From sequence record QB031382.1: DNA of 64,000 bases; one strand, given 5' to 3'. This DNA comes from a phage. A program made the position numbers and the translations under genes. Positions 1 through 64,000 of this stretch are shown here, piece by piece (positions within the stretch are counted from its first letter, which is position 1; the number at the start of each line of letters is the position of its first letter). The notes under the pieces were generated by a model that had not been told where the DNA came from, did no database searches, and saw nothing but the letters and a program-made list of their open reading frames with translations.

Positions 1-890
1 AAAACCTCCCTAATTGCGGGGAAATCTTTATTATTGACACCACCAACCTGCCATGGTAACATGATAGAGGCTTCGAAGAGAGATCGAAGGTATGGTAACA
101 GTGTGTTAATTTAGATAATCCGCAGCGAAGCATCCGAAAGGATGAACGTTCAACGACTAGTCGAAAGACGTAGAATCAAGCGATTCGAAACGGGAGGGTG
201 AATGTGTAATACTAAAAAATGTATGGATTGCCAAAGAGTTCTACCTCTTGATGATTTCTTTTTATCATCTAAGAGCAAGGATGGATACTCAGGTACATGC
301 AAGGAATGCTATATGTACTACAGGAAGAATGGATCTCGTAGAAACAAAAATATGGTTAAGAGAGATGATGCAGCATCTTTTATTCAAGACTTGCTGAAGA
401 AAGGTGAGCTTTTTGAATGTAAATCTTGTCATGAAAGTATGCTTGCTGATAGTTTTTACACAAAACGTGACTATGGTAAAGTGTATCTGGTTACGAACAG
501 GTGTAAGATGTGTGAAAAGTTTTATCAGATTGAGAAGAAATTTCACATAACAAAAGATGAATACTATCGTTTACTCTCAGATCAAGATCATAAGTGTGCC
601 ATTTGTAGAATATCTCTTGATGAGTATAGGACGCAAGGGTACAGAGATTTCTTTTGTGTTGATCATGATCATAAAACTGGTGCTGTAAGAGGGTTGCTTT
701 GTGATAAATGCAACAGAGCTTTAGGTTTCTTCCAAGAGGATGAGGAAACCATTCTTAGAGCGGCAGAGTATTTGCACATTCATAAGATATAGTCTGGTCT
801 GCATGGAGACATGCAGCTGCCTGAAAATGGCGGGGCAAGACTAGCGACCTTGCCCGAACATAAACGACGCAGTTCGAATGGGAGCAGATA
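1..890 (+). mobile_element. Probable group I intron (5' end outside window) interrupting the large-terminase gene and carrying an HNH endonuclease ORF
   Basis: 1-201 and 793-~890 have stops in all frames. 12-24 reads AATTGCGGGGAAA, resembling a conserved group I intron core element. The downstream ORF encodes only the C-terminal part of a terminase. 3' boundary uncertain (864-899). Confidence 0.4.
202..792 (+). CDS. HNH homing endonuclease (intron-encoded or free-standing)
   Basis: ATG preceded by GGGAGGG. Cys-rich; C-terminal CVDHDHKTGAVRGLLCDKCNRALG is a classic HNH motif. AT-rich codon usage unlike neighbouring virion genes. Confidence 0.8.
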   Translation: MCNTKKCMDCQRVLPLDDFFLSSKSKDGYSGTCKECYMYYRKNGSRRNKNMVKRDDAASFIQDLLKKGELFECKSCHESMLADSFYTKRDYGKVYLVTNRCKMCEKFYQIEKKFHITKDEYYRLLSDQDHKCAICRISLDEYRTQGYRDFFCVDHDHKTGAVRGLLCDKCNRALGFFQEDEETILRAAEYLHIHKI

Positions 891-899
891 GACTATCTG

Positions 900-1988
900 A
901 TGTCTCGTCTGCGATCTCAGTCAAAGTATCCATCAAGAATGGTTATTAGCTGTAACCCCGATTCAGAACACATGCTTGCCAAACTGGTTAGATGGTGGTT
1001 GGACGATGAAGGGTATCCAGATCCGGAGAAATGCGGTAAGAAAAGATATTTTATCCGACGCGACGGTGAATTTATCTGGGGAGACTCTAAAGAAGAGTTG
1101 ATAGAGAAATACACCACGGTTAACGGACTGGGTGTGGAGATCAAGCCAAGACCGTTGTCATTCTCATTTATAGGCGCAACAATATTCGATAATCCTGTCT
1201 GCTTAAGAGACAACCCCGAATATCTTGCTTTCCTTGAAGGTCTGCCGGAACTGGAAAAAGCTCAGCTTCTTCATGGTAACTGGTTTGCAAAACCTGAGGG
1301 TGCAAACTATTTTCAAAGATCTTTCCTTCGTGATGCCGATAGAGTACCCCTTGGATCAGTATCTTGTAGGGCATGGGATAAGGCAGGAACCGAGAGAACT
1401 TCCGGTAATAAATTTCCTGACTTTACCGCCAGTGTTAAGGTAAGTAAAGATAGCGACGGCTTTTATTACCTGTCCGGTGATTATTGTCCTGAGAACGTGG
1501 ATGACGGGAGATATTCCACAGGTCTGGAAGGTAAGTTCTGTAAAAAGGCTGGTGAACGAGATGTGATCATCAGGAAACAGGCGCAGTTTGATGGTGATGA
1601 TTGTATAATCGTATTCTCTGTGGACCCAGGTCAGGCAGGTAAGAGTGAGTTCTTAACCTCCTCCAGATCCTTACTCGCCGAAGGGTTCAGGGTTGAAGAA
1701 GATCCAATGCCTTCCAACAAATCTAAACTGACAAGGTTCTCACCTTTTGCCAATCTTGCCCAACAAGGAATGGTGAGGATTGTAAAATCCAGTTTCCATC
1801 CTGACACTCTGGAAGCATTTCTGACTGAACTTGAAAAGTTCAACGGGGAAAGATCAACATTTAACAGAAAAGACGACTGGGCCGACTGTGTAGCTTCTGC
1901 GATTAATTTCCTGGAGAAAGAGGAGGTAGCTCTGCCTTGTGTGATTCCATCAATCTCATCACCTTCTATGTTCAAGCGTTTTATCTAA
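900..1988 (+). CDS. terL: Terminase large subunit, C-terminal portion (end of ATPase domain plus nuclease domain); true 5' boundary is an exon junction between 864 and 900
   Basis: Motifs FIGATIFDNP, VFSVDPGQAG and C-terminal DDWADCVASAINFL match terminase patterns. Frame is open from 864. No Walker A in this ORF. Confidence 0.6.
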   Translation: MSRLRSQSKYPSRMVISCNPDSEHMLAKLVRWWLDDEGYPDPEKCGKKRYFIRRDGEFIWGDSKEELIEKYTTVNGLGVEIKPRPLSFSFIGATIFDNPVCLRDNPEYLAFLEGLPELEKAQLLHGNWFAKPEGANYFQRSFLRDADRVPLGSVSCRAWDKAGTERTSGNKFPDFTASVKVSKDSDGFYYLSGDYCPENVDDGRYSTGLEGKFCKKAGERDVIIRKQAQFDGDDCIIVFSVDPGQAGKSEFLTSSRSLLAEGFRVEEDPMPSNKSKLTRFSPFANLAQQGMVRIVKSSFHPDTLEAFLTELEKFNGERSTFNRKDDWADCVASAINFLEKEEVALPCVIPSISSPSMFKRFI

Positions 1989-2037
1989 GTGTTGCCAATC
2001 TTAATTAGATGTGGTAGAATAGAGTAATCGGAGATAC

Positions 2038-2066
2038 TAGCCCTCTGACACGAGGGCTATTTTGTT
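2038..2066 (+). terminator. Intrinsic terminator after terminase
   Basis: Perfect 8-bp stem TAGCCCTC/GAGGGCTA, 6-nt loop, then TTTTGTT. Confidence 0.5.
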
Positions 2067-2090
2067 ATACTGTTTTGAGGGGTAAAGCTT

Positions 2091-3647
2091 GTGTCCAAAA
2101 AGAACCGCAGGAAACACAACGCCACAGCCAAAACTGTGAATAAATCTGGGAACGCAGGCGCACCAACTCATAATGTTCGTATGAGTGAGATCGGTTCTGG
2201 CGCACTTTCCCAAATTATGGCAGAGTCACAATCTATGATGGTTGAGGAATTGCGTTGGCCTCAGCTGATTGCAACAGTGGAGACTATGAAATGTGATTCC
2301 ACAGTTGCTACTGCCTTAGATACAAAATATGTTTTCATCACGAAAGCATTCAATGATTTTAAGATCCTTTATAATGTTAAAAGTGAAGACTCTAAGAAAG
2401 CTGCCGAGCTTATAGAGTATTCTTTGCGTAATTTGGCAAACCAACAAACTCTTCGAGATATTGCAAGAAGCGCAGCTACCTTTAACGAGTATGGTTTTTC
2501 ACTGTTTGAGAAAGTATACCGCAGAGAGAAAGAAGGTAAATACGCCGGGATGCTTCTTATTGATAAGATTGCGTTCCGACCACAGGCCAGTTTGTCCAGA
2601 TCAGAGCCGTTTGTCTTTGACAAGAATAGTAGAACACTGACAGGTATTTATCAATCACCTAATGCATTTCTAAACACGCAGAATGCACGCTGGGCTGGCC
2701 CTCTTGCTGCAATGCCTTCAAAAGGCTTTAATGAGCCTGAAATTTTCATCCCTGCTAAAAAGCTTATGCTCATGACCCTGTCAGGAACAGAATCTAACCC
2801 TGCAGGTGTGTCACCGATGATAGGTTGCTACAGATCTTTCCGTGAGAAAGTTCTGATTGAAAACCTTGAGGTTGTTGGCTGTTCCAAAGACCTTGGTGGT
2901 GTGCTTGAGCTGAAAATTCCTTCCAATATTCTGAACAAGGCCAGTATTGACCCGAATTCAATGGAAGGGAGAATGGTTGCAGATCTTATGCTTGACGCAG
3001 CAAATGCCCATAGCGGGGAGCAAAGTTTCTTTATACTTCCGTCTGATAGAGATAAGTCTGGTAAAGAGCTTTACTCCATGACCCTGAAGGGGGTTGACGG
3101 CATGGGTAAGCAGTATTCCACTAAAGATTTGATTGATGCCCGTAAGAAGGCGATTCTTGACCGTTTCGGTGCTGGCTTTATTAACCTCGGTAACGATAAC
3201 GTTGGGTCCTTCTCTCTGTCTGAGTCAAAACAATCTATCCATGGTCATTTTGTTCAGCGTGATATAGATATTATCACTGAGGCCTTCAATAAAGATCTTA
3301 TTCCACAGCTTCTGGCATTGAATGGTATCATCCTTGAAGATGATGATATGCCTAAACTGAAACCTGGTCTGATTGAAGAAGTGGACATGGAGAGCTTCTC
3401 CAAGTTTGTCCAGAGGATCGGTGCTGTAGGTTACTTGCCAAAAACTCCTGCAGTAATTAATAAGATTCTTGAAGTAGGCGGGTTTGATGAAAGATTTGAC
3501 GAAGACATGGATCAGGAAGAGCTGATGAAGCTCTTGGGCCAAGATATCAGCAGGGCTGGTGATGGTATGGCTGCAGGATCCACTGGCAACGGCACTTCTA
3601 AGATGTCATCAACCAGAGATAATTCCATATCTAACATGGAAAATTAA
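2091..3647 (+). CDS. Portal protein (putative)
   Basis: 518-aa ORF directly after terminase; GTG start with GAGGGG RBS. Called from position and size only. Confidence 0.5.
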   Translation: MSKKNRRKHNATAKTVNKSGNAGAPTHNVRMSEIGSGALSQIMAESQSMMVEELRWPQLIATVETMKCDSTVATALDTKYVFITKAFNDFKILYNVKSEDSKKAAELIEYSLRNLANQQTLRDIARSAATFNEYGFSLFEKVYRREKEGKYAGMLLIDKIAFRPQASLSRSEPFVFDKNSRTLTGIYQSPNAFLNTQNARWAGPLAAMPSKGFNEPEIFIPAKKLMLMTLSGTESNPAGVSPMIGCYRSFREKVLIENLEVVGCSKDLGGVLELKIPSNILNKASIDPNSMEGRMVADLMLDAANAHSGEQSFFILPSDRDKSGKELYSMTLKGVDGMGKQYSTKDLIDARKKAILDRFGAGFINLGNDNVGSFSLSESKQSIHGHFVQRDIDIITEAFNKDLIPQLLALNGIILEDDDMPKLKPGLIEEVDMESFSKFVQRIGAVGYLPKTPAVINKILEVGGFDERFDEDMDQEELMKLLGQDISRAGDGMAAGSTGNGTSKMSSTRDNSISNMEN

Positions 3648-3714
3648 AAATTATCAACACAGGGGGTTGCAAAACCTCCTTTGGCGTGATAAAATAATCC
3701 ACATGGGGAATAAA

Positions 3715-4134
3715 ATGCCACAGGAAGAAATGATTTCCTACGAAATCATCTACGAACCTGACACTAAAGATGCTCACGGTGAGTGGATGAGTAAAGACAC
3801 CATCAAAAAGGCTAAAGATAACTGGGACGCAGCATACGCCGCAGGCCTAGTTTCTGAAAACCTTTTTCACTTGACCTCTACAGATGCTTTCACCATTGAA
3901 AAGACGTGGATTCAAGAAGAGTTTGATGTTGTAGTGATTGGCACTGAGCAGGTCATCAAGGCTGGCTCTTGGGTTGCTAAAGTTAAATACAATAATCCTG
4001 AATTATGGGAAGCTAAGAAGGCTGGCATTGTTGGTGGCCTAAGCATTCAGGCAACAGGTAATGTTGATGAAGAAACTGGTGAAATTACCAACGTAAACTT
4101 CGGGATCAGTGTTGTAGAAGAGGGCAATGAATGA
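3715..4134 (+). CDS. Head morphogenesis protein, possibly XkdF-like prohead protease
   Basis: ATG 3715 after GGGGA; the longer ORF from 3559 would overlap the portal. YEPDTKDAHGEWMSKD resembles XkdF-type protease N-termini. Stop overlaps next start (ATGA). Confidence 0.35.
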   Translation: MPQEEMISYEIIYEPDTKDAHGEWMSKDTIKKAKDNWDAAYAAGLVSENLFHLTSTDAFTIEKTWIQEEFDVVVIGTEQVIKAGSWVAKVKYNNPELWEAKKAGIVGGLSIQATGNVDEETGEITNVNFGISVVEEGNE

Positions 4135-5111
4135 TGTCTGAAAAAACGATTACTATTAAAGAGAAGGGGATTGCCCTGTGCCATAAGGCGCAAGGCTATA
4201 GCGCTAACAACAGACCTGTATCTCTTTTGATGAAGAGTGATCTTCAGCCTGAGCAGTTGACAGACGATATTGTTAAGGCACTTCGCCAAGTTACTGTGGA
4301 GCTTAGTTTTGAAGAATACCTGCGTCGTTTCTTCGATATGTGGTATGACGATGCCAAGGCACTTGCACACATGCTTGGTTTTGAGATTGAAGAGGAAGCT
4401 TGGGCTAAAGAGCATCCTGATTGGGAATGGGCGCAAGCTGACGCAGAGTCTTGCATTGCATGGCTGGAAGAGCGTTGTGATAACGTGACCATTCATAAAG
4501 CTGCAAAAGAAGGCAAGCAGCTTAGTGTGGTAGATCAGTACAGCCTGTTAAAAACACAACAGATTTTTGAACAAGTAACCGCTGATCTCTTCGATAAAGA
4601 AGGGAACCTGATCAAGGCGGTACAGGAACCTGCTGAGGTGGATAAAACTACCGAGGTGGATGATGTTGCAAAATCCGCAAATACCGAGGAGAATCCGGTG
4701 GACGTAACCAAAACTAAAGAGTATCTGGATCTGCTGAAGCAAGTAGAAGAGCTGAAAGCAACCCAGAGTAAAGCTGAAGAAATCATCAAGGCCCAGGTTG
4801 AAGTTGAAAAAGCTAAAATGCTGGCTAAAGCTCAAGCTTTAAGCTTTGTTGGTGAAGAAGATCATGCAACCCTTGTTGACTTCATGCTGGAAAAAGCTAA
4901 CGAACCTATCGTAGCTATGCTGGAGAAAGCTCAAGCCAAAATTAAAGAGCTGGAAGCAGAGGTGCATAAAACCAAAGAAGAGTTTGCCACCACTGAACAT
5001 GGTAATGATGGCGAACCTGTTGTGGATGATATTGCAAAATCCGCAGAAGAAATTCTTGCTGAAAACGTTGCAAAAGCGCTTGCTCGTGCACGTGCAGAAT
5101 CTAACAAATAA
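4131..5111 (+). CDS. Scaffolding protein (putative)
   Basis: Acidic, Ala/Glu/Lys-rich, predicted coiled coil; lies between portal and capsid genes. Confidence 0.5.
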   Translation: MMSEKTITIKEKGIALCHKAQGYSANNRPVSLLMKSDLQPEQLTDDIVKALRQVTVELSFEEYLRRFFDMWYDDAKALAHMLGFEIEEEAWAKEHPDWEWAQADAESCIAWLEERCDNVTIHKAAKEGKQLSVVDQYSLLKTQQIFEQVTADLFDKEGNLIKAVQEPAEVDKTTEVDDVAKSANTEENPVDVTKTKEYLDLLKQVEELKATQSKAEEIIKAQVEVEKAKMLAKAQALSFVGEEDHATLVDFMLEKANEPIVAMLEKAQAKIKELEAEVHKTKEEFATTEHGNDGEPVVDDIAKSAEEILAENVAKALARARAESNK

Positions 5112-5131
5112 GACATTAACGGGGGAAATAA

Positions 5132-5524
5132 ATGATTACCGCTCAATATTCTGATATCGTGCTCGGCAAAGTTGATTCTAGCGATGCTGGCTACAATTTT
5201 AAAGAGATGCAAATTACACTGACAGAGCATCACCACGCTGGCACGGTTGTGACCAAAAATGGTAGCATTGCCAATCAGGACGGTTCAGACGCTTACGGCG
5301 TTCTGGTGGATCGTGCTTTAATTCCCGACTCTGCTGGTAAAGTTCATCTCGCTGAGCCTCTGCAAACAGGCCAGAAATATAAACTGGTTGTCGCCGTGCG
5401 TGGTGTTACTTTTGCCAAGGATAAATTGCTGGCAACTGATGGCGCTAAAGCAGCACAGGCTGTGTTAGACAAGCTTGAGGCTCTGGGTAACAAGGTTCAA
5501 GTCCAGACCCTTGGTGATGAGTAA
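5132..5524 (+). CDS. Head decoration or accessory protein (putative)
   Basis: 130-aa ORF immediately upstream of the capsid gene; host-optimised codons (ctg, cgt, ggt). Confidence 0.35.
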   Translation: MITAQYSDIVLGKVDSSDAGYNFKEMQITLTEHHHAGTVVTKNGSIANQDGSDAYGVLVDRALIPDSAGKVHLAEPLQTGQKYKLVVAVRGVTFAKDKLLATDGAKAAQAVLDKLEALGNKVQVQTLGDE

Positions 5525-5572
5525 GCCCTAAATTGTTCGGGAAAATATTTAAGTTTTACTTTGGAGAAATAA

Positions 5573-6580
5573 ATGATTACTCGTAAAGATGAATTTGGCA
5601 TTGTTGATTTAGGTGCTACTCTGGACCTTGTTCCGCGTCAATTCCGACTGATCACTGGTATGGATCTGTTCGAAACCCGTCTCGGCACCTCAACAATTGC
5701 CCAGATCGAGCGTGTTGATGAAGTTGTAACCGACATTCCGGCACGCCGTCGTGGTGGTGAGCGTAACTACGTTGGTAGTGAACGTGCTCAGGTTAAAAAC
5801 CTGAACATCCCGTTCTTCCCTCTGGACAAAGGCATCACTGCCGCAGATGTTCAGAACTTCCGTCGTTACTTCACCCCTGATGCTCCGAAAACTGTTCAGG
5901 ACGTAGTAACCCGCGTTGTTCGCCGTATCCGTGTTTCTCATGAAGCACTGCGTGAGAAAGCGCTGTTCCAGGCTATTCTGGGTAAATCCTATGCACCTGG
6001 TGACGCTACCTGTCAGTATGATTACTACACTCTGTGGGGTGTGTCTCAGAAGTCTGTTGAGATTGACCCTGCAAAAGCAGATCAGGATCCTATGGAGGTT
6101 CTGGAAGAAGCTCGTCTGCACATCGCACTGCAAGCTGGCGATAACGCAGCTGGCTATCGTATTGTAGCTCTGTGCTCACCAGAGTTCTTCAGCGCTATTA
6201 CCCATCACCCGCTGGTAGAACTGGCATACACCTATTACGGCTCTGCTCAGGAACCTCTGCGTCGCCGTCTGGGTGCTGGCGGTCAAGACAGCGTATATCG
6301 TGTGTTTGAACATAAAGGTATCACCTTTATCGAAGATATCTCTGGTAATATTCCTAAGAAAGAAGCTCGCATTCTGCCGATGGGTATTGATCAGATGTTC
6401 CAGCTGCACTTTGCTCCGGCAGACGATGTTAACGAAGCAAACACTCCAGCACAGGAACTGTACATGTGGTATAAACACTCTGCATACCTGCGTGAAGAGA
6501 AGATTGAATCTGAAACTTCCATGCTGGCAGTTAACACCCGTCCAGAGCTGGTTGTTAAAGCAACTCTGAAAAGTGAATAA
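5573..6580 (+). CDS. Major capsid protein, lambda gpE-like family
   Basis: 335 aa with strongly host-optimised codons. C-terminal region resembles gpE-type capsid proteins. Followed by a strong terminator. Confidence 0.65.
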   Translation: MITRKDEFGIVDLGATLDLVPRQFRLITGMDLFETRLGTSTIAQIERVDEVVTDIPARRRGGERNYVGSERAQVKNLNIPFFPLDKGITAADVQNFRRYFTPDAPKTVQDVVTRVVRRIRVSHEALREKALFQAILGKSYAPGDATCQYDYYTLWGVSQKSVEIDPAKADQDPMEVLEEARLHIALQAGDNAAGYRIVALCSPEFFSAITHHPLVELAYTYYGSAQEPLRRRLGAGGQDSVYRVFEHKGITFIEDISGNIPKKEARILPMGIDQMFQLHFAPADDVNEANTPAQELYMWYKHSAYLREEKIESETSMLAVNTRPELVVKATLKSE

Positions 6581-6604
6581 TCACTAAGGTGATTCATCCC
6601 ATAT

Positions 6605-6637
6605 GGGGAGGGGGTTCTCCCCCTCCCCTTTTTATTT
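6605..6637 (+). terminator. Intrinsic terminator after capsid gene
   Basis: Perfect 10-bp stem GGGGAGGGGG/CCCCCTCCCC, TTCT loop, then TTTTTATTT. Confidence 0.7.
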
Positions 6638-6661
6638 ATTAGGGTTTAACAGGAGTGTCCC

Positions 6662-7477
6662 GTGAAGAGAGCCGTATATCCAGTTGAGTATGATCCTCTA
6701 TTAAGAGTTTTCAACAATCAGCTAAGTTTCTATCAATTTTTAGCACAATATAACCCAGAAATCAATGTTGGTTTATCAGCCCTGCTGCCACCAACAGAGT
6801 TCGTTATTGGTAGTGTTCACTACCCATGCAGAACTATTGTAGACTTCTTCGAGAAGATTGCAAAACATACAGGCCTGCCAATTGATACTGGTATTTCAAC
6901 TATCCGTATGGGTGTTATTCTTCTGTTCTTCACAGAGAGCCTTGATGAAAGCACTTTAACACTGCAAAGCGGTGATGTCAATATCACACTCACTCCGTCA
7001 GTATTTAAAGAGGTAGATGCTGCTTTCAAAGTTTCCGTGGCAGAGGGACATCTGTGGGACCCTGTAGGGATGCCTAAAAAAGTGACCATAAACGATGAGC
7101 AATGCAACATTGTTTATGAAGAAGATACCCAAACTTTTACCATCGAATGGCCTAAGAAACGCTCTCAGGTTGTAAATCTTGGGCTGACCTCTACAGTGGC
7201 CCCAGAGCCTGAACCTGAAGTTCCGGAACCACCTCTTGAGGGTGACGGTGAAGACCCTGTAGCAGATCCACAAGATGTGGCTGTAGCCTCTTTCGCACCT
7301 GCAGCTGTTGAGAATAAGGATGAAATCCTTAAACAGGCCGCAGCTCTTAACAACGAAGATGACAAAAGTGGTTCAAAAGATGCACTCCAAACCTTTGCTA
7401 AAGAGTATGGTGTTACCTTAAGCAAGGCAAAAACTTTCCAAAATATGATGAAAGATTTTGAGGCTGCACTGGCATAA
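6662..7477 (+). CDS. Hypothetical virion protein with Pro/Glu-rich linker
   Basis: GTG start after AGGAG. Contains a PEPEPEVPEPP linker. Lies between capsid and tail genes. Confidence 0.5.
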   Translation: MKRAVYPVEYDPLLRVFNNQLSFYQFLAQYNPEINVGLSALLPPTEFVIGSVHYPCRTIVDFFEKIAKHTGLPIDTGISTIRMGVILLFFTESLDESTLTLQSGDVNITLTPSVFKEVDAAFKVSVAEGHLWDPVGMPKKVTINDEQCNIVYEEDTQTFTIEWPKKRSQVVNLGLTSTVAPEPEPEVPEPPLEGDGEDPVADPQDVAVASFAPAAVENKDEILKQAAALNNEDDKSGSKDALQTFAKEYGVTLSKAKTFQNMMKDFEAALA

Positions 7478-7486
7478 TTTTGTTAA

Positions 7487-7520
7487 GGCCCCTTCCAAGT
7501 CAGGAATGGGGCTTTATTTT
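7487..7520 (+). terminator. Intrinsic terminator
   Basis: GGCCCCTTCC ... GGAATGGGGC stem followed by TTTATTTTT. Confidence 0.45.
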
Positions 7521-7536
7521 TACGAGGTATTTTCAA

Positions 7537-8157
7537 ATGGCATGGTATGAAGATGAAGAGATTATCCCGTCCCCTCCTGACCATGATGGTGTAGTCGATA
7601 CCCCAGAAGAACCACCAAAAGAAGATCCTGCACCTTCTGAACCTGATCCAGACCAACCTCTTATTGATATTATGAGGTTATTGCTTGGCAATGTTGATGA
7701 GGAAACACTCCCTGACGGGGTAATTAAAACATTCCTTGACATGGAGAAGCTGAAACTAAATTATCCGGCAGACCCTGATAAGCTGCCCCTGCTTAAATAC
7801 AATGTGCTTGTGCAGCTTGTGCGGTGGCTGATGATGCAGGAAGTGTCTAGCGGTAATGCAAGTATAACTTCCCGTCTGGAAAAAATAGGTGATGAGACCA
7901 TAGAGATTCGTGGTGGATCTTCCTACGCCCAGTGGAAAGATTTCCTTGATTGGCTGCTGGCACACCCTGACTATGTAGACTCTGAGCTAGATGCTTATAG
8001 CAGAATGATTATCATTGGTGGTGTTCGTGTAGATGAAGGAATTCGGGTTAAATTTAATGAAAACAGTAACGGCCCGTTCGATGTTCAGGGAATTACACCT
8101 ATCAGTGGTCTAAATAATCAACCTCCTCGCCACCCAAGACGCAAACGCAGTTTTTAA
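7537..8157 (+). CDS. Hypothetical acidic protein (head-tail joining region)
   Basis: ATG 7537 downstream of GAGG. The TTG-initiated extension from 7480 would include the upstream terminator. Confidence 0.5.
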   Translation: MAWYEDEEIIPSPPDHDGVVDTPEEPPKEDPAPSEPDPDQPLIDIMRLLLGNVDEETLPDGVIKTFLDMEKLKLNYPADPDKLPLLKYNVLVQLVRWLMMQEVSSGNASITSRLEKIGDETIEIRGGSSYAQWKDFLDWLLAHPDYVDSELDAYSRMIIIGGVRVDEGIRVKFNENSNGPFDVQGITPISGLNNQPPRHPRRKRSF

Positions 8158-8163
8158 AAATTG

Positions 8164-8192
8164 TTGCTTTTGATGTATCTTTGTGGTAAAAT
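8164..8192 (+). promoter_or_regulatory. Sigma70-like promoter
   Basis: TTGCTT, 17-nt spacer, TGGTAAAAT. Confidence 0.5.
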
Positions 8193-8210
8193 ACATTAGT
8201 GAGGAATATA

Positions 8211-8675
8211 ATGCTAAAGGTTAAATGTCAAACAAGGTTCAACTTAAAGCGTTTAGATCGCTTTTATAAAGACCTTGTGAAACTTGAAAGCAAAACAATA
8301 ACCTACGGCTTTTATGATGAACCTCACCCGTCAGGCTTAAATATGGCAACATTGGCAGCTATTCACAACTTCGGTTGGAACGGGCTGCCTGTTCGCAATT
8401 TCATGGAGACGGCCTTTGCATTTCACAGCACGCAACTGCAGACCTTGACAGAAAAATTGTTGAGAGCTATGGCTAGAGGATCAAGCGCAGAGGCTGTTCT
8501 TAAGCAGATGGGGGACACAGGGGCCAAAGCTATCCAGTTTGTTATTGAGGCTGGGCAGTTTAGTAACCCTACTGTTAGTGAGCAGTGGGCACAAGAGAAG
8601 GGCTTCAACGAGGCTATGCGGCATTACGATGTGCTGCTGGAATCTGCAACCTTTAAAATTGGACAGCAAAAATAA
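8211..8675 (+). CDS. Hypothetical neck or head-completion protein
   Basis: ATG 8211 after GAGG; downstream of the 8164 promoter. Confidence 0.5.
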   Translation: MLKVKCQTRFNLKRLDRFYKDLVKLESKTITYGFYDEPHPSGLNMATLAAIHNFGWNGLPVRNFMETAFAFHSTQLQTLTEKLLRAMARGSSAEAVLKQMGDTGAKAIQFVIEAGQFSNPTVSEQWAQEKGFNEAMRHYDVLLESATFKIGQQK

Positions 8676-8684
8676 GGGGGTTGA

Positions 8685-9110
8685 GTGGCAGCAGGTTATA
8701 AGCTGATAGGAAAGAACAGGCTAATACCCCGTAAAACATTCAAAGGTCGCCACAGAGTGTATAACAAAACAGTTGGTGGTCCTTTTGCTAACGAGGGGTT
8801 AGAACTTGAGTATGAAGAGTTTGATGTCTTAGAGTGTGTTGTGCAGCCGTTGACGGGAAGGGCAGCTAAAGACTACTCCTCTCAAATAAATCCTGAAGGT
8901 GACAGACAGTACGAGGCTTTTACAGTTTACTCCTCAACCAAGTTGTATAGTCCAGATGAAGGAACATATGCAATGGCTGATCAAATTCAACTGCCTGGCA
9001 TCCGGGGTGACTTGAAATGGTTTACCGTTTTAAAATGCGATGCATATGTAACGTCTGGTGGTGGAAGATATAGATTTTTTGTGGTAGAAGAGCCTGAAGG
9101 AGAAGACTGA
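8685..9110 (+). CDS. Hypothetical neck or tail-completion protein
   Basis: GTG start after AAGGGGG; 141 aa. Confidence 0.45.
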   Translation: MAAGYKLIGKNRLIPRKTFKGRHRVYNKTVGGPFANEGLELEYEEFDVLECVVQPLTGRAAKDYSSQINPEGDRQYEAFTVYSSTKLYSPDEGTYAMADQIQLPGIRGDLKWFTVLKCDAYVTSGGGRYRFFVVEEPEGED

Positions 9111-9661
9111 TGGAAGCTTTCGAAAAAGTTTTTTCTGATCTTGAAACAACCATTGCTAAGCTTGTCAAGGTTGCCACAGGAAGAACTGTAGTTCTGGCAG
9201 AAAGCTCTACCATACCGAAGCCGGAAGGTGAGTTTGTACTTTTACAAACCTTGGCGATCAATCCCGCCACTTGGGAAGATAATGAGTTTCAAGATGCGGA
9301 GGGTAATGCTTACGTAACACACAGTTACACTGTTACCTATCTGTTAACAGCTTATCGTGGCAGGGCACATGCTGCACTTAGCAGAGTATTGCAAGCAATA
9401 AATCTTCCAATGTTTTATGACAAGTATTTCCCTCTGGGATCGTGCTTTGCTTACTCTAACAATTCAACAATCTCCCCTCAAAGGGTGCCGTTGAATAAGC
9501 AGACGTATGAAAATAGAGCCACGGTAATGCTGACATTTAACGTAAGGTTTGTTGAGACAGACATTGGGGCTTTTGAGGATCTTCAGGGAATTAAGGCTGA
9601 AATAACCACGCACTTCCCTTCACCCAATTCTGATAAATCGGTTACAGACAGTGGTCAGTAA
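9110..9661 (+). CDS. Hypothetical neck or tail-completion protein
   Basis: ATG overlaps upstream stop; 183 aa. Confidence 0.45.
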   Translation: MEAFEKVFSDLETTIAKLVKVATGRTVVLAESSTIPKPEGEFVLLQTLAINPATWEDNEFQDAEGNAYVTHSYTVTYLLTAYRGRAHAALSRVLQAINLPMFYDKYFPLGSCFAYSNNSTISPQRVPLNKQTYENRATVMLTFNVRFVETDIGAFEDLQGIKAEITTHFPSPNSDKSVTDSGQ

Positions 9662-9695
9662 TCGTTATAATTGTGTAGTGTAATGATTACACTGC
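9642..9695 (+). promoter_or_regulatory. Candidate promoter plus 5'-leader palindrome upstream of sheath gene
   Basis: TTACAG, 18-nt spacer, TATAAT (9666-9671), then near-perfect palindrome AGTGTAAT-G-ATTACACT (9677-9693). Confidence 0.4.
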
Positions 9696-9733
9696 GTGTT
9701 TGATATCCGTGCACAGATATTAAGAGGAAACAA

Positions 9734-11110
9734 ATGCCATATTTAGATAAAGTGGTAGATGTTACAGTTAACCTCGGAACCCAGCCTATTGACACTGTAG
9801 GTTTCGAAACCCCGCTGTTCATCGCTATCCACAACAACTTTACTGAGCGAGCTCGCGTATATGCTGAGCTGGATCAGATGGTGGAAGACGGTTTCGCACA
9901 AGGCTCTGCAGCGTATGAGTTTGCAGCAAAAGCTTTCGGCGGTGTATTCCCTCCACAGTATGTTATGATCGGCAGACAGGCAAAAGAAAAAACCACTGTA
10001 GATTTTAAAGGTATTGCTGCCGCAGCTGATACCGATGTCGTAATGACTATTGCAAAAGGTAGCTACAATACTTCTCTGATAGTGCCTATCTCTGGTGGAA
10101 CAGGTGCAACTCAGATTGCAGAGTCAATGAAGACTAAAATTGAAGCAGATGATAGCTTGAACGATATCACTGTAGCGGCTGAAGACGGTGTTCTCACCAT
10201 CACGGGTGACTGTACTGTTGGTTATCATACTGGTAACTATACAATCAAAAATATCGCAAATGCTGAAAAACCTTCTACAGTAGTTGATAAGATCAATGCT
10301 GAGCGTGACAATTGGTACTTCCTGTGCCATGAAGACCACACCGACATTGAAGCATGTGCGAAGTGGGCTCAGGCTAACTACAAGCTGCATGTCTACTCTA
10401 CTGCAGAAGATGTTACTGGTAAAGATAATAACATCGCCACCAAACTGAAAGCTGCACAATATGACAGTGTCGGCATGTACGATCCTCGTGCAGATAAGGA
10501 CTTCCCGGAGGGTGGTATCGTAGGCGCTATGGCATCCAACGATCCGTCTTACGGTGACAGCTTGCATTTAAAACAGATGCCAGGTGTGATTGCACCGTCT
10601 CTGACTTTAACTCAGCGTATGGCGATTTGGGAAAACCACGTTAACTTCTATAGAATGATTAACGGTGTCGGCGCTTTCTGGGAAGGTAAGTGTGCTTCAG
10701 GTCAGTATGCAGACGCTATTCGTTTTGCACACTGGATCAAGTTCAGATCTGAAGAATCCATGTTCGGGTACATGCATCGCCGCTCCAATATGGGTTTAAG
10801 CATGAAGATGTCTGATGATGATCTTCCGGTTATCAAGTCTGTTCTGATGAACAACCCGATCAATACTGGCATTAAGAATGGTGCGATCCTGACAGGTTTT
10901 GACGAAGACAACAATGTGTTCTACGACCCGATCATCACAGTTCCTAAACGTGCAGAAATCCCAACCAATCAGTTGGCTGCTCGTGTTCTGGAAGGTGTGA
11001 AAGTAGAACTGGTGTATAACAACGCCCTGCACTTCGTTCGTATCCGGATCAACGTCCTCCTGGACAAAGTTGGTTCTAAATCCACCAATGCTGTTGCAAT
11101 GACTGAATAA
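9734..11110 (+). CDS. Tail sheath protein (putative)
   Basis: 458-aa ORF with host-optimised codons, followed by a ~157-aa tube-sized ORF, chaperones and tape measure (canonical contractile-tail order). Confidence 0.5.
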   Translation: MPYLDKVVDVTVNLGTQPIDTVGFETPLFIAIHNNFTERARVYAELDQMVEDGFAQGSAAYEFAAKAFGGVFPPQYVMIGRQAKEKTTVDFKGIAAAADTDVVMTIAKGSYNTSLIVPISGGTGATQIAESMKTKIEADDSLNDITVAAEDGVLTITGDCTVGYHTGNYTIKNIANAEKPSTVVDKINAERDNWYFLCHEDHTDIEACAKWAQANYKLHVYSTAEDVTGKDNNIATKLKAAQYDSVGMYDPRADKDFPEGGIVGAMASNDPSYGDSLHLKQMPGVIAPSLTLTQRMAIWENHVNFYRMINGVGAFWEGKCASGQYADAIRFAHWIKFRSEESMFGYMHRRSNMGLSMKMSDDDLPVIKSVLMNNPINTGIKNGAILTGFDEDNNVFYDPIITVPKRAEIPTNQLAARVLEGVKVELVYNNALHFVRIRINVLLDKVGSKSTNAVAMTE

Positions 11111-11120
11111 GGAAGACTAG

Positions 11121-11594
11121 ATGGAAACTCAAATTTTAACTCCTTATGCGTATGACCCTAAAAAGGTCAAACTGTATCTGATGCAGCAGCGTGTCACTGG
11201 CTTCGCTGCTGACACCAAGATCGTTGTTTCAAGAAACGAAGACAACATCTACCCTCACGTTGGTGTGGATGGTGAAATGTCTGCGGCCCTGTCTCGTAAC
11301 CAATCTGGTGTTATGACTGTATCTTTGCAGAACACTTCTGTATGGAACGCTTACCTTTCTGACTGGCAGAAACAGGCATCGATTACTGGTCTGGTATTCT
11401 TCCCGGTTCTGCTGGAAGGTAGCCAAGGCCCTGGTATTTCTACAATCGGTTGGATCCAGAAACAGCCTGACCTGACTTACGGAACCGAAGTAGGTCAACT
11501 GGACTGGGATATCGGTATTCTGGATGCATGGCTCAACCGTGACAACATCACTGGTGCTCTCACTGGCCTCGCAGGTCTTGCAGGTATTATCTAA
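11121..11594 (+). CDS. Tail tube protein (putative)
   Basis: 157 aa directly after the sheath candidate; followed by a terminator. Confidence 0.5.
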   Translation: METQILTPYAYDPKKVKLYLMQQRVTGFAADTKIVVSRNEDNIYPHVGVDGEMSAALSRNQSGVMTVSLQNTSVWNAYLSDWQKQASITGLVFFPVLLEGSQGPGISTIGWIQKQPDLTYGTEVGQLDWDIGILDAWLNRDNITGALTGLAGLAGII

Positions 11595-11611
11595 GGGCAC
11601 ACTTTAGTATA

Positions 11612-11643
11612 AGCCTCACCTTCGGGTGGGGCTTTTTGCTTTT
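11612..11643 (+). terminator. Intrinsic terminator after tube gene
   Basis: AGCCTCACC / TTCG loop / GGTGGGGCT, then TTTTTGCTTTT. Confidence 0.6.
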
Positions 11644-11649
11644 AGGGTT

Positions 11650-11678
11650 TTGACATATTTGTTTGTTTTTAGTATCCT
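11650..11678 (+). promoter_or_regulatory. Sigma70-like promoter for the endonuclease-like gene
   Basis: TTGACA, 17-nt spacer, TATCCT (weak -10). Confidence 0.35.
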
Positions 11679-11699
11679 ACAATAAAGGAGGAGACAGTT

Positions 11700-13325
11700 A
11701 TGGCTAAATTGAGTGCAGAAAGGTTTATCGAAAAAGCTCGTAGGGTTCACGGAGATAAGTACGATTATTCTCTTATAGAATACAAAACATGCAAAGATAA
11801 GGTAGAAATAGTCTGCAATACCTGCGGTAACCACTTCAACCAGACACCTGATAACCATATAAATCTAAAAAGAGGATGCCCTGTTTGTGGAGCTGAGAGA
11901 TCTGCAAAATCAAGAAAGGGTAAGAAATTCCCACATGAGCGTGGTAACAGGTGCACTACCGAGGAGTGGATCAAAAAGGTACTAAAAAGATATCCTGAAA
12001 ATGCTGAAAAGTATGATTATAGCCATGTAGTGTACAAGACCTCTGGGGATAAGGTTGAGATTCATTGCAAAACGTGCGGAAGAATAATGTATCAGAAACC
12101 CAGCAAGCATTTATCTGGGCAAGGGTGCAAGACTTGCGCAGCAAGGTCTGTTTCTGTGAAAAAAGTTCCTAGCTTCCAAGAAATAGTTGAGAGATGTGTA
12201 GAAGTTCATGGTGGGGATTATGAGTATTTTGAAGACTCTTATGTGAACGCCTCAACGCCTATGATGATGCGCCACAAAGAGTGTGGGAATATCTTCATGC
12301 AGCGTCCTGAATTCCATTACGGGAAAGGACAAGGATGCCCTCGTTGCTGTCGCAATCAGTCTAATGGTGAAAAAGAGATCCTGACGTTCATTAAAAGTGT
12401 CTATAGCGGAGATATTGAAGAGAACGTGCGGATTCTGGACAACTTTAAAGATCCTTCCAAGAAAAAGATGGAGCTGGACATTTATATCCCGGAGCTTAAG
12501 CTTGCTGTGGAATATAATGGTGCCTATTGGCACTCCGTGGATAGTAAGGGGAAATGGTACCACATCCTGAAAAGGAAGGCCTGTGAAAAACAAGGTATTC
12601 GCATGTTGTCTATATGGGATTGTGATTGGCAGGATGCTCGGAAAAGACCTATCATTGAGAGATATCTTAAGAATGCTTTAGGAGTCAAAGACGAGAAGAC
12701 CGTCTATGCCAGAAAGTGCACAGTTAGGGATGTGGACAATAAAACTTACCGTGACTTTATGGAGAAAAACCACATTCAAGGGTATGCTCCCGCCAAGGAA
12801 GTGAAGAAGGGTCTGTTTACATCTGACGGTGAGCTGGTAGCTTGTATGAGTTTTAAGGTATTGAAAAACAGAGATCAAAAGGTAACCCCTTTCGTTATGT
12901 GGGACATGGTAAGGTATGCAACAAGCTGTAACGTTCCTGGTGGGCGTAGTAAGCTGTTTAAGCATATCCAAAAAGAGTTTAAGATGGATCATGTTCAATC
13001 CTTCCTTGACAGGGATTACTTCACAGGTGTGTCCTATAAGGAGGAGGATGGCTGGATTTTGGCAGAGGACGATCAGGTATCTACCAGCTTCTGGAGCTAC
13101 CGTGGTGGCAGAATGCCAAGACAGGCTTGGTGGAAGTCAAACATCCAAGAGACACTGAAGCATTTAGGGTTGGACGAGTCCTTATACGATCCTGAGAAAA
13201 CACAAGAGTGGAATGCTAAAAATGCAGGCTGCTATATCCTTGAAAACAGCGGCAACTCTCGCTTCGAATGGCACAGCGATGAAGGTAAAAATGATCCTGC
13301 GTACTTGGATTGGTTGAAAGGTTAA
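11700..13325 (+). CDS. Homing-endonuclease-like protein: three zinc-ribbon repeats plus a PD-(D/E)XK (DUF559/Vsr-like) nuclease motif
   Basis: Three ~55-aa repeats each with C-x2-C ... GCPxC. ELDIYIPELKLAVEYNGAYWHS matches the D...E-x-(D/N)-G..WH signature. AGA/AGG-rich codons; own promoter and RBS. Confidence 0.5.
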   Translation: MAKLSAERFIEKARRVHGDKYDYSLIEYKTCKDKVEIVCNTCGNHFNQTPDNHINLKRGCPVCGAERSAKSRKGKKFPHERGNRCTTEEWIKKVLKRYPENAEKYDYSHVVYKTSGDKVEIHCKTCGRIMYQKPSKHLSGQGCKTCAARSVSVKKVPSFQEIVERCVEVHGGDYEYFEDSYVNASTPMMMRHKECGNIFMQRPEFHYGKGQGCPRCCRNQSNGEKEILTFIKSVYSGDIEENVRILDNFKDPSKKKMELDIYIPELKLAVEYNGAYWHSVDSKGKWYHILKRKACEKQGIRMLSIWDCDWQDARKRPIIERYLKNALGVKDEKTVYARKCTVRDVDNKTYRDFMEKNHIQGYAPAKEVKKGLFTSDGELVACMSFKVLKNRDQKVTPFVMWDMVRYATSCNVPGGRSKLFKHIQKEFKMDHVQSFLDRDYFTGVSYKEEDGWILAEDDQVSTSFWSYRGGRMPRQAWWKSNIQETLKHLGLDESLYDPEKTQEWNAKNAGCYILENSGNSRFEWHSDEGKNDPAYLDWLKG

Positions 13326-13326
13326 A

Positions 13327-13355
13327 TTGACAATGCGCTATAATCATGGTAAAAT
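13327..13355 (+). promoter_or_regulatory. Sigma70-like promoter
   Basis: TTGACA, 17-nt spacer, TGGTAAAAT. Confidence 0.55.
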
Positions 13356-13398
13356 ACACAAATATGGTGCACAACATGACTAATAAGGATGCTATAAA

Positions 13399-13872
13399 AT
13401 GGCTATAAACTTTAGACCTACAACAGAGATTGATTTAGCAGGGCACAACTTTGTGATCACTCACTGGGGGCCGATGAAAGCAATGAAAAACATGCCTAAA
13501 ATCGGTAAGATTGTGGCTGTCCCGCTAGGTGCTATCGGTGGATCTATTCTCTCAGGCGGTCAAAATATGGCAGAGGTCCTTCCTACAGCCCTGGCTTACC
13601 TGTTCCAAGAACTTGATGATAACTCTATTGAAGAGTTATTTAAAATCTTGTTCGAAGATATTACCGTGGATGGTGTGGATAAGCTTAACCCTGATGTTGT
13701 GTTTGCAGGGCATCTGCTGGAGATGATTAAGCTGGCAGGTAAGGTTCTGGAGGTTAACTACGGCTGTTTTTTCACACAAGACGGTTTAGGAAGCCTTCTG
13801 GAGATGTTACAGCAGATGGGTATGATCCAGCAGGTGAACAATCTGGATCAGACTCCGGAAGAGCAGGAATAA
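13399..13872 (+). CDS. Tail assembly chaperone (putative)
   Basis: 157-aa acidic protein between tube and tape measure. Confidence 0.4.
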   Translation: MAINFRPTTEIDLAGHNFVITHWGPMKAMKNMPKIGKIVAVPLGAIGGSILSGGQNMAEVLPTALAYLFQELDDNSIEELFKILFEDITVDGVDKLNPDVVFAGHLLEMIKLAGKVLEVNYGCFFTQDGLGSLLEMLQQMGMIQQVNNLDQTPEEQE

Positions 13873-13883
13873 GCAAGGTTGTT

Positions 13884-14132
13884 GTGAGGGCCAGTGAGTG
13901 GGCAGCCAAGAACAGTTCACTTAACTGGTTCGACTTTCTTTGGTGCAGGGTGCTCAAGAATTTCAAAGGGGAAAATTTTGAATCGCTAAATCTTGCAGAT
14001 ATGGCGTATTTCCTGAAGCTCTGTGAGTATCTTGATATCGAAGAATTCCTAGATACCGTCCAAAACAGGGAAATGGAGCGGGAGCAGAAGGCTGCCGCAG
14101 CTGCTGCGAAAGCTAAGCGCAGGAGAGGATAA
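13884..14132 (+). CDS. Small protein upstream of tape measure (possible second chaperone)
   Basis: GTG-initiated 82-aa ORF in the -1 frame relative to the preceding gene; no slippery heptamer found. Confidence 0.35.
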   Translation: MRASEWAAKNSSLNWFDFLWCRVLKNFKGENFESLNLADMAYFLKLCEYLDIEEFLDTVQNREMEREQKAAAAAAKAKRRRG

Positions 14133-14137
14133 TCTAA

Positions 14138-14172
14138 GGGCCGGATTCCTTTTCTGGGATCTGGCCCTTTTT
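14138..14172 (+). terminator. Intrinsic terminator or attenuator
   Basis: GGGCCGGAT ... ATCTGGCCC stem followed by TTTTT. Confidence 0.45.
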
Positions 14173-14186
14173 ATTATGAGGAAAGC

Positions 14187-16523
14187 ATGGCTACAAACAA
14201 AATAGTTGCCACAACAGTCAACAAGATTGGCTTTGAGATAGAGAACTCCTCCTACAAAAAAGCTGTAGAGAAAATTCGCAGTATTGGGAGGGAGTTCAGG
14301 AAACTTGGCGAGGATTTTAACTCAGCCAACCCGATGAGTAGATGGCAGGCAGTGGCTGTTAAAACCCAGCAAACAATGCAGCGGGTTGCCAGACAGCAAT
14401 CTCAGGCAAATGCTAAACTGCACAGGGAGAGCGTAGCACAAGCCAAGAAAGAGGCTGCAGTAAGGGCCGCAATAGAACGTAGGGAGAACGCGAGACGTAA
14501 ACAAGCTGTAGGCAATCTTACCGCTAAAAATCCAGAAATGGCTAGGATGCGTAAGTTCTACCAGCAGCAAGCTAAAGAGGCCAAAAAGGCTGCCAAATCT
14601 ACACCAGTGTCTTACGGCGGTTATAAGGCACCTAAGGCAAGAGTTTTGGCTAATGCCAAATCTTTCAAGTATATCCCTGGTAACCATAATATGGGTGGTG
14701 TGGCTTCCGACCCTAACCTTGTGAAAGCTCAGACAGCCGCTATGAATCGTTATCATAGACAGCTAAGAAGGGACAGTAAAGCTGGCATGGATAATAGGCT
14801 TATGTCGGATCGTGAGGCAAGGAGAACCCACCTCTACAACTCTGCGATAAGACTTTCTGCCAAGTATGGAGCCGGATTCCGTGGAAGCTTGCCTGGATAC
14901 TCAGAGTTAGAGTCCAGGTTTGCTCGCGGGGAGATGAAAAAGTCAACCTTTAACGCCCACCTGTCAGCTCTGCAGTCTGGATTTAAAAGCGCCACCAGCC
15001 AAACGCTTACACTTGGTGATGCCATGAGAGACTTACGTAGGTCTGTTATTAATGCAACAGCTGCGTATACGGCTTTCTCTGGATTTACTGCTGTGAACAG
15101 ATCTGGTCACATGATGGAGGGGGCAAGTGCTGCTCTTACTGCTGTTACTGGAGATCCAAACAAAGCCAACAGTGAGGTTGCGTTTGTCCAGCAAGAGGCT
15201 ATGCGTCTTGGTTTTGATCTCAAATCTGGTCTTCAAGGTTACGCCCAGATGTCGGTAAACGCCAAAAACCAGATGACAAATCAGGAAGTGCATGAGCTGT
15301 TTTCTGCATACTCACAGTATGCTGCTGCTTATGGTGCCGATGAGGTAAAATACCAGCGTGGTATCATGGCAATCCAGCAAATGCTCGGGAAAGGACAGGT
15401 AATGTCCGAAGAACTGAAGCAACAACTTGCTGAAGCATTGCCTGGTGCATATGAACCTTTTATCAAGGCCACCAAAGAGGCTTTTGGTCTTTCTGAACTA
15501 TCCATGGATCAGTTCATGGACATGATGAAGAAAGGTGAGGTTAAGACAGCCAAGATCATGAAGTATGTGGCTAAGTACATGAACGAGGCATCTGCAGCTG
15601 GTTATGAAAGAATGCAGAAGTCTAACGTACTGGCAGAAAACAGACTGAAAACCTTCATCGAACTATCTCGTCAGAAGCTGTTCACCCGTTGGGCTGATGA
15701 ATTAACAGAGTTCTATTATACACTGATTCGCACAGGTGAGACTTTGCAATTTGTGTGGGATGCCTCTGGTGATTTTGTTAGCGGGTTTGTGAGAGGCCTC
15801 AACTGGGTAGTTGGTGAACTAAACAATACCATAGTCAAGATCCGCATGTTTTTCCTTGAGTGGGGGATTAAATGGGGATTCATAACAGCTAAGACGAAGG
15901 AATATTCTGAAGAGCTTCATGACACCTTTAGCTATGCTAAATGGGCAGGGTTTGCTGCTGCCATCATGCTGGTAGTGAACGCCCTGACAAAAGGTTTTGT
16001 CATGGCATCTATGCTTGTAAAAACCTTCAAATTCCTTAGCTCTATAAGAGGTGCAGCTGGAGCAGCAGCGGGTGCAGCTACCACAGAAGGATCTGGTGGG
16101 GGTGCAGCAGGAAAAGGGGGAGGTGGCCTCAAGACACCTGGTGGTAAAGTTGGCCTGCTTGGTAAGCTTGGTATTATCGGTACAATATTAAGTGCCGGGG
16201 AGTTATTTAATGACCGTTTCAACCCACTGAGTGAGAGAAATCAGCAACTGGATACTATCAGCGATATGATTCGCAAAGATATCATATCGGGAGGTAACGG
16301 GTTTGTTGATCCTTTGGATACCTTACCGGGAGGGACTCTTCCGTTGCCGGGTGGTCCTGGTTTTGCTTCTCAATTAAGAACTATGGAAATGCTACCTTTA
16401 GAGATCAGTGATGGCAAAATCACGATTTCAATAGATGAGGGTGAGTTTAGCAAAATACTTGATGCAAAACTTGAGTGGGAGAACAACAAAGATATTAACT
16501 TTATGTCAACAGATCTTTGGTAA
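14187..16523 (+). CDS. Tape measure protein
   Basis: 778 aa, largely helical. Contains a Gly/Ala-rich hydrophobic segment (GAAGAAAGAATTEGSGGGAAGKGGGG ... GIIGTILSAG). Confidence 0.7.
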   Translation: MATNKIVATTVNKIGFEIENSSYKKAVEKIRSIGREFRKLGEDFNSANPMSRWQAVAVKTQQTMQRVARQQSQANAKLHRESVAQAKKEAAVRAAIERRENARRKQAVGNLTAKNPEMARMRKFYQQQAKEAKKAAKSTPVSYGGYKAPKARVLANAKSFKYIPGNHNMGGVASDPNLVKAQTAAMNRYHRQLRRDSKAGMDNRLMSDREARRTHLYNSAIRLSAKYGAGFRGSLPGYSELESRFARGEMKKSTFNAHLSALQSGFKSATSQTLTLGDAMRDLRRSVINATAAYTAFSGFTAVNRSGHMMEGASAALTAVTGDPNKANSEVAFVQQEAMRLGFDLKSGLQGYAQMSVNAKNQMTNQEVHELFSAYSQYAAAYGADEVKYQRGIMAIQQMLGKGQVMSEELKQQLAEALPGAYEPFIKATKEAFGLSELSMDQFMDMMKKGEVKTAKIMKYVAKYMNEASAAGYERMQKSNVLAENRLKTFIELSRQKLFTRWADELTEFYYTLIRTGETLQFVWDASGDFVSGFVRGLNWVVGELNNTIVKIRMFFLEWGIKWGFITAKTKEYSEELHDTFSYAKWAGFAAAIMLVVNALTKGFVMASMLVKTFKFLSSIRGAAGAAAGAATTEGSGGGAAGKGGGGLKTPGGKVGLLGKLGIIGTILSAGELFNDRFNPLSERNQQLDTISDMIRKDIISGGNGFVDPLDTLPGGTLPLPGGPGFASQLRTMEMLPLEISDGKITISIDEGEFSKILDAKLEWENNKDINFMSTDLW

Positions 16524-16536
16524 TAAACAGCACACA

Positions 16537-16562
16537 GGGGGCTCCGGCCCCCTTTATTTTAT
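16537..16562 (+). terminator. Intrinsic terminator after tape measure
   Basis: GGGGGC / TCCG / GCCCCC followed by TTTATTTT. Confidence 0.6.
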
Positions 16563-16567
16563 CGGTG

Positions 16568-16596
16568 TTGTAAAAACGGCTATTTTATGATACAAT
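16568..16596 (+). promoter_or_regulatory. Sigma70-like promoter
   Basis: TTGTAA, 17-nt spacer, TACAAT. Confidence 0.5.
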
Positions 16597-16629
16597 ATTT
16601 AGATGGTATCGGAGTGTCCTGGAGAGGTT

Positions 16630-17514
16630 ATGCCAAGCAATATAGTTGATGAAAAAGACCTGTACAAGCCTCAAGAGGTTAAATCTCCAAAGGCTGAAAA
16701 GGCAGAGCAGCAAACTGAAAGCGATGTAAAATACACTATGTTTGTCAGCGGTCTTAACTATGGTGGTCGCAATACGGAGATGAAGGGTAAAAACTTTACT
16801 AACGATCTTGCCATCATCTTCGATCAGATTGAGAATTACTCTTTCAAACATTCTGTTGATAAGACTGATTTTGCGGTGGAAGATAAATCTACCCTGTCAG
16901 ACCACGCTGTAATTAAAGATGGTGTATTTTCTTTTACTGGTAGGGTAAATACATCACCACATATAATCTATGAGCAAAACTACATTGACAGGAATACTGA
17001 CTCTAAAAACCCTGCAGCGTCTATGCGACCCGGCGCTGCACTGGAGGCTTTGACTGAAATCATTAATAAGCGCCAGTTGGTTTCTTTGGTTACCGAGGAG
17101 AGACTCCTTGAGAACTACATCATAACCAGCCTTTCTGCCAACAAGTCTGTTGGTGAAGGTGCTGCGATGGTGTTTGATGTAGAACTTACAGAGTTCCGCA
17201 CATTCTACTTGAACAAGGTTGTTAATGCAACTGTATACAGCAACCCTAAGAAAGTAGGCAAGACCCAGCAAAAAGGTGCTGTCAACGACTGTAAGAATGG
17301 CAGTAACGTAGGTAACAAGAGGGACACAGGGGCATTTGCAGACACTGCATCCACAAATGCTGCAGAAGAGTGGCAGCCATACAAATCTATGATGTGGACG
17401 GATGAAAACGGTGTTACCCAATCTGCTGCGGATTGGTATTATCAGGAATATGGAAGACCTTCTACCATAGTCCCATCTGAGCAGGGAAACTACAACAAAG
17501 TTAACGGAAAATAA
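16630..17514 (+). CDS. Baseplate or distal tail protein (putative)
   Basis: First ORF after tape measure. ATG 16630 after GGAG; alternative leaderless ATG at 16603. Confidence 0.45.
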   Translation: MPSNIVDEKDLYKPQEVKSPKAEKAEQQTESDVKYTMFVSGLNYGGRNTEMKGKNFTNDLAIIFDQIENYSFKHSVDKTDFAVEDKSTLSDHAVIKDGVFSFTGRVNTSPHIIYEQNYIDRNTDSKNPAASMRPGAALEALTEIINKRQLVSLVTEERLLENYIITSLSANKSVGEGAAMVFDVELTEFRTFYLNKVVNATVYSNPKKVGKTQQKGAVNDCKNGSNVGNKRDTGAFADTASTNAAEEWQPYKSMMWTDENGVTQSAADWYYQEYGRPSTIVPSEQGNYNKVNGK

Positions 17515-17526
17515 GGGGAGCGTGTA

Positions 17527-17907
17527 ATGGAGCTTAAAGATTGGTGCATAATCACCTTTGTGTGGGACATTGACGGCTTTCCTGATCAAACCATGCGTGT
17601 TGTTTTAGACAATGAGACGTATGAAATGCGTATGCAATGGAATGAGAGGGATGAGTCCTGGTGGTTATCTCTTGGTCCGGTAGGTGACAGCCCTTTAGTA
17701 ACCAGAAAAGTAACAGCTTGTCAAGATATTCTAGACGGACTGCATTACAGAGACGACTTACCGAAAGGTAGATTGATGGTGCTGTCGTTTAAAGACGATC
17801 AATATTGGGGACGGGTTGGAAGATACAACCTTGGAGCAAGATCTGAGCTGCAACTTGTATACGGTACCCCAGTTGATCTTTACAAGGAACAGCAAGGGTT
17901 AGAATAA
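17527..17907 (+). CDS. Hypothetical tail or baseplate protein
   Basis: 126 aa, RBS AAGGGGAG, tightly packed in the operon. Confidence 0.45.
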   Translation: MELKDWCIITFVWDIDGFPDQTMRVVLDNETYEMRMQWNERDESWWLSLGPVGDSPLVTRKVTACQDILDGLHYRDDLPKGRLMVLSFKDDQYWGRVGRYNLGARSELQLVYGTPVDLYKEQQGLE

Positions 17908-18905
17908 TGGCAGAGTACAGACGTAGAACATGGCGACTGTTGTTTGGTCGCCCTGTAGAGCATGGCGGTAAATCAAAAACCAATATCCCAAAATCTGTTG
18001 AAAAGAAAGGAGAGAGTGATTCCGGAGTTTATGAGATTAGCTCGGACACTGGTGCTGCCAATATAGAGTTTGACATACAAAAGGACAATACTAAAGAGCC
18101 AAACAAAGGCTATGTGACAGTTTACAATCTGTCTGACGATACAGTCAACTATCTAGATATGCATCAAGCTGATGCTCTTGCAGTTATGTTTGAGGCTGGC
18201 TATGATAATGAGAACCAGTTGATATTTTCCGGAACTGTAGAGTTTGTTGAGGACAGATGGGAAGGCCCGACCAGAAAAACTAAGTTCATCTTTGGTGATG
18301 GCACTGAGAACATCATTAAGTGCCAAAGCACAAGATCTTATCAGAAAGGCACACCTCTAAACTCTGTGCTTAATGACCTGCTGAAGGATATGAACTTGCC
18401 AAAAGGTAGGGTTGTTGGTTTTGGAAACCAGACTTTGCAATACTCTATGGCTTTCTCTGGAAACACTGCAGAGAACCTCCGCAGGTTTGCAAGGCTGACA
18501 AACTCAACATTTAGCGTTCAGGACGGTGCTTTATATTGGACCAAGGTTGGAAAAAGGTTCAAGGACTCTGTATTTGAAATAAGTGCAGAATCTGGGATGC
18601 ACGGATCACCTACTCCTAAAAACCCAGAACCTGCTAAAAAACGAAAAGCTAAAGCTGCTGCGAAAGGTGGCACAAGTAAGAAAAAGAAAAACCCGAGAGA
18701 GGATGTTGGTCTTACTGTAACAACATGCCTTAACGGAGCTATCCTCCCAGAGTCCACCATTTATCTTAAAAGTAGGCAATACACAGGCTTCTATAAGGTG
18801 ATCACGGTGCACCATAAGGGCACCATAGAAGGCGGTGATTACACTACAGAGCTTGGCCTTGGGGAAACAATAGGTGGAGTTGTTGACAAAACTGAGGAGG
18901 TATAA
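17907..18905 (+). CDS. Baseplate or tail protein (putative)
   Basis: 332 aa with a basic Lys-rich patch (KKRKAKAAAKGGTSKKKKNP). Position suggests hub or baseplate. Confidence 0.4.
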   Translation: MAEYRRRTWRLLFGRPVEHGGKSKTNIPKSVEKKGESDSGVYEISSDTGAANIEFDIQKDNTKEPNKGYVTVYNLSDDTVNYLDMHQADALAVMFEAGYDNENQLIFSGTVEFVEDRWEGPTRKTKFIFGDGTENIIKCQSTRSYQKGTPLNSVLNDLLKDMNLPKGRVVGFGNQTLQYSMAFSGNTAENLRRFARLTNSTFSVQDGALYWTKVGKRFKDSVFEISAESGMHGSPTPKNPEPAKKRKAKAAAKGGTSKKKKNPREDVGLTVTTCLNGAILPESTIYLKSRQYTGFYKVITVHHKGTIEGGDYTTELGLGETIGGVVDKTEEV

Positions 18906-19582
18906 TGGCAATAAATAGGAAAGATGCTGCCGTAAGATCCTTTATAGAAAAAATAATGAGGGACTATCACACCAGTATCAGGGCTAGAGTTGTCAGTGTA
19001 GATTACAGTATCCCCTCCGCAGCAGTGCAGCCAATAGCTGAAACTACGTTTGATGACGGAGATGTTGAGAGATACCCTCTTATCTATGATGTGCCAATAC
19101 AGGTAATGTCTGCAAACAGTGGGAAGGCAAGGTTAACACTTCCTATTAAGGCTGGAGATGTTGTAGGATTGCAGTTTTCAGAGAGAAATGAAAACAATAA
19201 TGATGATCAACAAACTCACGGCCTGTTTCCGGGGTGGGCAATAACCTCTGTTCATTCAGACTCTAACGCCCTGCAGATCGATCCTGATAATGTAGAGTTA
19301 TGGAATGATAGGGTTTATTTTAAGCTGACACCTTCTGGTGATTTTGAGCTTCAAACCCCTGGTGGGACATTACGGTGCGACAGTAGCGGGGAGTTTTCTT
19401 TCACCAACGGAGCTGCCAATTTACGAGCTGCTGTGGATGGAAATATTAGAATGAATGGTGCCACAATAGACCCATCTGGTAGAATCATAACTGCTGCTGG
19501 TGTGGATTTGGACTCATTCTATGCAGAATATAAAGGTCATACCCACTCTTGCCCTGATGGTGAGACAAGTGGACCGCACTAA
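18905..19582 (+). CDS. Baseplate central spike protein (gp5/Gp138-like, putative)
   Basis: N-terminal region resembles spike OB-domain proteins from memory; lies in baseplate block. Confidence 0.4.
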   Translation: MAINRKDAAVRSFIEKIMRDYHTSIRARVVSVDYSIPSAAVQPIAETTFDDGDVERYPLIYDVPIQVMSANSGKARLTLPIKAGDVVGLQFSERNENNNDDQQTHGLFPGWAITSVHSDSNALQIDPDNVELWNDRVYFKLTPSGDFELQTPGGTLRCDSSGEFSFTNGAANLRAAVDGNIRMNGATIDPSGRIITAAGVDLDSFYAEYKGHTHSCPDGETSGPH

Positions 19583-19594
19583 TAGAGGGCTTGC

Positions 19595-20311
19595 ATGGCT
19601 ACGCTTTATAGTGATATATTGATGGACCCACAGACAGGCGATTTGGCGATAGACAAAGGTCTTGAGTTGATAGACTCAAACCAGGTAAGTCTGCGCCAGC
19701 GCCTGTGGATGAGGTTTAATACCTGGAAAGGGAGCTGGTACTTTGACGAGTTGTTTGGCTTCCCTTATATGGACTTTCTTAGTAAGAAGGTCATGAAGAC
19801 TGTTCTTGATAACAAGATTATGGAAGTGGCAAGACAAGAGCCGGATGTGCTAAACATCATAAACTTCCAGTCTACCATGGATCGAAGATCGAGAACATAC
19901 CAAGCGTTCTTTGAGGTTGTTACCAAAGAGAACGAGATTGTAAGGCTGGCCTTCGTAGGTCTTGATCAGTTCACCTACCCACAGCCTGATTCTGGGACAA
20001 CCTCTCTTTGTGATGATGAGGGTTGGATTAAGTGGGCTAATAAACTGTACTATCTGATCAACTTCAGATTGCCTAGAACCGGAGATGCCACATGGTGGAA
20101 CCAGTATGCTGGTCCTGAGATGGAAAACCCGATCCCTGTAGGCTCTCTGTTGACTCAGGATAAAGATCTGCTGATGACTGAGGCAGAACAAACCATTAAC
20201 CGCAATACCTGGACGCTTGCTCCAGATGAGCGCGAATACTCTGGTGTTATTGCTACCTCCAATGATGAGGCTATTGCCAACCAGTCTGGTCGTGCTATTG
20301 ATGTTAACTAA
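19595..20311 (+). CDS. Baseplate wedge protein (putative)
   Basis: 238-aa ORF in baseplate block. Confidence 0.35.
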   Translation: MATLYSDILMDPQTGDLAIDKGLELIDSNQVSLRQRLWMRFNTWKGSWYFDELFGFPYMDFLSKKVMKTVLDNKIMEVARQEPDVLNIINFQSTMDRRSRTYQAFFEVVTKENEIVRLAFVGLDQFTYPQPDSGTTSLCDDEGWIKWANKLYYLINFRLPRTGDATWWNQYAGPEMENPIPVGSLLTQDKDLLMTEAEQTINRNTWTLAPDEREYSGVIATSNDEAIANQSGRAIDVN

Positions 20312-20320
20312 GGAGAAATC

Positions 20321-20989
20321 ATGGCTGTAGCTTATCCTACAATACCAATTCCAGATCTTGAAGATGCAGAAACAGTCCTGAGTGATGACTTCTTGGTTGT
20401 CAACCAGACTGATGGGACAAGAAAGGCTAAGATTGACGATGTTGTCAACGATCTTAGCATTACTAAGATAGTCTATTTCACAGAGGGTGGTTATCTTAAG
20501 GGCAAGAAGGACTTTGCTTATGATCCAGAAACTAAGCGCTACTACACGTGGAACGGGGATTATCCTAAAATAATCCTCCCAGACTCCACTGTAGAGGGTG
20601 CTGGGGGTGTGTCTGCAAATGCCTGGTCTGTTTTTGGTGAGCTTGCTGCAACTTCTTCTGGCAGAATAGTTGATTACGGATCTATCGGTGGTCAGCTTGA
20701 TATGGATCTTGAAGTTGCGGATACCTTTAAGGTTCGACTAACTTCAAATACCACAATCTCTTTTGAAAATCAAACAGAAGGTCTTGAAGGGGTGGCGAGA
20801 ACCATAACCGTATGCATTACTCAGACCTCTGGCGGCAACAAAGTCTATTGGCCTGGTAATGTTAAATGGTCCTACGGAAGAGATCCTATCCTAACATTTA
20901 CAGCTGGTGCAACAGATATTTTCAAGTTAGAAACCTACGACAACGGGTTAACTTGGTACGGGGCACTGATTATAGCAGGAGCTATCTAA
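20321..20989 (+). CDS. Fibre/spike N-terminal anchor-domain protein
   Basis: N-terminal ~105 aa parallel the N-terminus of the 23624 product (D[D/Y]xLVVxQ.D.TR..KI.DVV ... EGG.L.G..DFAY ... AW.V). Confidence 0.5.
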   Translation: MAVAYPTIPIPDLEDAETVLSDDFLVVNQTDGTRKAKIDDVVNDLSITKIVYFTEGGYLKGKKDFAYDPETKRYYTWNGDYPKIILPDSTVEGAGGVSANAWSVFGELAATSSGRIVDYGSIGGQLDMDLEVADTFKVRLTSNTTISFENQTEGLEGVARTITVCITQTSGGNKVYWPGNVKWSYGRDPILTFTAGATDIFKLETYDNGLTWYGALIIAGAI

Positions 20990-20990
20990 G

Positions 20991-23588
20991 ATGCGTATTC
21001 AACACAACATTGATAACGTATTTCAGATGATTGAGGGGCACAGGAAGTGCCTCGATAACAACACAGGCATTACCAATCTCCCCACGCAGAACAAACTGGT
21101 AAACCAGGATGGACTTATAGCGTCAGGTTGGTCAGGGAGTAAGATAAATAATGATTGGGCAATGCATGAAGCTCAGGCTGTGTTGATTCTGGGGTACATT
21201 GAGGCATACAGGGCATCAAAAAGCGATTTTTACCTAGATAGGGCCAAAGAAGCTTGGGAAGCCTACAACAGTCATCTTCTAGGTGCATATGCAGTAGAAA
21301 GTAAAATGCAAAGATTGTCCCACTACCCATTATCCACAGACGGGGTTCCATCACATGGTGGGTTTAAAGATGTAGTGGTGTCTTTTACCAATGGTAGAGG
21401 AAAAATTCCAGCCGGATCTCCGACATGGGGTGAATACCTAGACAAGGCATTCCAAGCGTATAACGGTGTGCTAGGAAGAAACACTGTAGACTCTGATGTT
21501 TACGGCGGCACAGATGCTAACCCAAATTGGACAACATCTGGATTAAGTTGGTGGGTTGAGTGGTATATAGCATGGGATGGTAACCGCTATTGGGCCAACG
21601 GTAGCATAGCCGACAGTGGTCATACGTCTGCAGAGTTCGGCACAATCCAACTGCAGGATAAGGGTGTTACAGGCAGCCACAAGGTAACCTACTGTGTGAG
21701 ATTACCACAAGAGCAGGGTGGATCAGTGATACCTGCTGGATCCCCTGTAATTGTAAATCCTATAAATGTGGTTGCGGACAACCAAGCCCCAGAGTTGGAC
21801 GGGGAAGAAATGTGGTGTGACGCTTGTTATCAACTCTACACCTTGACAGGTGAGGAAAAGTATTATACAGCGTTTAAGCAGTCTTACAACAAGCTGCTTA
21901 ATTTCAGCGATATAAATGCCTACGACAAACTGTTTAGAAAGACCACGTTAATTAAGGCACCGTTCACAGATGGTACTTGTCTCGTCGCAGGAACAGTTCC
22001 TGTCATGAGCAGGGACAGTGACGGGTATATCAATTTTAGAATGAACGCACGTCAGCCTTGCGAAATAATTCAAAAAGGGACTACATACAAGATAGGCAGA
22101 GATGCTGAAATTGTTATGAATTTCGGAGGAGAAGGGGTTCTGTTCCAGCCACACTTCATTCTTAATGATGGTAACAATAACAAAAAACAGTATAGGATAG
22201 GTGTCCCTTTTGGAGGGGCAGAGGTAACAGAGACAGTTGCCAAGGTTACCGATTTCGTAGAGGTGGTTGGTAAAGATGGTAACCCGTATCTCTTACCAAA
22301 AGAGGAAAACATTGTCGTAAGCGGTGGCGCTAGTGTTAGTATGCAGTATGATACCGACATTTATAACCACTCCGACAACTTCACCCGTTGCAACATAGCA
22401 AGAGGCAAGGTAACTTTCAATTTTGGAAGAGAGATCTCTTTAAACTCAGTAACTTATCGATCAGATGATGAGATGGTAAGGGTCAAATTTCTTGACAAAG
22501 ACCGTTGGTTATGGTATGCTGATCTATATGCCACTAATGGACAATGGATAACAGAAACTCTTACCTTAGGTGATTTTAAACTAGACCCAACACAACCTCA
22601 TCACACAGAAGATGAGATTAAACCTTTCTTTGCTAACCCTAAAGGAATTACCTCTGTAGATTTCAGTCTGAGCGACAGGCAGATAGGCAATGGCTTGTTC
22701 GATCTGTATTGCGTCAACACGCTGCCGCAATTTTATGTTGCAGACAGAGATGCTTATATGATCTGGTTTAGTGTATGGATGGCAAGCAAGACAGAATCAA
22801 CAGCTAAGGTTGGTGATTGCTATGTCAGAAACTACAAGCAAGGCGCATACAGACACACTCCAGGTGTGTTCCCTGCCGGAAAGGTGATAGATAAGGAGAA
22901 TTATCTTCTAGAGGAAAGGCCAAATTGGCCCTATCCCGGCATGCAATATCCGGTAGTCTACTGTATGGGTGCGGAAAACATAGATCGTCAAAGATTGGCA
23001 AATACAATTGGATTTATGTACGACTCCCAAGTTTGGTATAATAACACATTTAGAACAGAAGGACCAGTTGCATCCCGCTACGTATGGCAGAGGGGTAATG
23101 AGGGGTTGACTGGTTGGTGGGAGATGGTAGATAACTCTAAACTCCAATCAAGAGCCTTTGTTGCTGCGTGCCGCACACTATATGAGCTTAAGAAACATAA
23201 AGAACCTGTTGATGAAAGACTGTTCCTGTTCTGCCAGAAATGGGCATGGTTCCTCAACAGATTCCAGTCATCTCATTCCGGAAATCTTCCTACAGACTTC
23301 AACACCTCAGGAGGATATTCTTATCAAGACAGAGGAGACAGGATGTGGGTGGTAGGTGAATGGCTTGCAGGTTGCTGCTGGCTAGGCCTTTGCGGGTATT
23401 CAGAAACAATACCCCAAATAGATATTGTTGTAGAAGCCTGTGTGAAGTTACTGCAAAAGCACCACTTCATTAACGGGGATAATGTTTTAAACGGCTGCTG
23501 GGCAGTTTCTGATCCGGTAGGCTATCACTCTGGCGAAATCCTTCGCGGTCTGGGACTTTATGCTCAATACCGTGGATTGTACCTTTAA
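20991..23588 (+). CDS. Large tail-associated protein, possibly an enzymatic spike body
   Basis: 865 aa, Trp/Tyr-rich. Starts 1 nt after the anchor-domain gene's stop. Confidence 0.4.
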   Translation: MRIQHNIDNVFQMIEGHRKCLDNNTGITNLPTQNKLVNQDGLIASGWSGSKINNDWAMHEAQAVLILGYIEAYRASKSDFYLDRAKEAWEAYNSHLLGAYAVESKMQRLSHYPLSTDGVPSHGGFKDVVVSFTNGRGKIPAGSPTWGEYLDKAFQAYNGVLGRNTVDSDVYGGTDANPNWTTSGLSWWVEWYIAWDGNRYWANGSIADSGHTSAEFGTIQLQDKGVTGSHKVTYCVRLPQEQGGSVIPAGSPVIVNPINVVADNQAPELDGEEMWCDACYQLYTLTGEEKYYTAFKQSYNKLLNFSDINAYDKLFRKTTLIKAPFTDGTCLVAGTVPVMSRDSDGYINFRMNARQPCEIIQKGTTYKIGRDAEIVMNFGGEGVLFQPHFILNDGNNNKKQYRIGVPFGGAEVTETVAKVTDFVEVVGKDGNPYLLPKEENIVVSGGASVSMQYDTDIYNHSDNFTRCNIARGKVTFNFGREISLNSVTYRSDDEMVRVKFLDKDRWLWYADLYATNGQWITETLTLGDFKLDPTQPHHTEDEIKPFFANPKGITSVDFSLSDRQIGNGLFDLYCVNTLPQFYVADRDAYMIWFSVWMASKTESTAKVGDCYVRNYKQGAYRHTPGVFPAGKVIDKENYLLEERPNWPYPGMQYPVVYCMGAENIDRQRLANTIGFMYDSQVWYNNTFRTEGPVASRYVWQRGNEGLTGWWEMVDNSKLQSRAFVAACRTLYELKKHKEPVDERLFLFCQKWAWFLNRFQSSHSGNLPTDFNTSGGYSYQDRGDRMWVVGEWLAGCCWLGLCGYSETIPQIDIVVEACVKLLQKHHFINGDNVLNGCWAVSDPVGYHSGEILRGLGLYAQYRGLYL

Positions 23589-23623
23589 CATAGGGGGCTG
23601 TTTGCCCCCTTTCAGGAGAAAGA

Positions 23624-26600
23624 ATGGCTGATATTAAAGTTGTCAGAATTGAATCTCTTCCTGCCACTACCGCAGTGACAGAGGATGATTACCTGGTTGT
23701 TCAACAACCAGACCTGACCCGTCGTGTAAAAATTGGCGATGTTGTCCATGTGGATGGGACTGTTTCTCATGTAATCTCCTTTAAGGAAGGTGGTAAGTTA
23801 AACGGCCCAATGGATTTTGCCTACTTCGAAGAGGAAGACCTCTACCTGCGTTGGAAAGGCGAATTTCCACACACTGTGCCTGCACTGTCTTCACCGTACT
23901 CTGATGGTGGGATTACCGATGCTGCATGGATGGTATATACAGATCCGTCCTTAAGGGAGGAGCTGGAGTCTACCATTGGCGCATCTATGATCATGACAGC
24001 CGAAGGGCAGTCTGTCCAGGATGTAATGGATGTTACGGTTCAGACAGCCAACGATGCTAAAGCACTTGCACAGCGGGTAGATTTTGGTACAGTGCATACT
24101 GTAGGCGATGTTATTCACCTTGTCAACTTTGTTGGTCCTGCAGTTATTGAAGAGGGAAGAACTACTAACTACCCTTCTGTAGCAGCTGGTGAAAAATTTC
24201 TGAACGGTGTGGTATCTCGTCGTGATACTACGACTGTTGATGGTATTTTCCGTGGCGCTACCTCTGGAGCCATGTATACCATTGCAGTAACCAATGGTGT
24301 AGCAACAACAAAAAGAATAGCACTTCGTGATGAATTTAAACGCCTGGAGGCAAACAACCCAACAAGAACAGTTATCCGTGCTGGAGATGATTTAAACACG
24401 GCAGGGTACTTGCAGCTTGATGCAGCAGGCCGTTGGGGTATGTGGAACCAGCAAACAGCCTCGTGGCAACCTCTTGCTATAGAGCAAGGTGGTACAGGTG
24501 CCAGAGATGCCGCTGGAGTCCGTATCAATATCGGTGCTTTCTATAAGCAACGTGCAGCCCTTGAGCCAAATTTCAATATCAATAACTTGACTGGTAATCA
24601 GGATGGTGTATACTACCAGCCAATGACTGCTTATGCAACTGAGGCAAATGGTTACCCTGCAGGTTCTGGTGCTGGTCACTTGATTGTTTGGCAGAACAAT
24701 GCTAACGGCGGTACAGGTTGTCGTCAGGAATACTATCCATTCTCTAACGTAGATGTTTGGTATTTAAGAACCTATCAGGCCAACACAAACCAGTGGACTG
24801 CATGGCAGCCAATGGTCAGACCTCGTAACGATGATACCTTTAGATCGCACATCGGTCTCGGGTCTAGAAACTCCCCTACCTTCGGGCACCTTTACCTGTC
24901 TCAAAGTTCTGCTGATGTTAAGTCAGCATCCGGTATTGTTAACGGGGACAAATACAGCGCTGACGGTGTCCTTGAGCATGGATATAGGATCTACTCAGAG
25001 GTAAGAAACGACAATAAGGCTTGGTTAACAATCCACCTGCACAAAGGTGCAAAAGGATCTGAAACTCATCGGTATTTAGGATTCCGTGAAGATGGTGTGT
25101 TAGATTGTCCTAAGTACATGCAGGTTGGGGATCTTACTGGTCAGCTGACAAACTGGGGACTGGGAGAATGGATTCGTAGTTCAGGGGCAGAAAGAGGGTT
25201 CTGGGGTTCCAAGAAAGCCGCTAAGATGGTCGTCTGGGATGGCGGTATGGATGAATCCGGTAATGGTTCTCTAGAATGGGGTGTTTATAACAACCGGAAG
25301 GCCAAGTGGGAGCCTTTACCTCAAGCTGCAGGTGGTACAGGGGCTACAACCCTGGCAGATGCTCAGAGTCTGTTCAAAGTTCCTATAGCTGCGGGTGTCA
25401 AAGATTTCTTAACACTGCCAAGAACTGCAGGTATGGAAGATGGGAAATATTACCCAATCATCGTTAGAACAGATCCGTATTATGCTCCAGCAACTGGCAC
25501 CGATATTACCCTAGTCACCAGATTGTCATCTGGCGGTGACCCTATGAACTGCGCCACCTTACAGTGTCACTATAGAACTGGCGGTTGGACAGATAGAGGG
25601 GACTCTTTCTACGGGGTAGTGAATTTCTATCAAAATGAAAAAGCACTTCTTGGGATGGTTGCTCCAACAAGGGGTAAACAAGAGTATGTTGCTTTCTATG
25701 CAGAGGCTCGTGCTTTCCCTGTCAGCATATACGCAAGTAGAAATGTTGTCGAAGTGTTTACCAGAGAGCAAGATTATCAAGTCGGCTCTGTAACAAACAA
25801 TCAGGACGGTGTTAAGTTCGTTGCACCTCTCCAGTCAGCAGATTTAAATCTGGCTGTTCTCGGAGATAACAATACCAACACCAGACCTATTGTTGACTTC
25901 AAAGGTACCTCTGGGTTCTACACTGGCGGCGGCACACAGTGGCACTATATAGGCACTGCTGAACGCTATGCGGTGATGAGCAAAATGAACATGCCTAAAG
26001 TCGAACTATGGGCTGACGGTATTGACTATTTGTGCTACGGCAGTCCTAGAAAGGCGTTATTCTCTAATGCAGGATTTCAGTGTGCATCAGATGGGACAGA
26101 TGATCTGACTAACGGTACGTTTACCTCTAAATGCGGTAATGGTGCTGGACTTCAAGGTCAGGCAGAGTTCAGATCTACCCCAGAAGCTGGTCAAGTTATT
26201 GTTCGTGATGTTGTAGGTTCCGCTCACAGATTCTACAATTTCAACAAAGACGGTACTTTCTCGGCCCCTGGTGGTTTTGTATGCCACACAGGTGCAGACT
26301 GGAACAACCAGTTCGGAAATAATAATCCGTCCAAAATACTGGCTGGCAACGTCAACGGGCCTGAAGGTTCAATGGTTGTTGGCGGGTTGTCTGTGGTGTT
26401 TTCTGGAAACTTTGCTTTCCAGATGGCTGGTCGCCTTGATAGGTTGTATACCAGATCTATCGAGGGTGGTGCTCACAGACCGTGGAACAAGATCTTCTCA
26501 CACAGAGGTGCAGGTCTTGAGTCTACAGACCTAAACACTTACGATGGTACTTGTGAGGGCATCTATCACCAACATCTTGATGCCAACTCGACATCTGAAA

Positions 26601-27436
26601 GACATTACCCAGCACCGTACGCTGGTACTCTGATTGTTTACCAGAACAATGCAAACAATCCGAAAGGATGCGTACAGGAGTACATCACACGTTTTGGTGA
26701 CAGATATACTCGTGTTGGTAACATGGATAGAACTGGGACCACTTATATGTGGGAAGTTTGGCGGCACGATTCTGGTAAAGCTATTCAGTTACGCCCGAAT
26801 CGTAATGTTGATGAAACAGATAAAGAGCTGTGTATTCATGTTGGTGGTTCTGATAACCCCAGAAACAACACCAGCCTACCTGCTGATAATGCCAGATTAT
26901 TCTATTGGGGTAATGGCGCGGATAGGAAGAATGTGCTGGAGCTTCAGATAAGTGATAACTCAACAGCCGCCAGCTGGGTATTCCACTGTGGAGCTAAGGC
27001 AGATGAGGCTAAATCAAGATATTTTGCTGTCAACGGCACGGTAGAATGCACCACTGTTAGTCAAAGTTCTGACCGTGACCTGAAGGATAATATAGAGGTA
27101 ATACCTAACGCTCTGGAAGCAATTAGAAAGATGAAAGGCTATACCTACACCTTGAAAGAGAATGGTATGCCTTATGCAGGCGTGATTGCTCAAGAGGTTA
27201 TGGAAGCATTGCCAGAGGCAGTAGGGTCTTTCGTGAAAAGGAAGGAAATAGAAGGTCCTACTCAAGACGGTATTCCTCTGATGACCGAGGAAAGGTTCTA
27301 TAACGTTGACTACGCAGCTGTTACAGGCTTGCTTGTCCAGGTTTGCAGGGAACAGGATGATAAAATAACCGCCCTTGAGGAGCAGGTTAAAAAATTGACA
27401 GAGGTTGTTACTGGGTTGCAAGAGAAACTGAAGTAA
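23624..27436 (+). CDS. Tail fibre/spike with C-terminal intramolecular chaperone (peptidase S74-like) domain
   Basis: 1270 aa; N-terminal anchor shared with 20321. C-terminal DRDLKDNIEV ... YNVDYAAVTGLLVQVCREQDDKITALEEQVKKL matches the auto-cleaving chaperone domain pattern. Confidence 0.65.
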   Translation: MADIKVVRIESLPATTAVTEDDYLVVQQPDLTRRVKIGDVVHVDGTVSHVISFKEGGKLNGPMDFAYFEEEDLYLRWKGEFPHTVPALSSPYSDGGITDAAWMVYTDPSLREELESTIGASMIMTAEGQSVQDVMDVTVQTANDAKALAQRVDFGTVHTVGDVIHLVNFVGPAVIEEGRTTNYPSVAAGEKFLNGVVSRRDTTTVDGIFRGATSGAMYTIAVTNGVATTKRIALRDEFKRLEANNPTRTVIRAGDDLNTAGYLQLDAAGRWGMWNQQTASWQPLAIEQGGTGARDAAGVRINIGAFYKQRAALEPNFNINNLTGNQDGVYYQPMTAYATEANGYPAGSGAGHLIVWQNNANGGTGCRQEYYPFSNVDVWYLRTYQANTNQWTAWQPMVRPRNDDTFRSHIGLGSRNSPTFGHLYLSQSSADVKSASGIVNGDKYSADGVLEHGYRIYSEVRNDNKAWLTIHLHKGAKGSETHRYLGFREDGVLDCPKYMQVGDLTGQLTNWGLGEWIRSSGAERGFWGSKKAAKMVVWDGGMDESGNGSLEWGVYNNRKAKWEPLPQAAGGTGATTLADAQSLFKVPIAAGVKDFLTLPRTAGMEDGKYYPIIVRTDPYYAPATGTDITLVTRLSSGGDPMNCATLQCHYRTGGWTDRGDSFYGVVNFYQNEKALLGMVAPTRGKQEYVAFYAEARAFPVSIYASRNVVEVFTREQDYQVGSVTNNQDGVKFVAPLQSADLNLAVLGDNNTNTRPIVDFKGTSGFYTGGGTQWHYIGTAERYAVMSKMNMPKVELWADGIDYLCYGSPRKALFSNAGFQCASDGTDDLTNGTFTSKCGNGAGLQGQAEFRSTPEAGQVIVRDVVGSAHRFYNFNKDGTFSAPGGFVCHTGADWNNQFGNNNPSKILAGNVNGPEGSMVVGGLSVVFSGNFAFQMAGRLDRLYTRSIEGGAHRPWNKIFSHRGAGLESTDLNTYDGTCEGIYHQHLDANSTSERHYPAPYAGTLIVYQNNANNPKGCVQEYITRFGDRYTRVGNMDRTGTTYMWEVWRHDSGKAIQLRPNRNVDETDKELCIHVGGSDNPRNNTSLPADNARLFYWGNGADRKNVLELQISDNSTAASWVFHCGAKADEAKSRYFAVNGTVECTTVSQSSDRDLKDNIEVIPNALEAIRKMKGYTYTLKENGMPYAGVIAQEVMEALPEAVGSFVKRKEIEGPTQDGIPLMTEERFYNVDYAAVTGLLVQVCREQDDKITALEEQVKKLTEVVTGLQEKLK

Positions 27437-27443
27437 CTGTTTT

Positions 27444-27472
27444 GCCCTCGCTTCAGCGGGGGCTTTTTGTTT
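27444..27472 (+). terminator. Intrinsic terminator
   Basis: GCCCTCGC / TTCA / GCGGGGGC followed by TTTTTGTTTG. Confidence 0.6.
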
Positions 27473-27475
27473 GTA

Positions 27476-27504
27476 TTGCGTATTAACTCAAAATCTGGTA
27501 AAAT
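27476..27504 (+). promoter_or_regulatory. Sigma70-like promoter
   Basis: TTGCGT, 17-nt spacer, TGGTAAAAT. Confidence 0.45.
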
Positions 27505-27535
27505 AACTATCATGATTGTTTAACCTGGAGGCACA

Positions 27536-28126
27536 ATGTTTTTATGGGAAAGGCCTAGATACCTTCCAGATATTAGATTGGAGCTGCTGGCAGATATTGT
27601 TACGTTTAAAAGTCCGTTTACAGGTAAAACGCAAAAAGTAACCTATGCCACACCTAACTGGAAAGGCACTTTGACGGTTTCCAATATCAGCGAGTCACAG
27701 TTGCTAGAGCTTAAGAGCTTTGTTGATCAGGTGTATAAAGATGGAAACATCTTTCTTATTAAAACTTACGGTCACTCAGTTACAGCTAATGAGCCAATCG
27801 CCCTTGGGCCTACTGGTAACGACGATTTTTTGAAGACGGTTGGGTGGGAGCCAAACAGAGACATAGCCAGAGCTGGGGATAAAATATCTGTCAATGATGA
27901 ATTGAAAGTGGTAACAGCTCCAGTGCGTAGCGATGGTGTTGGGTCTGCTGTTATAGGCATATCTCCAAGACTTAGAAAACCTATTGCCGCAGGGGACACC
28001 ATGAAGATAATAACTCAATCTCCGAAGGGTAGGTTTCATATCAGAGATATTTATAAAATTAAGCAAAAAGTCGATGCTATGCAAAAAGGTGATAATATAG
28101 TTATCAACTTCTTTGAGGATTTCTAA
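27536..28126 (+). CDS. Tail tip assembly protein (lambda gpL/gpM-like or GTA-like module, putative)
   Basis: 196 aa; first gene of a four-gene block ending in the J-like protein. Confidence 0.35.
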   Translation: MFLWERPRYLPDIRLELLADIVTFKSPFTGKTQKVTYATPNWKGTLTVSNISESQLLELKSFVDQVYKDGNIFLIKTYGHSVTANEPIALGPTGNDDFLKTVGWEPNRDIARAGDKISVNDELKVVTAPVRSDGVGSAVIGISPRLRKPIAAGDTMKIITQSPKGRFHIRDIYKIKQKVDAMQKGDNIVINFFEDF

Positions 28127-28127
28127 G

Positions 28128-28679
28128 ATGATCAGAGCGCCATTAGATAATTTATTTCTTGAAAAGCTGGAGCTTGATGGTGTTGAGATCTTAATTGCTG
28201 CAAAGCTGGAGCTACCGACAGGAACTGTCAGGGTGTGCTCAGGCACTGGTGTTGTAGTAATTGAGGGGCAACATTTTATAGGGATAGGTGGATCAGCAAC
28301 ATTGACTGCTGTGTCTGAGAAAGATGCCACCAACTTCGGATCTGTGGTAGCAACATTGAACGGGTTTGATCCTAAATATGTTGGCGATCTGCTGAAGACG
28401 GAGTATTCTGGTTGCCGTGCCACACTGTATATCACCGCTATGGAGAGTGGTTTACCTGTTACAACTAATGGCTTGTTTGACGGCCTTATAACAGACATGG
28501 CTATTCAGACAGGGGAGAATAGTGCTTTGTCCATATCCATCTCTTCCATCTTCAACAGCTGGTTAAGAGGTTTTCCTTATCGATACACAGAGGAAAGCCA
28601 TAGCTCAAGAAACGATAATGACAGATTTTTTAAATATGTGGATCAGGTGGCAAGCCGCCCGATCATTTGGGAGGTTTAA
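28128..28679 (+). CDS. Tail tip assembly protein (putative)
   Basis: ATG 28128 after GAGGA; a TTG-initiated extension to 28113 is less likely. Confidence 0.35.
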   Translation: MIRAPLDNLFLEKLELDGVEILIAAKLELPTGTVRVCSGTGVVVIEGQHFIGIGGSATLTAVSEKDATNFGSVVATLNGFDPKYVGDLLKTEYSGCRATLYITAMESGLPVTTNGLFDGLITDMAIQTGENSALSISISSIFNSWLRGFPYRYTEESHSSRNDNDRFFKYVDQVASRPIIWEV

Positions 28680-29104
28680 TGAGCACACACCCTCGTTTAG
28701 TAGACTGGCAAGAAAGATTGTGGAAAGTGTTTGACGAAGAAGCCACCGTCCCGTTTGAATGGGGATTCCACGATTGCTGCACTTTTGCGGCTAAGTGTGT
28801 TGATGCCCAATACGGAACAGATTTTCTTTCTAACTTTGAAGGAACTTATAAAACAGAGTTGGAAAGCAAGAGATGGTGTATGCTTCGTTTCAAAACCACA
28901 CACCTGCCTACTGTTTTTGATCTCTTTTTGACTCGACTGGATACTCCTAAACAGGTTCAGCGTGGTGATATTGTTATTTTCGAAGGTCTGAACGGCCTCA
29001 CCGCTGGTGTGTTCTGGAACAACCAGATTTGGGCGAAAGGTGATAAAGGGATCTTTACGTTCGATATGAAAGATTCTATCGTTGTTGATGTCTGGAGGTA
29101 TTAA
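28679..29104 (+). CDS. NlpC/P60-family peptidase-like tail protein (lambda gpK C-domain-like)
   Basis: ATG 28679 after GGGAGG. FHDCCTF matches the catalytic-Cys region of NlpC/P60 tail-tip proteins. Immediately upstream of the J-like gene. Confidence 0.5.
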   Translation: MSTHPRLVDWQERLWKVFDEEATVPFEWGFHDCCTFAAKCVDAQYGTDFLSNFEGTYKTELESKRWCMLRFKTTHLPTVFDLFLTRLDTPKQVQRGDIVIFEGLNGLTAGVFWNNQIWAKGDKGIFTFDMKDSIVVDVWRY

Positions 29105-32100
29105 TGCCAATTGCAATGATTGATAACATCGTTGCTTCTGCAAGATCTTCAAGTTATGACTGGAACGCATCCAAGGCAGCTCTGGCTGACAGCCTGAACA
29201 CTGTTACCACCAGAACTCTGGATAAGATTTTCGAGGGCAACAAATCTTACAGAAGTCAGCAAGATAGACAAAAGCTTCTCAGATCTTCTGCTGCACCTTG
29301 CTCTGTAGTATATGGAAAGACACGCACATCTGGATTGCTTGCGTTTTTGGAGCAGGACAGGGACAGAACCCTTCATTGTGCTATTGTTCTTGCTAATCAT
29401 CCCTTGGAAGGCATAGAAGATATACTTATCGACGGTAATCCTATTTCTTCGTATGGTGATTTGGTATCATGGGAGTTACATAACGACAGGAAAACCTCTG
29501 ATCCTTTCATGGGCACACACTGCCCTTCATGGTCACCAGACATGATAGGTAGAGGGATCAGTTGGCTACGTGCCAGCTTCAAGTTCGACCCTAACAAGTT
29601 TCCTTTTGGGTTGCCAAACGTTACACTCGTTAAGGTTGGTAAAAAATGCTATGATCCTCGTATCAGTAAAGAGGTGTACACCAATAACGCATCCTTGGTG
29701 ATCCTGGACTATTTAAGAACGTACCTTAAATGTCCTGACGAAACCATCAACTGGGAGTCCTTTAAGGAGGCTGCCAACATATGCGACGAGGCGGTAAAAA
29801 ACGCTGACGGAACCAGTGAGCGACGTTACACCATTAACGGTGAGTTTGACATGGATGAGGCCCCAGCAAGTATTATGGCAGAAATGCTGAAAGCTTGCGG
29901 TGCAGACCTTAGTTATGTTGCTGGTAAGTATGGTTTGCTGGTTGGTGCATACTATGGTCCGGCAACAATGACATTGAGTGAGGACTGTGTCTGTGGTGAG
30001 GTTAAGATCTATCCGGAAGCCTCATTTGACAAAAGATCTAACACAATAACTGGCAGATTCACTAGTCCGACCAAAGGGTATTCTGAAACAGATTTCCCAT
30101 CAGTGTTTGTCCCAGAGTGGATAGAGAAGGATGGAGAAAGAAAGATAATCGATATAGACTATCGCTTTGTTACCAGTCCTTATCAAGCTCAACGTGTTTC
30201 TGCAATCTTCTTAAGACGTGCTAGAGCTGGCAGGATTATTGAAGTCACCTGCAATATGCGAGGTTTTAAATTTAAGCCTGGCCGTTACGTTACAATGAAT
30301 CTCCCAAGTATTGGTATAGTAGGCCAAGAAATGAGGGTTCTTGAATGGGAGTTCACCAAAAAGGGTGGTGTCAAGGTAAAACTTCGTCAAGATGCTAAAG
30401 AGTGGAATGATGCCACAGGGCAACTTCCGGATTCTGGTGATGTAGATATTCCGATATCTCCATCTGGTGTAGCTCAACCGCAAAACTTCAGATACTCCGT
30501 CCTCCAAGCTGGGGAAATAACTCACGGTGTTCTGGCTTGGGACAACGTTGGGACTTACGCTCAAAATATTGTGCAGGTAAGAAAGAACGGAGAGATTGTT
30601 TGGACAGCACAGACAGTTGAGCAGTTTGTCCGAGTAGAAGGCTTGACCAAAGGGTCATACACAGCAACCGTGGTTGCAACATCTTATAAAGGTGGTGTAT
30701 CTCCAGAAGCGTACTGCGAGTTTAACATTCAGGCACCTGAAGCTCCTGTTTCTGTAGAGGTTAAGCAGGGATACTTTGCTATCACCTTGATTCCACACAG
30801 CAGGGATTTAGCAAGTGTAAGCACCCAGTATGACTTTTGGACATCTGGTATGACAAGGTTGCCCGACACCAGCGATGCAACCGTTACTTCAAACGCCACC
30901 CGTATGGGTGTTGGTTCAACTTGGACATCCGAAGGTCTGCAGAACGATAAGGTTTATTATTGGTATATTCGAACCACAAACGCTTTTGGTAGCTCTCAGT
31001 TTGTAGAGTGTGCTGCACGCTGCTATACCTCCATTGAGGATTTGATGCCTCAGATAGATGCTGAATTCAAAAAGACAGAAACTTATAAAGAGTTGATGAG
31101 CACTTTGGATTCCTCTATTGAAGAGGTTGAAAATCGTGTCACAGAACTTAACAGGTACATGGATGGTAGAGTTGACGAGGCTTTTGACCACATGGAAGGT
31201 GAGTTCTCTAGAGTAGACAAGCTGTATGCTCAGTTGGGAGATAGGGTTGGAATATTCATCCAAGAAACCCACGACAACTTCCAGGACGTTAATGGAACGC
31301 TTACCACTCTAGATCAGAAACTGGTAGCCACTCAGAACAAGTTTGCAGATGATCTTTCTAAAGAAAGTGGCAAGCTTGCTTCTCTAATCCAGACCACTAA
31401 CAAAGCTACAACCGATCTGTTAAATCAGAAAACTGAAGCTTTGGACGAGAAGATTGTTTCAACCAGGGGTGAGTTGGAAGATGCTTTAGCGCAGGAAAGC
31501 TCTGAGCTGAACTCCCTGATTGTATCAACCAATAAAACGACTACAGATCTCCTTAATCGGAAAACCGAGGCTTTAGACAATAAGCTGACGGCAACGAAAG
31601 GTGAGTTGACCAACAATCTGCAGAATGAGAGTGCTAAACTATCGTCCTTGATTGAGTCAACCAACAAATCCACCACTGATCTTCTTAATAAGAAAACAGA
31701 GGCGTTGGATGAAAAACTGGTTGCTGCACAGGGCGAGTTGACTGAGCAGATCGGAGATGTTGAAAAAGGCTATCTGGCTGGTGATAAGAGCCTAGAGGGC
31801 AAGTTGAATACTCAAAGATCTGAGTTGGATGCGAGCATTCTGAGCACTAACCAGGCCACTGTGGACTTGCTGAACAGAACTTCTGAGACTCTTGACCAGA
31901 AGATTAGCCAGACCAACGCCACAGTGTCCAAAAACTACACCACGCTTGATGGTAAGATAAACACCGCCAAGTCTGATCTTAATACGTTGATTTCTACCAC
32001 CAACAAGGCCACAACTGACCTGTTGAATCAGAAAACGGCAGCTTTGACTGAGCAGTTAACCACTGCTAAAGGGCAGATTACAACCAACACCAATAATATT

Positions 32101-33249
32101 ACTGGGTTGGACAATAAGCTGACTCAGACGAAGAAAGACTTGTCTGCGAATATTTCTGAAACTAATAACGCCACTGTTGATCTGATTAACGGCACAGCGT
32201 CAGCTATTCGTCAAGAACTTGCTGTTGCTAAGCAGGAGATCATTGATGGTGTTGGCGATGTGTCCGAGATCAGGGCTGCAGTAGCTACAACAGCTAAGGC
32301 TGTGACCGACTTAGAGGGTAAAGTAAATGCTCAGTGGGGTACAAAAATACAGGTAGACTCCGCAGGGAATAAATATGTTGCAGGTATCCAGTTGGGGATG
32401 GAAGGGTCTGGGGGCCAAGTTCAATCCTACTTCATGGTTAGTGCAAACAATTTTGCGGTATACAATCCTGGCAATGGAACAGCAACCCTTGCTTTCGCAA
32501 TCAAGAACAACCAAGCGTTCTTGAAAGACGCTTTTATAGAGAATGGCACGATCTCCTCTGCCAAGATCGCACAAGAAATTTCGTCAAACAACTACGATGG
32601 CAACGGGTACCATAAATACGGTTGGTATATTAACAAGAACGGGCACGCCCAATTTATGGATGTGTGGGTGAAAGGCAACATCAACGCCAGTTCTGGTAAC
32701 TTCACAGGGGCAGTTAACGCCACTAGTGGTACCTTCCGTGGGGATGTTTATGCCAATAATGGTAGCTTTAGAGGCACCATAGATGCAACCGGAGGTACCT
32801 TCCGTGGTCGTGTAGAAGCTTCTGTTATCCGTGCCAACCAGTTCGAAGGTGCAATTGTTGCACACAGGACTTACGGGGATTGTGCTCCAGTATATAACTC
32901 TCAGCAAAGGGTTTGCCGTTGGAGGTGGAGATACGTAGATAACGTTTCAGGTCAGGGTAAGAACGTAACATTCTTCTTTAAACTGAACGGTACTCTTGCC
33001 AGCTCCCAACTGAATGCATGGATAGCTGGTCATCAGATCCTTGCTGGCAAGAAGTATTTTAACGACAACAACGGCATGTGTGCGGTAGGGATAACAGGTC
33101 TGGGTGAACAAACTATAGACATTGTTATCGAGATTTACACACCGTGGTCAACGTCGAGCGTGACAGGTGTCACAATCTCCTGTCCCACTGTGATAGTAAG
33201 TCGTTCAAACTCTAGCTTCCAGGGACCTTGGAACGAGTCTCACAACTAA
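29104..33249 (+). CDS. Host specificity / central tail fibre protein, lambda gpJ-like, with expanded coiled-coil repeats
   Basis: Segments parallel lambda J as recalled: APEAPVSVEVKQGYFAITLIPH, YYWYIRTTNAFGSSQFVE, KYVAGIQLGMEGSGGQVQSYFMVSANNFAVYNP, NINASSGNFTGAVNATSGTFRG. Confidence 0.7.
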   Translation: MPIAMIDNIVASARSSSYDWNASKAALADSLNTVTTRTLDKIFEGNKSYRSQQDRQKLLRSSAAPCSVVYGKTRTSGLLAFLEQDRDRTLHCAIVLANHPLEGIEDILIDGNPISSYGDLVSWELHNDRKTSDPFMGTHCPSWSPDMIGRGISWLRASFKFDPNKFPFGLPNVTLVKVGKKCYDPRISKEVYTNNASLVILDYLRTYLKCPDETINWESFKEAANICDEAVKNADGTSERRYTINGEFDMDEAPASIMAEMLKACGADLSYVAGKYGLLVGAYYGPATMTLSEDCVCGEVKIYPEASFDKRSNTITGRFTSPTKGYSETDFPSVFVPEWIEKDGERKIIDIDYRFVTSPYQAQRVSAIFLRRARAGRIIEVTCNMRGFKFKPGRYVTMNLPSIGIVGQEMRVLEWEFTKKGGVKVKLRQDAKEWNDATGQLPDSGDVDIPISPSGVAQPQNFRYSVLQAGEITHGVLAWDNVGTYAQNIVQVRKNGEIVWTAQTVEQFVRVEGLTKGSYTATVVATSYKGGVSPEAYCEFNIQAPEAPVSVEVKQGYFAITLIPHSRDLASVSTQYDFWTSGMTRLPDTSDATVTSNATRMGVGSTWTSEGLQNDKVYYWYIRTTNAFGSSQFVECAARCYTSIEDLMPQIDAEFKKTETYKELMSTLDSSIEEVENRVTELNRYMDGRVDEAFDHMEGEFSRVDKLYAQLGDRVGIFIQETHDNFQDVNGTLTTLDQKLVATQNKFADDLSKESGKLASLIQTTNKATTDLLNQKTEALDEKIVSTRGELEDALAQESSELNSLIVSTNKTTTDLLNRKTEALDNKLTATKGELTNNLQNESAKLSSLIESTNKSTTDLLNKKTEALDEKLVAAQGELTEQIGDVEKGYLAGDKSLEGKLNTQRSELDASILSTNQATVDLLNRTSETLDQKISQTNATVSKNYTTLDGKINTAKSDLNTLISTTNKATTDLLNQKTAALTEQLTTAKGQITTNTNNITGLDNKLTQTKKDLSANISETNNATVDLINGTASAIRQELAVAKQEIIDGVGDVSEIRAAVATTAKAVTDLEGKVNAQWGTKIQVDSAGNKYVAGIQLGMEGSGGQVQSYFMVSANNFAVYNPGNGTATLAFAIKNNQAFLKDAFIENGTISSAKIAQEISSNNYDGNGYHKYGWYINKNGHAQFMDVWVKGNINASSGNFTGAVNATSGTFRGDVYANNGSFRGTIDATGGTFRGRVEASVIRANQFEGAIVAHRTYGDCAPVYNSQQRVCRWRWRYVDNVSGQGKNVTFFFKLNGTLASSQLNAWIAGHQILAGKKYFNDNNGMCAVGITGLGEQTIDIVIEIYTPWSTSSVTGVTISCPTVIVSRSNSSFQGPWNESHN
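31351..32240 (+). repeat. In-frame tandem repeats (period ~123 nt) encoding coiled-coil modules in the J-like protein
   Basis: At least three clear copies (from 31351, 31474, 31597) of L..SLI.STNK.TTDLLN.KTEALD.KL..T.GEL, then degenerate copies. Confidence 0.7.
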
Positions 33250-33257
33250 CCTTTAAA

Positions 33258-33284
33258 GCCCCGCTTCGGCGGGGTTTATTTTTA
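33258..33284 (+). terminator. Intrinsic terminator
   Basis: CCCCGC / TTCG / GCGGGG followed by TTTATTTTTA. The 16-mer is identical to that at 59420-59435. Confidence 0.65.
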
Positions 33285-33292
33285 TGCTCAGA

Positions 33293-33321
33293 TTGACTAT
33301 TGTTACAAAATTTGGTAAAAT
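33293..33321 (+). promoter_or_regulatory. Sigma70-like promoter
   Basis: TTGACT, 17-nt spacer, TGGTAAAAT. Confidence 0.55.
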
Positions 33322-33354
33322 ACCTTGTAGAGATTTTCATACCGGAGGAGTGAC

Positions 33355-34845
33355 GTGGCTAAGTATGGATTGACAGAGGCTGGTTTCGTTATACCAACCC
33401 TAAATGACCTAATCGTTGAAACTAAGCAAAGCCTGATCCGTGCTTTTGGCGAAAACTTCAACGTACAGAGTAACTCCGTTGCAGATAAGCTGACCACTAT
33501 CTTCAACGAGCGAGAGTATCAACTTATTCTTATGGCAGCATCTGTATACGCATCACAGACGCTGTATGGGGCAGAAGGTATTTACCTAGATGAGCTTCTT
33601 GGAAGACAGGGTATTTACCGAAGAGGCCGTTCTAAATCATCAGGTACCTGCCAGTTGACAATCAACACAACTGTGCCGTACAATATGATTTATGATTCCA
33701 AAACTTATACGCTGGACAGTGGCAACTTTGTTCTTAGCAACGATGTGCAAGTAGCAGGGAATCTTATTGCTCACAGAATAAATGCTCCAGACCTAAGGAT
33801 TGGGAAATACAACTTCCAAATTACCAACCAGACAGATGGAAGTATCAAAACAAAAAGCCTGGTTTTAACAGATAAGTCTCTGGACTCTTCTGATTTGCCA
33901 AGCTTTTACGGAGAGATTAAGCAATTCATTGTCGATAATACAACCCTGTTGAACGACGATTTGATTCAGATCGATATGTTGACAGGGACGTTGTGGATAG
34001 GGTACAATTCAAATCTTGATCAAGTTGGACTTAATAGCAGAGTAGATTTCAGAGTATCCCCGATTGTAGGGGAAAGAACTATCACACTGGATGTTATCGC
34101 TAACGAGGCTGGTGAGCTGTCAAGAGAAGCAGAAACCGTGACAACAATGTCGCCTACTCCTAGTGGATTTATCAAGCTTACCAACCGAGAAAGATTCAAT
34201 GAGGGCAGGGATGTTGAGAAGGACTCAGAGTATCGCTTAAGAGCTTCCAGCACTAAACAGTTAACATCTAAAGCTACCCGTCCTGCAATCCTTAGCGCTG
34301 TAAGCGAGGTGAAAGGTGTTGAGAAAGTAAGAGTGTTCTCTAACAACACCGATAAAACGGATGCGAAAGGTATACCACCTTATAAGTTTCAAGTGGTGGT
34401 GTTCGGTGGTGCAACAGAGGATATCTGTCAGGCGCTGTATCAAACCATAGCTTGCACAAACAGAACTTATGGGAATATCTTCTACGATATTACCACATCA
34501 GACGGTCAGACTGAAAGGATTTATTATTCTAAGGCAAACACTTACCGCCTGGATATGAGAATTACCTACTCAGGTGCTGCGCTTTCTACTACCGAAAAAG
34601 ATGCCATTACAGAGGCTCTTTTGCAGGTTGTTAACGGCTTGGATGTTGCCGATACGTTGTACAATATCCAATTGGTCGGTGCTGCATCTGCTGCTGTGTC
34701 GATAGGCAGATTTAATAGACTGGTAATTCAAGTTAAACCTGTGGGAGCTTCTGATGAAGCTTACACTACAAACGACATTGTTGCGAACATGACCGAGGTG
34801 TTTGACCTCGATGAAAGTAATATAACTTTCCAACAAACTATTTAA
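33355..34845 (+). CDS. Baseplate J-like protein (P2 gpJ / T4 gp6 family, putative)
   Basis: GTG start after GGAGGAG. AEGIYLDELLGRQGIYRRGRSKSSGTCQL resembles the Baseplate_J N-terminal signature. Confidence 0.45.
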   Translation: MAKYGLTEAGFVIPTLNDLIVETKQSLIRAFGENFNVQSNSVADKLTTIFNEREYQLILMAASVYASQTLYGAEGIYLDELLGRQGIYRRGRSKSSGTCQLTINTTVPYNMIYDSKTYTLDSGNFVLSNDVQVAGNLIAHRINAPDLRIGKYNFQITNQTDGSIKTKSLVLTDKSLDSSDLPSFYGEIKQFIVDNTTLLNDDLIQIDMLTGTLWIGYNSNLDQVGLNSRVDFRVSPIVGERTITLDVIANEAGELSREAETVTTMSPTPSGFIKLTNRERFNEGRDVEKDSEYRLRASSTKQLTSKATRPAILSAVSEVKGVEKVRVFSNNTDKTDAKGIPPYKFQVVVFGGATEDICQALYQTIACTNRTYGNIFYDITTSDGQTERIYYSKANTYRLDMRITYSGAALSTTEKDAITEALLQVVNGLDVADTLYNIQLVGAASAAVSIGRFNRLVIQVKPVGASDEAYTTNDIVANMTEVFDLDESNITFQQTI

Positions 34846-34856
34846 GGTGGCGGGAT

Positions 34857-35543
34857 ATGGCAGAGATTAAGTCGGATGTTAACCACATCCACACTCTGCC
34901 AGATTTTGTTCAGGGGGGTCTTGACTACCTGCCTGGAGATTTTCTGGCTGAGAAGGTTAATTTAGTCACATTCTTAACCGTGTACCTTAAAAGGTTGGAG
35001 GATGTTGATAAGATGCTGGTAGGTTTGGCTGAAGGAAGATTGCTTAACAATGCCAGCGGAAGATACCTTGACGAAGTTGGTAATCAACTTGGTATTCTTA
35101 GGAATGGACTTTCAGATGCTGATTTTCGTGCCACACTAATTATTCAGCAGGCCGCAGCATCAAGGGGCGGGACTCGCGAAGATGTCATCTCCACCTTGCG
35201 ACAATTGTTCGGAAGAGACAATTTCGATACGTGGAAAGGAGACAACTTCAGGCTTGACATAAATATTAGAAAAACTTGCTTTGACATATTGCAGTCTATT
35301 GATCAGATCTTAGACATGCTACCATTGCCTTGTCATTTGCGTCTTACAGAATCGCAAGGGCAAGCTTTTGGTTTTGAAGGGGACTCTACAGCTCTTGGCT
35401 TCGGATCGGTGTGGGAAGAAAACCAATTCGGAGTTGGTGGGCTGGCTACTTTGTTGTATGTTCCTGACGTAAGACCTGACTGGGACACCACAACCATTTA
35501 TTGTGAAAGTATTACAGTAAACGCAACTAGACAGGAGGGTTAA
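34857..35543 (+). CDS. Baseplate or tail protein (P2 gpI-like, putative)
   Basis: 228-aa ORF directly after the baseplate-J-like gene. Confidence 0.35.
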   Translation: MAEIKSDVNHIHTLPDFVQGGLDYLPGDFLAEKVNLVTFLTVYLKRLEDVDKMLVGLAEGRLLNNASGRYLDEVGNQLGILRNGLSDADFRATLIIQQAAASRGGTREDVISTLRQLFGRDNFDTWKGDNFRLDINIRKTCFDILQSIDQILDMLPLPCHLRLTESQGQAFGFEGDSTALGFGSVWEENQFGVGGLATLLYVPDVRPDWDTTTIYCESITVNATRQEG

Positions 35544-37615
35544 TGGCAACAGCTGTTTTTAAACCTTACCGTGATTACTCTACAATGGCTGCACAGTTTC
35601 ATTACCGAACAGTTCAGGATACTGCTGTTCCTGGGAGGGATTATAATCATGTTGAGGGCGATGTAACTATCCCGGTTGGGGCAACCAGTATCGAGATCCC
35701 TGTAGAAATTGTTGACAAATTGCCAAACAGGTTGCCAAGAAGCTTCTTTATGGAGTTTTCATCAAACTCACAAGGGGTTATGATTGGAACACAAAGAGCG
35801 AAATGTACAATAGTTTCAGATGAGAATCTTGACAGAATATCTTGGGATACCGTTGAGGAGAGAATGTTTCACCCAAGATATTGGGTTACAACCACACAGC
35901 AGACTGAAAGCACCTGTATTGTTGCGGATAATAACTGCTGTATTAACCGTTTAGTGTCAAGAACATATGGAGGCATGGCTGGGTGCATTTGGGAAACAGT
36001 TGACAAGTATGACCATTTCGGCATTGGATTTGATGATCACTACGAGATGAGAAACACCAAGCTTTGGTTCAGAATGTCAATAACCAATGCCAGCAACTTC
36101 TCCACCCCTGAAAAGATGATTATGACTGTAGACCTTGTTGATGGCACAATCATCTATGTTCCTTTAGCTCAATATGCTGTCAGCATCTCAGAGGATAAGA
36201 ATGTTGCAGAAATTCATATTGATTTCGAGGACTGCGTCGGGATGGACCAGAACAACAACATGATGGGTGTTGATCCTCGGCAGGTGAGAAGGATTTTAAT
36301 ACCACTTATGCCTAAAGATTGGGTAAGTAATAGCACAGACCCAAGAACGGAAAATGTAGAGTGCGAGTTGCGTCTAGATCTGCTTCAGCCGGACACAGGC
36401 TGGAAAATGATGCAACTTAACAATATCCAGGTGAAAGAGCACGACGTCGGGATCTGCACAGCATATGACGATATGTGGAACGTATCTCCTTTAAGGGTGT
36501 TGAGCAATATCAAGCGTCTAGGCTATACCGGAACCATAAACCATTATGTTGGTATGAGCCATTATTATGATTACACATGGTCCGGAACTCAATGGTCTAT
36601 AAACAGAACAGGAGCTCTAAACGCTGCAGCTTACAAATGGCACGATGATTTTATGTACAATGCCAAACGACATGACTTTGATGTTATGCAGTCTGTAAGC
36701 TTTGAGCTTTACAGTGATGCCTGTCCGTTGGAATGGACCCAAAGGGATTGGAACGATAACTATGCTAAAACAGGCTATACACCTTGTAGTTACCTCCTGT
36801 CTCCAACCATTGAAGAGGGTATGAATTTCCTTACTGCAGTATTTAAGAATTTTGCATCAGCCGCTATGAGGAACAGCCTGCCAGTGATCATGCAGATTGG
36901 TGAACCGTGGTGGTGGTTCAATACCGATACTCGTAAGCCTTGTATTTATGACTACCCTACAAAACAGGCGTTTTATGATGAAACTGGTGAATATGCCCTA
37001 GACATTGGGACTATTGACGATCCTAAAACTGGTGGTGTTTATGACAAGTATGTAGCATTTTGTCGTGGTAAGCTTGGCGCTCGTATTGCAGCTATTTCAA
37101 AGGCAATAAAAGCACACGCTGCATCGGCTCAGATGACAGCCTTGCTGTTTTTCCCAACCATTATGGAAACCGAGCTTACGCAAAAACTGAACCTTGCCGA
37201 CCAATATAAAAAGGAAGCAGGCGCTCTTGATTTCTTCTGCACTGAGTGCTACGATTGGGTGATGCAGGGTGGTATTGAAAAGGCAAAAGAGTCTGTAAAC
37301 ATACCTATCGTTAAGTTAGGTTGGCAACCGTCTGAAATACAATACCTTGCAGGGTTCGTTCCTAGTAAAGAGCTTGCTCCAGTATATGGCTACGACCCAA
37401 CCAGGAATTACCAAGAATTTTTATGGAGATGTATTTGCGGAAACATGGCAACCATAGAGTATAGATACCCTGAGGTAAAACAGTATGTGTGGGCATACCC
37501 GCAAGTAATGTCTGACAGCATCACTGTTACCGCCAGAGATTCTACCGTGCTTCATATGGGGCAGGTTGCTCTGAAAGGGTATGTAGAAGATGTTGTCCCG
37601 CCAGACTTCTCATAA
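35543..37615 (+). CDS. Tail fibre/spike protein with N-terminal Calx-beta-like module
   Basis: 690 aa. N-terminus (VPGRDYNHVEGDVTIPVGATSIEIPVEIVD) resembles a Calx-beta/Ig-like module; remainder Trp/Cys-rich. Confidence 0.4.
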   Translation: MATAVFKPYRDYSTMAAQFHYRTVQDTAVPGRDYNHVEGDVTIPVGATSIEIPVEIVDKLPNRLPRSFFMEFSSNSQGVMIGTQRAKCTIVSDENLDRISWDTVEERMFHPRYWVTTTQQTESTCIVADNNCCINRLVSRTYGGMAGCIWETVDKYDHFGIGFDDHYEMRNTKLWFRMSITNASNFSTPEKMIMTVDLVDGTIIYVPLAQYAVSISEDKNVAEIHIDFEDCVGMDQNNNMMGVDPRQVRRILIPLMPKDWVSNSTDPRTENVECELRLDLLQPDTGWKMMQLNNIQVKEHDVGICTAYDDMWNVSPLRVLSNIKRLGYTGTINHYVGMSHYYDYTWSGTQWSINRTGALNAAAYKWHDDFMYNAKRHDFDVMQSVSFELYSDACPLEWTQRDWNDNYAKTGYTPCSYLLSPTIEEGMNFLTAVFKNFASAAMRNSLPVIMQIGEPWWWFNTDTRKPCIYDYPTKQAFYDETGEYALDIGTIDDPKTGGVYDKYVAFCRGKLGARIAAISKAIKAHAASAQMTALLFFPTIMETELTQKLNLADQYKKEAGALDFFCTECYDWVMQGGIEKAKESVNIPIVKLGWQPSEIQYLAGFVPSKELAPVYGYDPTRNYQEFLWRCICGNMATIEYRYPEVKQYVWAYPQVMSDSITVTARDSTVLHMGQVALKGYVEDVVPPDFS

Positions 37616-37627
37616 TCAGGAGATAAA

Positions 37628-38668
37628 ATGTCAAAACCTAGTTTTCCATTAGAGATTTGGGCAGAGGAGGATCAGGTTCTGCCTAACACCCACAGACAGA
37701 ACAGGCTACGCCCGATTGATGATTTGTGGAGAAAAGGTTGGGATCTTGGTCAAAAGCCATCCTGTGAAGAACTTAACTATATTTTCAATATGCTCGGGAC
37801 TTGGGCAAAATACATTGCTGACGAGCAGATCCCCGCTCAAGAAGGCCGCTATCTGGTACGTGATAATAACTTGAGTGATCTTTTGAACATCCCTGTTGCC
37901 CGTAGAAACCTTGGAATTATTACTAAGGAAGAGGCAGACGCCAGGTATGTAAAAGTTACAGGTGATACAATGACAGGCCCATTGGGTTTGCAACGTATCA
38001 ACTTTAAAGCTGCCGAGACAGATAAGGCTTGGATAGAGACAACTATTGGCCCAGATAAGACAACTCTTGACTTTGGGTTAAGTGATAATATTGGAGCGTT
38101 CGATGATGGTGGCACATCTACAGTGGATGCGTTCCGTTGGAGATTCCAGCCAACTCAGCCGGACATTAACCCAGAGTTCACTTTAATGTACCTGAACGCA
38201 ATCACGGCTAATCGTGCGTTGTTGAAAGTGGTGGGCAATGTTGAAGTTGTTGATAACATGCGGTGTAATAACCTCACCATTAGTAGCACAGCAACATTCA
38301 CCAACTGCAATGTAGCCAGTCAGTTGACAGCTGGGTCAGTATATGTCAATGGCGGTGCAAGTTGTGATAGTATGGTTGTAAGAAGCCAGCATTGTGTTGT
38401 CGGTAACAGAAATGTGGTGCGCTCTGTGAATGGAGTGACGGCTAACGGCAACGGCGATGTAACGATCACCATCCTACAGACAGGTGTACAGGATATCAGA
38501 ATCGGTGCAAGACTTGTTGATGGTGTTTCTGAATCTCCAGTTCGCAACGGCTACGTTGTCACAGGTTGGCATTTTGGTGATAAAAAAGAGATGCGTGGTT
38601 CAACCTACTGGGCAGGGCCTTTACAAAAACTTGTAAATGGTCAATGGATCACTGTTAATTATGCGTAG
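37628..38668 (+). CDS. Tail fibre protein (paralog A)
   Basis: Shares PLEIWA..D, LKGWD, GDTMTG, LQRI, FRWRFQP, LNAITANRA, RNVVR.VNG and VNGQWIT with the 39684 product. Confidence 0.65.
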   Translation: MSKPSFPLEIWAEEDQVLPNTHRQNRLRPIDDLWRKGWDLGQKPSCEELNYIFNMLGTWAKYIADEQIPAQEGRYLVRDNNLSDLLNIPVARRNLGIITKEEADARYVKVTGDTMTGPLGLQRINFKAAETDKAWIETTIGPDKTTLDFGLSDNIGAFDDGGTSTVDAFRWRFQPTQPDINPEFTLMYLNAITANRALLKVVGNVEVVDNMRCNNLTISSTATFTNCNVASQLTAGSVYVNGGASCDSMVVRSQHCVVGNRNVVRSVNGVTANGNGDVTITILQTGVQDIRIGARLVDGVSESPVRNGYVVTGWHFGDKKEMRGSTYWAGPLQKLVNGQWITVNYA

Positions 38669-38682
38669 ATCGGAGGACTAGC

Positions 38683-39267
38683 ATGAAAATACTTCAAGAG
38701 TTTAAGCTTTACCAGCCGGGATCTGGCGAATACCACACCAACAAAGGTACCAAGGAGCTGACTCCTCAGGAGGTTGAGGATTACACGGCATACACTGGAT
38801 ATTTTTTACGTAATGATGATGGTGATTGGTATGTGCAATCACGAACACTACGACAAGAAAATCCAGGCTGTATCTTCCTACTTGTTGACGAGAAGGGTAT
38901 TCTTAAGACATCTACAGAAGAACCTGATGCCTTGTGGCCTGCTCCAGGTCTTCGTGTGGTTATCGCCAAAAAAGAAGAGGTACCAGAAAACATTATGCTC
39001 CACCACGACGCTTTGCGTTTAGTTGGTGATGAATTTGTCACAGACAATGAATTCTTTGTTCAACAGGCAGAGGGTGTCATAGAGACAGAACTTGCTTGGG
39101 CTACTGCTAGAATTGGTGCCTATCAAGACATGATTGACCTTGAATACGATCTCACTGATGACCAAAAACGCAACATCAGAGATTTGAAAATGTACAGGGT
39201 AAAACTTCTTGAAATAGATACATCTAAAGCCCCTGACATTTTCTTCCCGGAACGACCTACCCTCTAA
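38683..39267 (+). CDS. Tail fibre assembly chaperone (Tfa-like)
   Basis: C-terminus DQKRNIRDLKMYRVKLLEIDTSKAPDIFFPERP matches the conserved Tfa C-terminal motif. Directly downstream of a fibre gene. Confidence 0.55.
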   Translation: MKILQEFKLYQPGSGEYHTNKGTKELTPQEVEDYTAYTGYFLRNDDGDWYVQSRTLRQENPGCIFLLVDEKGILKTSTEEPDALWPAPGLRVVIAKKEEVPENIMLHHDALRLVGDEFVTDNEFFVQQAEGVIETELAWATARIGAYQDMIDLEYDLTDDQKRNIRDLKMYRVKLLEIDTSKAPDIFFPERPTL

Positions 39268-39278
39268 GAGGAGGTGTT

Positions 39279-39593
39279 GTGGAGTTGGATTTGGCGGCAT
39301 TGTACGGTATCTGCATGGGTACCGTTGTCCCGATCTGTGTATGGGCTTTCAACCAGTGGCACACCAAATGGAAAGGCATTTCCAAGAGGCTGGATGAGCT
39401 GGAGAAAGACCTCATTTTAGTGAAAAATAGCATGGTTACAAAAGATAGACTTGATTCCATTATTGAGACCCGGTTAAGTAAGCTAGAGGCCGATATTAAC
39501 GACCTTAAGCAAGATGTCAGGACAGATGTCTCCGGTATCAGAGCCGATGTGCAAAAGATTTTACACATGCTTGTAGAGCACAGTAAAAGGTAA
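39279..39593 (+). CDS. Small membrane protein with N-terminal TM helix and coiled coil (holin, spanin-like or other)
   Basis: GTG start after AAGAGGAGG. LAALYGICMGTVVPICVWAF hydrophobic helix, then heptad-like coiled coil. Followed by a terminator. Confidence 0.45.
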   Translation: MELDLAALYGICMGTVVPICVWAFNQWHTKWKGISKRLDELEKDLILVKNSMVTKDRLDSIIETRLSKLEADINDLKQDVRTDVSGIRADVQKILHMLVEHSKR

Positions 39594-39603
39594 ACAAAGG
39601 TCA

Positions 39604-39623
39604 GAACGGCAAGGATGCCGTTC
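39604..39623 (+). terminator. Intrinsic terminator overlapping next promoter
   Basis: GAACGGCA / AGGA / TGCCGTTC followed by TTGCATTTTGTT. Confidence 0.5.
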
Positions 39624-39652
39624 TTGCATTTTGTTCTCTAAAGTGTTAAAAT
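39624..39652 (+). promoter_or_regulatory. Sigma70-like promoter
   Basis: TTGCAT, 17-nt spacer, TGTTAAAAT. Confidence 0.45.
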
Positions 39653-39683
39653 AGTCCTTAAGGAATTTTCTCAGGAGAACGTG

Positions 39684-40727
39684 ATGACTAAACCAGTTAT
39701 CCCTCTTGATATTTGGGCCAATCAGGATGTTGTGCTTGAAAATACAGGAGAGTTGAACAAATCTCAACCGAACAAAGAAGAGAGATTGAAAGGTTGGGAT
39801 ATGACACAAAGGATAGCATGTGAAGTTGTTAACTTTGAACTCCACATGCTCTCTGCGTGGCTAAAGCATTTAACAGAAGATGTTGTCCCAGGATGGGATA
39901 ATAGATTCTTAAGGGTCACTAATAATCTGGCAGACGTTCCAGACAAAGCTGCTGCACGTCAAGTTCTCAATGTATACTCGCCTGAAGAAATGGATGACCT
40001 TTATGTTGACAAGGCTGGAGACACAATGATCCAGACTCAAACTTTAGGTCTTCAAAGAATCGAGTTTGCATCCGCGTCAACAGATAGTGCGGCGATATAC
40101 ACCACTATAACTCCAGACAAGACGATGATGGATTTCTGGATTATGGACAACATCGGTGGTGCTGACGGCACAGACCTTGATGATCCCTCTCACCAAATAG
40201 ACGGTTTCCGTTGGAGATTTCAACCTTCTGGTGGGCAGCCTGTGTTTTCGGCTATGAAGCTCAATGCTATAACTGCCAACCGTGCAAGACTGGCTATCCA
40301 AGGAAATCTTGAATGCAATGATGCAAAAAGCTCCTCTGCAAATGCTAATGCGGTAACGATACCTAGAGCCACTGTTAATGGACAACAATCCTGCGGCAGC
40401 GCTCAAATAGATGGAAGAGTAGATTGTAACGATAAAACCGCCAGGGGTCAATATGCAACAGTTGGTGGAAGAAACGTGGTCCGCAGGGTAAATGGTAGTA
40501 GCGCAGACAGTAGTGGTAACCTTACTATTCCTATGCCTAGTAGGGGTGTTGAAGATGTAAGGATAGCAAACCGTTTCAGAACCACCTACAGAGAATCAAG
40601 AGTATACCCTGGGCATGTAATGTGCTCCGGCAATTACGCCTATAAACACCCGTATCAGGGCGACTATTGGACTGGAGCTATTCAAAAATTTGTAAACGGT
40701 CAATGGATCACCATATCTTATGCTTAA
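39684..40727 (+). CDS. Tail fibre protein (paralog B)
   Basis: ATG 39684 after AGGAG (GTG 39681 alternative). Shares the motif set with paralog A but diverges in the central and C-terminal regions. Confidence 0.65.
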   Translation: MTKPVIPLDIWANQDVVLENTGELNKSQPNKEERLKGWDMTQRIACEVVNFELHMLSAWLKHLTEDVVPGWDNRFLRVTNNLADVPDKAAARQVLNVYSPEEMDDLYVDKAGDTMIQTQTLGLQRIEFASASTDSAAIYTTITPDKTMMDFWIMDNIGGADGTDLDDPSHQIDGFRWRFQPSGGQPVFSAMKLNAITANRARLAIQGNLECNDAKSSSANANAVTIPRATVNGQQSCGSAQIDGRVDCNDKTARGQYATVGGRNVVRRVNGSSADSSGNLTIPMPSRGVEDVRIANRFRTTYRESRVYPGHVMCSGNYAYKHPYQGDYWTGAIQKFVNGQWITISYA

Positions 40728-40736
40728 AGAGGGTAA

Positions 40737-41003
40737 ATGAAATTAACTCAGTTTTTATGGGGACTGGTTGCAGCATCTGATGACCCTACAAAAGTGTCCC
40801 AATCTAAGCTATGGTCAAACATAGGCATGGCAGTGATGACTGGGGTGTTTATTCATATGGGGTACAATGATACGCTTCCTGAATGGTATGCGTGGATATA
40901 CGCACCTTCAGTAGCCTGCCCCCAGCTTATTAGCAAATTCATCTCGCTCCGGTGGGGTTGCCAGCACCCTGACCACGTTAAAAACGAAGAGCAAAAAGCT
41001 TAA
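40737..41003 (+). CDS. Small membrane protein (holin-like candidate)
   Basis: 88 aa with two or three hydrophobic segments and a charged C-terminus (HPDHVKNEEQKA). Confidence 0.4.
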   Translation: MKLTQFLWGLVAASDDPTKVSQSKLWSNIGMAVMTGVFIHMGYNDTLPEWYAWIYAPSVACPQLISKFISLRWGCQHPDHVKNEEQKA

Positions 41004-41012
41004 GGAGAAATC

Positions 41013-42758
41013 ATGGCGCAAGACATGACAAGCTTCGAGCAGGCGGTAGATCAAGTAATTGTTGATTCTGAACGTTTGCACTTGATTGTCAACGGTAACG
41101 CTGTGGATGAAGTTGTCGTAGAGGATGGGACCACCATCCCTACGGTACGAAAAGCCATGCTTGACACCCTTTATTTTAAAACGCCACCAATCCCTTGGGC
41201 GTATGGTGCATCCACAACAGTTTTTAACCAGTTATATGAGTTTAAAGGGGACACAGGCCCTCAGTGGTGGTACGCTCCCGCAGCATCAAAATCTAACCCG
41301 GTTAGAATGCCAGCAGATCCTTCACAATCTCCGAACTGGAGATTATATACCGATTCTGCAGTAATGGCAAAATACTACGCAAAACTTAACAGCCCAAGAT
41401 TCGAAGGTGACCCGCGAGTACCTACACCTCCAATGGACGATAAGTCCGAGTCTATAGCAAACACAGAGTTTGTTGTGGACTATGTGGATAGCATATTTAA
41501 AGCCATGGAGGGGATGAAAGTTACTGTAGGGTCTTTGGTGGTAAAAGGTCTTACAGAACTTGCTAACACCATAGTTGGTGGCACCCTTACCTTACATGGG
41601 CCTGTTAATGGAGCGGATTCTACTGCACGCTTCAGGAACCTAATCCTTACTGCAAATACTTCTACACTGACTTTTGCGTGGAGCGATCCTAAGCATGCAG
41701 ACTGGAGAAGCACAGAGCTGCAACCTCATGAAGTAGCCACCCACAGAGTTATAGCTGACACTATAACTTCTGGGAAACCAGTGGCTAATAACAACGATGT
41801 GCATTTTGATGGTCTAGGTAATAACTTTTTTGACTACGTGTACATTCGTGGTAATGCCATGAAGGCAGCAACCGAACCGACATTGCAGGTCGATGGGACC
41901 ACCAGGGTTAAGAACCTTGAGGTGACAGGCACCGTTACAGGAATAACCTACTCTGTAGATGGCACCATGATCTACCCTAGCTATATTGAAAGCACAGGAG
42001 ATGCACTGATCAATGGAGATTTAGAGGTTGGCGGATCTATAGTCATTCGTGGCACAGCATCTGTCCAGAACATATCTTTAAATACTCTGAGGGTGAATGA
42101 GCGTGCCACTTTTGAAGGAGAAGGGCTTACAGCCAACAAAGGTGCAATTACCGAGCTGACAACCACTACTCTAACTGCAACAACTGCAAACTCTGAAAAC
42201 TGCAACGTTACCCGCAACTTGCAGGTAAATGGAGATGTTAGTTTAAACGCAGCAGGTACGGGAACCACTTATCTTCACAACCTTGGAATATCCGGCACGG
42301 TGACTGGGTGGCTGCCAGACTTCTCTAATGTTAACTTTGTCTGCAACGGCATTAACTCCAGTGGTAAGATAACCACCTCTCAAGAAATTGAGGCTGGTAA
42401 AACCATTACTGCCCCTACTTTCCACGCAGGAAAGGTAGATTTTGATTTAGAGGAGGTTGACGCATCTAGTGGGACATGGACACCTAACGGGCAGGCCAGC
42501 ATGTATGTTGTCCACGCGAAAGGGGATTTTACAATAGGCCAATGGCCTGGAACATCGGCTGAAGATAAACCTTACCCGTTTACTGCAATCATCTATGTCA
42601 TTCAAGATGCTGTAGGTCACAACGTGACTTTGCACGATAAGTATGCTATCCTGTCGGCAACACCTGTTATTAACAACAAGGCTAACAGTGTTACCTTGCT
42701 GCAATTAACGTATTGTGGTGTTGGTGATATCGTAGACGTAGTAATTGCACAACGTTAA
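41013..42758 (+). CDS. Tail fibre protein (putative)
   Basis: 581 aa, Thr/Gly/Asn/Val-rich beta-type composition; lies in the fibre cluster. Confidence 0.45.
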   Translation: MAQDMTSFEQAVDQVIVDSERLHLIVNGNAVDEVVVEDGTTIPTVRKAMLDTLYFKTPPIPWAYGASTTVFNQLYEFKGDTGPQWWYAPAASKSNPVRMPADPSQSPNWRLYTDSAVMAKYYAKLNSPRFEGDPRVPTPPMDDKSESIANTEFVVDYVDSIFKAMEGMKVTVGSLVVKGLTELANTIVGGTLTLHGPVNGADSTARFRNLILTANTSTLTFAWSDPKHADWRSTELQPHEVATHRVIADTITSGKPVANNNDVHFDGLGNNFFDYVYIRGNAMKAATEPTLQVDGTTRVKNLEVTGTVTGITYSVDGTMIYPSYIESTGDALINGDLEVGGSIVIRGTASVQNISLNTLRVNERATFEGEGLTANKGAITELTTTTLTATTANSENCNVTRNLQVNGDVSLNAAGTGTTYLHNLGISGTVTGWLPDFSNVNFVCNGINSSGKITTSQEIEAGKTITAPTFHAGKVDFDLEEVDASSGTWTPNGQASMYVVHAKGDFTIGQWPGTSAEDKPYPFTAIIYVIQDAVGHNVTLHDKYAILSATPVINNKANSVTLLQLTYCGVGDIVDVVIAQR

Positions 42759-42766
42759 TATATCTA

Positions 42767-42793
42767 ACCGCTCCTGACGGGGCGGTTTTCTTA
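42767..42793 (+). terminator. Intrinsic terminator
   Basis: ACCGCTCC / TGAC / GGGGCGGT followed by TTTCTT. Confidence 0.45.
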
Positions 42794-42806
42794 TCTGGAG
42801 AACACA

Positions 42807-45800
42807 ATGCTTCCAATCCCTTTGCTAAAACTTGGTCGTCATTTCCTCGATAAGAGGGGTGGAATTAAGGAACTTGCTGTTCTGTCATACCCAATAGACA
42901 ACAGTGATGGCACAAGCACTACAGTACCCTATGTAAATAGCTTAGCTATACTTTTTGATGATGGTCAACTTAATATCACGGGCTATAACAGGTTCGGAGA
43001 GTGCCGTACTGGGGATCTTGACACGATAAACTATCCCAACGAGGCTGCCTGGAACGTTGATCATGTGTGGAGAGCAGACCGTGCGTTTGTAATCCGAACT
43101 TTTGATAATCAGTTTTTCTACATCGGCTGCACTGCAGGGCTTATTGGGTCTGATGCCGCAGGCGGTAATGATGTTTGTGTAAGAGAGTGGACACCTCTTC
43201 CTGAACAGATCGTTAAAGGGTTGCACCTTGACACCCACCCAGAGCGCCTTATTGAGGTGATGGGTGGTATTAACAACACTGTCTGGGTTATTGCAGAGGC
43301 AGAAGGCACTGGTATACTGAACCTGTACGGGTCTGGTAACAACACCTACGGATCTTTGCATGTAGATAAAAATCAGCATGCAACCCCTGTAAAGATCGGT
43401 GAGACATCGGAAAATCCTGAAACAGGCCCTTGGAAAAACCCAAGCATTAACTGCGAGGTGCATGACAACTCTGTTATTTTCGGCGGTCCTAGAGGTTTCT
43501 GGATTGCTGGATACGATTTTCTGAGAAACAACAGTAGAAACGACCTTGTTTGGCCTCCTGTGCAGATTACTCGTAACGATTTGAGGGGCATTCCTGCAGA
43601 TGAGGAGTGGAAAGGGTTTATGTGCGGTCCTAACGGGGCAATAATTGCCACGCAGAGGATGCACACACCCAATGACCAGCAGCTTGTTAACGTATTCTAC
43701 GGGCAAAACGTCTGGGGAGATGACACATGGCGTTCCTTAAATATCACCTACACCCATGAGGTGATAATGGCTCGTGGATACGGCACAAGTGGCATTTTCT
43801 TCAATAATGGCACTAAGCAGTATCGTGGATTCTCTCGCAACTTGTGTAATGATATTGGCGCACAATCTGCAAACAATAGCCCTAGGGCCAATTTTATCCA
43901 CTATCAAGCTCTTGCCACAGCCAAATACGTTGAGCAACGCCTCCCAGTTAGCTGGACAGAGAGTGTTTATTTCCAAGGCATCCACAGGGAAGGTTTCTTA
44001 GGAACCTTTACTGTTGTTAATGGTAAACTTTGGTGGTCAGGCATCCCAAGGGGAAATTTTGCAGGATCTAATAACCTGTTTGGCGGCAGACTTAATAGCC
44101 AAGGGTTCACAGAGGTCCCCGAGAATTGGTATAAAAATGTCCCAGTAGACAGTTGGGGTGTTGAGGATATTTTCGACGTTAACGGTGTTAGCAGCGTTAG
44201 CAATATTTACATTGGTGATACGGTCAAGATGAAATTGAAGCCTCAGCCAGAAGGGGCCACGTTCATTATTGACAAGATTGAACTGGTAAATGCTGCAGGT
44301 ACGGTTGTTACAGATGCAAATTACCAATTCTCTACCAACTGGAACCACGGCGGGGCCAACGAAGTTATTGTTACCCAGTATAACAGGAATGTTAACAGGC
44401 GTGGCCTGTACTCTGTAAAAATAACCTATCATGACAAACATGGCACAGGAAGAACCCACACAACAAGGAATTTGAACTGGAACACTATCGTCCCAGCGTA
44501 TCCGTCTGATGGTAAATGGCATACTGTAGGTAGAAACAAACAGTTCCATGTTAACGACACTGTATACTTTGGACTAAATGCGGCCCAGCCTGCAGTAGAA
44601 GGGGATACATCGTATATGGTCAGACTCCATAGAATGGATGCTGGATCAGTAACTTATGATGTTACCCAAGAGATTTATAATCAGCGACGAAATACCTATG
44701 ATAACTTGGTGCAGACACAGGCCCTATGGGAGTTCAACCCAAACGGAAGGGGTGGTAAAATGTTGCAGGTCAACGAACAAAACGGGACATCGTTGACTGT
44801 TCACGAACACCCAAACCCTTGGCCTGATCCTGGGAAACCGAATTCAGGTGCTCGTACACTAAAAATTGTCAGCCATGACGTAGGATATTTCGGAATACGT
44901 TGGGAAGCCACAGTAAGATATGCCGACGGGACAACAAACAATATTGGGATTACCCTTGGCGGCACCAGTGAGGATAACTCACTGAAAATTGCCTACACTC
45001 CTAGAGGTATTTCTATTGATAATATGGATGTTGTTCGCAATGGTTACGGCGATGTGAATGTCAAAGTTACTCTTGGCGAGCACCTTGGTGGGGAAAGGAT
45101 TATCATGTATGCTTTTGATCATGATCCGCGCACCAATGGAACTTATGCAAATCAGGCATGGAGTTACCTAATAAATGCACCTGAGCCGAATACTAAAGAG
45201 TTCTACTATGGTATGAAGCGAGATGTGTGCAAGAAAACAGGAACACATGACTGGATTGCTATCTGCGTTAAAGATGAGCGCACAGCTTGGGATGAGCCTG
45301 TTAACAGATGGTTCATAGGTATTCCTACCAGAAGTGATAAGTATGTCGCAGAGTATATTGTATGCATGGGCGGTACCAACCTGAACATGTGTTGGAACGA
45401 AGATGTAAACAAATACTCTACTTATGACTATATGAGGGATTATGCTTGTAATCTGTGGTTTAGCCAAACTACAGGTTACCCTCCGCGTCAGGCGAGAGTA
45501 AATCCTGCAATCTTCACAGATACGCAGGTTTTCTTGACAAAACAGGCTAACGAGGTTCAGACCTTTAAGAACAAATACGACCCTAACAAGTGGTTCTACA
45601 ACTGTTCCGGAGCAATATTCTGGGGACCTGCTGAACTGCCTGATACAGGTTCTTGCTTAGGGGCTGCAACCTATGGCAGTGACTATATTATGGGTCAGGT
45701 CAAGAAGTACAAGATAATTCCTGGACCTGCAATTCTAGGTAATGCTGTTGACCCGTACATAAATTTCGCAGCTATACATGCTAATATGGATGGAGGGAGA

Positions 45801-48434
45801 TATCCGTTTGTTGTTCCGTTAAACTGGGGGTACAAACGTGTCGTGATGATTATTAAATGCGATCTGATCGGGAAGCAAGTTCTTGCAGAAAACGGAACCT
45901 CAACACATTTATTCGAGACTGCTCTGCACTACCAGTTTGCAGACTCACCATATGCAGGGGATAAAAGAATATCCGACACAGACTCTAAGCGCTGTAAGAA
46001 AGTTTTACTTGGAGCTGGGTGGTGGTGGTACGAGTTTGATTTGACAGATAAGTTCACAGATGATACCAAAACTCTCACAGGTATCCGTCTGAACCTTGGT
46101 GAGAACATGCATAAAAGTGTTTGTGATGGTACCTACGGTGACCCTACGGTATATCTAAAGTATGTTTCTCTTGAGCATCGCGAAGAGGATGTTTATGGTC
46201 CAAAACTGAGATTGTTTGGCTCATGGATTGCTAAAGACAGAGTAGGTATGGGTAAGAAGGTGAGAGGCTTCTTGATAGATGCAGGGACAGAAGACATGCT
46301 GGTTAATGCAGTATGGCCTGAATTACCAGGAACTCAGTGGGACAACTCTGCCAAATCTATAAACTGGTACAACATTCACAGAGCCATGTGGACCACCAAC
46401 TGCTACTTGTGGAGAGAGCTTAACGATCAGGCTTTCGGCTTCAGTAACGGTAGAAGGATGGCAATCATCTGCTGGACAACGCTGCAAAGATGTTATGACC
46501 ATGACTACGAGATTGGCGGTAGGGCATGGAAAGATATTAGGGATAGAATCATATACAATTTTGCAGATGATAATGGTGGCGGGGCGTATAACTTCGGCAC
46601 AAGCAGGCTCATCCATTTGAACGGATCCTTGGCCTACAAGAAAGAAGGCTACTCTGGGTCCATGATTGAGTGGGGTCTGGTGAAAGATGCTCGCGTATTG
46701 ATGGGTCAACAACTTGCTGCTGCAATAGGACCTAACGCAGTGCAGTCTGTCAAACCAGCGTGGTTCGATATCCCAATATGGTCACCGGGAACTGCGGCAA
46801 TCAACCCTACCACTGGGGATCTGGAAATCTCTTGGGAGGACTTAAAGCAGGTCGGTGGCTGGGATAAGACAGGCTACCAGGTGCAATGGTGGAGATCTGA
46901 CGGATCGTTAGCGGCTGATGAGTTTGTTAAGGACAATTTCTACACCATGTCCTCTGCAAAAGCACAGCAATTGTTTGGTCAGGCCACTCCGTCAACGATC
47001 ACCATGTCCATGTGCTGTAAAGACACCAGGACTGGAGCTCTGGGGCCAAGGGTTGCTAAAGTTTTCTCAGGTATTAAATGGAATCTCCCTGTTCAAGGTG
47101 TTTCATGGAAGCAAATAGGCGATAACAAGCTACTGGTTACTCCTGCCTGCCAGTTCGATGCAACTCTTGACGTTGATCCAGCTGTTGCAGCAAACTCAGC
47201 CAGAGCTTCTGACTTCTCTGTGTCTAACACTGCTATGGCAGATGTGAGAAAGATTGACACACTGAATGCCAGAATTACCTGTAAAAACACTTATGGCACA
47301 TTCCAAATCATCAACAACTTCACAGATACTGATTCTAAGGTGGTGAGGACAGCAAGCCAGACTATGCAGTTGGGTACTCTGGCATACTCTGCCCTGATCA
47401 CTGAACAGTCCTCCACTCTCCAGGGTGGTGGTGTTGGTAAGTTGATCACAACCCCTGTGTGGAAGCCAAACGAGTGGGTTGTGTTTGATTTGACTGTGGA
47501 CTTCTCCAGCGATAATAACTGGACATGGGTGAGGAATTGCTTGTCACAGCTGATGGGTGGCCCAAACTCCATTAGTGATAGCCATGACTCTACTGACCCG
47601 AGTGTGTTCCAGGTTGGTAAAACTCACCCAGAGACTGGGGCACTGTTGCCTGACAGGAAGTATGCTTTGGTTTGCATCTCCAACGGCAAGGCAGATGTAA
47701 CCTTCTCAGGGACACACACATATAACGGCACTTACAACTTCTCTAAAAAGTACAGCCTCAAGGCAGGTAACATTGTAGACGAGGTTGGTGCGTTGTATAA
47801 TCCAGGGAACGGGATAGGGATTGTGGGTGGTAAGCTGCAGATGCAGGAACCTTCTATTACCCCTTCCAATGTGCCAGGAATTAGGAAGACTTGGGAAAGT
47901 AGTGATACCAACATTGCAACAGTGGATGCTACCACAGGGCTGGTAACATTTAAAGCTACTGGGAATGTTACTATAAGGTTTGTAGTTACAGATGATGCAG
48001 GACGCAAAACGTCTTCAACATCGTTTACTGTCAAACAGATGGCACCACAGTGGAGAATGTGGATAGGTACAGCAACAAACGGGGCATATCCTAATCCGGC
48101 AGGGACTTCTGGTATGAAGACTTTCTCTACAAGCAAGCCGATGGAGTACGGCAGCGGTCCTAAGGTAGGGCAGATGGTGTACTTTGGTGCATATATTCCT
48201 GAAATTATAGGGCTTCCGAGAAGTCAGCTTCAGTTGCTGTTTGGGGCTGGTGTTGACGATCTTGCCACTTTCGGGTATAGCGACAACATCGAGGCTGCAA
48301 GGAGTTCAGGATGGGTAGGGTTCAGAATGGAGTCTGGAAAGGAAGGCAGGATTCTAGGGACAGCCTCTATAGGTGTTATGTTCCCTGGTGACCAGCAGTA
48401 TCGTCTGGGAGCCTACGCAACCTTTTCTCGTTAA
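42807..48434 (+). CDS. Giant tail fibre or host-recognition protein with C-terminal Ig-like (Big_2-like) domain
   Basis: 1875 aa, aromatic-rich. Residues encoded ~47855-48035 (TWESSDTNIATVDATTGLVTFKATGNVTIRFVVTDDAGRKTSSTSFTV) fit a Big_2-type Ig-like domain. Confidence 0.5.
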   Translation: MLPIPLLKLGRHFLDKRGGIKELAVLSYPIDNSDGTSTTVPYVNSLAILFDDGQLNITGYNRFGECRTGDLDTINYPNEAAWNVDHVWRADRAFVIRTFDNQFFYIGCTAGLIGSDAAGGNDVCVREWTPLPEQIVKGLHLDTHPERLIEVMGGINNTVWVIAEAEGTGILNLYGSGNNTYGSLHVDKNQHATPVKIGETSENPETGPWKNPSINCEVHDNSVIFGGPRGFWIAGYDFLRNNSRNDLVWPPVQITRNDLRGIPADEEWKGFMCGPNGAIIATQRMHTPNDQQLVNVFYGQNVWGDDTWRSLNITYTHEVIMARGYGTSGIFFNNGTKQYRGFSRNLCNDIGAQSANNSPRANFIHYQALATAKYVEQRLPVSWTESVYFQGIHREGFLGTFTVVNGKLWWSGIPRGNFAGSNNLFGGRLNSQGFTEVPENWYKNVPVDSWGVEDIFDVNGVSSVSNIYIGDTVKMKLKPQPEGATFIIDKIELVNAAGTVVTDANYQFSTNWNHGGANEVIVTQYNRNVNRRGLYSVKITYHDKHGTGRTHTTRNLNWNTIVPAYPSDGKWHTVGRNKQFHVNDTVYFGLNAAQPAVEGDTSYMVRLHRMDAGSVTYDVTQEIYNQRRNTYDNLVQTQALWEFNPNGRGGKMLQVNEQNGTSLTVHEHPNPWPDPGKPNSGARTLKIVSHDVGYFGIRWEATVRYADGTTNNIGITLGGTSEDNSLKIAYTPRGISIDNMDVVRNGYGDVNVKVTLGEHLGGERIIMYAFDHDPRTNGTYANQAWSYLINAPEPNTKEFYYGMKRDVCKKTGTHDWIAICVKDERTAWDEPVNRWFIGIPTRSDKYVAEYIVCMGGTNLNMCWNEDVNKYSTYDYMRDYACNLWFSQTTGYPPRQARVNPAIFTDTQVFLTKQANEVQTFKNKYDPNKWFYNCSGAIFWGPAELPDTGSCLGAATYGSDYIMGQVKKYKIIPGPAILGNAVDPYINFAAIHANMDGGRYPFVVPLNWGYKRVVMIIKCDLIGKQVLAENGTSTHLFETALHYQFADSPYAGDKRISDTDSKRCKKVLLGAGWWWYEFDLTDKFTDDTKTLTGIRLNLGENMHKSVCDGTYGDPTVYLKYVSLEHREEDVYGPKLRLFGSWIAKDRVGMGKKVRGFLIDAGTEDMLVNAVWPELPGTQWDNSAKSINWYNIHRAMWTTNCYLWRELNDQAFGFSNGRRMAIICWTTLQRCYDHDYEIGGRAWKDIRDRIIYNFADDNGGGAYNFGTSRLIHLNGSLAYKKEGYSGSMIEWGLVKDARVLMGQQLAAAIGPNAVQSVKPAWFDIPIWSPGTAAINPTTGDLEISWEDLKQVGGWDKTGYQVQWWRSDGSLAADEFVKDNFYTMSSAKAQQLFGQATPSTITMSMCCKDTRTGALGPRVAKVFSGIKWNLPVQGVSWKQIGDNKLLVTPACQFDATLDVDPAVAANSARASDFSVSNTAMADVRKIDTLNARITCKNTYGTFQIINNFTDTDSKVVRTASQTMQLGTLAYSALITEQSSTLQGGGVGKLITTPVWKPNEWVVFDLTVDFSSDNNWTWVRNCLSQLMGGPNSISDSHDSTDPSVFQVGKTHPETGALLPDRKYALVCISNGKADVTFSGTHTYNGTYNFSKKYSLKAGNIVDEVGALYNPGNGIGIVGGKLQMQEPSITPSNVPGIRKTWESSDTNIATVDATTGLVTFKATGNVTIRFVVTDDAGRKTSSTSFTVKQMAPQWRMWIGTATNGAYPNPAGTSGMKTFSTSKPMEYGSGPKVGQMVYFGAYIPEIIGLPRSQLQLLFGAGVDDLATFGYSDNIEAARSSGWVGFRMESGKEGRILGTASIGVMFPGDQQYRLGAYATFSR

Positions 48435-48443
48435 CAAGGGGTA

Positions 48444-48476
48444 AATAAAAAGGGGCCAAACGGCCCCTTTCTTTTT
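48444..48476. terminator. Bidirectional intrinsic terminator at convergent junction
   Basis: AGGGGCC / AAAC / GGCCCCT flanked by an A-run upstream and T-run downstream. Confidence 0.65.
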
Positions 48477-48480
48477 ATAG

Positions 48481-48681
48481 TTAGTAATACTCCCAACATG
48501 CCCCATCTTCAGACGGCTTGACGCGCTTACCTTTATGGTCAACATAGGTATAGCCACAACCTTCACAAATAACAGGTGCTGCATAGCCTTCCTTCCACTG
48601 ATCCTCAGTGATCAGACCTTCCAAATCTTTGCAGTCAAAGCCAAACAACTCTTCAGAGCAATCTTTACAAAAATCAGCCAT
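48481..48681 (-). CDS. Small zinc-ribbon-like protein
   Basis: 66 aa with CKDC and CEGCG pairs; RBS GAGG; start overlaps upstream stop. Confidence 0.45.
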   Translation of the reverse strand: MADFCKDCSEELFGFDCKDLEGLITEDQWKEGYAAPVICEGCGYTYVDHKGKRVKPSEDGACWEYY

Positions 48682-48684
48682 TTC

Positions 48685-49092
48685 TCAGTCCTCGCATTTA
48701 ACAAATTTTTCTACAGATCCGCCAAGCACAGCTTGTTGCTTGATGGCACTTCCTTCATCATAGTGGATAGATTTATGCTCCGTTCCACCAAACTTCCCTG
48801 TGTGGAAAGTATGCACCCAAATCTCTTTGGGAAGGGATTTATTCTCTTCCTCCACCAACTCCCACATACCCCACAAGTGATCTGTGATATCTCTGATGAA
48901 ATATCCCTCACCAAGATTTGTATTCACACTGTAGGTGGATTTGTGATCTCCGCAAATATAACGGAAGGCAGTGTACTCTTTTCCCGGTGTGAAGTGGGTA
49001 TCCATCAGTATGGCTGTTAGAGAATAAGGGTCTCGAAAGCCCAAGAATTTTAGTTTAACAATTTCGACGTTCACACTTGCAAGATTATCCAT
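48685..49092 (-). CDS. Hypothetical early protein
   Basis: ATG 49092 preceded by AGAGGAGA; the longer ORF to 49167 would start at TTG. Candidate promoter TTGACA-15-TATGAT at 49125-49151. Confidence 0.45.
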   Translation of the reverse strand: MDNLASVNVEIVKLKFLGFRDPYSLTAILMDTHFTPGKEYTAFRYICGDHKSTYSVNTNLGEGYFIRDITDHLWGMWELVEEENKSLPKEIWVHTFHTGKFGGTEHKSIHYDEGSAIKQQAVLGGSVEKFVKCED

Positions 49093-49255
49093 GACAATCT
49101 CCTCTGTTTGGTTGGTGAGATAATCATATATAAGTCTGGTGTTAGTGTCAAGCTTAATTTTAAGCAATTTGAGAAGGTATTTTATTCAGAAGGGTAATCA
49201 CACAGAGGTAGGCAGTTTATGAAGGCACAGGCCTCTTTTGAGGCCTTAAAATCGA

Positions 49256-49636
49256 TTATGACACTTTGACGTAGCGCTCTGACAAAGCTGGAAAGCCAAC
49301 AGAAGTACCTATGCTGCCGTATGCTATCCACCATTGAAGTTCATCGTGACACCATTTTCCGATCAGAAAGGTGCTGGGGTAGCGAGTCAGTATTTTGGCA
49401 TAAGCTTTAGGATCTGCATCCTCTGGGATAATGATGCTTGGAGCATCTTTGTTATGACCACAGCAGCAGTTTAGAGTTTTCAATCCTGCCGCCCATAGAC
49501 TCATGATAGGCTTAACCATGCACTTATCAAGGCACACACGTTTTTTGCCGTCACGGAGCTTTTTAGGCACATCAACGATAACATTTTGATGCTTGGCACC
49601 TTTCACTTTCCAATTATAGGATTTACACTTGCACAT
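49256..49636 (-). CDS. Hypothetical Cys-rich protein
   Basis: 126 aa; RBS GGAG. Confidence 0.45.
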   Translation of the reverse strand: MCKCKSYNWKVKGAKHQNVIVDVPKKLRDGKKRVCLDKCMVKPIMSLWAAGLKTLNCCCGHNKDAPSIIIPEDADPKAYAKILTRYPSTFLIGKWCHDELQWWIAYGSIGTSVGFPALSERYVKVS

Positions 49637-49687
49637 TTAATCAGTCTCCATTTAGAAGTACACACTATTACGTTTTTGAGGCATACC

Positions 49688-49858
49688 TTACTTAAAGTCT
49701 TTATCACCTGTTACGATTGCACGAATCCACTCATTGTGATGCTTAATGGCGGTAAGGTGTAACATAATGTAGTGATTGTCATTACCAAACACGGCGCGAC
49801 AAGCTTTAGCAGCACCATGGTGTAACTTCCACATCAAGTAATGGTATCTTCGTTTCAT
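49688..49858 (-). CDS. Small basic His-rich ORF (56 aa), not in the supplied ORF track
   Basis: MKRRYHYLMWKLHHGAAKACRAVFGNDNHYIMLHLTAIKHHNEWIRAIVTGDKDFK. Start overlaps the upstream stop (ATGA); fills an otherwise empty 218-nt gap. Confidence 0.3.
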   Translation of the reverse strand: MKRRYHYLMWKLHHGAAKACRAVFGNDNHYIMLHLTAIKHHNEWIRAIVTGDKDFK

Positions 49859-50328
49859 GGCTCTTTCTCCGGTTCAGGATCTGGGTAATCTTCAATAATA
49901 AAGGGCCATCCGTTACGCTTAGCGTCAGACTTATACTCAATTTCCTTCATTGCAAACTCTAGCTGATTCTTGGCTGGAATGCAAGCTGGAGAATCATCAA
50001 CCCAGATGTCCGGGTAGATATCAAACTGCGCCAGATAAGCGGCCTTTTGAACACCTCCAGTATAAAACACTCCAACATCAAGTTCCTTGCGCCAGTATTC
50101 AATGTCCACATTATCTTGAGTGATGAATCGAAAAGTCACAAGGTAGACTGTCCACCCTTCCTTCTTCAGGTCCTTAATCAAGCGGGAGAAGATGAAAGGG
50201 CTCGCATTAAACGTTCCATCAAAGTCAATGGCTATGATATGTGTGCCGTGGCGAGTCTCATATGGATTGCTCGTGGTAAGATTGCTGTAGTTAAAAGGCA
50301 CTTCTTCCCCGCAGTAGCTGTAGTCCAT
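49855..50328 (-). CDS. HAD-superfamily phosphatase-like protein (possible nucleotidase)
   Basis: IIAIDFDGTF (DxDGT motif I) and VWVDDSP (motif IV-like). ATG 50328 with GAAGGTG RBS; GTG 50334 alternative. Confidence 0.45.
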   Translation of the reverse strand: MDYSYCGEEVPFNYSNLTTSNPYETRHGTHIIAIDFDGTFNASPFIFSRLIKDLKKEGWTVYLVTFRFITQDNVDIEYWRKELDVGVFYTGGVQKAAYLAQFDIYPDIWVDDSPACIPAKNQLEFAMKEIEYKSDAKRNGWPFIIEDYPDPEPEKEP

Positions 50329-50330
50329 AT

Positions 50331-50606
50331 TCACACCTTCTCGTTAATAAATTTACGGGCGGTTTGGTGAGTTGTTTCTGCTGTCTTCAGAATGATATTA
50401 ATTTTATTGTCAAGATCATTCATCTCAGCAGTTAATTCAGGAATCTCTCCAGCATGCATGGTGAAATCATACATAGACATGCCTAGAATCTCGTTAATGC
50501 GGCGGTTGCATTCTGCAGCACGCTGGTTCATTTTCCACGCTAACACCAAAGCCTCCTGTGTGGCTTCTAATGCAAAGTCTAATACGTCGGCCTCTTCTTT
50601 CGTCAT
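50331..50606 (-). CDS. Hypothetical helical protein
   Basis: 91 aa; RBS AGGAGAG. Confidence 0.45.
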   Translation of the reverse strand: MTKEEADVLDFALEATQEALVLAWKMNQRAAECNRRINEILGMSMYDFTMHAGEIPELTAEMNDLDNKINIILKTAETTHQTARKFINEKV

Positions 50607-50661
50607 CTCAGTCTCTCCTGTTTATTGTTGATAGGTGCATGAATGCCTTATAACTAACTCT

Positions 50662-51228
50662 TTATTCAAATTGCAATAGCAAGTCCACCACCGCGCTAGG
50701 TCTGTCAACAAACTCCCCAGGCCCACATGCCCATAGAGGGTATCCGTCCACATACCTCCATATCCAACCTGAAGTGTGGAGCTCAAGAAGGGCAGTACCG
50801 TCCTCACTGTCAACCACTCTTTCCCACAGTGTTGGGCAGCGAAGCTTGAGGATCGGATCCCCGCCCTTATACCCATCCATGTAGATACCCATTGCAAAGT
50901 TCAGCATCATCTTTTTGTGCACTGACCTCTTACTGAGGGTGCTCATCACTTCCTCCTTGTGGATGTTTGTAAGCTTCTCCTTGGCTACCTGCAGATCGTT
51001 GCAGCCATTGTTCAGGAGATCTTCCAGACACTTTACCCTAAGGTCGTGGATATCTTTGTCGTGCACCGTTGGTACAGGGTCGTAGCGATATAGCACTGTT
51101 GATACAAGGTTGCTAGGGTGTGGGTCTGACAGCAGCCCATAACCCCAATACTCTTCTGTATCTGAAAGGACAAGACACCCAATATCTCTGTCAAGCTTTC
51201 CTGTGTTGTACGCCACATTGACCGCCAT
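50662..51228 (-). CDS. Hypothetical protein
   Basis: 188 aa; RBS GGAG 8 nt upstream. Confidence 0.45.
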   Translation of the reverse strand: MAVNVAYNTGKLDRDIGCLVLSDTEEYWGYGLLSDPHPSNLVSTVLYRYDPVPTVHDKDIHDLRVKCLEDLLNNGCNDLQVAKEKLTNIHKEEVMSTLSKRSVHKKMMLNFAMGIYMDGYKGGDPILKLRCPTLWERVVDSEDGTALLELHTSGWIWRYVDGYPLWACGPGEFVDRPSAVVDLLLQFE

Positions 51229-51230
51229 GA

Positions 51231-51476
51231 TTATAGCTCCACTAACAAAGTGCTTTCAAAATGCCTCTCATGCAGACCGCTATAAGGAACCACTTCCACA
51301 ACACCGTCTCGGATATATGGAGTCATCATGGCAACATAATCACCGAATGGGTTGGCATTATCACTAACCACAACCACATGCTGCCCCTCCTTGGCAGAGT
51401 GCCAGATAGATCTGCATTTCATCATGTGTTCGAGAGCTCCAGGTAAAATCTTGTTACGTTCTTTACGGGTCTTCAT
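51231..51476 (-). CDS. Hypothetical protein
   Basis: 81 aa; start overlaps upstream stop (ATGA). Confidence 0.45.
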   Translation of the reverse strand: MKTRKERNKILPGALEHMMKCRSIWHSAKEGQHVVVVSDNANPFGDYVAMMTPYIRDGVVEVVPYSGLHERHFESTLLVEL

Positions 51477-51922
51477 AACAGGTATAGCTCCTTATGAAAG
51501 TGGGCTTTCAATTTCTCACCGAGAAACTTCTTGATACCTTCCTCTAAGGTGTTTTCGATGTAGTCCAGCTTAACTGCTTCTATGGACATATCATAGATCG
51601 CCAGCTCTAAGCTGTCAAGTCCCATCATAGCATGAACCATAAGATTTTCATCTTCAGATACATTCAGGGGGCTGCCTATAACATCCGGGGGCAGAATAGT
51701 TTCCCAATTATTCTGGGTGGTAGATCTCTCGCCATCCACCTTACGTCGCAGCTCGAAGGTGTTTTTAGTGTAAAACACTTCATAAGAAACGATACGACTG
51801 TCGCTCTCGTAATAAACGAAGTTCAGGTAGGAGCCGAGCCGTAGTCGGCAAACTTCTACTCCAAACCATTGTTTCTTATAAGAATTCAGGCTAATGCTTT
51901 CGCATTCGCGTTTGCTCAACAC
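51473..51922 (-). CDS. Hypothetical protein
   Basis: 149 aa; GTG start after AAGGAG. Confidence 0.45.
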   Translation of the reverse strand: MLSKRECESISLNSYKKQWFGVEVCRLRLGSYLNFVYYESDSRIVSYEVFYTKNTFELRRKVDGERSTTQNNWETILPPDVIGSPLNVSEDENLMVHAMMGLDSLELAIYDMSIEAVKLDYIENTLEEGIKKFLGEKLKAHFHKELYLL

Positions 51923-51937
51923 GGCTCTCTCCTTTTG

Positions 51938-52171
51938 TTAATCTTCGTAAATCAGGATCTCTGCTTTAGGTTTTCGTGCTTTCAGGTCCAGCTCTATCCA
52001 GTGCACCACAGATGTTTCAAGAAAAACAGCCTGTATGCATCCGTCTTCAGCGTGTCCTACTAGCATAACAAGATCTTCACCTTCGTCATCTGCATCACGA
52101 ACATACAGAATCTCTCCAGATTCAAAGTCTTTCACAACCTGGTTGCTGGATAATTTACGAATTTTTGCCAT
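51938..52171 (-). CDS. Hypothetical acidic protein
   Basis: 77 aa; tightly packed in operon. Confidence 0.4.
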   Translation of the reverse strand: MAKIRKLSSNQVVKDFESGEILYVRDADDEGEDLVMLVGHAEDGCIQAVFLETSVVHWIELDLKARKPKAEILIYED

Positions 52172-52172
52172 A

Positions 52173-52436
52173 TCAGAAACCCTCTAAAAAGCTCTTGTAG
52201 AAAATAATCTCAGTATCCACACCAGTCACGATCTTATCGTTCCTGATTTCATCTGTAAGATAGGTGTCAAAACGCAGAACCTGTGTGGTGTTGTCACACA
52301 TCCACTCGGCTGTGACCATGGCGAAAATCTTAGCATCTTCATTGTCAGGTGTGAATGTTACCACCTCACCGCATTTAAACTTTTCGATAGGCTGCGTGTT
52401 AGCTTTCGGTTCTGCAATGGTTATTTTTGTGGTCAT
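52173..52436 (-). CDS. Hypothetical protein
   Basis: 87 aa; start overlaps upstream stop. Confidence 0.4.
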   Translation of the reverse strand: MTTKITIAEPKANTQPIEKFKCGEVVTFTPDNEDAKIFAMVTAEWMCDNTTQVLRFDTYLTDEIRNDKIVTGVDTEIIFYKSFLEGF

Positions 52437-52693
52437 TGTTCTTCCTCCATAGTTTCACCAAATACTTCGATACGAGCGTCAAGCTCTGTTGCTTTCAGCT
52501 CTCCAACAAAATCTTTCAGTTCTTTCTCGTCAAGATCATATGCCCACACACAAGATGAGCACGCAGATTTCACGATTAGCAGTGTAGATACACGACCTGA
52601 CTCTGTAATCATGCTCACAATAGTTCCTACAGGAAACGTGTTGATAGCTTTTTTAACTGGGCGTTCAGCTTTAATTACTACTTCTGTTGCCAT
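52433..52693 (-). CDS. Hypothetical protein
   Basis: ATG 52693 lies 9 nt after AGAGAGG; ATG 52702 abuts the RBS. Confidence 0.4.
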   Translation of the reverse strand: MATEVVIKAERPVKKAINTFPVGTIVSMITESGRVSTLLIVKSACSSCVWAYDLDEKELKDFVGELKATELDARIEVFGETMEEEQ

Positions 52694-52708
52694 AAATAAC
52701 ATCCTCTC

Positions 52709-54169
52709 TTATTTAGCGTACTCGATCAATTCTACAGTTTTCCCAAAGCTTGGGATATAATTTTTATTATACCCTTCGGTGAGAACCCATAAAGTATCGT
52801 ACTTTTTCCACTTGTTGTCAACAGCCTTTTGTTCAAAGTTATGCTCAAAGTATAGGTCGGTCAGGACGATGACATCTTTTGCATTTGGTATGTTAGCGTC
52901 CAGATACTCGAACACGCAAGCGGCTGTTGTTCCCCATGTTGAGTGGACCTCATAGTTGATCATCTCGTCGATGTTCCCACGAGTGTATACTTTAACCTCT
53001 CCAACCTCGGTTGACCAGCAGAACATCGTAACCTTGAACTCTTTATACAGATTGCACAACCCAGTGATCTCATTGAACATTTTCTTTAAAGTTCTTTGGG
53101 AGATCGATCCAGAAACGTCTAGAGCCACCACAATATCTATAGTGTTTTCCGGATTACGACCTGGAACAACAACGTGCTGATTCTTGTTTATAGCCCCAAC
53201 TTTTCGCATTGTGCTGGTCAAAGACCCAGATCGGCGACCGGGTTTTCTATAGGTTAGTTCAGCCTTTCGTTTAGACAGCATACGTTGCTTAATGATGTCT
53301 ATATAATTGATTACAGGCTTACCTCTGTTCTTGACAAACTCACGCACAGCCTCAGGGCAACGACCTCCGGAAGCCTGCATTGCTGCTTCCAACATGTCAC
53401 CAGAGTCCTGCATGGCTTGATCTTTATCAGATTGACTGATCACTGGTTGTGGCTGATCATACCCCATCGCCTTTCCAAGATCATCACTAGTGCCACCGTT
53501 ACCACTCATGTGATCATCGGTTTGTCGTTTATCTCCTTGAGAGTTCTCTCCTTTACCGTTCTTACTTTTACCGCTATTCTGATCTCTTTGCTTATCAAGA
53601 ACCGCATAGACGTTCTCAGCAATCCATCCATGGAACCTCATGTCACAGTAGCAACTAGCTAAGAAGCCAAAAGGCTTACCTTTTACAAACGTAGTGCTTT
53701 TCCCCTTCGGGAAGAAAACACAAGGTGGCTTGCTAAAGTCAACCACAAGACCTGTGTTGATAACATGATCACAGGCAATATTGAACAGCTCCGGCTCAAA
53801 GCTTTTACCACGGACCAGATGATCACAGATAATATGTCCCACCTCATGCGATAGAAGAAATGCCACCTCTTTCACAGATTTGGGGGAATAGAAAACCTCA
53901 GCCATCTCAAACTGCTTGTCAGTCAAAGATGCCTTAAGAATGGTTTTGCGCTCATCGGCCAATCCCATAACGAACTCAGGACTGTAATAAATGCGTTTAT
54001 GATCTGTTGCCATGGTGGAGCACCATGTGTGGTTTTCTACGAACTGCAACCCTGATAACAGTGTGCCATAAAACGGCAGTTTTTCAAGAAGATACATACG
54101 TGCTGCCTGCAGCATTCGCAAGGCGTCATCTTTTTGTGCGGCAATGATTTCTGAACTTCTGCTATCCAT
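52709..54169 (-). CDS. VWA-domain protein with N-terminal HExxH metallopeptidase-like region
   Basis: HEVGHIICDH (HExxH) in the N-terminal third. C-terminal DVSGSIS fits a MIDAS DxSxS motif. Gln/Asp/Ser-rich linker between. Confidence 0.55.
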   Translation of the reverse strand: MDSRSSEIIAAQKDDALRMLQAARMYLLEKLPFYGTLLSGLQFVENHTWCSTMATDHKRIYYSPEFVMGLADERKTILKASLTDKQFEMAEVFYSPKSVKEVAFLLSHEVGHIICDHLVRGKSFEPELFNIACDHVINTGLVVDFSKPPCVFFPKGKSTTFVKGKPFGFLASCYCDMRFHGWIAENVYAVLDKQRDQNSGKSKNGKGENSQGDKRQTDDHMSGNGGTSDDLGKAMGYDQPQPVISQSDKDQAMQDSGDMLEAAMQASGGRCPEAVREFVKNRGKPVINYIDIIKQRMLSKRKAELTYRKPGRRSGSLTSTMRKVGAINKNQHVVVPGRNPENTIDIVVALDVSGSISQRTLKKMFNEITGLCNLYKEFKVTMFCWSTEVGEVKVYTRGNIDEMINYEVHSTWGTTAACVFEYLDANIPNAKDVIVLTDLYFEHNFEQKAVDNKWKKYDTLWVLTEGYNKNYIPSFGKTVELIEYAK

Positions 54170-54181
54170 TAAAACTCCAGA

Positions 54182-54198
54182 AGGGGCCTTTGGCCCCT
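54182..54198 (-). other. Intercistronic hairpin between two leftward genes
   Basis: GGGGCC / loop / GGCCCC between stop at 54203 and start at 54169. Confidence 0.35.
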
Positions 54199-54202
54199 GT
54201 CA

Positions 54203-55192
54203 TTATTTAACGTGCTTGAAAATACCAGCCAACTCGGTCATTGTCATGCGGGTGGTCTTCATGAGGTCTGTCATAGCCTTCTCCATAATTGGAGATACTA
54301 CCATAAAGTTACCTTTGGTGAAACCTTTATTCCAGTCGGTAACTAATAGTGGTTTAAGTCCGGACCCGAGACGCTCACCAGTTAAAGCACAACATTTTCG
54401 AATGTATGTGCTCTTAAACTGGCTGAATGACAGATCAACTTTCATACCTGCATCGTAGAACGTCTGGCAATAGAAAGTGTAAGCTTTGGCAATCTCAACA
54501 TCGTCAGGCAGTGCAGGAACCTCTTCTGTAAGCTCTTCTTCGCCCCCTTGAGGCTCTTTTTCCTCTTCGTGGTCTTGTTGTATCATTTCTTCAATCTCTT
54601 CTGTTACAGGCTCGTTTACAATGTCAGAAATGTGCTTGTTGGCTCCACGATTAGCCATGAAGTTTTTAAAATCCTGCATTGGTGACATATCTTCCTCCCA
54701 TTCTTCGTCAAAGAGTGCTAGTTTATCCTCTTCCGTTCCATATTGCAAGATGAAATCTTCAAAAGTGTAATCACCTTTCAATTTCTCCATACGCTCTTCG
54801 CTCAGGTGGAGCATCATCTGCTGGACAATTTTTCGATCAGTTTTGTCTTTAATCAAGATTGCGGTCTTTTTATCTACCAGGCAGTCTTTCAGAGAGTTAC
54901 ACCTCAATCCTACCACACAACAGTTATCAATTGCGTAAGGACCTTCATCATCTATCCGCTCCAGAGATGGGTAGAAAGGATTCCCCAGCCCGTTTTCATC
55001 TGTGTGCATGTCGAAAGGTATAAGGGTATAGTCGCATACCCCCTCTCCTAAAAGTTTTTTACCAAATAGGAGGTATTCTTCCCATGACAGGTTGAACTCT
55101 ATATCTCGTTTCCGTGCATTATTTTGTTTGCGTCTGTATTTTTTGAGCAGGCGCTCTAACTCTTCTGGTGTATAATATTTTTCAAGATTCAT
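54203..55192 (-). CDS. Early protein with degenerate HNH_3-like segment and acidic linker
   Basis: ATG 55192 chosen because a promoter (TTGACA-17-TAAGAT) sits inside the TTG-initiated extension to 55258. LERIDDEGPYAIDNCCVVGLRCNSLK resembles an HNH_3 core lacking the catalytic His. Confidence 0.4.
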   Translation of the reverse strand: MNLEKYYTPEELERLLKKYRRKQNNARKRDIEFNLSWEEYLLFGKKLLGEGVCDYTLIPFDMHTDENGLGNPFYPSLERIDDEGPYAIDNCCVVGLRCNSLKDCLVDKKTAILIKDKTDRKIVQQMMLHLSEERMEKLKGDYTFEDFILQYGTEEDKLALFDEEWEEDMSPMQDFKNFMANRGANKHISDIVNEPVTEEIEEMIQQDHEEEKEPQGGEEELTEEVPALPDDVEIAKAYTFYCQTFYDAGMKVDLSFSQFKSTYIRKCCALTGERLGSGLKPLLVTDWNKGFTKGNFMVVSPIMEKAMTDLMKTTRMTMTELAGIFKHVK

Positions 55193-55223
55193 GAGTTGTC
55201 TCTTGTGCTCTGTAGGTGGAGAA

Positions 55224-55252
55224 ATCTTATCAAGTGCCTGGGAATATGTCAA
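55224..55252 (-). promoter_or_regulatory. Leftward sigma70-like promoter
   Basis: On the minus strand: TTGACA, 17-nt spacer, TAAGAT. Confidence 0.5.
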
Positions 55253-55265
55253 CCTCAAAAACGTG

Positions 55266-55294
55266 TTGACTTTACTCTAAATCCACGATATAGT
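55266..55294 (+). promoter_or_regulatory. Rightward sigma70-like promoter
   Basis: TTGACT, 17-nt spacer, TATAGT; divergent from the leftward promoter. Confidence 0.5.
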
Positions 55295-55334
55295 TCACCC
55301 ATTCGAAAGAAAACGAACACAGGAGTACTTAATC

Positions 55335-56234
55335 ATGGCAAATCTTAACAGCTTTAGCACTCGATGGAAACAAGATATCACAACTAATCTCTCTGCAGGC
55401 GATATCCTTTCTGCAATTTACGAGGCTTTGGATGATAAAGCTACTTCAAAATCGGTTTGTACCAACCCGTTAATTCCTATGGTAATGAAGGTGATTGAGC
55501 GTAGGTTGGTATCCGGATCTGATAAGTGGACATATCTGGATAATGGAGGCCACACTTACTCCAACGGCTATGTAGATATAAAAGTAGAATATGCGGTATC
55601 ATATCGCCGGAGCGGCTCTGTAACTTTCAACTTCTCTGGTGGTTTCCGATCTCTGGCAACTTCACCTTTTGTTTCCTCAGAGCAGAAGTTTGAACTTCCG
55701 TTCCTTTGGATGATGGCTAACGCGACAGGCAAAACCCCTGTAAGCATTCGCGTAAAATACAACTACAACGGATCTAGTAAGATCTATGCCGAGAGTGTCT
55801 CAGCAAGTTTTTATTTTGTGATGGGGGATGGAATCCTCAAACATATAAAGATGTGCGATATGCATGATGTTATAAATGAAGTGACTGATAAGAATGTTCT
55901 GGTGAAGGATCTCAACAATTTTTATACACCGGGAGACTATTACGTCAACCGTCCACTGTGCATCTTTAATGCTGCACACCCTTTAGGTGAGTATTTGATT
56001 GCCAATAGTGATATTGCCAATAACCGCTTCGAGGTAGCAAGAGTACAGAATGAGGTGTTGACATCTTGCAAGAGCGGTGATAAGTTTACCGAAGAAGAGA
56101 TGGGTGTTTTAGAAATGATGGGATATAAGTGTAGCCTTTGGGTAGATGAGGTGTTTAATGACGGCATCTATGGACAGGATATTTACCCGTTAAAGAAGTA
56201 TACTGATTCCAGTTTAATTTACGCGGAGATTTGA
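55335..56234 (+). CDS. Hypothetical protein
   Basis: 299 aa; RBS AGGAG; first gene of the rightward operon. Confidence 0.5.
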   Translation: MANLNSFSTRWKQDITTNLSAGDILSAIYEALDDKATSKSVCTNPLIPMVMKVIERRLVSGSDKWTYLDNGGHTYSNGYVDIKVEYAVSYRRSGSVTFNFSGGFRSLATSPFVSSEQKFELPFLWMMANATGKTPVSIRVKYNYNGSSKIYAESVSASFYFVMGDGILKHIKMCDMHDVINEVTDKNVLVKDLNNFYTPGDYYVNRPLCIFNAAHPLGEYLIANSDIANNRFEVARVQNEVLTSCKSGDKFTEEEMGVLEMMGYKCSLWVDEVFNDGIYGQDIYPLKKYTDSSLIYAEI

Positions 56235-56236
56235 CT

Positions 56237-56509
56237 ATGATGAAGGCATGTGGTAGTGTATACTATGTGGGTGAAAATGTTCAGGCAGACAGTGTGTGGA
56301 AATCCATTAAGTCCACCACCGATGATGCCTTCTTGAGCGGGCTATGTTTCCCCAATCCTGGAGACATTCTCCCTCACCCTGGGGATTTTGTTGTTAACAA
56401 GACAGATGGTTATACTGTGTGCCTGATGGTTGAAAAAATCTTTTTAGACACTAGACACAATCACCGTCTTGTGTTAAAATTTCAAGAATGTAAAATGACA
56501 GTTGCCTAA
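56237..56509 (+). CDS. Hypothetical protein
   Basis: ATG 56237 after GGAG; TTG 56231 alternative. Confidence 0.4.
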   Translation: MMKACGSVYYVGENVQADSVWKSIKSTTDDAFLSGLCFPNPGDILPHPGDFVVNKTDGYTVCLMVEKIFLDTRHNHRLVLKFQECKMTVA

Positions 56510-56521
56510 GGAGGCCTACCA

Positions 56522-56881
56522 ATGTCTAAAGTTACTTATCGTGCAGCTATTTACTGCAATGAGCAACCAATCAATAGTGATGGTCACTGCTTTTTTAAAG
56601 AAAATCAGTTGGGCTGTATTGCCCTCCTTGATGAAGGGGAAGGTTATATGATTGCATTGACAGGGTTTGAGCCTGAAGCCTTGGAAGCCAATCTGGACTA
56701 CCTGGTAGAGAAGGGTGCTGCAGACTTGGTTGCCAATGGCCTCTCCATAAGCCTTGAAGAAGTGGAGCGCTTCATGGGCAATTACCGTGTAGTGCGTGAG
56801 TTTACTGTCGAGGTGGAAACTCCAGAGTGGGGTAGCACTGAAACTAATGCTGAAGAAAAAGAAGAGGGGGTAGAAGAATGA
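56522..56881 (+). CDS. Hypothetical acidic protein
   Basis: RBS AGGAGG; 119 aa. Confidence 0.45.
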   Translation: MSKVTYRAAIYCNEQPINSDGHCFFKENQLGCIALLDEGEGYMIALTGFEPEALEANLDYLVEKGAADLVANGLSISLEEVERFMGNYRVVREFTVEVETPEWGSTETNAEEKEEGVEE

Positions 56882-57135
56882 AAGTGCAGATCTTGACTAA
56901 TGCCGAGAAGATGTTTATCGAAGATACGCCTTTTGAAACTGGTGAGCTACAGTTTGTATATTTTGTTGACTTAGATAAGGTTTTTCCTGCGCTGAATCTG
57001 GGTTTGGAGAAAGTACCTTATAAAACTCTATGCCAGGTTGTCCGTGCCTTAGCTGCAGATGGGGAGTTCCACACCCTTGAAGATATCCAGACCTATGGGT
57101 ATCTTGAACTGCAACGAGAAGAAGAGGTAGACTGA
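56878..57135 (+). CDS. Hypothetical protein
   Basis: 85 aa; start overlaps upstream stop. Confidence 0.45.
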   Translation: MKVQILTNAEKMFIEDTPFETGELQFVYFVDLDKVFPALNLGLEKVPYKTLCQVVRALAADGEFHTLEDIQTYGYLELQREEEVD

Positions 57136-57137
57136 TA

Positions 57138-57518
57138 ATGGCCCAGTGGAAGACAACAGTTGACCTTCATGATCAGTGGTTAGGACGCATAACTGAAGAC
57201 GGGAAACTGGTAGAGTGGGACAACAAGCATGTTAGCGAGTTGGCAAGTATTGTGGCTGGCAAGTTACGCTCCAAGTTCCCTGAACAACTGGATCCTGATA
57301 GTTCAAAGTTCGATCCTGAGTTGGAGGATGTTGTATACTACTTCGACACCGTGGATGACTACGATGCGTGGTTTGCAGCACTGGAGTTATACCCACAAGG
57401 ATCCGCTATGCGCCGGATGGAAGAAGATTACCCTCCGTGTGAGCAATTCAATAGTGCAATGACTTGCCTTTATGATTGGGCAGATAAGAACCTTGTCTGG
57501 ATTCGGACTGCATTTTAG
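57138..57518 (+). CDS. Hypothetical acidic protein
   Basis: 126 aa. Confidence 0.45.
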   Translation: MAQWKTTVDLHDQWLGRITEDGKLVEWDNKHVSELASIVAGKLRSKFPEQLDPDSSKFDPELEDVVYYFDTVDDYDAWFAALELYPQGSAMRRMEEDYPPCEQFNSAMTCLYDWADKNLVWIRTAF

Positions 57519-57562
57519 TGGGTAGGGATGGCGGCAAGGATGCTGCTTAAGGAGCAGTAGAG

Positions 57563-57832
57563 ATGTTATACCAGCAGTACGAACTTCGTGCAGAAAAAGA
57601 ATTAAATTTTGACAAAGATATTCACAGATATTATTATGGGAAAGTTAGAGGACAAGCAAGAAAGTGTACTCCAACACTCTTTCATGCCAGCAGACGACTA
57701 GCTCCAGAAGAGGCAACAGCAGAAAGGGTTGCATATGGCTGGAGAGTTGCGTATGATATTGACAGATCCGATGTGATGTCTGTTTTGGAAAACTTTGAAA
57801 ACACTTACACACAAGTAGAGGACTTTTACTAA
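57563..57832 (+). CDS. Hypothetical protein
   Basis: 89 aa; RBS GGAG. Confidence 0.45.
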   Translation: MLYQQYELRAEKELNFDKDIHRYYYGKVRGQARKCTPTLFHASRRLAPEEATAERVAYGWRVAYDIDRSDVMSVLENFENTYTQVEDFY

Positions 57833-59016
57833 TGTCAAGAAACGTATTCGAAAGTGGTCAAATCACTGTCCGCGAGTTGCCAGCTATTATTCAATTTGCC
57901 CAGCGTCATAACCGATCTGTCCTGATTTTAGGACCGATGGGTGTGGGGAAGAGCCAGGTGATGAAGCAGATTGCTGATAATATGTTCGGTGAGCGAGATG
58001 ACAACCTGGTTGACGTGCGGCTGTCAGATAAAGATCCTGCTGACTTATCTGGACTACCTATCCCTGTAGAGGCAGATGGAACTACACGCACAGTGTTTGC
58101 AATTCCAGAATTTTGGCCTGCAGACTCGGACTGGAGCGGAATTATCTTTCTGGATGAGCTTACTCATGCAGATAACTACCTGCAGAAGGTTGCAATGCAA
58201 ATTATGCTCGACCACAAGTGCGGCACCTATGCATTTCCTAAGGGCTCTGTTTTTGTAGCTGCAGGTAACCGTGCTACAGATGGTGCTGTTCTTTCGGCGC
58301 TCGAAGCTCCTCTGGCTAACCGCTTTATCATTGTAGAAGTTACAAGCAATGCAGAGGTATTTATTGAGGACTACGCATTCCTTAATGGTGTACATTCCTC
58401 TGTAATTGGATATCTGAAAAGAGTTCCATCAGCTATCGATAATTATGAGGCTATGGCTGAGATTAATTGTCCGTCTTTTGCCACACCGCGATCTTGGGTT
58501 GCTGCATCTGACATCCTGCACGATTTTGACAGCGGTATTATTTCTGACGCTATGGCTCGTGTTCTTCTGCAAGGTGCTATTGGTCACACTGCAGCGGTAG
58601 AAATCTGGACCTACCACACCAAGAAACGAAACTTGCCAGAAATCGGTCGGATTATGGCAGGGGGTTGCAAAGAGTATGTAGGTCCTAAGCAGCCAGACAT
58701 CTTGTGGATTCTGGGGTCTGAAGGTTGTATCGCTATTCGTAACATGATGGAAAATGCAAGTATCTCCGACGAAGATCTTGTCAGCTGTGTGGCAAACTTC
58801 CTTGATTTCCTTTGGGAAAATTTCAAAGATGAAAACCGAGACTTTGTATTCTCAGTCTTTATGGCGATGATGAAACCCAACGCCCTAGGGAATGCCTTAC
58901 TTATTGGTAAAGGCCGGGACAAGATCGTTGCTCAGCTGATCAAAGCATACCCAAACCTGATGAAGATTGTAAAAGAGTTTGGTGAAGAGTTTAGCGCCAT
59001 TTTAGCTAAAGCTTGA
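57832..59016 (+). CDS. AAA+ ATPase, MoxR/CobS-like (AAA_5-type)
   Basis: Walker A GPMGVGKS, Walker B IIFLDELTHA, then VFVAAGNRATDG. Single-module length typical of MoxR-type ATPases. Confidence 0.6.
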   Translation: MSRNVFESGQITVRELPAIIQFAQRHNRSVLILGPMGVGKSQVMKQIADNMFGERDDNLVDVRLSDKDPADLSGLPIPVEADGTTRTVFAIPEFWPADSDWSGIIFLDELTHADNYLQKVAMQIMLDHKCGTYAFPKGSVFVAAGNRATDGAVLSALEAPLANRFIIVEVTSNAEVFIEDYAFLNGVHSSVIGYLKRVPSAIDNYEAMAEINCPSFATPRSWVAASDILHDFDSGIISDAMARVLLQGAIGHTAAVEIWTYHTKKRNLPEIGRIMAGGCKEYVGPKQPDILWILGSEGCIAIRNMMENASISDEDLVSCVANFLDFLWENFKDENRDFVFSVFMAMMKPNALGNALLIGKGRDKIVAQLIKAYPNLMKIVKEFGEEFSAILAKA

Positions 59017-59025
59017 GGAGGTTGT

Positions 59026-59406
59026 ATGGCTAAAGTAGGTAAGCGGGGAAACTACCTGGTGGTATTGACAGAGGAGCCGGAGAAGGAGTACGAATGCAGC
59101 TCCACCTGCGTGATCGATATCCGAGAAAAAGATGTAGATGAAATCTGGTTTAAAATACTGGACGCTTGCGACAGTAGTGATTATTTCTTCATCTATGTCA
59201 ACGATAAAGCTGGGTTCTTCCATGACGATGGAGAGTTACCGTATGAAATCTATGAACTTGTAGAGGCTTGCCATCGTGGAGATGCGGAGTTGTTTGGTCT
59301 ACGGCTGAAAAGCGGTAAATTTTTCTACCAAGATGAGTGCATGAATCTTCACAACTTCGTAGAGGGGACTTGCAATGATGGAGAGATTTTGGCACACTAC
59401 GACTAA
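59026..59406 (+). CDS. Hypothetical acidic protein
   Basis: 126 aa; RBS GAGGAGG. Confidence 0.45.
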   Translation: MAKVGKRGNYLVVLTEEPEKEYECSSTCVIDIREKDVDEIWFKILDACDSSDYFFIYVNDKAGFFHDDGELPYEIYELVEACHRGDAELFGLRLKSGKFFYQDECMNLHNFVEGTCNDGEILAHYD

Positions 59407-59418
59407 TTTCTAAGACCA

Positions 59419-59446
59419 CCCCCGCTTCGGCGGGGATTTTCTATTT
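59419..59446 (+). terminator. Intrinsic terminator
   Basis: CCCCGC / TTCG / GCGGGG followed by ATTTTCTATTT. Confidence 0.55.
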
Positions 59447-59455
59447 GGAGTTATT

Positions 59456-59956
59456 GTGAAAATTAAGATCTTTGCTATTATTTTGAGCGCATTTTTATCG
59501 CTGCCTGTTGTTGCAGCACCAAAACAAAAAGTATATCACACCTGCAAGCCATCGGATACTAAGGAAAACATTCTAGCATGTAATATCTACAGGGAGGCTA
59601 GAGGGGATGGCACGATGGGTATGCTGGCATCAGGGTTTGCCACACTAAACAGGAAATCTCACCCCAAATACCCGGACACCATAAGAAAGATTGTCTACCA
59701 ACCTAACCAGTTTTCGTGGACAAACCACGGCAAAACTTTTAAGGTGACAGAAAAAGATTCATGGGATCACGCTAAAAGTCTTGCAAAGATGCTTCTAAAG
59801 GTCTATAATAACAACCATGTTGCATACATGGCTATGGATATAACAGGTGGAGCAACACACTATCATACAACAAAAGTACGACCGAAATGGGCAAAAAAGA
59901 TGCAGAGGACAGCTCAATTCGGGAGTCATATCTACTACAAGGAGCGCAATAAATGA
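59456..59956 (+). CDS. Secreted cell-wall hydrolase (SleB/CwlJ Hydrolase_2-like), candidate endolysin
   Basis: GTG start after GGAG. N-terminal signal-peptide-like MKIKIFAIILSAFLSLPVVAAP. Domain motifs NIYREARGDG ... GGATHYHT ... RPKWA. Confidence 0.6.
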   Translation: MKIKIFAIILSAFLSLPVVAAPKQKVYHTCKPSDTKENILACNIYREARGDGTMGMLASGFATLNRKSHPKYPDTIRKIVYQPNQFSWTNHGKTFKVTEKDSWDHAKSLAKMLLKVYNNNHVAYMAMDITGGATHYHTTKVRPKWAKKMQRTAQFGSHIYYKERNK

Positions 59957-61935
59957 TTGTAAACAGTAATGAAACTAAAGCAGTGCTAACTGGGAATTTG
60001 GAGGTAACAAGGGGATCAATTTCTCTGAACAAAGAAACTTTTGGGTTAATCATTAAAGGGATTTATGAAGATAAGGTGCTGGCAAGCTGCCGTGAACCAA
60101 TCTTCAATGCTGTGGACTCTCATGTTGAGTCTGGACGTGGTGATGTTCCGATCATCATTCACTCCCCTACAGATCTTGAACCATACTTCTTTGTGCAGGA
60201 CGTTGGCCTCGGTATGTCAGAAGAGATGGTCCGCAACACTTTCATGAACCTCGGCGAGTCAACCAAGCGCGACAGCAACGATCTGGTAGGCAATAAAGGT
60301 GTTGGTTCAAAGGCCCCGTTCAGCATGGTGGACACTTTCGATGTAATCAGTGTGCACAATGGTGTGGAAAGCACATACCTATTGTTCTTGGACCAGGGTA
60401 TCCCAAATGTCACCAAGATCCGTGAGCGGAAGACTGAAGAGCACAATGGAGTAAAAGTTCAGTTTCATGTTAAGAAAGAGCATGTTCTGAAATATCGCAC
60501 CGCTATTGCATCATGTCTGCGCTATGCAAAATTTCCGTTCACTGTCACCGATCCGATGACGAGCAAGATGCTGGAGGGAGACAAAGTAGAGGCGCAGTAT
60601 TATTATGAAAAAGATGGTTGGAAGATGACCATCCTGAAGGGCTATACCAGCTCTGACGAGAGTCGTGTGGTAATGGGTCACCAACCTTACCGTTCTAAGT
60701 TCCTGGAAACACTAACAGATTATCCTGCAATTTGTGTAGAGATCCCTATCGGAGATTGCAATATTAACCCAGGGCGTGAATGGACCATAGAAGGTCACGA
60801 CGATGGTGGATTCCAAGAGCGTTTGGAAGCTTTTGTCAAAGAAGGCATTCGCCTTCGTGGAGCAGAAGTTGTTGCAGAACTGGAGACAGCAAAAACATCC
60901 TCAGAAGCACGCGAGATGATGAAGAACAGTGGAGTGTTCGGGCACATCTTCGGTAAGAATTTTATGTATAACCGTTGGGAAGAAACAGGACTAGGGAATT
61001 TGGGGGACTGCGAGATCTTCGCGGGTGGCTTAAATAAAGGCCGCATAGGCTACGCTTGTTACGGAAAGGTAGAATTCTTACGAGGAGTCTATTTAGTATT
61101 TAACGACGGAGACGGTAAATATAACCGAAATAAGTGTAACTACTTAAGCGAGATCACCGGACGCAACGTTTTCTATTGCCGGAACACGGATCTGGTAAAA
61201 GAGTTTAAAGAGGCGGCACACCATCCGTTTTTTGCAGATACGGTCAAATTGTTATCAGAGCTTCCTCGCCGACCTGTGAAGAAAGGTGAAACCAAAACTC
61301 GTTACGAGCCAGGCTATTGGGTTAAAAAACTTGAGAAGGATGGTTACTTCCGTCGTGAGCGTATTACTAAGGCAGAGTTCAGGAAGATTAAGCACTGCAT
61401 TCCTTATGAGGGTGATATCCAACGTGGAAGTTGTTGGCTGGGACAGCTGAGTAACATCTACCAGCAAAATTATGACCGTGTGCGTGCGGCACTCCAGATT
61501 CCTGAAGGGGAAGATCTGTACCTAGTATCAGAATCTCGTCTGCTTTGGACTGATCCTGATTGCCAGTATGTTACAGAGAAGAATGTGGAACATTTGTTGA
61601 AAGAGGACGCCTGGAAATTCTTACTGACTCGCGCAGCAAATGAAACTTCATATGACAGCCTGTATAGACAATTAGGGAAAATTATTCCCATGCAAGATTT
61701 TGGAAATTATCGGCCACATTTCCACAAGTGGGAAGGTAACACCGCGTGGAAGCACAGTGAGCTAAATCATCGTGCCAAAATCTTAATCGCCAACCGAGTT
61801 AAATGCGGGAAGGCCTATATTGCAAGATTGGAAAAGAAATACCCACTTTTGAAGCATGTAGGCTTGAAATATTGGGACACTCCTGCTATGATTGAATACC
61901 GTGAACTGATCGATACAAAGAATAACATCAAATAA
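59953..61935 (+). CDS. rIIA: rIIA-like protein with N-terminal GHKL ATPase fold
   Basis: GHKL motifs in order: EPIFNAVDSH, VQDVGLGMSEEMV, GNKGVGSKAPF. Closely parallels the T4 rIIA N-terminus as recalled. Confidence 0.6.
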   Translation: MIVNSNETKAVLTGNLEVTRGSISLNKETFGLIIKGIYEDKVLASCREPIFNAVDSHVESGRGDVPIIIHSPTDLEPYFFVQDVGLGMSEEMVRNTFMNLGESTKRDSNDLVGNKGVGSKAPFSMVDTFDVISVHNGVESTYLLFLDQGIPNVTKIRERKTEEHNGVKVQFHVKKEHVLKYRTAIASCLRYAKFPFTVTDPMTSKMLEGDKVEAQYYYEKDGWKMTILKGYTSSDESRVVMGHQPYRSKFLETLTDYPAICVEIPIGDCNINPGREWTIEGHDDGGFQERLEAFVKEGIRLRGAEVVAELETAKTSSEAREMMKNSGVFGHIFGKNFMYNRWEETGLGNLGDCEIFAGGLNKGRIGYACYGKVEFLRGVYLVFNDGDGKYNRNKCNYLSEITGRNVFYCRNTDLVKEFKEAAHHPFFADTVKLLSELPRRPVKKGETKTRYEPGYWVKKLEKDGYFRRERITKAEFRKIKHCIPYEGDIQRGSCWLGQLSNIYQQNYDRVRAALQIPEGEDLYLVSESRLLWTDPDCQYVTEKNVEHLLKEDAWKFLLTRAANETSYDSLYRQLGKIIPMQDFGNYRPHFHKWEGNTAWKHSELNHRAKILIANRVKCGKAYIARLEKKYPLLKHVGLKYWDTPAMIEYRELIDTKNNIK

Positions 61936-61945
61936 GGAGACCAAG

Positions 61946-63151
61946 ATGATTTTCATCTACGAACATTTCAAAACCCGTAAAGAAGCAAGAGACCGCCGTG
62001 CAGAACTTGAGAAGAAGGGTTTCATATGTGCCATTGAGAAAGGCGACACAACCTGGACACTGGCAGTTGGTGCCCCAGAGTTGTTCGATCCTGACCGTGA
62101 CAGCGTCTGCTACACCCGTGAAGATTTTGAAACCCGCGAAGAGGCCCGTTTATTTCGATACGGTCTGGAAGATAACGGTAAGTACGCCATGATCTTAGAT
62201 TTAGGCGAAGGGTCCGTTAAACGTTGGGGCGTGGTATACCCACTGTGTGTTGTTCATGGTGTGGGGTTCACTGGGGTAGCAATCAAGTCAGAAGAACCTT
62301 TAGTAGAAGTCAAAGATCCGGTGCTGGAGGTGGTGAGCAGTGTATCTCAGCAACAGACTCGAAGTATTGAGCCTTTGGTAGTTATTTGTGGGGAACTCCT
62401 CCAGATCACCTGCAACGAAGGCATTTTTGAAATTCGCCGCAGTGAAAGTGAGGAAGTTTACCAGAAAGTCTTCGACCATATCTCTGCCCAGAAATATGAC
62501 GAGGCAATTGGTGAAATCCTTGTCTGGTTGGAACGCAAGAATGAGTTCACTACACTTGCAGACAACCTGATCATGAAAGATGGTAAGCTCTACTACTACG
62601 GTGTAGAGATGCGATCCACCATTGCAAAGAAAATTGAGAAAGATTATGCAGACGGAACACTAGATGACCGCTATGTGAAATTCCTAGTTCGCCTGCTACG
62701 CAATCCTTCTGCAAAATCTGTAAACATGCTCTACGATTTTATGCAGGCCAACGATATCCAGGTTGCAGAAGATGGTCGAATCATTTGCTACAAAGGGGTT
62801 CAGTTTAACGGCAGCAAGTGGGTGGATTGGCACAGTGGTAAAGTTCCACAATACCAGGGTGCTTTTGTATCCATGCCTCGTAACTTTGTAGAGGATGATC
62901 CTGAAGCTGCTTGCTCCTATGGCTTACACTGCGCCAGCAAAGAGTATGCAAAGAGCTACGGCACTGTAATGACTGTTATGGTTGATCCTGCAGATGTGGT
63001 CAGTGTGCCATACCAACACAATAGCGCTAAGTGCCGTGCATGCCGCTATGAGATTGTGGTAGCTCCGGAAGCACGCAAAGACGGAGACCCTATTGAATAT
63101 GTAGTTGATCGTGACGGTAACACTATCGACATTCTTTACGAGGAGGCGTAA
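61946..63151 (+). CDS. rIIB: rIIB-like protein
   Basis: C-terminal NPSAKSVNMLYDFMQANDIQVAEDGRIICYKGV ... GLHCASKEYAKSYG ... VDPADVVSVPYQHNSAKCRACRYEIV parallels T4 rIIB as recalled; adjacent to rIIA-like gene. Confidence 0.6.
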   Translation: MIFIYEHFKTRKEARDRRAELEKKGFICAIEKGDTTWTLAVGAPELFDPDRDSVCYTREDFETREEARLFRYGLEDNGKYAMILDLGEGSVKRWGVVYPLCVVHGVGFTGVAIKSEEPLVEVKDPVLEVVSSVSQQQTRSIEPLVVICGELLQITCNEGIFEIRRSESEEVYQKVFDHISAQKYDEAIGEILVWLERKNEFTTLADNLIMKDGKLYYYGVEMRSTIAKKIEKDYADGTLDDRYVKFLVRLLRNPSAKSVNMLYDFMQANDIQVAEDGRIICYKGVQFNGSKWVDWHSGKVPQYQGAFVSMPRNFVEDDPEAACSYGLHCASKEYAKSYGTVMTVMVDPADVVSVPYQHNSAKCRACRYEIVVAPEARKDGDPIEYVVDRDGNTIDILYEEA

Positions 63152-64000
63152 TGGAAAAAGGGCAGTATGATGTAGGCACAGATGCTGCCCTCGTTGCAAT
63201 CATGAGCGGTGAGAATGTCTTCGTTTCAGGACCTGCAGGTTGTGGGAAGACGTATCTCATCAACATGATCCAGTCAATGTATGGAGACTCTTGCATAACG
63301 GTTGCCCCGACAGGGGTAGCCGCTTTAAACGTTAATGGAGCAACAGCACACCGAACCTTCGATCTTGCAGCAGGTGTGAGCATGGAGTCAGACTGGACCG
63401 CAATAAGGGCAAAAACAGCAAAGCCTTTGAAAAGCAAGGCATTTACCATCCTAATTATCGATGAAATCTCTATGATCCGTGCTGATAAGTTTATAGAGAT
63501 GGATAGGAAACTCCGCTTCCTTCGAAAAAATGACAAACCTTTCGGAGACATACAGGTCATATTGTTTGGCGATTTTTACCAGGCACCTCCTGTTGTCTCT
63601 TCTATGGAGAAGGAAGCCTACTTCAACTTCTACCATACGGACCTGTGTTGCTATACCGAATCTTGGAAAGAGCTTGACCTCCACAACATAGCCCTAGTAG
63701 ATCAGTTCCGACAGGAGTCTATTCGATTTGCCACAATGCTCAACTGTGTTCGTGAGGGTCGTCGCATAAAAGAGGTTGTAGCAGAACTTAATGCTCGCTG
63801 TTACAAAGGCGGTGTACCAACAGACGCTCTCACAATTTGCGCCACCAACAAACAAGCGGAGGAAGTGAACAGAAGGTTCTATGATGCCATCAACGCCCCA
63901 GAGAAGGTATACACTGGTGAAATGAAGGGTAAGTTTCCCTCCACCCTGCCAGTTGAGCAGGAGATGAAGTTGAAAATTGGCATGAAAGTTATGATAACCG
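63151..64000 (+). CDS. Pif1/RecD/Dda-like SF1 helicase (3' end outside window)
   Basis: ATG overlaps upstream stop (TAATG). Walker A GPAGCGKT, APTGVAA, IIDEISM, ILFGDFYQAPPV. ORF runs to window end. Confidence 0.65.
   Translation, partial: MEKGQYDVGTDAALVAIMSGENVFVSGPAGCGKTYLINMIQSMYGDSCITVAPTGVAALNVNGATAHRTFDLAAGVSMESDWTAIRAKTAKPLKSKAFTILIIDEISMIRADKFIEMDRKLRFLRKNDKPFGDIQVILFGDFYQAPPVVSSMEKEAYFNFYHTDLCCYTESWKELDLHNIALVDQFRQESIRFATMLNCVREGRRIKEVVAELNARCYKGGVPTDALTICATNKQAEEVNRRFYDAINAPEKVYTGEMKGKFPSTLPVEQEMKLKIGMKVMIT

What the first reader, a model, noticed from the sequence alone, without database searches (positions are those of the whole stretch)
59456..63151. Secreted SleB-type hydrolase directly upstream of rIIA/rIIB-like genes
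A signal-peptide-bearing SleB/CwlJ-type hydrolase (GTG start) is translationally coupled to an rIIA-like gene, followed by rIIB-like and a helicase. rII proteins are membrane-associated and linked to lysis timing and exclusion. A secreted lysin co-transcribed with them suggests a coupled lysis-control module rather than a classical holin-endolysin cassette.
Basis: partly seen in the sequence, partly recalled or inferred. Interest (0 to 1): 0.45.

Follow-up and report, generated by a model that had tools for sequence, protein, structure and literature searches.

The report
Secreted wall hydrolase beside rII genes
This stretch of an rV5-like E. coli phage does encode an exported cell-wall-cutting enzyme directly in front of rIIA, rIIB and a helicase. 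The layout has been published since 2013, and related phages show the enzyme and the rII genes occurring independently, so they are probably neighbours rather than one lysis-control device.

Summary
The window comes from a Vequintavirus (rV5-like) phage, 95-97% identical to many GenBank genomes. It encodes, in order:
- a 166-aa single-domain Hydrolase_2 (SleB/CwlJ catalytic fold) protein with a GTG start and a Sec-type signal peptide, 59456-59956;
- rIIA, 59953-61935, overlapping the hydrolase stop by 4 nt (ATGA);
- rIIB, 61946-63151;
- a RecD/PIF1-like helicase from 63151.

The rII calls pass comparison with T4.

None of this is new. The rV5 paper (2013) lists gene 1 as rIIA and gene 2 as cell wall hydrolase, and a 2020 paper on phage CB7 reports the signal peptide and toxicity in E. 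coli.

The "coupled lysis-control module" reading is not supported. Among relatives I found:
- hydrolase directly joined to rII;
- hydrolase, then a small two-transmembrane protein, then rII;
- hydrolase and the small membrane protein without rII;
- rII without the hydrolase, in otherwise identical synteny;
- the hydrolase alone inside replication modules of unrelated phages.

The recurrent partner is the small holin-like membrane protein, which is absent here.

The gene follows an intrinsic terminator, uses a weak start codon and has no late-promoter motif. A λ R-type endolysin lies about 65 kb away in a close relative. The most likely reading is a low-dose, Sec-exported accessory wall hydrolase. 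Interest is low.

The parts
57832..59016 (+). MoxR-type AAA ATPase (rV5 gene 4), upstream context of the same + strand unit
   Evidence: phrog_1297 ATPase E 2e-110; rV5 Table S3
59026..59406 (+). 126-aa acidic protein of unknown function (rV5 gene 3). It is not conserved next to the hydrolase outside this clade.
   Evidence: phrog_12370 E 9e-89. No similarity to the upstream neighbours of the hydrolase in other genera. 56% identical homologue in L019.
59420..59446 (+). Intrinsic-terminator-like hairpin CCCCGC-TTCG-GCGGGG followed by ATTTTCTATTT, ending just before the hydrolase ribosome-binding site
   Evidence: Identical to rV5 terminator t003, ΔG -16.0 kcal/mol (PMC3606486 Table S4). Analogous hairpins sit upstream of the hydrolase in Seunavirus, CR3 and L020.
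59447..59450 (+). Shine-Dalgarno GGAG, five bases before the GTG start
   Evidence: Sequence read directly
59456..59956 (+). Exported single-domain Hydrolase_2 (SleB/CwlJ catalytic fold) peptidoglycan hydrolase, 166 aa, GTG start (rV5 gene 2)
   Evidence: rV5 Table S3
59456..59515 (+). Predicted Sec-type signal peptide (residues 1-20, cleavage VVA|AP)
   Evidence: Rule-based anatomy, conserved in seven clades. A signal peptide was reported for the CB7 homologue (PMC7344957).
59594..59596 (+). Codon GAG for Glu47, aligned with the Glu of the SleB YGESRGE motif (putative catalytic residue)
   Evidence: Alignment to 4f55. Nearly invariant in alignment A1.
59781..59809 (+). σ70-like promoter match TTGCAA-17-TATAAT inside the hydrolase gene, 144 bases before the rIIA ATG. 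Candidate only.
   Evidence: Invariant in four relatives, but these are about 97% identical and so uninformative.
59953..61935 (+). rIIA homologue, 660 aa, with an N-terminal GHKL ATPase-like domain (rV5 gene 1)
61946..63151 (+). rIIB homologue, 401 aa. The C-terminal 230 aa are T4-rIIB-like. The N-terminal 100 aa form two β-α-β-β repeats.
63151..64000 (+). 5' part of a RecD/PIF1-like DNA helicase (runs off the window)
   Evidence: Translation with Walker A motif GPAGCGKT. Annotation of relatives. Pfam PIF1/AAA_30 on homologues.

Best explanation
This is the known gene 2 - gene 1 - gene 238 - gene 237 segment of rV5-like phages.

What the hydrolase most likely does:
- It is made with a cleavable Sec signal peptide and exported to the periplasm independently of any holin.
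- There it most likely cuts glycan strands as a SleB/CwlJ-type lytic transglycosylase.
- Its dose is kept low, because the gene sits directly behind an intrinsic terminator and so depends on read-through, and because it starts with GTG.
- It most likely acts as an accessory wall-weakening or lysis enzyme alongside the phage's separate cytoplasmic λ R-type endolysin.

Why it sits next to rIIA: the adjacency is inherited gene order, not a functional unit. In related genera the hydrolase is followed by a small two-transmembrane, holin-like protein. That gene is missing in Vequintavirus, which brings the hydrolase stop onto the rIIA start. rIIA and rIIB then act as in other phages, as membrane-associated protectors with a poorly understood mechanism.

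Shown here: gene identities, fold, signal-peptide anatomy, terminator, start codons and the comparative gene orders.

Inferred: export, enzymatic activity, low dosage, timing and the accessory role.
For: Identity and prior knowledge:
- The window is 95-97% identical to many Vequintavirus genomes that carry the same annotation.
- rV5 Table S3 lists gene 1 rIIA, gene 2 cell wall hydrolase, gene 3 and gene 4 MoxR, and Table S4 lists terminator t003 with the identical sequence.
- The CB7 paper reports SleB-like homologues in all Vequintavirinae genera, a signal peptide, toxicity on expression in E. coli, and a two-TMD holin candidate downstream.

Fold.

Export signal conserved in seven clades.

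Weak start codons:
- GTG in Vequintavirus.
- TTG in Seunavirus, L020, Justusliebigvirus and Phapecoctavirus.
- Probably TTG in L023.

Upstream signals:
- A terminator-like hairpin lies directly upstream in Vequintavirus, Seunavirus, CR3 and L020.
- The late-promoter-like motif TGGTAAAATA is enriched in the structural part of the window (18 matches against 5.75 expected). No match lies upstream of the hydrolase or rIIA starts. The one match in this locus, at 61193, is inside the rIIA coding sequence and has one mismatch.

Small two-TMD ORF immediately after the hydrolase:
- SPLA5a, 57 aa.
- Iguana/L020, 51 aa.
- L021, 76 aa.
- CR3 gp086, 62 aa, ATGA overlap.
- SSBI34, 76 aa, ATGA overlap.

Independence of rII and hydrolase: L019 has rII without the hydrolase. 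CR3 and SSBI34 have the hydrolase without rII.

Separate endolysin: MaxTheCat bas57_0207 is 156 aa, λ R-type (1am7, E 3.5e-56), without a signal peptide. rV5 gp89 and the active LysECP26 are its counterparts.

Recurrent location among replication genes in unrelated phages.
Against: - There is no experimental evidence for export, activity, timing or phenotype of this protein in any rV5-like phage. The toxicity report is 'data not shown' and concerns a 46%-identical homologue.
- Terminator efficiency is unknown, and every downstream replication gene also lies behind it, so read-through may be substantial.
- The direct hydrolase-rIIA overlap persists in a second lineage that is only 53% (hydrolase) and 61% (rIIA) identical (L023). 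The junction is therefore stable, not a recent accident.
- The hydrolase is conserved across all genera of the subfamily while the 'canonical' endolysin type differs between genera (PMC3352856). This could mean it is more than an accessory.
Confidence: 0.6

Rival explanations
1. First reader's model. The exported hydrolase and rIIA/rIIB form one functional lysis-timing or exclusion module. rII proteins at the inner membrane restrain or time the periplasmic hydrolase, for example by preserving membrane energisation. In Vequintavirus they take the place of the small membrane protein that partners the hydrolase in sister genera.
For: - ATGA overlap and no terminator between the genes.
- The same direct junction occurs in a lineage about 53-61% identical.
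- rIIA occupies exactly the slot held by the two-TMD gene in CR3 and SSBI34, which also have ATGA overlaps.
- In Seunavirus, Iguana and L021 the hydrolase-TM pair lies directly upstream of rIIA.
Against: - All combinations occur. The L019 clade has rII without the hydrolase in otherwise identical synteny. CR3 and SSBI34 have the hydrolase without rII.
- Both families are far more widespread than the adjacency.
- Overlapping junctions are routine in this genome.
- No transmembrane segment is predicted in rIIA, and rIIB has only a marginal one.
- From general knowledge, T4 rII phenotypes are host- and prophage-dependent and are not direct lysis control.
Confidence: 0.12
2. The hydrolase is the phage's main, ancestral endolysin. 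It is a Sec-exported (or SAR-like) enzyme that accumulates in the periplasm and is activated when the membrane is depolarised. The λ R-type lysozyme would be a later, redundant acquisition.
For: - The hydrolase is conserved in all Vequintavirinae genera, while the other endolysin candidates differ: λ R-type in rV5, PG_binding+GH19 in PVP-SE1, and an M15 peptidase in CB7 (PMC3352856 abstract).
- It is paired with a small two-TMD, pinholin-like gene in five lineages.
- The homologue is toxic on expression in E. coli.
Against: - The partner membrane gene is missing in this phage.
- The gene lies in the replication module behind a terminator, with a weak start and no late-promoter motif.
- The L019 clade lacks the hydrolase at this position in the 11 kb read.
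- The signal peptide of this protein is strongly hydrophobic, with only 33% Gly/Ala/Ser/Thr and a good cleavage site, which is unlike SAR domains.
- LysECP26 is an active muralytic enzyme.
Confidence: 0.1
3. The hydrolase has a non-lytic role during infection. It could remodel or partly degrade peptidoglycan from early or middle times. Possible purposes are releasing wall precursors, relaxing the sacculus of the swelling infected cell, or altering the envelope against superinfection.
For: - The gene recurs among replication and nucleotide-metabolism genes in Vequintavirinae, Stephanstirmvirinae, T5-like phages, PAK_P3 and Cr30.
- Stephanstirmvirinae have a σ70-type promoter directly upstream.
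- The PAK_P3 authors proposed the homologue gp151 as an auxiliary gene that explains accumulation of cell-wall precursors (PMC4933390). The PAK_P3 and PAK_P4 endolysin candidates are other genes.
Against: - No direct data exist for any member.
- An active exported muralytic enzyme produced early should be dangerous to the infected cell.
- Association with a holin-like gene in several lineages points towards lysis.
Confidence: 0.15

Closest known systems
Escherichia phage rV5 genes 2, 1, 238 and 237 (Kropinski et al. 2013, PMC3606486) and more than 100 sequenced Vequintavirus genomes
   Same: - Same genes with the same sizes (166, 660 and 401 aa).
- Same 4-nt overlap.
- Same terminator t003.
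- 95-97% nucleotide identity.
   Different: Nothing of substance. This window is another isolate of the same genus.
Certrevirus CB7_83 / CR3_087 SleB-like protein with its downstream two-TMD 'class II holin' candidate (Buttimer et al. 2020, PMC7344957)
   Same: - Homologous hydrolase (46% identity).
- Signal peptide.
- Same position upstream of the helicase.
- Stop codon overlapped by the next gene.
   Different: In Certrevirus the next gene is a 62-aa membrane protein and there are no rII genes. In this window the membrane protein is absent and rIIA takes the overlapping position.
Bacillus SleB and CwlJ spore-cortex lytic enzymes (PDB 4f55, 4fet)
   Same: - Same catalytic fold, with a conserved Glu in the Y-x-E-x-R-G motif.
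- SleB is also exported by a signal peptide.
- SleB is encoded just upstream of a membrane-anchored regulator, YpeB.
   Different: - Only 19-24% identity.
- No N-terminal peptidoglycan-binding domain, so the architecture is CwlJ-like.
- Fails the SleB equivalog cut-off.
- No YpeB or PepSY partner.
- The substrate cannot be muramic-δ-lactam cortex.
Exported endolysins: SAR endolysins (P1 Lyz, phage 21 R) with pinholins, and signal-peptide endolysins such as Lys44 of Oenococcus phage fOg44 (from general knowledge)
   Same: - Holin-independent Sec export of a muralytic enzyme.
- Sister genera pair the hydrolase with a small two-TMD protein, as in SAR/pinholin cassettes.
   Different: - Different catalytic family.
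- The N-terminal segment here looks like a cleavable signal peptide rather than a releasable anchor.
- No partner membrane gene in this phage.
- Located in the replication module rather than a lysis cassette.
T4 rIIA and rIIB
   Same: - Same PHROG families.
- GHKL-type N-terminal domain in rIIA.
- 37% identity over the C-terminal 204 aa of rIIB.
- rIIA-rIIB gene order.
   Different: - rIIA similarity by BLASTP is confined to the first 198 aa.
- This rIIB has a different N-terminal 100 aa with two β-α-β-β repeats.
- In T4 no wall hydrolase lies next to rII.
PAK_P3 gp151 and T5.083-type Hydrolase_2 genes of other virulent Gram-negative phages
   Same: - Homologous single-domain hydrolases with N-terminal signal-like segments.
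- Embedded among replication genes.
- Distinct from the recognised endolysin.
   Different: No rII neighbours. Sequence identity is 33-40%.

Membership tests
Pfam Hydrolase_2 (SleB/CwlJ catalytic domain, PF07486) | Profile match above the curated gathering score | tested here: met
   70.4 bits against a cut-off of 27, E 2.1e-19, covering profile positions 2-100 of 100
Pfam Hydrolase_2 (SleB/CwlJ catalytic domain, PF07486) | Three-dimensional fold of the SleB catalytic domain | tested here: met
   Model pLDDT 88.6. The only significant PDB matches are 4f55 and 4fet (probability 1.0, TM 0.72-0.79 normalised to target).
Pfam Hydrolase_2 (SleB/CwlJ catalytic domain, PF07486) | Conserved catalytic glutamate | tested here: met
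   Glu47 aligns with the Glu of YGESRGE in 4f55 and is nearly invariant among homologues. That this Glu is the catalytic one rests on my recollection of Li et al. 2012 and Jing et al. 2012. PMC12331253 confirms only that a catalytic Glu is essential.
Pfam Hydrolase_2 (SleB/CwlJ catalytic domain, PF07486) | Muralytic (lytic transglycosylase) activity | not testable with these tools
   Needs a zymogram or muropeptide analysis
SleB proper (NCBIfam TIGR02869 equivalog) | Full-length match with the N-terminal peptidoglycan-binding domain, above the equivalog cut-off | tested here: not met
   48.3 bits against a cut-off of 236.5. Only profile positions 83-201 are matched.
SleB proper (NCBIfam TIGR02869 equivalog) | Operon partner YpeB (PepSY domains) | tested here: not met
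   The downstream gene is rIIA. No PepSY hit among the neighbours.
T4-type rIIA | Full-length profile homology to the family that contains T4 rIIA, with an N-terminal GHKL ATPase-like domain | tested here: met
   phrog_612 over residues 1-658, E 5.5e-125. T4 rIIA is in the same PHROG at E 9e-250. HATPase_c_3 at 35.1 bits against 25. BLASTP against T4, E 3e-22.
T4-type rIIB | Homology to the conserved C-terminal part of T4 rIIB | tested here: met
   37% identity over 204 aa, E 4e-40. phrog_609 E 1.5e-61. Homologues carry PF26926 Phage_T4_rIIB.
T4-type rIIA/rIIB | Function: protection against RexAB-type exclusion, or a rapid-lysis phenotype of mutants | not testable with these tools
   Needs genetics
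Sec signal-peptide (secretory) endolysin | N-terminal n-h-c signal peptide with a (-3,-1) cleavage site | tested here: met
   Rule-based only. There are two positive charges, an 18-aa uncharged stretch with mean Kyte-Doolittle 2.29, and the site VVA|AP. The same anatomy appears in seven clades. SignalP was not available.
SAR endolysin with pinholin | Weakly hydrophobic, Gly/Ala/Ser/Thr-rich, uncleaved N-terminal anchor | tested here: inconclusive
   33% G/A/S/T here, with a good cleavage site, which argues against a SAR domain. Homologues reach 53-65%. Cleavage versus release cannot be decided in silico.
SAR endolysin with pinholin | Adjacent small two-TMD holin gene | tested here: not met
   None lies between the hydrolase and rIIA because the genes overlap. 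No homologue of the sister-genus small ORFs was found in the window or in the MaxTheCat segments held as L001 and L002. The partner is present in five related lineages.
Classical holin-endolysin-spanin lysis cassette | Clustered holin, endolysin and spanin genes under late control | tested here: not met
   - Neighbours are MoxR, rIIA, rIIB and the helicase.
- No late-promoter-like motif lies upstream.
- Per PMC7344957, the spanins of rV5 lie next to the large terminase.
- Per PMC3606486, the rV5 lysin is gp89, and only one holin candidate, gp129, was found by a transmembrane scan.

The most novel reading that the evidence does not exclude
In Vequintavirus and its L023-type relatives, rIIA/rIIB may have functionally taken over the slot of the small two-transmembrane partner of the exported hydrolase. 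The famous but mechanistically obscure rII proteins would then control when a periplasmic wall hydrolase becomes active, for instance by holding membrane energisation. This would give rII a concrete biochemical target and define a holin-independent lysis or abortive-infection-evasion circuit.
Probability: 0.08. Interest if true: 0.65.

Novelty: already known. Interest (0 to 1): 0.18.

Why it matters
As found, it matters little. The arrangement has been annotated since the rV5 genome paper, and the signal peptide of the hydrolase family has already been reported.

Two modest points come out of the comparison:
- A Sec-exported Hydrolase_2 enzyme is a recurrent but experimentally uncharacterised accessory gene in the replication modules of many virulent Gram-negative phages. 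It is often mis-annotated as 'the endolysin', or truncated by gene callers because of its GTG or TTG start.
- In Vequintavirinae its conserved partner is a small, often unannotated two-TMD protein rather than rII.

Anyone choosing endolysins from these phages, or studying their lysis, should know that the two enzymes are distinct. If the minority reading were true, rII would acquire a testable molecular role.

Tried and rejected
1. SAR-endolysin reading. I compared N-terminal composition across clades. This phage's segment is strongly hydrophobic with a canonical cleavage site, so I favour a cleavable signal peptide. This remains unresolved without experiments.

2. The upstream 126-aa acidic protein as a conserved partner or immunity protein of the hydrolase. 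Rejected, because the upstream neighbours are unrelated between genera. The rV5 table entry that links gene 3 to T5.083 looks like a row shift, since T5.083 is the hydrolase homologue.

3. A relocated copy of the small two-TMD gene in Vequintavirus. tblastn of four such proteins against the window and MaxTheCat segments L001 and L002 (about 78 kb) gave nothing better than E 0.29. The proteins are short, so sensitivity is poor, and part of the genome was not searched.

4. A SPOR (peptidoglycan-binding) domain at the N-terminus of rIIB as a wall link.
- Pfam SPOR scores 18.1 bits, below the cut-off of 21.
- NCBIfam gives nothing.
- The model shows two β-α-β-β units at pLDDT 60-80.
- Foldseek gives only a half-domain hint to CwlC 1x60 at E 1.3.
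- The result is inconclusive, and a protein without an export signal would not reach the wall.

5. An rIIA-specific promoter inside the hydrolase gene (59781-59809). It is a consensus match only, and the available relatives are too similar to test conservation.

6. Transcriptome data for an rV5-like phage. None was found in the paper library.

7. MaxTheCat 'putative glycosidase' as the canonical lysin. It has no Pfam match. The real one is bas57_0207.

Full report
**What the window is.** The 4.1-kb stretch 59026-63151 matches 121 phage records by megablast, 85 of them over at least 80% of its length and at 90-97% identity. Nearly all are Escherichia phages of the genus Vequintavirus (rV5-like myoviruses). 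They annotate the same five genes as hypothetical protein, cell wall hydrolase/SleB, rIIA, rIIB and DNA helicase. The annotated locus of phage MaxTheCat shows the same order in the same orientation.

**Checking the observation: the hydrolase.**
- The ORF list gives 59456-59956 (GTG, 166 aa), 59953-61935 (660 aa) and 61946-63151 (401 aa) on the + strand.
- The 166-aa protein matches Pfam Hydrolase_2 at 70.4 bits (cut-off 27) and PHROG 938 'endolysin'.
- It matches the solved SleB catalytic domains 4f55 and 4fet by sequence.
- Its AlphaFold model (pLDDT 88.6) has those structures as its only significant PDB neighbours.
- Glu47 (codon 59594-59596) aligns with the Glu of the SleB YGESRGE motif and is nearly invariant among homologues.
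- It is not a SleB orthologue. It scores 48 bits against an equivalog cut-off of 236.5 and lacks the N-terminal binding domain, so the architecture is CwlJ-like.

**Checking the observation: start codon and export signal.**
- The GTG is the first start after the upstream stop. It is preceded by GGAG at a five-base spacing.
- The next ATG would remove the catalytic Glu.
- The N-terminus has the n-h-c layout of a Sec signal peptide with a VVA|AP site.
- Homologues from Seunavirus, SSBI34, Certrevirus, Justusliebigvirus, Phapecoctavirus and T5-like phages all keep this anatomy although the sequence drifts.

**Checking the observation: rIIA, rIIB and the helicase.**
- rIIA aligns over its full length with phrog_612, the family of T4 rIIA. 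It has the GHKL-type N-terminal domain and gives E 3e-22 against T4 rIIA.
- rIIB is 37% identical to T4 rIIB over 204 aa.
- The helicase begins at 63151.

**It is already described.**
- Supplementary Table S3 of the rV5 genome paper lists gene 1 rIIA (660 aa), gene 2 cell wall hydrolase (166 aa, Hydrolase_2, overlapping gene 1), gene 3 and gene 4 MoxR.
- Table S4 lists terminator t003 with exactly the hairpin found at 59420-59446.
- The same paper names gp89 as the 'obvious lysin' and reports no recognisable holin, with gp129 picked out by a transmembrane scan as the single candidate.
- The CB7 paper states that SleB-like homologues occur in all Vequintavirinae genera, that the protein has a signal peptide, and that it was toxic on expression in E. 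coli. It also says that a two-TMD class II holin candidate lies downstream in Certrevirus, which lacks rIIA/rIIB, and that the spanins of rV5 sit next to the large terminase rather than in a lysis cassette.
- The rV5-type endolysin has been purified and shown to be active (LysECP26).
- In MaxTheCat that gene (bas57_0207) is a 156-aa λ R-type lysozyme (1am7, E 3.5e-56) with no signal peptide, about 65 kb from the rII locus.

**Local expression signals.**
- The hydrolase ribosome-binding site follows the T-tract of terminator t003 directly.
- No acceptable σ70 promoter lies between the terminator and the gene. The unit's listed promoter is P010, about 4 kb upstream (55266-55294).
- The hydrolase, and all the replication genes after it, therefore depend on read-through or on unrecognised promoters.
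- A consensus match (TTGCAA-17-TATAAT, 59781-59809) inside the hydrolase gene could serve rIIA. It is untested, and the available relatives are too similar to judge.
- The late-promoter-like motif proposed for rV5 (TGGTAAAATA) is enriched in the structural half of the window (18 matches against 5.75 expected). No match lies upstream of the hydrolase or rIIA starts. The only match in this locus is one with a mismatch inside rIIA.
- Terminator-like hairpins also sit just upstream of the hydrolase in Seunavirus, CR3 and an Iguana-like contig. In Stephanstirmvirinae a hairpin is followed by a good σ70 promoter.
- The start codon is GTG or TTG in at least five lineages.
- A weak start behind a terminator fits a toxic exported enzyme kept at low dose. 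This is inference.

**Comparative gene order: the main test of the interpretation.**

| Arrangement | Where seen |
|---|---|
| Hydrolase overlapping rIIA, then rIIB, helicase | Vequintavirus; metagenomic contig L023 (hydrolase 53%, rIIA 61% identical) |
| Hydrolase, small two-TMD ORF, rIIA, rIIB, helicase | Seunavirus SPLA5a (57-aa ORF, unannotated); Klebsiella phage Iguana and L020 (51 aa); L021/L022 (76 aa) |
| Hydrolase, small two-TMD ORF (ATGA overlap), small ORF, helicase; no rII | Certrevirus CR3; SSBI34 |
| MoxR, gp3, hairpin, rIIA, rIIB, helicase; no hydrolase in the 11 kb read | L019 clade (72%, 56%, 53% and 49% identical to the window proteins) |
| Hydrolase among replication genes; no rII beside it | Justusliebigvirus, Phapecoctavirus, T5-like DT57C (T5.083), PAK_P3, Cr30 |

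- Hydrolase homologues occur in 1337 phage records and rIIA homologues in 2645. Only 185 records carry a match covering at least 80% of this rIIA.
- The hydrolase and rII therefore assort independently.
- The gene that most consistently follows the hydrolase within the subfamily is a small holin-like membrane protein.
- The ATGA overlap is one of 11 junctions in the window that share 1 or 4 bases.

**How it most likely works.**
- The protein is exported by Sec and cleaved after Ala20.
- It acts on peptidoglycan in the periplasm as a SleB/CwlJ-type glycan-strand-cleaving enzyme, at a low dose.
- I rank an accessory lysis or wall-weakening role first.
- A non-lytic remodelling role is a real alternative. 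The PAK_P3 authors proposed something like it for the homologue gp151, while treating another gene as the endolysin.
- Being the principal endolysin is a third possibility. It is suggested by conservation of the hydrolase across genera whose other lysins differ.
- The rII proteins are most simply read as in other phages. The BASEL paper calls the rIIAB locus 'long-known yet poorly understood'.
- A functional hydrolase-rII circuit is not excluded. In its favour, the direct junction is stable in two diverged lineages, and rIIA sits exactly where the small membrane gene sits elsewhere. I give it roughly one chance in ten.

**Verdict.** The annotation-level parts of the interpretation are right, but the 'coupled lysis-control module' is not supported. 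The feature is already known, and interest is low.

Noticed in passing
L006 5036-5209 (Salmonella phage SPLA5a); L013 3519-3749 (Salmonella phage SSBI34): Unannotated small ORFs of 57 and 76 aa, each with two hydrophobic segments and a charged C-terminus, lie immediately after the SleB-like gene. Homologous or analogous ORFs are annotated only as 'hypothetical' or 'membrane protein' in Klebsiella phage Iguana (L014 3536-3691) and CR3 (gp086). They look like holin or pinholin candidates paired with the exported hydrolase.
   Followed up: partly
window 61946-62245 (rIIB residues 1-100): The N-terminus of this rIIB consists of two conserved β-α-β-β repeats with the motif [FY]-x-[ST]-R-x-x-A-R ... 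W, which T4 rIIB does not share. It gives a sub-threshold Pfam SPOR match (18.1 bits against 21) and a weak half-domain Foldseek hint to the CwlC SPOR domain (1x60, E 1.3). The protein has no export signal, so a wall-binding role is doubtful.
   Followed up: partly
L006 4501, L014 about 3001, L008 4501, L009 4483, L020 2313 (hydrolase starts): Several GenBank records call the hydrolase from an internal ATG (for example SPLA5a and Iguana, 127 aa). This drops the signal peptide, because the real start is TTG or GTG. Others label it 'endolysin' although a different endolysin exists.
   Followed up: yes
window 1-48000, + strand (e.g. 8184, 13347, 27496, 33313): The rV5 'late promoter' motif TGGTAAAATA is strongly enriched (18 matches with at most one mismatch against 5.75 expected, 16 of them on the + strand). 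The exact copies lie just upstream of structural genes.
   Followed up: partly
window 55224-55294: Back-to-back σ70-like promoters (TTGACA-17-TAAGAT on the - strand, TTGACT-17-TATAGT on the + strand) lie between the Srd-like anti-sigma gene (54203-55258, - strand) and the first gene of the + strand unit (55335). They correspond to rV5 P010 and P011.
   Followed up: partly
GenBank records MG0656xx found with window 59026-63151: Sixteen to twenty-three records named 'Campylobacter phage' (host C. jejuni) are 94-99% identical to this E. coli rV5-like sequence. This suggests mis-assigned hosts or contaminating coliphages in that submission series.
   Followed up: no
PMC3606486 Table S3, rows for genes 2 and 3 (window 59026-59956): The rV5 table attributes the T5.083 homology (E 6e-22) to gene 3. 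The DT57C annotation, together with my tblastn match of the window hydrolase to that gene, shows that T5.083 is the Hydrolase_2 homologue. This looks like a row shift in the table.
   Followed up: partly
L020 1017-2261: An IS605 OrfB/TnpB (Cas12f-like) gene is inserted just upstream of the hydrolase in a 146-kb Iguana-like phage contig.
   Followed up: no
L019 2926-2986: A metagenomic sister clade (contigs of about 140 kb) keeps the hairpin after the gp3 homologue, but rIIA follows it directly. The hydrolase gene is missing from this position.
   Followed up: partly
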